Shown piece by piece: positions 1 through 29,606 of a stretch of DNA of 29,606 nt (position 1 is the stretch's first letter; each line of letters opens with the position of its first letter). The stretch is from contig JBBRWF010000001.1 of the NCBI GenBank assembly GCA_038249405.1, positions 1 through 29,606 on the forward strand. Direction: 5' to 3'. The position numbers were made by a program, and so were the translations under genes. The notes beneath the pieces were generated by a model. The model searched no databases. It was not told the DNA's origin and saw nothing but the letters and a program-made list of their open reading frames with translations. This stretch comes from Anaerolineales bacterium (lineage in GTDB: Bacteria; Chloroflexota; Anaerolineae; Anaerolineales; Villigracilaceae).

Positions 1-412
1 CCGCCAGCACGATGCCGTAAACGGCAATGGAGGCGATGGCGGTTACATAGAGCACACCCACATCCACATTAGCGATGTAGAGGTTGATGGTGCGCCCGAA
101 AGCCTGGAAACTGGGGCCCCAGGGCACAGTGGCCGTAATGACCACCGCGGGGACCACCGTGACAATTGGGGCAATAATAAACAGAATCTTCTCGGCCTGA
201 TCTGGAATTAATTCTTCCTTGAAGATCAGTTTGACAGCGTCTGCAATGGGCTGCAGCAGGCCGAATTTACCGGCACGATTTGGCCCATAACGGACCTGCA
301 TGCGCGAGAGTGCCTTGCGTTCGTACCAGGTGAGGTAAGCGAAACCGGTCAAAAGTATCATGACCAGAATAAACGACTTGATCACCCATTCGAGAAATAA
401 ACCCCAGTCCAT
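1..412 (-). CDS. nuoH: NADH-quinone oxidoreductase subunit H (5' part, runs off the window edge; not in ORF track)
   Basis: Hand translation from ATG at 412: MDWGLFLEWVIKSFILVMILLTGFAYLTWYERKALSRMQVRYGPNRAGKFGLLQPIADAVKLIFKE. This contains the NuoH ERK...R.GPNR.G..GLLQPIAD..KL..KE motif. Starts 3 nt after the nuoG stop. Confidence 0.96.
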   Translation of the reverse strand, partial: MDWGLFLEWVIKSFILVMILLTGFAYLTWYERKALSRMQVRYGPNRAGKFGLLQPIADAVKLIFKEELIPDQAEKILFIIAPIVTVVPAVVITATVPWGPSFQAFGRTINLYIANVDVGVLYVTAIASIAVYGIVLA

Positions 413-415
413 TGA

Positions 416-2839
416 TTAACTCCTCTCGCCCACAGTGATCGCCACTGCCACCGGCGCAGAAATGGGGAAGCCAAAACTGCGATGAACCAGGACAACGCCA
501 GTGGAGATGGATTCGTCAAACTTGACGGTCACAACCTGAGCGGATCCGTTAAGGTTGATGTGAGCCTGGGCACCGTTGGAAATACCCAATTTTTCGGCGG
601 TCTGTGGATGCAGGCAGACGGTTGGCGCGCCGATATGGCTGGCGAGCAGCTTTGCCGGGGTAACCGTGGAACCCATATCGTACAGTTTTGTAACCGGCAC
701 CGCCAGCAGTTCACCTTCTTTGGGACGCAACAGTGAGGCAGCAGCAGGAGTGGACACATGACCGGAGTCGTTAATCCCAAGATGGACGCCCAGGCCCTGT
801 GTGTTCTCATAAGAAGTGCCGCCGTAATACAAGTCGCCGCGGCCAACGACAGGCCATTGAGCGGATACTTCGGCCAGCTTGTTGTAAGTGACGCCCGCAA
901 AGGCTTTCTCGGCAGAGGCAAGTTTATTCATTACCAACAGGGAAGAACGACCTTCCAACTCTGTTCCGCATTTCCTGGCAATCGCCGCGATCAGCGCAAA
1001 ATCGGCGAGGGTACCGGGGCGGGCAGGGACAGCCGGGGTGAAACGCTGCACGCGGCGTTCGCCGGAAGTGTAGGTGCCTTCGCGCTCGGTGTAAGACGCG
1101 GCTGGCAATATAATTTCGGCCAGGGCGGTGGTGGCGTTGGGAAGAATATCCTGGGCAATGACGGCCTTCGCGGCTTTGAGGGCTTCGGCAAGGCGCGGAT
1201 CATCACCAGCCGGGTCGGCGGCAATCACATAAACGGTTTTACCCTGCAGGGCAGCGGCAAGATCGGCTGCCGGGCGGAAGTCGAGTTCCCAGGCTCCCTG
1301 CGTATTGGGCGCAGACCAGACACCCACCAGGCCGTTGTTGGCTTTGCCAGCGCGTTCACGCACCAGGTCGGAACAGGCGGCAGCCAGGGAAGAGGTACCC
1401 TCCAGACCGAGGCCGTCAGAACCAAAGAAAACGACCAGGTTGGATGCGCCGGTGAGGGTTTCGCCAATTTTATCCTTGCGGCTAAGGGCTTTGACAGTCT
1501 CAATTTCATCGCCATACGCGTAGCGCACCACAAAGGTGGCAAATTCGTCCAGTTTGGTAGCGCGTGCGGTGGCTACGATGACTGTTGCACCACGGCTGGC
1601 GGCCGCTTTGACACGCAAGTGCCAGATGGGTGCCTCGTTGTATAAATCAGATGCGACCACCAGCAAAGTATCACCCTTGCCGAGATCACCAAGGTTCGAA
1701 CCTTCAGTCAAACCGCAGGCAGTGGTGTACTCGCCGCCGCCCATGGCAGTGTATAAGTAAGTTTGCGCGCCCAGCCCTGCGGCCAATTGCTTGAGATTGT
1801 ATAAATCTTCGTTAGCAAGGCGCCCACCAGCCAAAATAACCGCGTCAGATTTTGCGGCGGCCAGTTTTTCGGCGGCGCGCGCAACAGCAGTTTCGAGTTG
1901 GGCGGCTTCCAGACTCAAGCGGGAAGCAGATTCGGTATAGTGGTAGCTGGCAAAACGGCCCTTGTCGCACATCCAGATCTCATTGACCTGTTCATTCTGG
2001 CGCGGCAAAGCGCGTTTGATAACGTAGGCACCAGCTGATTTGGCTTCGCGGCGCACGTTGAAAGTTACGTTGCAGCCTACCGGGCATTGCGAGCAAACCG
2101 AGGCAGCGTTCATCAGTTCCCAGGGGCGCGCACCAAAGCGGAAATCGGCTGTGGTCAGTGCGCCAACCGGGCAAATATCGGTGGTGTTGCCGGAGAAAAT
2201 CGAATCGAAACCGGGGTCAGAAAATGTGACGATATCTGTGGCGCGGCCGCGGCTGTAAAAGCCAAGCACCGGCTCGCCAGCGATTTTGTCCTGGAAGCGA
2301 ATGCAGCGCGCGCACTGAATGCAGCGCTCGCGGTCCAGGAAGATCAAATCGCCCAGGGCAACATGTTTTTCCTGATGTTGTTTCTCATCAAAAATAAAGC
2401 GGCTCGTAGAAGAACCGTGCGCCATGGTGAGGTTTTGCAGGGGACATTCACCGCCCTTGTCGCAGATGGGACAATCCAACGGGTGATTGGTGAGTAACAG
2501 TTCCAGGATTTCCCGCTGACCTGCTTTGGCTTTTTCGGTACTGGTCAGGACAGACATACCTTCGGAAACAGGATTGGTGCAGGCTGTTTCAAGCTTGGGC
2601 ATATACTGCATTTTGGGCGCGCCTTTTTCGTCCAGCACAGGCTGGCCGGTGGCGCGGTCAATTATCGGACGACCAATTTCCACCAGGCACTGGCGGCACA
2701 TACCCACCGGTTCCATCTTGGGGTGATAGCAAAAGACTGGGATATCAATGTCTACTTTTTTGGCGGCATCAACAACCAGCGTTCCTTCCGGAACGGTTAC
2801 TTTAATATTATCAATGGTAAGGTTGACCATTTTGGACAT
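416..2839 (-). CDS. nuoG: NADH-quinone oxidoreductase subunit G
   Basis: Fe-S motifs FCYHP...GMCRQC...ACT, HPLDCPICDKGGEC, CIQCARC...ICPVGAL and CSQCPVGC...CDKGR. Start taken at MSKMV (2839), just after the nuoF stop; the ORF track start is 2854. Confidence 0.96.
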   Translation of the reverse strand: MSKMVNLTIDNIKVTVPEGTLVVDAAKKVDIDIPVFCYHPKMEPVGMCRQCLVEIGRPIIDRATGQPVLDEKGAPKMQYMPKLETACTNPVSEGMSVLTSTEKAKAGQREILELLLTNHPLDCPICDKGGECPLQNLTMAHGSSTSRFIFDEKQHQEKHVALGDLIFLDRERCIQCARCIRFQDKIAGEPVLGFYSRGRATDIVTFSDPGFDSIFSGNTTDICPVGALTTADFRFGARPWELMNAASVCSQCPVGCNVTFNVRREAKSAGAYVIKRALPRQNEQVNEIWMCDKGRFASYHYTESASRLSLEAAQLETAVARAAEKLAAAKSDAVILAGGRLANEDLYNLKQLAAGLGAQTYLYTAMGGGEYTTACGLTEGSNLGDLGKGDTLLVVASDLYNEAPIWHLRVKAAASRGATVIVATARATKLDEFATFVVRYAYGDEIETVKALSRKDKIGETLTGASNLVVFFGSDGLGLEGTSSLAAACSDLVRERAGKANNGLVGVWSAPNTQGAWELDFRPAADLAAALQGKTVYVIAADPAGDDPRLAEALKAAKAVIAQDILPNATTALAEIILPAASYTEREGTYTSGERRVQRFTPAVPARPGTLADFALIAAIARKCGTELEGRSSLLVMNKLASAEKAFAGVTYNKLAEVSAQWPVVGRGDLYYGGTSYENTQGLGVHLGINDSGHVSTPAAASLLRPKEGELLAVPVTKLYDMGSTVTPAKLLASHIGAPTVCLHPQTAEKLGISNGAQAHINLNGSAQVVTVKFDESISTGVVLVHRSFGFPISAPVAVAITVGERS

Positions 2840-2843
2840 ATCG

Positions 2844-4112
2844 TTATTTCCCATCCGCTTTTACGACAGCGGCGAAATCCTCAGGGAAACGTTCCAGCGC
2901 CGAGGTAACGGCCATCGTAGAAAAATCGCCCAGGGCGCACAGACACTTCCCATTAACCTGCGTGGCGACATTTTTGAGAAGTTGCAAGTCTGCGTTTGTT
3001 CCCTGGCCGTGGTGAATGCGGTCTATGATATGCAGCATCCAGTAATTGCCGTCACGGCAAGGGGTGCATTTACCGCAGGATTCGTGTTTGAAGAAATGCA
3101 CGGTCTTGTCGATGACCCAATCCATGCTGTGAGTGTCATCGATCACGATCACTGAGGCAGAACCCAGGAGAGAGCCGACACTTTGAACGTTTTCATAGTC
3201 CATGGGCGTATCCATGACTTTATCAAAGGTGCTGTCATCGACACGAATAATGGATGATGACGCGCCGGCGGGCATGATGGCTCTGAGCTTGCGCCCATCC
3301 GGAATACCGCCGCCATGCGTATAAAGCAACTCGCGGAAGGTGGTTCCGAGGGGAAGTTCATAATTGCCGGGTTTGTTGACGTTACCAGAAAGCGAGAAAA
3401 TCTTGATGCCCGCGCTTTTCTCGGTACCCAGCGATTTATACCAACCGGCGCCTTTTTCAATGATAAAAGGCAGGTTGGTGAGGGTTTCAACATTGTTAAT
3501 CACTGTGGGCTTGCTGTACAGACCAACGAGCGCCGGGAAAGGCGGGCGCACACGCGGCTGCCCGCGTTTGCCTTCGATGGACTCAAGCAGGGCAGTTTCT
3601 TCACCGCAGATGTAGGCGCCAGCACCCAGGTGAGTCTTGAGGCGCAGCGAGTAGCTGCTGCCAAAAAGATTATCACCCAACGCACCGGCCTTTTCCATTT
3701 GCAGGATGCAGTCATCCAGAAAGAGTTGGACTTGCTGGAACTCGCCGCGCAAGTAAACATAGCCTTCCTGAGCGCCTACGGCGTAACAGGCAATGGCGAC
3801 CCCTTCGAGGAATTGGAAGGGATTGCTTTCCATGATCTCACGATCTTTGAAAGTACCTGGCTCGGATTCGTCGGCGTTGCAGACCACATAGTGCGGCCAG
3901 ATGTTGTTGGGCAGGAATGACCACTTGACACCGGTGGGGAAACCCGCACCACCGCGCCCACGCAGCCCGGAAGCCTTGACCTCATCCACAACCTGTTGGG
4001 GCTGCATGGATGTAACGACCTTCTTGAAGTTCTCAAAACCGCCATTTTTCTTATAAACTTCGATATTGTTGATATCTGGAATATCGCGATGCCGCAAAAT
4101 GAAGTGAGACAT
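2844..4112 (-). CDS. nuoF: NADH-quinone oxidoreductase subunit F
   Basis: GLRGRGGAGFPTG, NADESEPGTFKDR, GAGAYICGEETALLESIEG and CGKCTPC...C motifs. Confidence 0.97.
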   Translation of the reverse strand: MSHFILRHRDIPDINNIEVYKKNGGFENFKKVVTSMQPQQVVDEVKASGLRGRGGAGFPTGVKWSFLPNNIWPHYVVCNADESEPGTFKDREIMESNPFQFLEGVAIACYAVGAQEGYVYLRGEFQQVQLFLDDCILQMEKAGALGDNLFGSSYSLRLKTHLGAGAYICGEETALLESIEGKRGQPRVRPPFPALVGLYSKPTVINNVETLTNLPFIIEKGAGWYKSLGTEKSAGIKIFSLSGNVNKPGNYELPLGTTFRELLYTHGGGIPDGRKLRAIMPAGASSSIIRVDDSTFDKVMDTPMDYENVQSVGSLLGSASVIVIDDTHSMDWVIDKTVHFFKHESCGKCTPCRDGNYWMLHIIDRIHHGQGTNADLQLLKNVATQVNGKCLCALGDFSTMAVTSALERFPEDFAAVVKADGK

Positions 4113-4618
4113 TATTTCATCTCCTTGGCGTGCCCGGAAACCCTGAGAGCTTCAACGAGTTCCATTGTGCGGTCAACGGTCATATTTTCGTAATAGGTGA
4201 CCTTATCGCCATCCTGCAACTGGAACATGGGAGCTTTATCGCAGGCTGCCAGGCACATGACGGCTTCCACGGTTACCATGCCATCGGGCGTGGTCTCGCC
4301 GACTTTGACACCCAGGTTCTGGCAAAGAGCATCTAGAAATTTATCGGCACCACGTAAAGCACAGGGCAGATCGTTGCAAACCTGCATGCGATATTTGCCA
4401 GCTTTTTCGTCATGATAGAGGGTGTAAAAACCGACGATCGAGGCTACTTCGGTCACATCCAGATCGAGCATACGGGCAATTTCTGCCATGCTTTCCTTGG
4501 TGATATAACCGCCTTCGCGCTGAGCCAGATACAGCAACGGCATGACTGCCGAGCGTTTGACAGGGTATTTGGCGAAAATCGCCTTTACTTCTTGTGGATA
4601 CATATCGGCGAGACTCAT
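4112..4618 (-). CDS. nuoE: NADH-quinone oxidoreductase subunit E
   Basis: VASIVGFYTLY, CNDLPC and CLAAC 2Fe-2S motifs; overlaps nuoD and nuoF at both ends. Confidence 0.96.
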   Translation of the reverse strand: MSLADMYPQEVKAIFAKYPVKRSAVMPLLYLAQREGGYITKESMAEIARMLDLDVTEVASIVGFYTLYHDEKAGKYRMQVCNDLPCALRGADKFLDALCQNLGVKVGETTPDGMVTVEAVMCLAACDKAPMFQLQDGDKVTYYENMTVDRTMELVEALRVSGHAKEMK

Positions 4619-5844
4619 CGGTCAATATCTCCCAAAACAATGTCAACAGAGCCAATGATTGCCACAAGATCGGCAACCAGAAAACCCTTTGCAAGGACAG
4701 GTAAAACCTGAAGATTATCAAATGATGGAGTGCGGAAGTGGATACGCATAGGCTTGGGACCGCCATCGCTTTCAATAAAGACACCCAATTCACCTCGCGG
4801 CGATTCAACCGCAGTGTAAATAGCGCCGCGCGGGGCGTTAAAGCCTTCGGTCCAGAGTTTGAAGTGGTGGATGAGGGCTTCCATGCTGGTAGCAATCATG
4901 GAACGAGGCGGGGGGACAAATTTATAATTATTTGAACGCACGGGACCCATGGGGAGCTTATCCATGGCCTGCTGGACAATGCGCACAGACTGGCGCATTT
5001 CTTCTATACGCACCAGGTAGCGCGCTTGTACGTCGCCTTCGGAGCGCAGCGGAACATCAAAATCGTATTGCTCGTAACCCGAATAAGGGGCAAATTTGCG
5101 AAGATCGTAGTTGACACCCGAACCACGCAGCGTGGCACCGGTGAGACCCCAGTTGACGGCATCTTTGGCGGAAATGACACCGATGCCTACTGTGCGGTCA
5201 ATAAACAGTGGGTTTTTGGTCAACAAGGATTCGTATTCGTCAATGCGCTTGGTGATGATCTTAAGGAAGTTACGAACAGCCGCTTCGAACTCGACCGGAA
5301 CATCACGCCAAACACCGCCAGGGCGGATGTAGGTGGTCATCATGCGCTGCCCGGAAACCAGTTCGAGGATATCCAGGATTATCTCGCGATCACGGAAGCA
5401 ATACATAAAGTTTGACATGGCCGCCAGGTCAAGCGCGGAAGTGCCAAGCCAGACCATGTGAGAGGAGATACGCTTGAGTTCTGCCAAAATAACACGCAGA
5501 GCCTGGGCGCGCACGGGAACATCCAGCCCTACCAGCTTTTCAACAGCCAGACAGTAGGCCAGGTTGTTGCCAACCGTGTTCATGTAGTCCAGGCGGTCGG
5601 TCATGACTTCGGCCTTCTGGTAGGTCTTGGCTTCCATGTTCTTTTCGATACCGGTATGCAGGAAACCAATATCAGGGATGGCATTGAGCACGGTTTCGCC
5701 ATCCAGTTCAAGCAGTAAACGCAGCACACCGTGCGTGGATGGGTGCTGGGGACCCATGTTAAGCAGCATCGTCTCGCCCTGTAAGGCGCGATCGGATACG
5801 AGGTGTGTCATACCATCAAGAGTGACTTCTTCTATCTGGGCCAT
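4615..5844 (-). CDS. nuoD: NADH-quinone oxidoreductase subunit D
   Basis: LNMGPQHPSTHGVLRL, IGFLHTGIEK, DRLDY, ESPRGELG and C-terminal GDIDR. Confidence 0.97.
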   Translation of the reverse strand: MAQIEEVTLDGMTHLVSDRALQGETMLLNMGPQHPSTHGVLRLLLELDGETVLNAIPDIGFLHTGIEKNMEAKTYQKAEVMTDRLDYMNTVGNNLAYCLAVEKLVGLDVPVRAQALRVILAELKRISSHMVWLGTSALDLAAMSNFMYCFRDREIILDILELVSGQRMMTTYIRPGGVWRDVPVEFEAAVRNFLKIITKRIDEYESLLTKNPLFIDRTVGIGVISAKDAVNWGLTGATLRGSGVNYDLRKFAPYSGYEQYDFDVPLRSEGDVQARYLVRIEEMRQSVRIVQQAMDKLPMGPVRSNNYKFVPPPRSMIATSMEALIHHFKLWTEGFNAPRGAIYTAVESPRGELGVFIESDGGPKPMRIHFRTPSFDNLQVLPVLAKGFLVADLVAIIGSVDIVLGDIDR

Positions 5845-5846
5845 AG

Positions 5847-6371
5847 TTACTCTCCGCGCCTGTTTTTGGCGTACGGTTTGCGGACATCAATTTCGTCAAA
5901 GTTAAAGGAGAATTGGGGCTCTTCGTAGCCAAGGGGGTAATCCTTGCGCAGCGGATGGCCTTCCCAGTCGTGCGGCATGAGGATTCGGCGCAGATCGGAA
6001 TGGCCCGCGAAGGTGATGCCGAACATATCGTAGATTTCGCGTTCGTGCCAGTTGGCGTTGTGGTAGACACCTTCAATGGTAGCCACCTGAGGTGAAATTG
6101 CCGGGACCGGCACGCGGACATTGAGTGTCTGGTGATTGGCAATTGCCGTAAAGCGATAGAACAGGTGAAAGCGCGGGTTTTCTTCCGGGAAGTAATCAAC
6201 AGCTGTCATAACGGAGAGCAGGTCAAAACCCAGCTCATCGTGGATCATTCTGGCAGCATCAGCAATTTTTTCCGCGGGCAAGATTACGCTGGTTTCCCCG
6301 GCAAATTCAATTGTCTGGCCATTGAATTTATTGACCAATTTCTCAATGGTTGAGGAAGGAGTTTCATTCAT
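5847..6371 (-). CDS. nuoC: NADH-quinone oxidoreductase subunit C
   Basis: ANWHEREIYDMFGITFAGHSDLRRILMPHDWEGHPLRKDYPL. Confidence 0.97.
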   Translation of the reverse strand: MNETPSSTIEKLVNKFNGQTIEFAGETSVILPAEKIADAARMIHDELGFDLLSVMTAVDYFPEENPRFHLFYRFTAIANHQTLNVRVPVPAISPQVATIEGVYHNANWHEREIYDMFGITFAGHSDLRRILMPHDWEGHPLRKDYPLGYEEPQFSFNFDEIDVRKPYAKNRRGE

Positions 6372-6372
6372 G

Positions 6373-6855
6373 TTACGCCCAGTCCTTCATCTTTTCACGG
6401 CGTACTTTTTCGTGCAGCGTCACCACCCCATGGATAAGGGCTTCGGGGCGCGGCGGGCAGCCAGCCACATACACGTCGACAGGCACAACCTCATCCACGC
6501 CCTGGACGATGGCATAGTTATTGAACACGCCACCGCAAGAGGCGCAGTCGCCCATGGCGATGACCCACTTAGGATCGGGCATTTGATCGTACAGGCGACG
6601 CACTACGGGGGCCATTTTACGCGAAACGCGCCCGGCCACAATCATCAGGTCACTCTGACGAGGGCTGGGGCGCATCAATTCCATCCCGAAGCGGCTCATA
6701 TCGTAGTTGGCGGCCTGCGCCGACATCATCTCAATCGCGCAACATGCCAGGCCAAACAACATAGGCCACATAGCATTGGTACGGCTCCAGTTAACAAGGT
6801 CTTCCAGGCGGGCAGTCACCACGCCCATATTCCCAAGCTTTTGTTCTATTCCCAT
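6373..6855 (-). CDS. nuoB: NADH-quinone oxidoreductase subunit B
   Basis: [27 protein letters not shown] and VAGCPPRPE. Start taken at MGIEQ (6855), which has AAGGAG upstream. Confidence 0.97.
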
Positions 6856-7217
6856 TCCAGCGCTCCTTTCTTCCAAGCATAAGCATAGCCTACCAGTAAA
6901 ATAACGATGAAAACCAGCATTTCAGCCAGCATGAAAAGCCCCTGGCCGGCTTTAACAAAACTATTAAAGACGAGCGCCCAGGGGATGAAGAATACGACTT
7001 CAATGTCAAACAGGATGAACAGCACGGCAATCAGGTAAAAGCGCACCGGTATGCGGCGTGTGCCGGGGCCGATGGGGTTCATACCAGATTCGTAAGGCAT
7101 GGATTTCTTGCCGGTTGGGCGCTTTGGTCCAAAAATAGCGCCCAAAACGATCGCGATAATCCCGACAAGCGTGGTCAGCGCGATAAATACCGCAATTGCA
7201 ATATATTCTAGCAACAT
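6846..7217 (-). CDS. nuoA: NADH-quinone oxidoreductase subunit A
   Basis: [23 protein letters not shown] and [10 protein letters not shown]. Start taken at MLLEY (7217), which has GGGAG upstream. Confidence 0.96.
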
Positions 7218-7256
7218 AAACACGACTCCCATGTGGGGTTGAGACAGGATTGGCGT

Positions 7257-7285
7257 AGTATAACATAGGATAATCTCAGTGTGAA
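7257..7285 (-). promoter_or_regulatory. Putative sigma70 promoter of the nuo operon
   Basis: Minus strand reads TTCACA-N17-TATACT with an extended -10 TG, about 40 nt upstream of the nuoA ATG. Confidence 0.6.
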
Positions 7286-7498
7286 TTTTCACAAAGCCAA
7301 AATTATAAGCAATTTCAATTTTGGCGAATAAAATCAGTTTTTTGCAGCGGGTGCTGGTTTGAGGGCTTGATTTTCATGCTTGCTTGCTTTAGACTGCAAA
7401 ATAGAGAACAAATAGACCTGACAAAACCGAAATTAAGCTTGTTTTTAATGGTACCTTTTGCCTTTTATGGTATGATTTTCTTACTTATAGGAAACCTG

Positions 7499-7870
7499 AT
7501 GGAAGATAAAATTACAATTATCGAAGGCCCCACCCCCATATTTGAACCTGTCCAGGATGGCTGGGCACTGGGATTGAATGAGACTCGCCAGTTCTCAATC
7601 ACCGCGCTGACGCGCTTGAGAACATTTAACGGCCCGGCATTGGTGGAACGTTGTTACAGGCAGTGGAACCAGCGCCAACCAATCAAACTGCATTACCGCG
7701 ATGAAACCGGCCTGGAAACATCCGCCCCAATCCTGGCAGCCCGCTCTGTGGAAACCGATGATGGGCACATGCTGCTACTCTGGCTGCACATCGAGCGGGA
7801 TGACATGGAACTTGAAATTGATACAGACGATGATACAGATGTAGATGACGATTTCGATCTGCTGGAATAG
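7499..7870 (+). CDS. Hypothetical protein (123 aa) with a very acidic C-terminal tail
   Basis: MEDKITIIEGPTPIFEP...EIDTDDDTDVDDDFDLLE. Fills the gap divergent from nuoA, with TGgTATGAT upstream. The ORF-track start at 7367 is probably too early. Confidence 0.75.
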   Translation: MEDKITIIEGPTPIFEPVQDGWALGLNETRQFSITALTRLRTFNGPALVERCYRQWNQRQPIKLHYRDETGLETSAPILAARSVETDDGHMLLLWLHIERDDMELEIDTDDDTDVDDDFDLLE

Positions 7871-8020
7871 CCGTACCGATCCAGATCTGACATAAAACAT
7901 TGACTCTTCCCGACCCTGAAAGGTCATGGGAGCGTATTATTCTTAAGAGTTGTATGCGCCCTGCGTGTACAACTCTTGCTATACCCAAGAATAACAGTCC
8001 ACCTACCAGGCAGAAAAACG

Positions 8021-8791
8021 ATGAGCATGATCCGTTCGGAAATGAATGACCATGTACTGCTCCTGACGATTGACCGGCCCAAAGCCAACGCCTTCAACCT
8101 GGAGTTAATCAGCGAACTGCAAGTCTGCTTCAAACAGGCCGCCAGAGATGCGCAAACCCGCGCGGTGGTATTAACCGGCGCCGGGAGAGTTTTTGGCGCA
8201 GGCCAGGATATTGAGGAGATCAGGGCAGGCGGAGAGAATTTATCTTTCCGGGAACACCTGTTAAGAACGTACAATCCGCTCATTCTGCAAATTCGCCAGA
8301 TCGAGAAACCGGTGATCGCGGCCATCAACGGGCCGTGCGCAGGAGCTTCGCTGGGGATTGCCCTGGCGTGCGATTTGCGCATCGCCGCGGACAGCGCAAG
8401 ATTTGTGGTGGGGTTTGGCGGAATTGGACTGGCTCCAGATTCTGGCGTATCGCTGCTGTTACCGGTCTTGATCGGCCTGGGCCGCAGTCTGGAATTCAGC
8501 TTTAGTAACCAGCCCATTTCCGCCGATAAAGCGCTGGAATGGGGGCTGGTAAATAAGGTAGTTGCGTTTGAGGAGCTTGCCAGTTCAGCCATGACAGACG
8601 CGAGCGAACTTGCCCGAGGGCCAGTAGGCGCATTTGGCCTGGCAAAGCGCACCTTTAACAAAGCAGTTTTGCCAAACCTGGAAGAAGTGCTCGAATATGA
8701 AAGTTTCATCCAGGAAGTGGCAGGGCACCGCCCGGAACATAAAGAGGGCGTGGCTGCATTTTTAGAAAAAAGAGCCCCCAAATTTATTTGA
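8021..8791 (+). CDS. Enoyl-CoA hydratase/isomerase (crotonase) family, PaaG-like
   Basis: TIDRPKANAF, LTGAGRVFGAGQD, KPVIAAINGPCAGA and GLAPDSG (Asp rather than the two hydratase Glu, as in PaaG-type isomerases); C-terminal EGVAAFLEKRAPKF. Confidence 0.88.
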   Translation: MSMIRSEMNDHVLLLTIDRPKANAFNLELISELQVCFKQAARDAQTRAVVLTGAGRVFGAGQDIEEIRAGGENLSFREHLLRTYNPLILQIRQIEKPVIAAINGPCAGASLGIALACDLRIAADSARFVVGFGGIGLAPDSGVSLLLPVLIGLGRSLEFSFSNQPISADKALEWGLVNKVVAFEELASSAMTDASELARGPVGAFGLAKRTFNKAVLPNLEEVLEYESFIQEVAGHRPEHKEGVAAFLEKRAPKFI

Positions 8792-8838
8792 CCTTTTGCC
8801 AAGACGCGGGCTGCCTGCGTTCTGGATGGAATGAGAAC

Positions 8839-10281
8839 ATGCAATACGAACCCGTGATCGGTCTTGAAGTTCACATTGAAATGCTGACAAATTCAAAAAT
8901 GTTTTGCTCCTGCCCGGTGGTGGATTCCACCAATGCGGAGCCCAACAGCGCTGTTTGCCCGATCTGCGCGGGGCACCCAGGGACTTTGCCGGTGATTAAT
9001 GCCAGGGCTGTAGAGTTTGGCCTGCGTGTGGCGTGCGCCCTGGAATGCGAACTGGCACCCATCAGCATTTTTGCGCGAAAAAATTACTTTTACCCGGATC
9101 TGCCCAAAGGCTACCAGATCACACAATATGAACAGCCCCTGGCAGAACACGGCAAAATTACGCTGGTCACAAGCCGTGGTGAGAAGGTAATCCGCATCCG
9201 GCGCGTACACCTTGAAGAAGACACCGGCAAGCTGACACATGTAGAACAGGATGGGAAATCTTTCTCGCTGGTGGATTTGAACCGCGCGGGGGTTTCGTTG
9301 TTGGAAATCGTTACTGAGCCGGATTTTCACCACGCTGAAGAAGTGCGCGCTTATGCTGAGTCGCTGCGCGCGCTGGTACGTTACCTGGGAGTGAACAGCG
9401 GAGACCTTGAAAAAGGCGTGATGCGCATTGAACCCAATATTTCAGTGCGCCCGGTGGGCATTGAAACGCTGGGAACCAAAGTGGAAATCAAAAATTTAAA
9501 TTCTTTCAAAGCACTGGAACGCGGCGTAGCTTATGAAATTAACCGCCAGATTGAAGTGATTGAAGCAGGTAATAAAGTTGTACAGGAAACTGTGGGGTGG
9601 GACGAGGCCAGGCAGGCTACTTACAGCCAACGCTCGAAAGAAGATGCTCATGATTACCGGTATTTTCCAGAACCAGACCTGCCACCCCTGTTGGTCAGCA
9701 AACGCTGGATGGACGAGGTGCGCTATGCACTGCCAGAACTACCATGGGATCGCAGCCGGCGTTTTGTGAGTGAGTACGGTCTGAGCACTGCAGAAGCGTG
9801 GCAACTGGCAACAGAAAAAGCTGCTGGAGATTATTTTGAGGCGGTCATACGGGCTGAGGGCGGAGCCGTGCGAACAGTTTATGCCTGGGTTACCGGTGAG
9901 CTTTTTGCGTTGATGAACATCAGCAACAGCAGTTTCGACACACTGAAGGTCACAGCGCAAGATTTGGCGGATTTGCTCAAGATGATTGCCAATGGTGAGA
10001 TCAACCCGAACACCGGGAAGAGCGTGCTGGTGGAGATGTTTTCCAGCGGCAGCCAGGCGACAAAGATTGTCGCGGCTAAAGGCCTGGGGCAGGTTTCAGA
10101 CACCGGATTTATTGCCAGCATGGTTGGCGAGGTGTTGGCCGAGAACGCTGGCGAAGTAAGCAGCTATCGAGCGGGCAAAATCAGCGTTGCAAACTTCCTG
10201 TTCGGACAGGTGATGCGCAAAGCAGGCGGTAAAGCCAACCCGCAGATGGTGCGGGCCGAGTTGGAAAAGCAACTTCAGTAA
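8839..10281 (+). CDS. gatB: Asp/Glu-tRNA amidotransferase subunit B
   Basis: YEPVIGLEVH, FARKNYFYPDLPKGYQITQ, HLEEDTGK, EIKNLNSF, DYRYFPEPDLPP and GQVMRKAGGKANP. Start taken at MQYEP. Confidence 0.97.
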   Translation: MQYEPVIGLEVHIEMLTNSKMFCSCPVVDSTNAEPNSAVCPICAGHPGTLPVINARAVEFGLRVACALECELAPISIFARKNYFYPDLPKGYQITQYEQPLAEHGKITLVTSRGEKVIRIRRVHLEEDTGKLTHVEQDGKSFSLVDLNRAGVSLLEIVTEPDFHHAEEVRAYAESLRALVRYLGVNSGDLEKGVMRIEPNISVRPVGIETLGTKVEIKNLNSFKALERGVAYEINRQIEVIEAGNKVVQETVGWDEARQATYSQRSKEDAHDYRYFPEPDLPPLLVSKRWMDEVRYALPELPWDRSRRFVSEYGLSTAEAWQLATEKAAGDYFEAVIRAEGGAVRTVYAWVTGELFALMNISNSSFDTLKVTAQDLADLLKMIANGEINPNTGKSVLVEMFSSGSQATKIVAAKGLGQVSDTGFIASMVGEVLAENAGEVSSYRAGKISVANFLFGQVMRKAGGKANPQMVRAELEKQLQ

Positions 10282-10295
10282 CAGGAGCCGATCGC

Positions 10296-10568
10296 ATGTT
10301 GAGTTTAACCACTGAACAAGTCGAAGTGATCCTTAAAAAAACAGCCGCCAGCTTTCCGCATGATGAGTGCCTGACCTGTGAATGTTTTTTGGGACTGGTC
10401 ATGCAGTTGAAAATCGATGCGGAACCAGGCGCGCAAACGCTGCTGGCCAAGTATAAAATACCCCATAAAGAAATGCACGCCTGCCTGGGCTGCGATCCGT
10501 GCCCAGCGGGTGATCGCTACGCACAACACATTCGACAGCACGGAACAGGCAAACTCATTACATTGTAA
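10296..10568 (+). CDS. Small Cys/His-rich hypothetical protein (90 aa), putative metal binding
   Basis: GGAG RBS, 14 nt after the gatB stop; motifs HDECLTCEC and HACLGCDPCP. Confidence 0.75.
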   Translation: MLSLTTEQVEVILKKTAASFPHDECLTCECFLGLVMQLKIDAEPGAQTLLAKYKIPHKEMHACLGCDPCPAGDRYAQHIRQHGTGKLITL

Positions 10569-10615
10569 GAATTATTTGTCTGACAACCATGACTTTTGAC
10601 ATGATGACCATCATA

Positions 10616-10644
10616 TTGACTTTGCCCTAAAACTCGGGTACCCT
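10616..10644 (+). promoter_or_regulatory. Putative sigma70 promoter upstream of the gdh leader
   Basis: TTGACT (10616-10621)-N17-TACCCT (10639-10644). Confidence 0.45.
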
Positions 10645-10674
10645 ATAAGAGTGTGAAATAAGGTGAAAACCAAT

Positions 10675-10704
10675 ATGAATTACCGATCAAGACATATCCC
10701 TTAA
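10675..10704 (+). CDS. Putative leader peptide MNYRSRHIP (9 aa)
   Basis: ATG AAT TAC CGA TCA AGA CAT ATC CCT TAA, preceded by AAGGTG at 10660-10665; ends a few bases before the terminator hairpin. Confidence 0.4.
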   Translation: MNYRSRHIP

Positions 10705-10706
10705 AA

Positions 10707-10745
10707 AAGCGGGCACCCGATCCGGGTGCCCGTTTATATTTTTTT
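10707..10745 (+). terminator. Intrinsic terminator-like hairpin just upstream of gdh
   Basis: GCGGGCACCCG-ATC-CGGGTGCCCGT (10 Watson-Crick pairs plus one G-U) followed by TTATATTTTTTT. Confidence 0.8.
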
Positions 10746-10778
10746 ATAAAGTCAGTCAAACCTAAATAGGAGAAAATA

Positions 10779-12065
10779 ATGGCTGGACAAATCAATGCGT
10801 TTGAAATGGCTCAGAAGCAGTTTGACGGTGTTGCCAAAATGCTTAACCTGGACCCCCAGATCTCTGAAGCACTGCGCTGGCCGATGCGTGAATTCAGCTT
10901 CCGCATCCCTGTGCGCATGGATGATGGCTCGCTGCGAGTCTTCCAGGGCTATCGCGTTCAACACAACGACGCGCGCGGTCCCAATAAAGGCGGCATCCGC
11001 TTCCACCCGAATGAGACCTTCGACACTGTGCGCGCTTTAGCCACCTGGATGACCTGGAAATGCTCCGTGGCCGATATACCGTTAGGCGGGGGCAAGGGCG
11101 GAATCATCGTTGATCCATCCTCGATCACCACGCCTGAAAAAGAACGCCTGTGCCGTGGTTGGGTACAGAACATGTGGAGAAATATTGGCCCACGCCAGGA
11201 TGTTCCCGCGCCAGATGTTGGAACCACCCCGCAGATGATGGGCTGGATGATGGATGAATATTCCAAGCTGGTTGGCGAATATACCCCGGGTGTCTTTACT
11301 GGCAAACCTCTGGGCGGCGGCGGTTCTGAAGGACGCACCGAAGCCACTGGCTACGGCGTCATTTACACCGTGCGCGAAGCGATGAAGCACCTGAAGATCG
11401 ACCCCACCAAATCTGTGGCAGCGCTGGAAGGTTTCGGCAATGTGTCGCAGTATGCAGCCATCGGCTTTGTGGAAATGTTGGGCGGCAAAATTGCCTGTGT
11501 TTCCTGCTGGGATCGCAACGACAAGACATCCTACACCTACAGCCACAAAGACGGCGTGAACCCGCGCTTCCTGCTCACCATTGTCGATCAATACGGCACC
11601 ATTGACCAGAAAAAGGCCAAAGAAGCCGGTTATGTTATTGAAGACGGTGAAAAGTGGATTGCGAAGGAATGCGATGTGCTTATCCCGGCAGCGATTGAAG
11701 GGCACGTGAACGGCGATACCGTCAAGCAAATGTCCAGCCGTGTTAAAATCGTTGCTGAGGGCGCCAACGGTCCTTGCACCCCTGAAGCGGATGAATATTT
11801 CAAGCAGAACGGTATCTTCAACATTCCCGATTTCCTGTGCAATGCAGGCGGCGTAACCACTTCGTACTTTGAATCGGTGCAAAACGATATGAACTTCTAC
11901 TGGACCAAGCAGGAAGTTCTCGAACGCCTGGATACCAAAATGACAATGGCGTTCCACGCTGTGCTCGAAATGAGTGAGAAGGAAAAGGTTTATATGCGCG
12001 ATGCGGCTTATATGGTTGCCATCGACCGTGTAGTGAAGGCCATGCAGCTGCGCGGCTGGATCTAA
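10779..12065 (+). CDS. gdhA: Glu/Leu/Phe/Val dehydrogenase family, probably glutamate dehydrogenase
   Basis: RGPNKGGIRFHP, GGGKGG, VPAPDVGT, TGKP..GGS.GR.EATGYG, EGFGNV, EGANGP and PDFLCNAGGVTTSYFE; AGGAG RBS. Confidence 0.9.
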   Translation: MAGQINAFEMAQKQFDGVAKMLNLDPQISEALRWPMREFSFRIPVRMDDGSLRVFQGYRVQHNDARGPNKGGIRFHPNETFDTVRALATWMTWKCSVADIPLGGGKGGIIVDPSSITTPEKERLCRGWVQNMWRNIGPRQDVPAPDVGTTPQMMGWMMDEYSKLVGEYTPGVFTGKPLGGGGSEGRTEATGYGVIYTVREAMKHLKIDPTKSVAALEGFGNVSQYAAIGFVEMLGGKIACVSCWDRNDKTSYTYSHKDGVNPRFLLTIVDQYGTIDQKKAKEAGYVIEDGEKWIAKECDVLIPAAIEGHVNGDTVKQMSSRVKIVAEGANGPCTPEADEYFKQNGIFNIPDFLCNAGGVTTSYFESVQNDMNFYWTKQEVLERLDTKMTMAFHAVLEMSEKEKVYMRDAAYMVAIDRVVKAMQLRGWI

Positions 12066-12087
12066 GCTGTAATTGAATAAACACTGA

Positions 12088-12128
12088 CAAAAAAGCTGGT
12101 GGTCAAAAAATGACCGCCAGCTTTTTTG
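12088..12128. terminator. Bidirectional intrinsic terminator
   Basis: CAAAAAAGCTGGTGGTCA-AAAAA-TGACCGCCAGCTTTTTTG between convergent gdh and flp. Confidence 0.88.
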
Positions 12129-12316
12129 TTTTCCAGAAGCCTTGAATATTCCCGGGGAAGCCAATCGCTCTGTAAAACATCCGTTATAGAAAAATAAGTA
12201 ATTCTGAAAAAAAATTTGTAATCGTTTGTATGAGGGCAGGCACAATACCTTCCTGCAGAGAAAAACAGATGCAGGCGAGATGCAGCCAAGAATAAAAAAG
12301 CTGCCCAAACCTCAGG

Positions 12317-12460
12317 CTAGATACTATTGACAATCGTCATGTATAAATTTCCAACGCCCGAGCCAAACAAGGTAAGGGCAAGAAAAATAACCATTGCAAC
12401 CAAAACAAGAATAAGCGCATATTCAACCATACCCTGACCACTTTTACCTGGAGCCTTCAT
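12317..12460 (-). CDS. flp: Flp/Fap family type IVb (Tad) pilin, 47 aa (not in ORF track)
   Basis: MKAPGKSG|QGMVEYALILVLVAMVIFLALTLFGSGVGNLYMTIVNSI: prepilin Gly, Glu at +5, Tyr at +6 and a hydrophobic helix. RBS AAAGGAGGTGA at 12466-12476. Confidence 0.92.
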   Translation of the reverse strand: MKAPGKSGQGMVEYALILVLVAMVIFLALTLFGSGVGNLYMTIVNSI

Positions 12461-12503
12461 GTATTTCACCTCCTTTCAGAAATTATGAGTTAAGTCTCTC
12501 TTC

Positions 12504-12532
12504 ATTTTAGCAAGTTGCCGAAAGGATTACAA
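12504..12532 (-). promoter_or_regulatory. Putative sigma70 promoter of flp
   Basis: Minus strand reads TTGTAA-N17-TAAAAT with an extended -10 TG. Confidence 0.65.
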
Positions 12533-12575
12533 TAAAAAAAAGCTATAAAGACCTGTCTATTATGCAAAGACGGGG

Positions 12576-13247
12576 TTATTCCCGTTGTTTTTGCCCAAAA
12601 TTGCAAACAGAAAGGAGCGGGCAGGCGTTACAAAGCGGTTTGCGGGCATGGCAGATTTCACGTCCGAGGCGAATGATGTTCAGATGTGCGGCATAGTATG
12701 AGGTTGGAGGGAAAATGCCTTCGAGATAGGGATGGGCAGCTTCCACAGAGATATTTTCGGGGCGCAGTCCGATACGACCGGTTACGCGGTAAACATGCGT
12801 ATCGACCGGGAAGGCGGGACGACCAAGCGAAAAACAAAGGACAATCGCGGCAGTTTTTGGACCGACCCCGTTAAATTTTGTTAACCAGGCGCGGGCTTCT
12901 TCCAAGGGCAAGCTGCTGAGGAAAGATAAATCCAGCCCGCCGCGCTCCAGGGTGATCTGACGTAACACCTGCTGAATACGCGGGCCTTTCTGGTTGGCCA
13001 GCCCTGCCACGCGAATACAGGCGATTACATCTGATTCTGGCGCATCGCGAACAGCTTCCCAGGTGGAGTAACTGGCCTGTAAGGCGTTAAATGCCTTATC
13101 ACGATTAACATCGTTCGTATTTTGAGAAAGGATGGTGGACACCAGTTCATCCACTGGAGGCAGCGGGTTACGCCAAATGGGTTCGCCGTAAAATGCGAGC
13201 AAAGTCTGGTGTATCAGAACGGCGCGATCACCCGGTGAACCCATCAT
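12576..13247 (-). CDS. nth: Endonuclease III family HhH-GPD DNA glycosylase
   Basis: ILSQNTND, GVGPKTA (catalytic Lys), FPVDTHVYRV (catalytic Asp) and 4Fe-4S motif CHARKPLCNACPLLSVC. TAATG overlap with the upstream gene. Confidence 0.88.
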   Translation of the reverse strand: MMGSPGDRAVLIHQTLLAFYGEPIWRNPLPPVDELVSTILSQNTNDVNRDKAFNALQASYSTWEAVRDAPESDVIACIRVAGLANQKGPRIQQVLRQITLERGGLDLSFLSSLPLEEARAWLTKFNGVGPKTAAIVLCFSLGRPAFPVDTHVYRVTGRIGLRPENISVEAAHPYLEGIFPPTSYYAAHLNIIRLGREICHARKPLCNACPLLSVCNFGQKQRE

Positions 13248-14290
13248 TATTGTTTGAGTACGAAGGTCGGGCGACTGACACCAATTTTGAGATTGCGATA
13301 ATTTTGCAGTTGAATTTCTGGCCCAAAGCTGGAGAGTTGTGCAAGTTGCGTACTGTCGAGCGCGCCGAGTGCCTGCAAAATTGCCAGCGCCACGGCAGTT
13401 CGGGCGCGGTCGTGTGAATCTCCATCACTGATCTTTATGGCAATTCCAATTCCCGGCGAACCAGCGCCCAGAGCACCTGGCATCAGGCCGATACTTTGAA
13501 AGCCTTCGGCGCCGCCCTTGACCAGGATGGCACCTTTCCCGGCAGTCATCAGCACGGTATCAAAACGTTCAGGGCCTCCGACCATGTCTGGATGACTCAT
13601 CATGGCTGAGGTGATTGTCCGACAGGCAGCAGTGCGTTCAGGGGATAATTCGTAGGGGTCGCAAAGCCGGGCATAGCCGTAGGCGGCATTGTAAAGCGGG
13701 ACAGCAAAGTTTGGAGCGGAACAACCGTCAATACCAAGCTCAACACTTTCGGCTGGTATGACGCACATCTCGGAAAAAGCCTGCAAAATGCTTTCTTGAA
13801 TGGGGTGATGAAAATCGAGATAGTTTTCAAGAGGTTTGGAGCGAAGTTTGGCATGCGCAAGCATGCCGGTATGCTTGCCCGAGCAGTTGTGGCGATACTG
13901 TGTGGGCAGTTCGCCGCGCACTTTCATAGCGTCGGCAGTGGGCTCGTGGATAGGATAATGCGTACCGCACAAAAGATCACTGGCGCTGACACCAATTTTG
14001 GCCTGCATGCCTTTGACCGTCTCAACATGCTCATCTGTGCCGGAATGTGATGAACACATCAATGATATTTCGCGGCTGGTCAGGCCGAATTTTTCGTGCC
14101 CACCGCGCTCAATAAATGGCAAAGCCTGGAATGGTTTTGCGCTGGAGCGCAGAAAAGTGACCAGGTTCGGATCACCCAGAGATGCCAGCAATTTGCCATG
14201 CGAATCGACAACGGCGGCGGCACCAAAGTGAAGCGATTCAACAATATTCCCACGGGTTAATTCAAAAACTGGCTGGTAAGAGTCTGTCAC
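13247..14290 (-). CDS. L-asparaginase II (Rhizobium etli AnsA type)
   Basis: RSSAKPFQA, CSSHSG, NCSGKH, DGCSAP and KGGAEG motifs are all intact. GTG start at 14290 has GAGGA upstream; the ORF track starts at 14305. Confidence 0.88.
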   Translation of the reverse strand: MTDSYQPVFELTRGNIVESLHFGAAAVVDSHGKLLASLGDPNLVTFLRSSAKPFQALPFIERGGHEKFGLTSREISLMCSSHSGTDEHVETVKGMQAKIGVSASDLLCGTHYPIHEPTADAMKVRGELPTQYRHNCSGKHTGMLAHAKLRSKPLENYLDFHHPIQESILQAFSEMCVIPAESVELGIDGCSAPNFAVPLYNAAYGYARLCDPYELSPERTAACRTITSAMMSHPDMVGGPERFDTVLMTAGKGAILVKGGAEGFQSIGLMPGALGAGSPGIGIAIKISDGDSHDRARTAVALAILQALGALDSTQLAQLSSFGPEIQLQNYRNLKIGVSRPTFVLKQ

Positions 14291-14291
14291 T

Positions 14292-15152
14292 TTATTCCTC
14301 ATCATTTTCAGAAGCGCCGGATGATCGATAATGCCGGATGAAGTAGTGCCTTAAACCATAGGCAAGCCGCTGATGATATTGTTTTTGCCTGTCAGCCGAA
14401 GCATTGAAGGAAGCGGATAATATGGGCATAAGGGTTTCGACCGCATCTGGGCTGCTGGAACTTTTTGCCAAAGCATCGAGTTTTTGATTAAGCCTACTGA
14501 GCATTTCGAGCTGGTCTTCAGCAACCTCAGTTGAAACCACCGCGCTGCGTCCACTGACAATTGTATAGTCGTGATAATCAGCGATGAGGTGATCGAGCGA
14601 TTTTATCCAGTCGACCAAATTCGCACTTGCTAAAAATGGAGGTTGATTCTTTACCACAAGATCGCCAACGAAGATAATTTTTGGCTCGGGTAGAATTACC
14701 CAGCAAGCACCGTGTGCGGGGCCGGGATGGTGTTCCAGTACAACCGAAAAATTACTCCATTCAATTGACATGCGCGAGGTGAAGGAGATTTCGGGAGGAG
14801 CCCATCGAACGCTCCCCAGGCCTGCGACTGATTCCCAGTCGGCGCCGGTTTCATCGCCCTGGGCTTTGAATGTGTTGGGGCGATTGCGAAATGTTTCCGC
14901 AGTTTTTTCGTGACCCACGATTGTACAGTCCATAGCGCGAGCACCCAATGTGCGGTCTGGGTGCCCGTCCAGATTTATCAATAAACGTTCCACACCTGTG
15001 TTTAGACTGAGTAACTCGGCGCGCCAGGAACGGCCATCTTCGGGAGAGGGCGGCGCATCGATCTGGATCAGCCCATGAGGTAATGCGATGGCCCCCAATG
15101 TAACACCAGGAAACTGGTCTTCGATATAAACTTGACTGGCGAGTGCCTGCAT
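14292..15152 (-). CDS. Metallo-beta-lactamase-fold protein with degenerate metal-binding motifs
   Basis: Layout matches the cyclase-like MBL fold (QIDAP, LINLDGHPDRTLG, VGHEKT, HPGPAHG, FVGDL, IVSGR), but HxHxDH reads DGHPDR. AAGGAG RBS. Confidence 0.78.
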   Translation of the reverse strand: MQALASQVYIEDQFPGVTLGAIALPHGLIQIDAPPSPEDGRSWRAELLSLNTGVERLLINLDGHPDRTLGARAMDCTIVGHEKTAETFRNRPNTFKAQGDETGADWESVAGLGSVRWAPPEISFTSRMSIEWSNFSVVLEHHPGPAHGACWVILPEPKIIFVGDLVVKNQPPFLASANLVDWIKSLDHLIADYHDYTIVSGRSAVVSTEVAEDQLEMLSRLNQKLDALAKSSSSPDAVETLMPILSASFNASADRQKQYHQRLAYGLRHYFIRHYRSSGASENDEE

Positions 15153-15168
15153 GAAAACTCCTTTAATG

Positions 15169-15200
15169 TAATAAAAACCTGTACCTTAATAAAAACCTGT
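15169..15200. repeat. 14-bp direct repeat TAATAAAAACCTGT x2 (18-bp period)
   Basis: Copies at 15169-15182 and 15187-15200, in the gap between the kinase and the MBL-fold gene. Confidence 0.85.
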
Positions 15201-15222
15201 TACCCATAAAAGCAGGGGGAAA

Positions 15223-17280
15223 TTATTTTGCGAATGGTAACGTAAATTTAAATTTCGAGCCGTGTTCGGGGGCAGGCTCCACCCAAATTTTCCCGCCGTG
15301 ACCCTGCACGGCAAGCTTGCAAAAAGCCAGCCCAACCCCGAGACCACTGGCAGCTGTTTTGTTCTTGAGACGGGTAAATTTATCAAAAATCCGTTCACCG
15401 TCCGCCTCGGGGATTCCTGGGCCATTATCTTGAACAGAAATGCGTAAAAAATCGCCACTTTCCTCTGCAGCGACCACTATCATGCCACCCATTGGGGTGT
15501 ATTTGGCTGCATTTTCCAGTAGATTAATCAATACGCGCCTGATCATATCGACATCTATGGACACAGGCGGAAGACCTTCGGTCATATTAACAACAATGGT
15601 CTGTTCGCGACCATCCGCGGAGGGTTTGATCGCTTCGAGAGCATAACTGAACAGCTTGGAGACTTCCACTTGCTCACGCTCACCCACTGGCTGGTTTTGC
15701 TCAAGGCGATTGAGATCCAGCAAGGAACTGACAAGGCGTTGGATACGATCAATCGAGTGGTGCGCAATCGTCAAAATTGGTTCGGCGGCTTCTTTTTCAG
15801 ATTCGGGGAAGACAGCTCCGAGCATTTCCACACTAGACAGAATATTTGCGAGCGGCGAGCGTAAATCGTGATAAATCATGGCCGCCAAGTCTTCACGCAA
15901 AGCATCCAGATCTTTGCGCTCGGTGATATCACGCAAAATCCACTGGAGCGATTCGGCTTCATCGAACACCACTTTCCGAACATATACTTCGACTGGATGC
16001 GTGCCCCCATGAACATCATACAAGGTTGCTTCGTATGTGATAGTAGAGTCACCGATTTTTTCCAATTGGCGACCGGCTTTTTCATGATTTACTTCATGTA
16101 CTTGCTCAATACCAATCTCGCGTAGGTCAACCGAAGTATGTCCGGTGAAGAAAGTAGCCTGGTTATTGACTTCCAGGATGCGCCCTTGCAAATCGGTAAT
16201 AACAATAGGGTCGATACTGTCTTCAAACAGGTCGCGATAACGTTTACGCGCTACATCGAGGCTTTCAAACAATTGCGCATTTTGAATGGTGGTACCAGCG
16301 AGCGCGCCAAAACCTGTTAGAACCAACAAAGCATCTGGATCAAAAGATTTATTATTAACAGGGTTGATGGCTTCCAATACGCCAATAACTTTACCCTGTA
16401 CGTGGATGGGGGCACAGACGAGTGCGCGCACCTTTACATCTGCAATTCTTTCTGATTCAGATAGAATTGGCTGGGTATCAGAGGCCAGCGAGGGAATAAT
16501 GATGCCTCGTTCCTGCCGAACAACCACTCCGGCAATTCCTTCCCGAAGTTTCAGGCGCCTGCCAACCAGGCTTTGATTTCCATTGGCTGCGCGGAAAACG
16601 AGTTCCTGTCCTTCGACCATTGCAAGGGCTGTGATTTCCACTTGCAGGGTTTGCCTGGTGAGCGTCAATATGTTTTCAAACAAATCGTCGATGCGCACAA
16701 ATGAGCTTAAACGAGCTGCGCCTTCGGCAAGAGCAGTCATGACACGCGCCTGACGCTGGCTTTCGGAGAACAGACGGGCGTTCAGCACAGCAATACCCGC
16801 CTGGTCTGCAATAGCCTGCATCAGTTCGAGATGGTCATTTGTATAGGCGTTTGGAGTTGGGTGAACCAGGGTGAGAACACCAACGAGATTCTCGCGCGTC
16901 ATGAGCGGCACACAAATAGCCGATTTCGCTCCAGAGCGATTGACCGAATCATCCTCCCGGCGCAACCAGCGCTCATCTTTGCTGGTATCGGGAACCAGGG
17001 TGGCTTTGCGGCTGCGAATCACCCAGCCTGCCAGGCCGCGATCTACAGTATCTTTTAATTGCAGGGTTGTACTTTCACGCACCTGGTTACCATAAACGAT
17101 TGCAGAATTAACCGCCCGGCCATTATCATCCATGACCACCACGCTGCCGCGTTCTCCACCCACGTTGTTGATGGCGGAAAATAAAACGCGAGTGAGCACA
17201 GTTTTTAGATCGAGCGCTGTGGCAAATTCCCGGCTCACTTTGTAGAGCAGTTCGAGGACTGCACGTTGGTTTTGGGGCAT
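15223..17280 (-). CDS. Cytoplasmic sensor histidine kinase, GAF-GAF-PAS-HisKA-HATPase
   Basis: Two GAF ends (AIADQAGIAVLNARLF, GALAGTTIQNAQLF), PAS (LFEDSIDPIVITDLQGRILEVN...WILRDITERK), H-box HDLRSPL, N-box NLLENAAKYT, DNGPGI and GLGVGLAFC. No transmembrane segment. Start taken at MPQNQ with GAGG upstream. Confidence 0.93.
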   Translation of the reverse strand: MPQNQRAVLELLYKVSREFATALDLKTVLTRVLFSAINNVGGERGSVVVMDDNGRAVNSAIVYGNQVRESTTLQLKDTVDRGLAGWVIRSRKATLVPDTSKDERWLRREDDSVNRSGAKSAICVPLMTRENLVGVLTLVHPTPNAYTNDHLELMQAIADQAGIAVLNARLFSESQRQARVMTALAEGAARLSSFVRIDDLFENILTLTRQTLQVEITALAMVEGQELVFRAANGNQSLVGRRLKLREGIAGVVVRQERGIIIPSLASDTQPILSESERIADVKVRALVCAPIHVQGKVIGVLEAINPVNNKSFDPDALLVLTGFGALAGTTIQNAQLFESLDVARKRYRDLFEDSIDPIVITDLQGRILEVNNQATFFTGHTSVDLREIGIEQVHEVNHEKAGRQLEKIGDSTITYEATLYDVHGGTHPVEVYVRKVVFDEAESLQWILRDITERKDLDALREDLAAMIYHDLRSPLANILSSVEMLGAVFPESEKEAAEPILTIAHHSIDRIQRLVSSLLDLNRLEQNQPVGEREQVEVSKLFSYALEAIKPSADGREQTIVVNMTEGLPPVSIDVDMIRRVLINLLENAAKYTPMGGMIVVAAEESGDFLRISVQDNGPGIPEADGERIFDKFTRLKNKTAASGLGVGLAFCKLAVQGHGGKIWVEPAPEHGSKFKFTLPFAK

Positions 17281-17336
17281 AAAACCTCGAAGAAACCGCT
17301 TGCAGCTGCGGCCTGGCAAATGTTTCCAACCAGCCG

Positions 17337-18509
17337 TTACTGCGATAAATAGTTCAAACCCGATGCAGGGTTCACTATAACCACACACTCATCGTTGTTT
17401 ATCCAACCAGATCTCACTAATTGCTGTAGAGCAGCCAGGCCAGCACCAACCTGGGGAGCTGCAAAAATTCCCTCGCAAAGCGCCAGCTCTTTTTGATAGG
17501 CCAGAATTTTCTGATCCGCTACAGCTACTACTGTGCCCATACTTTCACGAATGGCTCGCAATATCAGACGATCAGCGAAGACATCGGCTATTCGTAAGGC
17601 AGAAATGACAGTCTCAACATGCTGCCAACGAGATGCACGTGCGCTTTTTTCATCAAAGGCACGCGCAAGCGGGGCACAACCACTGGCCTGGGCCGCCACC
17701 AAACGGGGCCGTTTTGCTCCGAGCAAGCCCAACTGCTCCAATTCGCCAAATGTTTTCCACAATCCCAAAAGCTCCAGGCCGTCGCCAGTGGGTAAAATAA
17801 TCACATCCGGCAATTCCCAGGCAAACGCTTCCGCCAGCTCAAGGCCGATGGTTTTAGCGCCTTCGCAACGATAAGGTTCTCGAAAAGCCGAGATATCCAA
17901 CCATCCGCGAGAACTGGCAACTTCGGCAGCCATACAGGCGGCATCCGAAAACAAGCCATCCACCAGAATCAGCTGTGCGCCAAAGGTTTTAACCGCAACT
18001 TGCTCCGCAACAGGCGCATCTTTGGACATAAAAATATGCGCACGGGAGCGAGAACGGGCAGCGCAGGCTGCCAGCGCGGGGCCATCCGATCCGTAGGCAG
18101 CCAGGGTAAAATCACGCACGCCTAATTCAAGAGCGCGTGCCACGGCCACTGTCAGGCCGCGATGCTCAAGGGAGCCTAATGGACCGTGAGACTCATCCTT
18201 TATAAATAGTGCGGGCAAACCCAGCGCTTTCCCCAGGTTGAAAGCCTGTAAAACAGGCGCGTTTGCTTCGCCCAGGGTCATTCGGAATGATGGTGTACGG
18301 ACAGGCAGGATTTCGCTCCAGCGCCAAATACCTCCCTGACGTTGCGACAGAGACTCACGCGTAAGTGTTGACTTTGCCACGGGTATATCATAAATCGCCA
18401 TCAGAGGGCTGGAACAATCCAAACAAAAGGTTTGCAAAGTATCCGGAGTAAAAAACCTGCCGCATTCAGGGCATTCAAGCCGCAAGAACGCACTCTGGGA
18501 TGGCCGCAT
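17337..18509 (-). CDS. Threonine synthase-like (fold-type II PLP family) protein lacking the PLP lysine
   Basis: ThrC layout (CPECG..CLDC zinc knuckle, GIWRWSEILP, TLGEANAP, LFIKDE, EPYRCEGAKTIGLELAE, AQASGCAPL), but GSFKxRG reads GSLEHRG. Start taken at MRPSQ. Confidence 0.85.
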   Translation of the reverse strand: MRPSQSAFLRLECPECGRFFTPDTLQTFCLDCSSPLMAIYDIPVAKSTLTRESLSQRQGGIWRWSEILPVRTPSFRMTLGEANAPVLQAFNLGKALGLPALFIKDESHGPLGSLEHRGLTVAVARALELGVRDFTLAAYGSDGPALAACAARSRSRAHIFMSKDAPVAEQVAVKTFGAQLILVDGLFSDAACMAAEVASSRGWLDISAFREPYRCEGAKTIGLELAEAFAWELPDVIILPTGDGLELLGLWKTFGELEQLGLLGAKRPRLVAAQASGCAPLARAFDEKSARASRWQHVETVISALRIADVFADRLILRAIRESMGTVVAVADQKILAYQKELALCEGIFAAPQVGAGLAALQQLVRSGWINNDECVVIVNPASGLNYLSQ

Positions 18510-18516
18510 AGGACAA

Positions 18517-18525
18517 AGTATAGCA
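18517..18525 (-). promoter_or_regulatory. Extended -10 element 7 nt before the ThrC-like ATG (probable leaderless mRNA)
   Basis: Minus strand reads TGcTATACT-ttgtcct-ATG, with no Shine-Dalgarno sequence. Confidence 0.6.
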
Positions 18526-18577
18526 CAATTGGTATATTTCCCAATAAAAACAACAAGTGCGTGTATCATTTTGTTTC

Positions 18578-18606
18578 TTGAATTCAGGCAGGAATTCGCT
18601 TAAAAT
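18578..18606 (+). promoter_or_regulatory. Putative sigma70 promoter of the HAD gene
   Basis: TTGAAT (18578-18583)-N17-TAAAAT (18601-18606), then a GGAG RBS and ATG at 18625. Confidence 0.6.
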
Positions 18607-18624
18607 AGCCCCAGGAGAAATAGC

Positions 18625-19308
18625 ATGTCATTAGACCTTTCGCGGATCCAGGCCCTGTGTTTTGATGTTGACGGCACGCTGAACGATACAGATGATCAGT
18701 TTGTAGAACAGGCGCTGCCATTCTTCAAAGCCGTCCGTTTTTCGCTGCCTGGAAGGGATGCTTACTGCGCAGCACGGCATTTTGTCATGTGGGCTGAAGC
18801 TCCAGGCAATGCGCTGATCGGCTTGCCAGACAGGTTTGGGTTTGACGATGAATTGAGTAAACTGGCAATCTGGCTGAACCAGAAACGCAAAGCGAAAATC
18901 AAGGTGTTTCGCCCCATTGACGGTGTTGTTGAATTGCTGGATGAGCTGCACGGCAAATACCCATTGGCTGTGGTGAGCGCAAGAGAAGAAGAATCCACCC
19001 GGGAATTTCTGCACCAGGCAGAAATTGAGAAATATTTTACATGCGTGGCCGGGGCATTAACGGTAAAACATACCAAACCATACCCGGACCCGATCTATTG
19101 GGCTGCACAACAAATGGGAGTGCAGGCCAAAAATTGCCTGATGATTTGTGATACAACAATAGATATTCGCGCCGGGAAAGCAGCTGCAACGTAAACTGTG
19201 GGGGTATTATGCGGTTTTGGGGAAGAAAAAGAACTTCGCCGACTGGGTGCTGTTTTGATATTGGAGAGTACTCCCCTGCTGACCGGTGAATTATTGCGGA
19301 ACCTATAA
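18625..19308 (+). pseudogene. HAD-family hydrolase (phosphoglycolate phosphatase-like) with internal TAA at 19192-19194
   Basis: Motifs FDVDGTL, VVSAR and KPYPDP. After the TAA the same frame continues TVGVLCGFGEEKELRRLGAVLILESTP to a TAA at 19306-19308, which is a typical HAD C-terminus. Confidence 0.8.
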
Positions 19309-19567
19309 AAGTCAATGATTAAGAAGGGGAAGTGAAAAACTGTTTCTGTGAAGTGGAAAAGATTATACCGACTGTCGAATATATCCAGGCAGGGGTATTC
19401 TGCGCCACATTTCAATGCACCGGAAGGACTCAATGTATCCCATTTGAAAAAGAGCGGGCAGGTGCGGATCTGTGACCTGGATATTTTCCACGTGAGCAGC
19501 CAGTTGCGGGTGTAGATGATGCAAATGTGAAAGAAAGGCGCAGGCCAAAGCGGCCGGATTACCCTGC

Positions 19568-20674
19568 TCAGCAAAAAAAACGTGTGAGAGAACTGAAGTC
19601 GTACTGGGCCGCATACGATTCGCCATAGCGCATCAGCAGACGCACTGCTGTTGGCGAAGTAAAAATGCCAGTTATATTGAATTCTTCTATGATCTTCCAA
19701 AGCGTACCGGGATCCGGGCAATCAATCGCACCTTCATAGACGACGGTGGTGCAACCCATAATGAGCGGCGCGTAAACAATATAACTATGACCAACGAGCC
19801 AACCGATGTCGGAAGTGGACCACCAAATATCGGTTGGCTGCAGGCCAAAGACCCAGCGCGCCATGCTTGAAATCCAGACCTGGTAGGCGCCGTGTGTATG
19901 AACAGCCAGCTTAGGCCTGGCGGTTGTCCCTGAATTGGCGATCATAAAGGCTGGTTCGTTGGCTTCCATCGGGATATAGCCGCCAGGCTGTCCTTTGCCA
20001 TGGACCAAAAACTCATCCCAGGTCAGATCGCGCTCTGCCTGCATGGGTACATCCGCTGTGCCACGTTTAAGAACCACCACATGCTCAACCGAATGCCCGC
20101 CGCCTTCCAGGGCAGTATCTACAATCTCTTTTAGCGGAACATCCTTGCCCTTACGGTAGGTAAAATCTCCAATGAAGAGCGCTCTGGAACCACTGGCCCG
20201 AACACGATCCCCGAGCGCCCCGGCTCCAAAACCAGCAAAGACAACCGAATGAATGGCGCCGATCCTGACAGAAGCCAGCATGACTATGCTGGCTTCGGGA
20301 CAGGTGGGCATGTAAATGGTGAGCCGATCTCCCTTTTGCAACCCCATGCCTCGCAGCGCGGCAGAGACACGCTCCACCTCGTGCAAGAGTTGAGCATACG
20401 TAAACAGGCGGTGTTCTCAGCGCTCGGTGACATAGATAAGCGCTGTGTGACCGCCCCAGCCGCGCTGCACATGAAAATCGAGGGCATTGTAAGCCAGGTT
20501 GGTTTCGCCCCCCTGGAACCAGCGGAAGGTGGGAAAATCCCATTCAAAAACTCTCTCCCAGGGGCGGAACAGATGCAATTGCGCGGCTGCTTTGGCCTAA
20601 AACTGTTCAGGGTTCTCACGGGATTCCTCGAGCCAGCGATTCACTAGCGGGTTAACGAGATCGACGCCAGACAT
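19568..20674 (-). pseudogene. acs: Acetyl-CoA synthetase-like gene, with two internal stops and the 3' end missing
   Basis: From ATG 20674 (RBS AAAGGAGGAG): MSGVDLVNP...NPEQF*AKAA...RWFQGGETNLAYNALD...TER*EHRLFTYAQL...GAIHSVVFAGF...SGTTARPK...WSTSDIGWLVGHSYIVYAPL...TSPTAVRLL. Stops are TAG 20597-20599 and TGA 20417-20419. Homology ends at about 19570. Confidence 0.88.
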
Positions 20675-20913
20675 AGTTTGCTCCTCCTTTGGATGTTCGT
20701 GCTAAAAAATGGCGAGTGTGCGAGCTTGTGCAGAACAAATCATTAAAAGCTGCCCAAAACAGCCCAACTAACTGTATTGAGACTGACCTACCAGTCACTC
20801 ATTACCCGTTGAGACAAGCAGCTAATGCACGTGTTGAGGATATTAAATTGTATAAACCACGATTGGCGATTAAGGTTTTGTTGGCAGCAGCACCAGATGA
20901 TAAAATACACGGC

Positions 20914-21732
20914 ATGGGCACTCTTTATCTGGTCGCTACCCCTATCGGCAATCTTGAAGATATGAGTCCGCGCGCGATTCGTACGCTGCGCGAGGTAAAA
21001 CTGATCGCCGCGGAGGATACGCGACACACACGCCAATTGCTGACACATTTTGATATTCACACCCCGCTTACCAGTTATTACGAACACAACAAACTGAGCA
21101 AGCAGGATGAAATTCTGAACGCACTCAGCCAGGGAGATGTGGCGCTCGTTTCGGATGCCGGCACGCCGGCGATTAACGATCCGGGGTATGAACTGGTGAA
21201 AGCGGCACTCAGCGCACAGTACGTGGTTAGTCCCATACCGGGTGCTTCGGCACCCATTGCAGCCCTGGCGGTTTCTGGCTTGCCAACCGATTCTTTCCTT
21301 TACCTGGGCTATTTGCCGCGTAAAACATCTGAAAGGAAGGCCCTGTTTGTACAGGTACAGGATTTTCCGTACACGCTCATTTTTCTGGAAAGTCCCCACC
21401 GTGTATTGGAATCATTAACCGATATCCAAACCTTTCTGGGGGACCGCCCTGTGGCTGCCGCCAGAGAATTGACAAAAATATACGAGCAAGTTGTGCGCGG
21501 GTCTGCCAGCCAGGTAAAAGCTCACTTTATCAAAAATGAACCTCGGGGTGAATTCGTGCTGATCGTAGCAGGGCAAACCGCAGCGAAAAGCCCGGCGGTC
21601 TGGTCAGAAGAAGAACTGGTTGCAGAGATCGAGAAATGCAAACTGGCAGGTTTGCCAGCCAAAGAAATTGCTGCGGAACTGGCAAAAAAAACCGGCTGGG
21701 AACGACGTACCATTTACAAGATGGCATTGTAA
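20914..21732 (+). CDS. rsmI: 16S rRNA (cytidine1402-2'-O)-methyltransferase
   Basis: MGTLYLVATPIGNLEDMS, AEDTR, VSDAGTPAINDPG, ESPHR and RELTKIYE. True start is 20914, not 20689. Confidence 0.96.
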   Translation: MGTLYLVATPIGNLEDMSPRAIRTLREVKLIAAEDTRHTRQLLTHFDIHTPLTSYYEHNKLSKQDEILNALSQGDVALVSDAGTPAINDPGYELVKAALSAQYVVSPIPGASAPIAALAVSGLPTDSFLYLGYLPRKTSERKALFVQVQDFPYTLIFLESPHRVLESLTDIQTFLGDRPVAAARELTKIYEQVVRGSASQVKAHFIKNEPRGEFVLIVAGQTAAKSPAVWSEEELVAEIEKCKLAGLPAKEIAAELAKKTGWERRTIYKMAL

Positions 21733-21749
21733 ACAAGATGGCATTGTAA
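21716..21749 (+). repeat. Perfect 17-bp tandem duplication ACAAGATGGCATTGTAA
   Basis: Copies at 21716-21732 and 21733-21749; the first copy ends with the rsmI stop codon. Confidence 0.95.
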
Positions 21750-21791
21750 TATTGAACTGGCACTAACTTTTAGAAGGCAAAGGAAAATACC

Positions 21792-22859
21792 TTGAATCTT
21801 GACGATCTTACCGAAATGAAAATACTTGATGCTCAAGACATGTTGAGCGAAATTGACAACCTGCCTGACCAGCTGGCACAAGCCTGGGCACTTGGGCAGA
21901 CACTGCCCCTGCCTGATATCACCAGAGTCACGCGTATCGTCATTGCGGGGATGGGCGGTTCAGCGATTGGCGCGGATCTGCTGGCGGGGTACGCAGCCAA
22001 TCATTGCTCACTGCCGATCAGCCTGCACCGGGATTACAGCCTGCCTGCCTTTGCCAGCGGTAAAGAAACGCTGTTTATTGCATCCTCGCACTCTGGGAAC
22101 ACAGAAGAAACATTGGATGCGTTTGATGAAGCATTGAAGCGCGGCTGCAGCATGATGGTCATCAGCACTGGCGGGCAACTAGCCCAAAAAGCCAGCGCAG
22201 CGGGCTGCTCATTCTGGAGTTTTGAACACAAGGGACAGCCGCGCGCGGCAGTTGGGTTCTCCTTTGGGCTGCTGTTGGCTGCTTTTTCGCGGTTGGGATT
22301 GGTTCCAGCGCAAGAAGAACTGGTGGCGGGGGCAATTGCAGCAATGAAGGCTCAGCAAAAAACCATACAGGCATCGGTGCTGGCGGCCAACAACCCGGCC
22401 AAACGTTACGCCGGTCAGTTGGTGGGACGCTGGGTAACAATTTTCGGTTCAGGCGTGCTGGCGACTGTGGCCAGAAGATGGAAGGGACAGATCAACGAAC
22501 TGGCCAAGGCTCCGGCAAATTTTGAATTTCTGCCAGAAGCAGACCATAACACCCTGGCAGGTGTCGTGAACCCATCCGATGAACTGCTTATGCCACACAC
22601 CATGACACTGTTCCTGCGATCTGCCAGCGACCACCCGCGCAACATCATCCGCACCAACATTACCCGCCAGACCTTTATGCTGGAGGGATTAAACACCGAT
22701 ATTTACCTGGCGCAAGGAAACAGCAGCCTGGCACAAATGTGGACAGCCATCCACTTTGGGGATTACCTGGGTTATTACCTGGCGATCGCTTATTCAATCG
22801 ACCCGACCCCGGTGGACGCATTGGTCAGCTTAAAGGCTGCGCTGGCTGCTCAAAAATAG
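21792..22859 (+). CDS. Bifunctional phosphoglucose/phosphomannose isomerase (SIS domains)
   Basis: GMGGSAIG, SHSGNTEET, STGG, GQPRAA, RWKGQINELAK, PEADHN and DPTPV. TTG start with AAGGA upstream. Confidence 0.9.
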   Translation: MNLDDLTEMKILDAQDMLSEIDNLPDQLAQAWALGQTLPLPDITRVTRIVIAGMGGSAIGADLLAGYAANHCSLPISLHRDYSLPAFASGKETLFIASSHSGNTEETLDAFDEALKRGCSMMVISTGGQLAQKASAAGCSFWSFEHKGQPRAAVGFSFGLLLAAFSRLGLVPAQEELVAGAIAAMKAQQKTIQASVLAANNPAKRYAGQLVGRWVTIFGSGVLATVARRWKGQINELAKAPANFEFLPEADHNTLAGVVNPSDELLMPHTMTLFLRSASDHPRNIIRTNITRQTFMLEGLNTDIYLAQGNSSLAQMWTAIHFGDYLGYYLAIAYSIDPTPVDALVSLKAALAAQK

Positions 22860-22870
22860 ACAACCCCGAA

Positions 22871-24391
22871 ATGTCAATGAACATCCAGCGATTAAAAGCG
22901 CGATTTAACCCTGCCAGTTCAGCCGCAATACTGATCATCGGCTTCGGGCTGGCGCTGCGCTTGCGGCAGCTCACCCTCAACCTGTCATTCTGGCTGGATG
23001 AGGCCATGCTGGCGCTGAATATTGTGAACCGTACGTTCGCAGGGCTGATCCACCCGTTGGACTATGATCAAGGCGCGCCGCTGGGGTTCCTGTGGGTTGT
23101 CAAGGCGTTTGAAAGTTTGCTGGGGGAGCACGAATTCAGCCTGCGCCTGTTCCCTTTCCTGGCTGGCTGCCTAGGGCTGGTTATTCTCTGGAGATTGGCC
23201 CGCCGAATCATCAACCCGGTGGGGGTTATTTTTACGCTAATTGCTTTTGCTTCAAGCCGTTATGTAGTTTCGTACAGCGCGCAGGTAAAACAATACGCGG
23301 TGGATGCAACCATCAGCGTGCTGCTACAGTTCCTTACACTCAACCTGCTACAAAAAAACAGCACTCGTAAAGATTATTTTCTGGCTGCCGGGTTTGGGGC
23401 GCTTGCCATTTGGATCTCCCACGCGGCTGTTTTTACGCTGGGCGGGATTGGCATGGTGTTGATTGTTGTAAACGCCGGTAAAAAAGACTGGGTGGCCGCA
23501 ATAAAATATGGGCTGGTAAGTATTTTTTGGGGGCTGAACTTTGCCGCTCTTTATCTGATCCAATACCGCAGCCTGGCATCCAACACAACGCTGACCAACT
23601 TCTGGGCAGATTATTTTCTGCCGCTCTCAAACTCGGCTCCATTGTGGATTTTTGACCACCTGTCTGGAATGTTCGACATCCCGGGGGGGTTATCGGGCTG
23701 GGTGCCATCGATATTGATCCTGGTTTTGCTTATAGCCGGGATCATTTCTCTTGTGCAGCGCGGCAAAGCGTGGGTGTGGATTTTTTTGATATCGCTGGGC
23801 TTAACCCTGGCAGCCTCCGGCCTGCAAAAATATCCTTTTGGTGGGCGAATGGGCATGTTCATTTTGCCAGGGCTGTTGATATGCGTGGGTGAAGGCATCG
23901 AACGGACGCGCAGATTTTTCAGAGCCTGGCCAAAGGTTGGCCTTGTATGCAGCCTGGGGCTGACTTTTTTCCTAACTTTCACCTCAATCAGTTTTGCCAT
24001 TGAAACAGCACTGCAACCGAAAATGACAGAAAATATCGCTCCGACAATGGCATATTTAAAAGCCAATGTACGCGAAGGCGATGTAATCTACCTGTATCAC
24101 ATGAGCATCCCGGCCTATCGGTACTATGCCCCCAAATATGGCCTGGATGGGCTCAAAGCTTTTGATGGAAAAGATGCAAAGACCAACCGACAGCTTTTTG
24201 TGGATGAGATCAATCAGATGAAGGGAAGCCAACGCACCTGGCTTTTATTTAGCCATCTGACGGACCCAGAATACGTAAAAGACCGGGATGCCATTTTGAC
24301 GTATGCCAGCCAGATCGGCGACAAAAAGCGTGAATTCAGCCTTCCTGGAACACTTATCAATCTTTATCTTTACATTTTGCCAGCGCGCTAA
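22871..24391 (+). CDS. GT-C fold (PMT/GT39-like) membrane glycosyltransferase
   Basis: N-terminal transmembrane helix, then SFWLDEA (loop-1 DE motif), APLGF, SLRLFP and YSAQVKQY; many transmembrane segments and a soluble C-terminal domain. Confidence 0.8.
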   Translation: MSMNIQRLKARFNPASSAAILIIGFGLALRLRQLTLNLSFWLDEAMLALNIVNRTFAGLIHPLDYDQGAPLGFLWVVKAFESLLGEHEFSLRLFPFLAGCLGLVILWRLARRIINPVGVIFTLIAFASSRYVVSYSAQVKQYAVDATISVLLQFLTLNLLQKNSTRKDYFLAAGFGALAIWISHAAVFTLGGIGMVLIVVNAGKKDWVAAIKYGLVSIFWGLNFAALYLIQYRSLASNTTLTNFWADYFLPLSNSAPLWIFDHLSGMFDIPGGLSGWVPSILILVLLIAGIISLVQRGKAWVWIFLISLGLTLAASGLQKYPFGGRMGMFILPGLLICVGEGIERTRRFFRAWPKVGLVCSLGLTFFLTFTSISFAIETALQPKMTENIAPTMAYLKANVREGDVIYLYHMSIPAYRYYAPKYGLDGLKAFDGKDAKTNRQLFVDEINQMKGSQRTWLLFSHLTDPEYVKDRDAILTYASQIGDKKREFSLPGTLINLYLYILPAR

Positions 24392-24438
24392 GCATCTTAA
24401 GGTAGTTACTCAGGGGAGCAAATACCGTGAAAGCACAG

Positions 24439-24475
24439 AACAAAAAATCACCCGTGAACCGGGTGATTTTTTGTT
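24439..24475. terminator. Bidirectional intrinsic terminator
   Basis: AACAAAAAATCACCCG-TGAAC-CGGGTGATTTTTTGTT between convergent genes. Confidence 0.9.
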
Positions 24476-24478
24476 GTT

Positions 24479-25085
24479 CTATTTTGGTTTTGGCGTGCGC
24501 GTGGGGACGCGCGTATCAGTTGGACGGCGGGTGGAGGTTGGCCAGCGCGTTTGTGTGGGGCTTGGCCCAGGTGTAATCGAGATGGTCGCAGATGGCGTGG
24601 GCGGAGTGATGGTAGGCGTCCGGGTTGAGGGCACGGTTGGGGTCAGTGTAGGCGTACGAGACGGGGTGGGTGTACGCGAAGGCGTTGGTGTACGACTGGG
24701 GGTGAGGGTACGCGATGGAAGCGGGGTAATACTTGGCACGCGGGTGGTGGTAGGCAGCGCAAAAGTGGGTGTGCGCGTGGGAACACGTGTATCACTTGGG
24801 CGAGGCGTGCGGGTGGGGGTTCTCGTCAAGGTAGGCCAGCGCGTATCCGTGGGGCGAATGATGGGTGTTTTGGAGGGTGTGCGCGTAATGGTTGGCGTAC
24901 GGGTGGAGGTTGAGGTGGGCGTATTGGAGGGCGTCAATGTTGAAGATGGGGTCAGGGTAATGGAGGGCGTCAAGCTGACCGTGGGGGTCGGTGTTTCAGA
25001 CGGTGTAAAAGTAATCGTAGGGGTGGATGTGATTGTGGCGGTTTGTGTAATCGTGGGAGTCTCGCTGGGAACGAGAGTGCCCGTG
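24479..25085 (-). repeat. Low-complexity Pro/Thr/Arg coding repeats
   Basis: TPSRTP repeated, plus RPTDTRWPT, RPSDTRVPTRTP and RPTDTRVPTRTP units. Confidence 0.85.
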
Positions 25086-26359
25086 ACCAGTGGAACAAAA
25101 CGAACCGCATCAGCCGCCAATTCGACACCATCCACGGCTGAATCTTGGGTTTTGTTGCCCAGGAGAACATATTCCAGGCTGGCGGCGTTGAAATAATATT
25201 TTCCGAGATAGACCCAGCCATCAGGCACGGATGAGTTTGGGAATGCCGCCTGGTCGAGTACCACCACATCTGTACGACCATCATGAACGATGTTATAGAG
25301 CGCGCCTTCACTGGTAGCATGAACCACCGGGATGCGCGCGTAGATTGCAAAGATACCAGGGCCAGCAGCCTGGGGCAGCTTCCAACGCGCCTTGCATGTG
25401 TCAGCACCACTGTTGACGGGCTGCACGGCCAACATGCGCGCATTTTGACTGTTGGCAGAGCTGGTATTGATTACCATCCAACAATCTGCGGGAATCTGGT
25501 CGAAGCGCAAATCCAGGTCATCAACAAGGTAACCCTGGAGCGACGCAGCCGGCTCGATGAGGGAAGCACCGGACGGGTAAACATTGGCCGGAGAACCGCT
25601 AATATTGGGGTACTGTGCCCAGAGCGATTCTTTCTGGTTATACGTCCAGGGATCTGCGCCAGACGGCCCAGCCCAACCATAAGGGTCAATGGATTTAATC
25701 TGGGGATTGGTTACACGGAAATGCAAATGCGGCCCGGAGGAATTGCCGGTTGTACCGCTGACACCAATCACTTCACCATGTTGAATATCGGCACAGTTCG
25801 CAAACGTACAGGATTGAACTGAGACCGCGCTCATGTGCCCGTACCAGGTATCGTAACCGCTTGCGTGACGCAAACGAACATAAATTCCCAGGTTGCTGCG
25901 GTGATCTTGCGGGTTATACCAGCCGGCATAGACCACCTGCCTGGCATCCGCAGCCGCCAACAATGGGCGGTAGCTGACGCCAAAGTCTATGCCATCGTGG
26001 CCATTATAGAAGGTGTATGCGCCAAGATTGTAACTCCAATAACCACCGTAACCGTAATCACATAACCCATTGGGCGGCTGCGTACCGGAAGGCTGCGGGT
26101 TTGAGCAGGCCTTGTTTAAGGTCTCGCCTTGATAGGTAACGATCTTATTATCCACCATGCTATAAGTGGGGCTGCTGTGATCAAAAATGGACTCTTCTGA
26201 TGAGCGACCGTAAAAAGGCGGGTATAAAAAGGGGCTGATCGAGGGCGCGGGCCCGGCTGAGACGCTGCGCGAGAGGAGCAAACCAGAAAACACAGCAGCC
26301 CCAATCAGGGCAGTCACCAATAGCGATAGTTCGGTCAGCGAGCGCAGACGAGTTTTCAT
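24479..26359 (-). CDS. Secreted M23 family metallopeptidase with a probable Golvesin/Xly-CBD-like domain and a ~200-aa Pro/Thr-rich tail
   Basis: Signal or anchor helix, HDGID (H121/D125), YGHMS and GPHLHF (H211/H213). A second domain ends in GWVYLGKYYF...AADAVRFVP, followed by TPT/TRTP repeats. Confidence 0.85.
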   Translation of the reverse strand: MKTRLRSLTELSLLVTALIGAAVFSGLLLSRSVSAGPAPSISPFLYPPFYGRSSEESIFDHSSPTYSMVDNKIVTYQGETLNKACSNPQPSGTQPPNGLCDYGYGGYWSYNLGAYTFYNGHDGIDFGVSYRPLLAAADARQVVYAGWYNPQDHRSNLGIYVRLRHASGYDTWYGHMSAVSVQSCTFANCADIQHGEVIGVSGTTGNSSGPHLHFRVTNPQIKSIDPYGWAGPSGADPWTYNQKESLWAQYPNISGSPANVYPSGASLIEPAASLQGYLVDDLDLRFDQIPADCWMVINTSSANSQNARMLAVQPVNSGADTCKARWKLPQAAGPGIFAIYARIPVVHATSEGALYNIVHDGRTDVVVLDQAAFPNSSVPDGWVYLGKYYFNAASLEYVLLGNKTQDSAVDGVELAADAVRFVPLVTGTLVPSETPTITQTATITSTPTITFTPSETPTPTVSLTPSITLTPSSTLTPSNTPTSTSTRTPTITRTPSKTPIIRPTDTRWPTLTRTPTRTPRPSDTRVPTRTPTFALPTTTRVPSITPLPSRTLTPSRTPTPSRTPTPSRTPTLTPTVPSTRTPTITPPTPSATISITPGPSPTQTRWPTSTRRPTDTRVPTRTPKPK

Positions 26360-26361
26360 GA

Positions 26362-27162
26362 TCAGGGGGTGGGAGTGGCTGAAAGGGTTGGCTCGATGGG
26401 AGTAGATGTGGGTACAGCCGCATACGAACGAAGTGTGCCGAAAATAGCTTCGGCATGCTGCAGACAGGTTTCAGACTGGTCATTAAAGGAAACCTGGAAA
26501 CCGGTCAGCACGCGCCGATCGCCACCAACGTAGGTGACAAATTTGACGACACCCTGGTATGTAACAATATTCACGTCAAAGGACGCCGACCCAATGTAAC
26601 GAAACTCATGGGTTACTTTCCAGTCGACTGGCAGACCGCGCCCGGACCAGGGCGTAATGGTGCAATATTCAATCTGGCGATTTGCCAGCACAATCTCTCC
26701 GAAGTTACTTTCGGTCTGCGCCCAAAGATCCGGGTCATAATCGACGCGGAAGAGCCTGCCAGGGTCAGAATCGCCCAGATACGTCGGCAAGCCTGTCCAT
26801 GCAACGAGGGCGGGAGCAAGTGGTTTTTCTGTGGGCAGGTCAAGCGGAGGCAAAAGGGTTTCGGTGGGGGTTGGCAGAACCTGCGTAAACGAAGGGCCGG
26901 GGGTGAGCGACGGGGGGACGGACCTCAAAGTAACAGTCGCCACAGCAGCCTGGAGCGTAGAGGCAGGCAGCGCCGGAGATGTAGTAGGAGATGCTGTTGG
27001 TGGAGCAGAAGCCGCAGGTTCCTGCGGCACGATGGCCGGCTGGCTGATGCCAGTAACCGTCACCAAAAAAGGAACTCCTGGAGGCTCGGATGCTGGAATA
27101 CCCGACGCACAGGCGCTGAACAGGAATAACAAGGGGATCATAAAAAGTAATAAGCGTCTCAT
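26362..27162 (-). CDS. Hypothetical lipoprotein with Pro/Thr/Ala linker
   Basis: MRRLLLFMIPLLFLFSAC lipobox. ATG 27162 overlaps the upstream TGA (TGATG); stop lies 2 nt before the M23 ATG. Confidence 0.8.
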   Translation of the reverse strand: MRRLLLFMIPLLFLFSACASGIPASEPPGVPFLVTVTGISQPAIVPQEPAASAPPTASPTTSPALPASTLQAAVATVTLRSVPPSLTPGPSFTQVLPTPTETLLPPLDLPTEKPLAPALVAWTGLPTYLGDSDPGRLFRVDYDPDLWAQTESNFGEIVLANRQIEYCTITPWSGRGLPVDWKVTHEFRYIGSASFDVNIVTYQGVVKFVTYVGGDRRVLTGFQVSFNDQSETCLQHAEAIFGTLRSYAAVPTSTPIEPTLSATPTP

Positions 27163-28256
27163 CAACGTATCCATCCAGCGCAGCAAGCGCCAGTACTCAG
27201 TTTAGAACCCTTCCCGCTGGAAACTTCGTAAATCCATAGTTCCATTGTATCACCCGGCAATAGGCCAGAGGAAGCCCCCGGGGTTAATGCTGAAGTCGAA
27301 CTTCCATATGAGCTAAACGCAAGCATAGAGCCCTCCGGTGACCAGGCAGGTTGAGTGACAGAAGCAGCCGGGAAGCTGACCAGGCTTGAACTGGACAGGT
27401 TGTAAATGGATAGGTTAAGAACTTCGGGCCGGTCGGGCTGCTGCCTGCCAATAAACGCAATTTTTGTCCCATCTGGAGACCAGACCGGGGAATATCCGCG
27501 TCCTGCGTCTGCATCTGCGAGTTTGCGAGCGTTGAAACCGTCAGAATCCATGACCCATAATTCGCCCGGAGGGGCAGCATTCTGATCATCGGGCATTTTT
27601 ATAAAAGCAATCCGGGTGCCATCGGGCGAATACTGGGCCAGAGCGATGATATTTTGTCCATCGAGCAACAACTGCGATGAATTCTGCCCATCCGGCCCGG
27701 CCAGCCAGGCTTCGGAACCAAAACCAAGGCCTTTGCTAAGGGCATAGTATATTCGGCTGCCATCCGGCGCGGCGGCCAGGTCGTAGGCAAAGGGAGAAAC
27801 CGGCAATTCAACGGCCTTACCAGTGGCAGCATCCACACGCAGAGTTTGCGGAACTGAAAGTGTGCCTATCTTCAGGTAGATTGAACGGCCATCAGGCTGC
27901 CAGGCCAGGAAGCGGCTGTCAATGGTGGGGTCAGAAAGCGCAAAATGCGATTTTCCGCTGGCAGTATCAAACAGTTCCACCGCGGGGCCAAAAGAACATT
28001 CCCATTCAACGGCGATCCAACGACCAACAGGAGCGGGACGTACTGCGTAAAATGAACAATCAGTGGGTGGATTTAGCGGGATACTTTTACGGGGGGCGGC
28101 GCCAGGGCTGCCTTGCAAGTTCAGGGTGGGATTGGGGGTAAAAGTTAAATAGAAAAACGCCGGGCTGTAGGCTGAGTCAACTGGCGGGCTGACGGCACAT
28201 CCAGAAAGCAGTACAGACAGCAGAGCAACAAGGCAGCAAAATAATGGCAAACGCAT
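27162..28256 (-). CDS. Lipoprotein with TolB-like (PD40/WD40-like) beta-propeller repeats
   Basis: Lipobox LLSGC; repeats AWQPDGRSI, AAAPDGSRI, QYSPDGTRIAF, VWSPDGTKIAF and AWSPEGSMLAF. Confidence 0.85.
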   Translation of the reverse strand: MRLPLFCCLVALLSVLLSGCAVSPPVDSAYSPAFFYLTFTPNPTLNLQGSPGAAPRKSIPLNPPTDCSFYAVRPAPVGRWIAVEWECSFGPAVELFDTASGKSHFALSDPTIDSRFLAWQPDGRSIYLKIGTLSVPQTLRVDAATGKAVELPVSPFAYDLAAAPDGSRIYYALSKGLGFGSEAWLAGPDGQNSSQLLLDGQNIIALAQYSPDGTRIAFIKMPDDQNAAPPGELWVMDSDGFNARKLADADAGRGYSPVWSPDGTKIAFIGRQQPDRPEVLNLSIYNLSSSSLVSFPAASVTQPAWSPEGSMLAFSSYGSSTSALTPGASSGLLPGDTMELWIYEVSSGKGSKLSTGACCAGWIR

Positions 28257-28262
28257 AGGGGG

Positions 28263-28270
28263 ATTATAAT
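28263..28270. promoter_or_regulatory. Palindromic ATTATAAT giving a TATAAT -10 on both strands
   Basis: Lies in the 32-bp gap between the divergent TolB-like gene (ATG 28256) and surE (ATG 28289). Confidence 0.6.
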
Positions 28271-28288
28271 TCCCAAATTGGAGGAAGC

Positions 28289-29053
28289 ATGCACATATTG
28301 GTGACCAATGATGATGGAGTACTTGCGCCGGGATTGTTGGCGCTCGCGCAGGAAATGCGCAAGATCGGGGAAGTAACCGTGCTGGCTCCTGACCGGAATT
28401 GGAGTGCTTCGGGGCATGTTAAAACCATGGAAAGGCCCATGCGGGTTAAAGATGCCAAACTGGCAGACGGCACCCCCGCCCTGGCGTGTGATGGCGCGCC
28501 AAGCGACTGCGTGGCACTGGCCCTGTTGGGCGTAATATCCCAAAAAATTGACCTGGTTGTCTCTGGAATCAACCCAAATGCCAATGTGGGGCACGATGTA
28601 ACGTATTCAGGCACCGTAACAGCAGCCATGGAGGCGGTCATCAACGGGGTGCCGGGGATCGCTTTTTCACTGGATTCAAGACCTGGACACGGCGAACTGG
28701 ATTACGGGCCAGCGGCACGCATGGCAAGCAAAGTGGCAGCCCAGGCCAGCATTCAGGGAATTCCGGCAGGTGTGCTGCTAAACGTCAACATACCCAATAT
28801 ACCCGAGGCAGAAATCAAAGGCATACTGGTCACACGGCAGGGTCTGCGCGTTTATCGGGATGCGCTGGATGCGCGTAAAGACCCGCGAGGCCACCCCTAT
28901 TACTGGATCGGCGGCGAATTTCCGAGCGGAGTGGATGAAGCCGGTACTGATTTTGGAGCATTAAACAGCGGGCATGTTTCGATCACACCGCTTCAACTGG
29001 ATTTAACCGCGCTGAGTGCGATGGAGACACTGCAAAAATGGAACTGGGAATAA
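28289..29053 (+). CDS. surE: 5'/3'-nucleotidase SurE
   Basis: MHILVTNDDG, VLAPDRNWSA, LVVSGINPNANVG, YSGTVTAAMEA and SITPLQLDLT; GGAGG RBS. Confidence 0.96.
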   Translation: MHILVTNDDGVLAPGLLALAQEMRKIGEVTVLAPDRNWSASGHVKTMERPMRVKDAKLADGTPALACDGAPSDCVALALLGVISQKIDLVVSGINPNANVGHDVTYSGTVTAAMEAVINGVPGIAFSLDSRPGHGELDYGPAARMASKVAAQASIQGIPAGVLLNVNIPNIPEAEIKGILVTRQGLRVYRDALDARKDPRGHPYYWIGGEFPSGVDEAGTDFGALNSGHVSITPLQLDLTALSAMETLQKWNWE

Positions 29054-29511
29054 TGCTTAAAACCTCCCGCCTGATTCTGCGCGAACTGACCCTGGATGAC
29101 GCCGCTTTTATCCTTGAATTATTAAATGAGCCTGCTTTTATCGAGTTTATCGGGGATCGAGGCGTTAGAAACATTGAAGATGCGCAAGGCTATATTACCA
29201 AAGGCCCGAACGCCAGCTATGCCAGACATGGTTTTGGGCTATGGCTGGTACAGAAAAAAGAATCCTTTGAATCGATTGGCATCTGCGGGTTGATCAAAAG
29301 GGATAGCCTGCCAGATATTGATATTGGCTATGCTTTTCTGGCGCGTTCCTGGTCGCAAGGTTACGCGGTGGAGGCTGCATTGGCGGTGAAAGATTTTGCA
29401 ATCAAGACCCTGAGTCTTAAGCGCCTGGTTGCCATAACAAACCAGGATAACTATTCTTCCATTAAAGAGAGTGTTGCAGAATTCGGGTTATACCCGGCCC
29501 CAAAAAGGTGA
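29053..29511 (+). CDS. RimJ/RimL-type GNAT N-acetyltransferase, C-terminus possibly replaced
   Basis: MLKTSRLILRELT, FIGDRGVRN, IGICGLIKRD, DIGYAFL and WSQGYAVEAA; TAATG overlap with surE. Family-like sequence stops after NYSSIK. Confidence 0.85.
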   Translation: MLKTSRLILRELTLDDAAFILELLNEPAFIEFIGDRGVRNIEDAQGYITKGPNASYARHGFGLWLVQKKESFESIGICGLIKRDSLPDIDIGYAFLARSWSQGYAVEAALAVKDFAIKTLSLKRLVAITNQDNYSSIKESVAEFGLYPAPKR

Positions 29512-29606
29512 GCACTGTTTTTTTGAGCCTTAGCACAACCTGATCGGGCAGATTTAAGAGGCGGGAGCCGTTATTTGAACGTTTTTGGGCTAAAAGCAGG
29601 TCAAAA
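29467..29606. mobile_element. Possible insertion-sequence end interrupting the GNAT gene
   Basis: GAGAGTGTTGCAGAA starts exactly where GNAT similarity breaks, just after TTAAA, and resembles IS5/IS1182-type terminal repeats. No transposase or second end is visible in the window. Confidence 0.3.

Follow-up and report, generated by a model that had tools for sequence, protein, structure and literature searches.

Arginine at a classical zinc-ligand position in a large, uncharacterised clade of metallo-beta-lactamase-fold proteins linked to a class-3 asparaginase in Anaerolineales

Introduction

The default annotation of a protein with the metallo-beta-lactamase (MBL) fold is zinc hydrolase. In the classical active site, positions 116, 118 and 196 form metal site 1 and positions 120, 221 and 263 form metal site 2. 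Members that do not have the full set of metal ligands are represented by CPSF100 and IntS9, eukaryotic beta-CASP proteins that bind the RNA-processing machinery; these MBL-fold pseudoenzymes are thought to act as non-catalytic partners. The chlorothalonil dehalogenase Chd has one metal per active site, its catalytic zinc being held by Asp116, His117, Asn216 and His257 (PMC12784990). The solved protein nearest to the one described here is 8d2z from Burkholderia cenocepacia, which carries the name 'Metallo-beta-lactamase superfamily protein' and is uncharacterised; a literature search on the structure code found no paper.

Here we analyse an MBL-fold gene (P0001) within a window, that is, the whole stretch of 29,606 nucleotides at positions 1 to 29,606 of contig JBBRWF010000001.1 (assembly GCA_038249405.1), from an Anaerolineales bacterium of the Villigracilaceae. 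The genome is metagenome-assembled (739 contigs, 87% complete), and near-identical DNA is contained in freshwater and sediment metagenome runs, which may be the assembly's own source; no RNA run was listed for this region. A prediction made from the letters of the window had described an MBL-fold protein whose metal-binding histidines are largely replaced, whose pocket may have been rebuilt to bind an anion without metal and whose gene may be translationally coupled to that of an asparaginase. A literature search found no paper describing an MBL clade of this arginine type (Arg-type hereafter), an MBL pseudoenzyme with arginine or a metal-independent MBL fold.

Results

Gene and fold

The gene occupies positions 14292 to 15152 of the minus strand, stop codon included, and encodes 286 amino acids. 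The reading frame is real and runs on the minus strand from the ATG at 15152 to the TAA at 14294-14292, with a ribosome-binding site (Shine-Dalgarno AAGGAG at 15158 to 15163, minus strand) 5 nt before the ATG. The translation has no N-terminal signal peptide. Conservation of the frame is far above chance, with 3462 homologues at E ≤ 0.001 in a 90%-clustered collection and 771 cluster representatives at the same threshold in a 50%-clustered library. Where the organism is given, the homologues come mostly from Chloroflexi/Chloroflexota; the records call them 'glyoxylase-like hydrolase', 'cyclase' or hypothetical protein.

Profile and structure comparisons, which had been proposed as checks on the family assignment, both place the protein in the MBL superfamily. 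It scores 31.1 bits against Pfam Lactamase_B (PF00753; gathering cut-off 22.7), and a confident AlphaFold2 model (pLDDT 94.7, pTM 0.92, from an 84-sequence alignment) has the alpha-beta/beta-alpha sandwich fold and matches solved MBL structures with Z of 22-29. The best match is 8d2z (Z 28.6, rmsd 2.4, 266 residues), with which the profile alignment gives an E of 1.9e-30; Chd (6uxu) reaches a Z of 26.9 over 265 residues and the B1/B2 lactamases 22-24. Residues 208-276 form a C-terminal three-helix extension (14325 to 14531, minus strand; DSSP helices 208-230, 235-246 and 253-276), and the structural alignments to 8d2z and Chd span residues 1-277, these helices included. None of the curated subfamily models tested claims the protein: the NCBIfam B1 lactamase models (NF033088, IMP/SIM/KHM) give 16-22 bits against cut-offs of 200-560, and the SoxH-related models TIGR04558 (cut-off 300) and TIGR04559 (cut-off 280) give 47.3 and 42.1 bits, respectively. 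It is thus below every curated subfamily cut-off tested and a member of the superfamily by homology and fold. A search of the ESM Atlas returned matches from its own family only. These results are best explained by a cytoplasmic protein with the MBL fold that belongs to the B1/B2/Chd-like branch and is extended at its C-terminus by three helices.

Metal-ligand motifs

The first motif reads D62-G-H64-P-D66-R67 (14952 to 14969, minus strand; a leucine precedes D62) and corresponds to positions 116-121 of HxHxDH, of which His118 and Asp120 only are kept (His64 and Asp66). Further along the minus strand, P143-G-P145-A146 (14715 to 14726) brings Pro145 to the His196 position in the profile alignment to 8d2z, G163-D164 (14661 to 14666) retains the equivalent of Asp221 as D164, and S200-G-R202 (14547 to 14555) brings Arg202 to the His263 position in the alignments to IMP and 8d2z. 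The protein therefore departs from the metallo-hydrolase ligand set at three of six positions: His116, His196 and His263 are gone, while Asp/Cys221 is represented by Asp164. These are the four motifs from which the original prediction had counted four of the five histidines of the HxHxDH/H196/H263 scheme as changed, and both the motifs and the count are borne out. Because His196 and His263 are both gone, the canonical His-based binuclear zinc site cannot form in P0001, in line with the original interpretation, and the protein is probably not an ordinary zinc hydrolase.

A misalignment could in principle create the appearance of ligand loss in an ordinary, active zinc hydrolase. An argument for it comes from phmmer, which puts His147 of P-G-P-A-H on His196 of the IMP enzymes, together with His141 and His142, which lie just upstream and are kept in close homologues. 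We rejected His147 as the equivalent of His196, since the position is His in 1 of 26 close homologues, and the profile alignments to 8d2z and to canonical relatives match Pro145 exactly to His196 and Arg202 to His263, so that the alignment of the original prediction stands. His141 and His142 were likewise rejected as replacement ligands: canonical relatives, too, can have a His at position 141, and the residue at position 142 is variable within the clade (H/R/K or hydrophobic). The scores against the NCBIfam beta-lactamase models, far under their cut-offs, also speak against an ordinary hydrolase, and we regard this explanation as highly improbable.

The two arginines, which the original prediction had treated alike as substitutions, have different histories. 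R202 is clade-specific, but R67 is the normal residue of B1/B2-type proteins and predates the loss. Arg121 is native in BcII (for which 'Arg(121)Cys' and 'R121H' mutant entries exist in the PDB) and in CphA (N-Y-H-T-D-R), and is also found in some canonical relatives of the branch, with the signatures D-H-D-R-H-D-H and H-H-D-R-H-D-H. Asp116 is likewise usual in the nearest canonical relatives (D/E-x-H-x-D-H ... G-H-T ... G/S-D ... P-G-H-G). Given that Arg121 and Asp116 also occur in canonical relatives, only two changes define the clade, His196 to Pro/Ala/Ser/Val and His263 to Arg, and these remove one ligand from each classical zinc site.

Conservation of the remodelled site

Conservation was assessed in 89 full-length representatives (50% clustering) with identities down to about 23%. 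D62, D66, R67, D164 and R202 are about 90-99% conserved when counted over 82-89 cluster representatives. Position by position, 116 (D62) is D in 82/89 representatives, 120 (D66) is D in 80/89 and E in 6/89, 121 (R67) is R in 84/89, 221 (D164) is D in 88/89 and 263 (R202) is R in 76/89, whereas 196 (P145) is other than His in 82/89. Position 118 (H64) is H in 67, N in 10, S in 5 and Q in 4 of the 89. The two clade-defining histidines were lost jointly: 74/89 representatives are without His196 and have Arg263, and 4/89 keep both histidines. The original prediction hinged on whether the arginines are conserved in homologues, which they are. Moreover, R67 is encoded by all six arginine codons and R202 by five, so it is the amino acid and not the codon that is kept, and the remodelled site is under selection.

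Additional residues are characteristic of the Arg-type clade. Trp151 is fixed in 75/82 members, where canonical relatives have small residues; position 262 in the last helix is Arg in 64/82 and otherwise Gln; and position 142 is basic (H/R/K) in 47/82 and hydrophobic in canonical relatives. A maximum-likelihood tree of 103 sequences has all canonical forms on one side of a branch with an SH-aLRT support of 91, and all others are Arg-type; the orthologue group of the window comprises 45 rows of the tree with a support of 99. In close homologues of P0001, the segment 89-124 is invariant. Judged from these patterns, the metal site was not abandoned but remodelled, and then frozen.

The three near-invariant aspartates (90-99%) and a position 64 that is polar and never hydrophobic among the 89 representatives could fit a single hard-metal site, and P0001 may be an enzyme with a rebuilt mononuclear site in which Asp62, His64 (Asn, Ser or Gln in some members), Asp66 and Asp164 hold Mg, Mn or Fe while Arg67 and Arg202 bind and polarise an anionic substrate, for example a phosphate, sulfate or carboxylate ester. 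One-metal MBL enzymes do exist, as Chd (PMC12784990) and mono-zinc CphA (PDB titles) show. Within the family, the MBL protein is as highly conserved (55-60% identity) as the intact asparaginase encoded beside it (50-60%), which favours an enzyme; in the sister family, however, it drifts to 30-34% identity while the asparaginase keeps 51-59%. The arginine at position 263 would also place a positive charge beside the proposed metal, and we know of no MBL-fold enzyme that uses the ligand set D62/H64/D66/D164. On balance, we consider a mononuclear enzyme somewhat unlikely.

Neighbourhood and synteny

The gene lies within a block of minus-strand genes. The first is a ThrC-like protein (17337 to 18569) that scores 424 bits, above the NCBIfam threonine synthase cut-off of 303, and yet is without the PLP lysine, reading G-S-L-E-H-R-G against the expected G-S-F-K-D-R-G. 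A cytoplasmic histidine kinase with the Pfam architecture GAF-GAF-PAS-HisKA-HATPase (15223 to 17388) ends 70 nt upstream of the MBL gene. Downstream lies a class-3 L-asparaginase (13247 to 14290; PF06089, asparaginase II, 370.7 bits), in whose translation S-x-x-K, C-x-x-K and a second Cys can be found by eye; these are the motifs described for class-3 asparaginases (PMC8602277, PMC12292245). An endonuclease III-family DNA glycosylase (12576 to 13247; Pfam, NCBIfam and synteny) is the last gene of the syntenic block. With gatB (Asp/Glu-tRNA amidotransferase subunit B) and a glutamate dehydrogenase just upstream of the block, at 8788-12065, the neighbourhood is rich in genes of Asn/Asp/Glu and nitrogen metabolism. 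On the other side, a 272-aa minus-strand ORF for an AMP-binding enzyme (19568-20386) covers profile positions 30-292 of 384 only and is overlapped by a 208-aa minus-strand ORF with no Pfam hit (19095-19721); together, 19095-20386 (minus strand) may represent a frameshifted or split acyl-CoA synthetase-type gene.

For a comparison of this arrangement, 301 genomes of the phylum were sampled. The same family yielded strong single-copy matches to P0001 in 19/19 genomes and the sister family in 8/8 (a tally that includes the unpublished genome G038, on which no particular statement depends). Asparaginase II is directly downstream of the MBL gene in 24 of the 25 loci of the order, usually with the endonuclease III-type glycosylase next after it, and the GAF-GAF-PAS kinase precedes the MBL gene in 17 of the 25. 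The sole locus of the order without asparaginase II (L012, genome G067) has about 900 bp between the MBL gene and nth; PF06089 was not found anywhere in this 98% complete genome, where the absence may reflect a recent loss or a decayed gene. Neither association is obligatory. Phylum-wide, PF06089 occurs in 106/301 genomes, mostly without an adjoining MBL gene (a tally that includes the unpublished genomes G272, G145, G173 and G227). In one family, 23/25 genomes have an orthologue of the kinase but just 12/25 the MBL gene; conversely, small genomes of the sister family keep the MBL-asparaginase pair without the kinase, and no match to the kinase was found in one of them, G076.

A second Arg-type subclade, at 24-32% identity, is found in other families of the same class, where kinase, AlaX-L, MBL and Crp genes form a cluster, seen for example at positions 3992-9002 of L026 and at L071-L084. 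AlaX-L, with its HxxxH and CxxxH motifs intact, is directly upstream of the MBL gene in 13/15 of these loci, at a gap of 3 nt in L026, and Crp is downstream in 8/15. When matches over at least 40% of the query are counted, 10/15 loci have a kinase upstream, although the one in L079, with an identity of about 27%, is probably no orthologue; in L079 the order is kinase, AlaX, MBL and asparaginase II, the last in place of Crp. Between the two subclades, the kinases find each other as reciprocal best hits, at 445 bits where the next match has 156-167. Hence the Arg-type MBL gene travels in a recurrent neighbourhood of amino-acid and signalling genes without a single obligatory partner.

Apparent gene fusions were also inspected and rejected. 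A singleton MBL-asparaginase fusion on a 5.4-Mb contig (P0275) is a frameshift that leaves the C-terminal MBL helices out of frame, and a singleton fusion of the kinase C-terminus to the MBL on a 2.7-kb contig (P0274) arises by in-frame read-through across 10 spacer codons. In two genomes, the gene is surrounded by open frames of 871 and 624 aa, which are artefacts of alternative frames and not fusions.

The junction with the asparaginase gene

At the junction of the MBL and asparaginase genes, the sequence GAGGAA-TAA-A-GTG (14288 to 14300, minus strand) contains a Shine-Dalgarno, the MBL stop, 1 nt and a GTG start. The originally reported spacing of 1 nt is accordingly right for a start at the GTG at 14290, 5 nt downstream of GAGGA, and not for the longest asparaginase ORF, which starts with the ATG at 14305 and would overlap P0001 by 14 nt. 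The translational coupling suggested from this spacing gains weight from the order as a whole, where in about 20/24 loci the stop of the MBL gene overlaps the start of the asparaginase gene (ATGA, TAATG or TGATG) or is separated from it by 6 nt or less, an approximate count because the choice of start codons was positional. Close homologues end in an invariant Glu-Glu, and its codons GAG-GAA (14295-14300, minus strand) are the asparaginase Shine-Dalgarno itself; because of this coincidence, the conservation of the tail may represent an RNA-level constraint.

A coupling so widely conserved could mean that the protein works only through contact with other proteins. P0001 might then be a structural relic without a small-molecule ligand, in which an Arg-Asp network replaces zinc as the stabiliser of the fold and whose role is purely one of protein-protein interaction, for instance that of a subunit that helps to assemble or regulate the asparaginase dimer or the kinase. 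The tight linkage to AlaX in the sister subclade (3 nt in L026) and the invariance of segment 89-124 in close homologues would agree with this, and MBL-fold pseudoenzyme subunits are known in CPSF100 and IntS9. The partners, however, vary by lineage (asparaginase, AlaX, Crp, kinase), which speaks against a single partner protein common to all, and the clade-specific R262, W151 and basic 142 suggest a maintained pocket. We therefore think a relic unlikely.

Discussion

From the observed fold, ligand losses, conservation and gene linkage, we infer a replacement of metal by arginine, the binding of a ligand and a role as a partner. The reading that we tentatively prefer, at somewhat less than even confidence, is that P0001 is a non-hydrolytic, ligand-binding accessory or sensing partner with an arginine-for-metal site, coupled to the class-3 asparaginase. 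The guanidinium of Arg202 would most likely take the old Zn2 position, as standard MBL geometry, in which positions 120, 221 and 263 converge on Zn2, would suggest; there it would pair with Asp66 and Asp164, aided by the pre-existing Arg67. Such a swap could relieve the fold of its need for zinc while the former active-site cleft would be kept by selection as a putative site for a small ligand, whether polar, anionic or zwitterionic, with Arg67, Arg202, Arg262, basic 142, Trp151 and Asp62/66/164 as candidate lining residues. The protein may thus serve as a non-hydrolytic accessory or ligand sensor made in fixed proportion with the downstream asparagine hydrolase and, in many lineages, may also be a partner of the orphan GAF-GAF-PAS kinase. 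A point against this reading is that neither the asparaginase nor the kinase is obligatory.

The original idea of a pocket for an anion without metal is weakened by the results. R202 is the only new arginine, and D62, D66 and D164 would face the two arginines; with three near-invariant aspartates opposite two arginines, the centre would not obviously be net positive. A zwitterionic amino acid, perhaps Asp or Asn given the neighbouring gene, would fit such a mixed Asp/Arg site, although this is speculation. A broader and more doubtful proposal is that the Arg-type MBL protein is a metal-free sensor of small molecules or an adaptor, made by exchanging zinc for arginine, in a class-wide module of recycled enzymes, in which the ThrC without its lysine, the Arg-type MBL and the orphan GAF-GAF-PAS kinase would be joined to asparaginase, AlaX or Crp as outputs, or else that it represents new metal-independent or Mg-dependent MBL chemistry.

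Whichever reading holds, the Arg-type proteins form a large, old and uncharacterised clade in which the two metal sites lost their function jointly and the replacements then froze. If arginine replaces zinc, the clade would provide a clear natural example of a metalloenzyme scaffold turning metal-independent; if true, thousands of 'glyoxylase-like hydrolase' and 'cyclase' annotations would be corrected. Class-3 asparaginases are of current biomedical interest and their physiology is poorly known. The conserved coupling to one of them gives the Arg-type clade a concrete candidate partner.

Among known systems, 8d2z shares Arg121, Arg263 and the C-terminal helices with P0001 (S-H-Y-H-A-V-R ... 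G-H-T ... G-D ... P-G-R-G in 8d2z). It differs in keeping His116, His118 and His196, and thereby an intact site 1, and in having Val120, where P0001 has Asp116, Pro196 and Asp120. In the tree, the 8d2z-type representative L033 groups with a canonical relative outside the clade of the window, so Arg263 arose independently in the 8d2z type. L033 belongs with L040, L041, L043, L044 and L049, all from genomes of family f16, to a second, separate MBL family with the signature T-H-Y-H-A-V-R ... G-H-T ... G-D ... G-G-R-G; in this 8d2z-type family, site 2 alone seems to have been deleted.

Chd shares the fold with P0001, including the C-terminal extension, and is itself a one-metal MBL enzyme, which shows that proteins of this branch can function with a single metal; its two histidine ligands would, by motif position, correspond to Arg67 and Arg202 of P0001. 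The B1/B2 lactamases (BcII, IMP, CphA) have in common with P0001 the core fold and Arg121 after Asp120, and a residue other than His at position 116 is found in B2 enzymes as in P0001 (CphA N-x-H-x-D-R). They differ from P0001 in their retained His196 and His263, their Cys221, their secretion and their lack of the C-terminal helices. MBL-fold pseudoenzymes are already known in principle, and what the Arg-type clade contributes is a large family whose sequence facts are solid. Its relation to CPSF100 and IntS9 is at the level of the superfamily only: whereas their degenerate sites drift, that of the P0001 clade is nearly invariant.

Follow-up and report, generated by a model that had tools for sequence, protein, structure and literature searches.

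Zinc-ribbon threonine synthases (NF006050/PRK08197; structures 2zsj, 2d1f, 6cgq/6nmx, 1uim, and 2c2b) are the described enzymes closest to P0001, a ThrC-like protein encoded in the stretch of Anaerolineales DNA analyzed here (29,606 nt in full, referred to as the window). The likeness covers fold, length, zinc ribbon, 76% of the conserved columns, and the genomic slot, whereas the Schiff-base Lys, the Asn loop, the phosphate loop, and the TG-GLK motif are missing from P0001, which also evolves several-fold faster. Archaeal ThrC-PadR fusions (P0262, P0266, and P0282) likewise combine a ThrC fold with loss of the catalytic Lys. These proteins of ~490 aa form a separate clade, carry a C-terminal PadR wHTH, and keep both the GN motif and the Gly-rich loop, while P0001 has no DNA-binding domain and its phosphate cup is destroyed.

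CysK (O-acetylserine sulfhydrylase), a fold-type II PLP enzyme, makes regulatory contacts with CysE, CymR, and CdiA-CT beside catalysis. It could serve as a model for a ThrC paralog that serves a kinase, although CysK keeps PLP and activity, so that the likeness would be confined to the proposed mechanism; we know of no kinase partner of CysK. PDX1.2 and the MocR/GabR/PdxR regulators are further cases of an enzyme fold kept under selection after catalysis was lost or re-purposed. Their folds are unlike that of P0001, PDX1 being a TIM barrel and MocR belonging to fold type I, and they have known partners or DNA-binding domains. Our literature search found no paper on a bacterial ThrC pseudoenzyme, a Lys-less fold-type II protein, or a ThrC-kinase link; PMC12172450 describes a second activity of ThrC that is itself catalytic, and no dead enzyme.

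Genomic setting of the ThrC-like gene

The gene for P0001 stands at the head of a conserved cluster, which comprises the following features:

18625-19194, plus strand: divergent gene for a HAD-family hydrolase (Pfam HAD_2, 94 bits), a conserved neighbor, with an in-frame TAA at 19192-19194
18514-18544, minus strand: putative promoter from a consensus scan, with a -35-like TTGGGA (18544-18539) and an extended -10 TGcTATACT (18525-18517), 7 nt before the ATG, leaderless-type
17337-18509, minus strand: intact ORF of the Lys-less ThrC-like protein P0001, 390 aa plus stop
15223-17280, minus strand: GAF-GAF-PAS-HisKA-HATPase histidine kinase (Pfam), 56 nt downstream of the ThrC-like gene
14292-15152, minus strand: MBL-fold protein (Pfam), conserved cluster
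13247-14305, minus strand: asparaginase II (Pfam), conserved cluster
12576-13247, minus strand: HhH-GPD protein (Pfam), conserved cluster, the whole rest of which covers 12576-15152

A preliminary description of this locus had read an uninterrupted 390-aa ORF with threonine synthase architecture, its own promoter, and a kinase gene 56 nt downstream, and all of these readings were borne out. The frame runs from the ATG at 18509-18507 to the TAA at 17339-17337 without internal stops, and the kinase ATG lies at 17280, 56 nt past that stop. PALP (190.9 bits) is the only Pfam match of the protein, which passes the cut-off of NCBIfam NF006050 (PRK08197 threonine synthase; 424 vs 303 bits) and stays under that of TIGR00260 (128 vs 167 bits). 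The AF2 model (pLDDT 94.2, pTM 0.92) has ThrC structures as its best Foldseek matches (2c2b, TM 0.90; 6nmx, TM 0.77; 6cgq, 2d1f, and 2zsj), so that PALP score, model, and structural matches all place P0001 in the fold-type II PLP-enzyme fold. The promoter is supported by the arrangement CCAnnTGTGCTATACTTT-N4-TATG, which is invariant in five loci (the window, L054, L055, L058, and the canonical L056) with coding DNA saturated at silent sites; the block CCAnnTGTGCTATACTTT also occurs in L062 and L065, and L063 reads TGCTATACT.

Two public runs, one from a freshwater study (2017) and one from a sediment study (2024), contain contigs with exactly the P0001 gene sequence, and either may be the source assembly; this identity, together with motifs common to relatives, rules out a sequencing or assembly artefact. 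In the HAD gene, the frame resumes past the TAA, orthologs measure 225-230 aa, and the same TAA is found in the contig of run X1 and in a piece from X3. This nonsense codon indicates that some local gene decay is under way.

The arrangement of a divergent HAD gene, followed by ThrC, the GAF-GAF-PAS kinase, the MBL-fold protein, and asparaginase II, is conserved, and the order MBL-fold protein, asparaginase II, HhH-GPD recurs in L056, L059-L061, L063, and L065. P0001 is the positional ortholog of a canonical, Lys-bearing ThrC paralog, which sits in the same genomic slot at 55-60% identity; since the orthologous slot is thus occupied, synteny rules out that P0001 is an extra duplicated copy. The kinase follows Lys-less ThrC in L054 and L055, and canonical ThrC in L056, L059-L061, and L066-L076. 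Synteny with the kinase, which had been proposed as a check, holds in so far as the ThrC-kinase order is conserved, but the same order is found equally beside canonical Lys-bearing orthologs, in at least 15 genomes or contigs. It follows that the adjacency predates the loss of the Lys and that it lends no specific support to a kinase-linked role of the dead form.

A separate housekeeping thrC is encoded on contig C60 (TIGR00260, 305.6 bits), no second NF006050-type copy was found in this genome, and members of the family carry 4-5 ThrC-like paralogs per genome. For the operon paralog, no match at 1e-80 was obtained in 15 of the 28 sampled congeners, several of them ~100% complete, and it is dispensable at the genus level. 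The genome also encodes several Lys-bearing paralogs, among them a PALP+Response_reg fusion on contig C478 that joins ThrC to a receiver domain. Given that ThrC enzymes are dimers, the dead copy might act as a non-catalytic subunit that heterodimerizes with, or regulates, an active ThrC-fold paralog such as this fusion. The available paralogs, the retained fold, and the 76% of family-conserved columns would suit such a role, and the Arabidopsis pseudoenzyme PDX1.2 offers a precedent, acting on PDX1 (as cited in PMC6522883). Yet the nearest own-genome paralogs reach only 75-165 bits against P0001 in phmmer, compared with 863 for self, and no canonical NF006050-type copy was found among them, so a conserved interface is not obvious; nor is there synteny between P0001 and these paralogs. 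We consider a heterodimeric role quite unlikely.

Motif replacements and the Lys-less clade

Motifs were compared through HMMER alignments to the solved ThrC structures 2zsj, 2d1f, and 6cgq and to 135 canonical family members, which yielded the following features within the gene:

18414-18473, minus strand: N-terminal zinc ribbon C13-P-E-C16 ... C29-L-D-C32, whose CxxC pairs are conserved in members with and without the Lys
18165-18167, minus strand: GAG codon for Glu115 (in GSLEHRG), which in alignments with 2zsj, 2d1f, and 6cgq falls on the Schiff-base Lys of their GSFKDRG
18084-18089, minus strand: Ser141-Asp142 in place of the Asn-Ala of the (S/T)xGN loop, both invariant in 6/6 Lys-less clusters
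17769-17792, minus strand: former PLP-phosphate loop PTGDGLEL (residues 240-247) in place of PTGGGTGL, from motif alignments
17352-17372, minus strand: late motif NPASGLN (residues 380-386) in place of NTGSGLK, from motif alignments

Canonical GSFK(A/D)RG reads GSLEHRG in P0001, exactly as first described for the GAG codon, and the Lys column holds E/D/D/H/D/E across the six Lys-less clusters vs K in 97% of the 135 canonical proteins; with E, D, and H all occurring there, no new chemistry has been fixed at this position. Similarly, PTAGNAGG (N in 98% and A in 97% of canonical proteins) has become AAYGSDGP. The description of this change as SxGN to YGSD was right in that the Asn motif is replaced, but its register is one off: TAGN aligns with AYGS, so that Ser141 takes the place of the Asn and Asp142 is the residue after. 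The readings of PTGGG.G as PTGDGLE and of TGxGLK as PASGLN agree with the alignment to canonical members, as does the retention of the N-terminal CxxC...CxxC zinc knuckle (C13/C16 and C29/C32), which in L054 and L065 was found upstream of mis-called starts. D243 and E246 are present in five of the six clade members and L245 in all six; the phosphate loop of the basal member P0005 still reads GSGLGL, without D243 and E246. N386 is invariant in the clade, compared with K in 99% of canonical proteins, and T381 has changed to P, S, or G. In the family, the canonical residues of the phosphate and Asn loops are conserved in 96-100% of members.

An unbiased column test indicates that the changes in Lys-less proteins are concentrated. 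The canonical proteins have 151 columns with conservation of 95% or more; of these, 115 (76%) are kept in at least five of six Lys-less proteins, and 22 are changed in at least five of six, including 109, 115-116, 141-142, 208/210, 243-250, 353, 381, and 386. On the substrate side, R117, R214, E216, and K219 are still present. P0001 thus shows clear homology to an enzyme family while essential catalytic and cofactor residues are missing, as expected of a pseudoenzyme: the Schiff-base Lys of G-S-F-K-x-R-G, the PTGGGTG loop, the Asn of (S/T)xGN, and the TG-GLK motif are all absent, and the protein is therefore not classifiable as a functional threonine synthase. Judged from its sequence, P0001 probably no longer binds PLP or makes threonine. 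Given that it passes the NF006050 cut-off, annotation pipelines label it threonine synthase and metabolic reconstructions would count a dead enzyme; such mis-annotation of Lys-less ThrC may be common.

The Lys-less clade consists of six 90%-identity clusters (P0001/2, P0003, P0004, P0005, P0018, and P0040), of which the five beyond that of P0001 are metagenomic, share the new motifs, and are 61-70% identical to P0001. The six are monophyletic (SH-aLRT 100, stem 0.51), nested inside canonical sequences, and invariant at S141, D142, L245, and N386. The preliminary description had reasoned that a canonical Lys and Gly loop in the closest relatives would speak for mere decay of this copy; instead, the five other clusters share the loss and the new motifs, which speaks for a genuine clade of pseudoenzymes and against decay of a single copy. 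A profile built from the six Lys-less proteins, used in a second homolog search, brought up no further clade members.

Outside the clade, an exhaustive representative search, which merged the clade and its canonical neighbors into one 50% cluster (P0032), brought out other Lys-less clusters. In P0042, P0148, and P0152 the Lys was lost independently within the same operon, adding at least three lineages, so that the loss occurred in this operon slot at least four independent times. Among the nearest 50%-identity cluster representatives of this ThrC type, ~1 in 7 is Lys-less, a fraction possibly inflated by a query profile built from Lys-less proteins. Three dead forms, P0040 within the clade and the independent P0148 and P0152, have in-frame deletions of ~16-28 residues, which looks like a pattern of progressive erosion. 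The protein databases contain called ORFs only, and broken copies would therefore be under-sampled.

The acidic replacements also raise the prospect of a remodeled pocket, in which P0001 would still be an enzyme or a specific small-molecule binder: E115, D142, D243, and E246 might bind a metal or cationic ligand, or PLP might be held non-covalently, giving rise to new chemistry or to a metabolite sensor unrelated to the kinase. Conservation of these acidic residues in 5-6 of 6 members and the intact substrate-side R117, R214, E216, and K219 are consistent with this idea. Binding of PLP is harder to reconcile with a phosphate cup that has gained two carboxylates and lost its Thr, given that the ThrC-PadR forms keep the GN motif and the Gly-rich loop, and the basal P0005 indicates that D243 and E246 are dispensable for whatever is conserved. 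We rate a remodeled pocket as improbable, marginally more so than a heterodimer.

Selection and relaxed constraint

Codon analyses covered four Lys-less genes, leaving out P0004 and P0005 (and the Lys-bearing P0038), and the canonical codon set c_K_d was discarded as saturated (tree length 35.7, omega 0.014). Pairwise dN/dS in Lys-less genes is 0.09-0.18, and the maximum-likelihood codon omega of the clade is 0.179 vs 0.05-0.09 in canonical sets; a likelihood-ratio test rejects omega=1 (2dlnL = 371.7). A dN/dS near 1, named in advance as evidence against a retained role, was thus not observed. At 0.1 substitutions per site, neutral simulation leaves no more than 2% of ORFs uninterrupted, whereas the real genes differ from one another by pairwise nucleotide distances of 0.30-0.35. 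Purifying selection after the loss, together with open frames in six diverged clusters, is the second feature that P0001 shares with pseudoenzymes.

Relative to the neighboring kinase, the Lys-less gene evolves ~2.5-6x faster than its canonical orthologs. The Lys-less pair with the best sampling (222 kinase codons) has a dN(ThrC)/dN(kinase) ratio of ~6, and two pairs based on only 85 codons give higher values; among six canonical pairs, five lie at 0.9-1.3 and the other, whose members are very close, at 2.3. Canonical pairs among the congeners have mean identities of 0.77 for ThrC and 0.72 for the kinase, whereas the P0001 locus compared with the same congeners gives 0.59 and 0.76, respectively. 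Private changes at near-invariant sites number 7-22 per Lys-less protein and only 1 in the basal P0005; of five ordinary canonical proteins examined, four show 0-1, and P0038, which is atypical though Lys-bearing, has 6. Constraint on the Lys-less gene is clearly relaxed.

This relaxation is what slow erosion of a redundant paralog would produce. An enzyme that had become dispensable would have lost its active site before anything else, and the remaining constraint would be for a folded, non-toxic, and translated first cistron that permits expression of the kinase operon, with no new molecular function. Redundancy is evident from the housekeeping thrC and the 4-5 ThrC-like paralogs per genome in the family, and erosion would also account for the missing matches in 15 of 28 congeners, the repeated and independent Lys losses, the in-frame deletions in P0040, P0148, and P0152, the 2.5-6-fold rate increase, and the variable residues at the Lys site; the leaderless first-gene position makes polar effects plausible. 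Selection against stops alone, however, predicts a missense omega near 1 and not the observed 0.18, 115 of 151 family-conserved columns are still kept, and the replacements S141, D142, L245, and N386 never vary between lineages whose silent sites have reached saturation. We therefore regard erosion as unlikely, if less so than the heterodimer and the remodeled pocket.

A possible link to the histidine kinase

The proposal of an intact ThrC-fold protein with replaced PLP machinery and a non-catalytic role is supported overall, having withstood both tests applied to it, namely the motifs of relatives and dN/dS. With doubt and confidence in about equal measure, we conclude that P0001 is a catalytically dead descendant of a zinc-ribbon (PRK08197-type) ThrC paralog, kept for a non-catalytic activity that is most likely linked to the kinase. 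Its positional ortholog is a Lys-bearing zinc-ribbon ThrC at the head of the HAD/ThrC/kinase/MBL/asparaginase II cluster. A single small lineage of Anaerolineae has replaced the Schiff-base Lys together with the Asn holding the PLP O3', and likewise the Gly/Thr cup for the phosphate and the late TG-GLK motif. The protein has since been maintained by purifying selection (omega ~0.18); fold, zinc ribbon, and promoter are intact, and the gene evolves several-fold faster than its catalytic orthologs. Leu245 and the new carboxylates (Asp142, Asp243, Glu246, and Glu/Asp115) may occupy the vacated phosphate cup and close it off at the N-terminal end of helix 245-259, which could stabilize a cofactor-free fold. 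Selection would then preserve a non-catalytic activity already present in the catalytic ancestor within the operon, the likeliest candidate being binding to, or metabolite sensing for, the presumably co-transcribed, response-regulator-less GAF-GAF-PAS kinase.

When the kinase sensor region (residues 1-461) was modeled in complex with P0001, the score was 0.49 (median of 0.57/0.46/0.49; best of 3 controls 0.00), with runs agreeing in at least 75% of contacts and a partner pLDDT of at least 88. Of 80 solved complexes, 58 attain the pass mark, as do 2 of 110 mismatched pairs, and scores of at most 0.60 at this mark comprise only 7 of the 80 solved complexes and both passing mismatches. By this calibration, a pass at 0.49 is wrong more often than right, and the prediction argues weakly for a kinase-ThrC contact. 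Kinase N-terminal identity, compared across Lys-less and canonical lineages, gave no informative pattern of co-evolution.

A kinase accessory or co-sensor is our leading guess for the role of the dead ThrC. In a more far-reaching version, the operon ThrC would, even in its catalytic form, be a metabolite-reading co-sensor subunit of the response-regulator-less kinase, and the Lys-less lineages (the clade, P0042, P0148, and P0152) would be separation-of-function variants that keep signaling only; we consider this version doubtful, slightly more so than erosion. If true, it would establish accessory sensors of histidine kinases that derive from enzymes as a new class, and link aspartate-family amino-acid status to two-component signaling in Anaerolineae. 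More generally, a retained function tied to the adjacent orphan kinase would show how a metabolic enzyme turns into a signaling component, and would offer a handle on the input of a widespread GAF-GAF-PAS kinase. The locus also provides a clean natural experiment, in which one operon slot holds a catalytic or a dead version of the same protein in close relatives.

The PLP site of a retained threonine synthase fold

The preliminary description had read one gene of the window as an uninterrupted ORF of the threonine synthase (ThrC) type, and the ORF proved intact; it occurs without any difference in contigs of two studies, either of which is possibly the source assembly.

18509-17337, (-), Lys-less ThrC-like gene, intact ORF of 390 aa

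The product matches Pfam PALP (190.9 bits) and NCBIfam NF006050, the zinc-ribbon threonine synthase of PRK08197 type (424 bits vs a curated cut-off of 303), and the nearest solved folds to its confident AF2 model (pLDDT 94.2, pTM 0.92) are threonine synthases. Both sequence model and fold place the protein in the threonine synthase superfamily, and the N-terminal CxxC...CxxC ribbon is retained as claimed. We placed the motifs by HMMER alignment to the solved enzymes 2zsj, 2d1f, and 6cgq, and by comparison with 135 canonical, i.e. Lys-bearing, members of the subfamily. Glu115 (GAG, 18165-18167) aligns with the Schiff-base Lys, and AYGSDG, TGDGLE, and PASGL align with STGNTS, VGNAGN, and TGNGL of the solved threonine synthases, respectively.

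PLP-site motifs of the window protein vs 135 canonical members
Schiff-base Lys motif: canonical GSFKARG; window GSLEHRG
Asn motif: canonical PTAGNAGG; window AAYGSDGP
Phosphate loop: canonical PTGGGTGL; window PTGDGLEL
Late motif: canonical NTGSGLK; window NPASGLN

The Lys, phosphate-loop, and late-motif replacements are thus as originally reported; the Asn motif is likewise replaced, in a register that had been set off by one residue. An unbiased test took the 151 columns in which at least 95% of canonical proteins agree and scored them in six Lys-less proteins. While 115 of these columns are kept in at least five of the six, 22 are changed in at least five, most of them in or beside the PLP and substrate motifs (109, 115-116, 141-142, 208/210, 243-250, 353, 381, and 386), which shows that replacement is systematic and not diffuse.

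The window protein has lost its PLP-binding residues and has retained fold, zinc ribbon, promoter, and operon position. PLP binding and threonine synthase activity would both be gone. The new carboxylates and Leu245 may act as a plug and cap for the phosphate cup, where helix 245-259 has its N-terminus. A putative remodelled ligand or metal pocket is a rival reading of the same site. Since the defining Lys and phosphate-loop features are no longer present, the sequence should not be filed as a threonine synthase; it matches what is generally understood by a pseudoenzyme, and no description of a bacterial ThrC pseudoenzyme was found in the literature searched.

A Lys-less clade under relaxed constraint

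About 110 of the 120 best database matches are canonical. Five clusters among the 120 (P0003, P0004, P0005, P0018, and P0040; 61-70% identity) share the loss and the new motifs GSL[DEH]xRG, GSDG, GDGLEL, and SGLN, and a search with a profile of the Lys-less clusters did not find further members of the clade. In a maximum-likelihood tree, the window protein and these clusters form one clade (SH-aLRT 100, long stem of 0.51) nested within canonical sequences. The nearest relatives are hence Lys-less themselves and the window gene is not a lone decaying copy. Given that the basal, intermediate P0005 carries His at the Lys site and the loop GSGLGL, the acidic loop residues came second. The existence and retention of this clade are well supported.

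Within the clade, pairwise dN/dS (Nei-Gojobori) is 0.09-0.18, at dS close to saturation. An ML codon model gave an omega of 0.179 for the Lys-less set vs 0.05-0.09 for canonical sets, far from 1, as fixing omega at 1 costs 2dlnL = 371.7. Under simulated neutral evolution, no more than 2% of ORFs remain open after 0.1 substitutions per site, against pairwise nucleotide distances of 0.30-0.35 observed in the Lys-less set. The neighbouring kinase served as an internal clock. Between Lys-less genomes, dN(ThrC)/dN(kinase) is about 6 for the pair with the best sampling (222 kinase codons), and 13 and 40 for two more pairs compared over only 85 codons; of six canonical pairs, five lie at 0.9-1.3 and one, very closely related, at 2.3. 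Mean identities among canonical congeners in the window's genus are 77% for ThrC and 72% for the kinase, and for the window vs the same congeners 59% and 76%. Private changes at otherwise near-invariant sites number 7-22 per Lys-less protein (only 1 in basal P0005). Of five ordinary canonical proteins checked, four have 0-1, and the atypical, Lys-bearing P0038 has 6. Selection on the Lys-less gene is purifying but relaxed. Slow erosion, with constraint keeping only a harmless translated first cistron, is disfavoured by the omega of 0.18 and by the invariance of the replacement residues.

Lys has also been lost independently within the same operon: P0042 (L062:5001-6170; K to E; sister to P0038), P0148 (L063:189-1274; K to E; in-frame deletion of about 28 residues), and P0152 (L065:~3920-5038; K to A; in-frame deletion of about 16 residues) are separate lineages, all in the ThrC-kinase-MBL-asparaginase II slot. 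An in-frame deletion is also found in P0040, and starts from gene callers for P0152, P0018, and P0002 omit the zinc ribbon. Among 149 representatives of 50% clusters (P0147-P0295) nearest the Lys-less profile, a query that may itself favour Lys-less matches in a library of called ORFs only, 20 lack the Lys (E in 8; A, Q, R, and I in 2 each; M, S, H, and N in 1 each), requiring 8-10 independent changes on a FastTree phylogeny. Seven form a deep clade (P0177, P0199, P0196, P0243, P0283, P0248, and P0273). Three others are PALP+PadR fusions in a separate clade with GN motif and Gly-rich loop kept; they differ from the window protein, which lacks their DNA-binding domain and whose phosphate cup is destroyed. 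Most of the 20 are presumably annotated as threonine synthase.

Promoter, operon, and the adjacent kinase

The claim that the gene has its own promoter gained support from a sigma-70-like site whose extended -10 (TGcTATACT) stops 7 nt short of the ATG. Five loci, four Lys-less and one canonical, share the block CCAnnTGTGCTATACTTT-N4-TATG unchanged, and it recurs 5' of three other Lys-less forms. Its conservation despite silent-site saturation of the coding DNA argues for maintained transcription, and the site probably starts the operon with a leaderless mRNA.

Order of the window cluster
Upstream, divergent: HAD gene
Then, (-): ThrC-like gene, 56-nt gap (as described before), kinase (GAF-GAF-PAS-HisKA-HATPase), MBL-fold protein, asparaginase II, HhH-GPD

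Canonical orthologues occupy the same gene order in a Chloroflexi MAG (L056), three other genera of the family (L059-L061), and eleven further species, eight of them congeners (L066-L076), and the Lys-less relatives keep the layout too. By position, the window gene is therefore orthologous to a catalytic paralogue, and the kinase adjacency is older than the Lys loss. The paralogue is dispensable in the long run, as it had no match at 1e-80 in 15 of the 28 congeners sampled, several of them about 100% complete, and it seems to be lost frequently within the genus. The window's own genome encodes a housekeeping thrC (contig C60; TIGR00260, 305.6 bits) and three more Lys-bearing ThrC-like genes, with no second NF006050-type copy found in this MAG (86.7% complete); relatives have four to five ThrC-like paralogues each. 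A putative role as subunit for another ThrC-fold paralogue is one rival account of retention.

We favour that selection keeps a non-catalytic activity already present in the catalytic ancestor, for which the co-transcribed kinase would be the best candidate. CysK engages in regulatory partnerships, which for the window protein provide a mechanistic analogy only. No response regulator was found near the kinase. Complex prediction for the ThrC-like protein with the kinase sensor region (1-461) scored 0.49 (median of 0.57, 0.46, and 0.49; best control 0.00), with contact agreement between runs of at least 75% and partner pLDDT of at least 88. This is a weak pass: among 80 solved complexes 58 reach the pass mark, as do 2 of 110 mismatched pairs, and the passes at 0.60 or under comprise only seven of the solved complexes and both mismatches. 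The prediction makes contact with the kinase more likely than before, yet still clearly less probable than not.

Neighbouring genes and a receiver fusion

14292-15152, (-), MBL-fold protein, LDGHPDR instead of the HxHxDH metal motif
18625-19308, (+), HAD-family hydrolase gene, in-frame TAA at 19192-19194
19568-20386, (-), AMP-binding (acyl-CoA synthetase-like) ORF, only Pfam positions 30-292 of 384

The HPDR variant is conserved in four MBL orthologues beside canonical ThrC (L056, L059-L061), and is thus a family feature and not particular to the window genome. Past its TAA, the HAD frame (TVGVLCGFGEEKELRRLGAV...) stays open for about 37 more codons; orthologues beside Lys-less and canonical ThrC are intact (225-230 aa). 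As the stop recurs in a 31.9-kb contig of sequencing run X1 and a piece from run X3, the nonsense mutation is probably real. The AMP-binding ORF has overlapping ORFs in other frames upstream and, lying between the HAD gene and rsmI, resembles the remnant of a truncated or frameshifted gene.

Another contig of the genome, C478 (L005:1228-2883, (+)), encodes a ThrC-like PALP protein with its Lys kept (SFKDR) and a C-terminal response-regulator receiver domain (PF00072, 85 bits), in an ORF running past the contig end. Five family genomes have open frames of 556-596 aa that score similarly, which suggests that this fusion is conserved, and ThrC-fold proteins thus seem to be wired to two-component signalling in the window's family.
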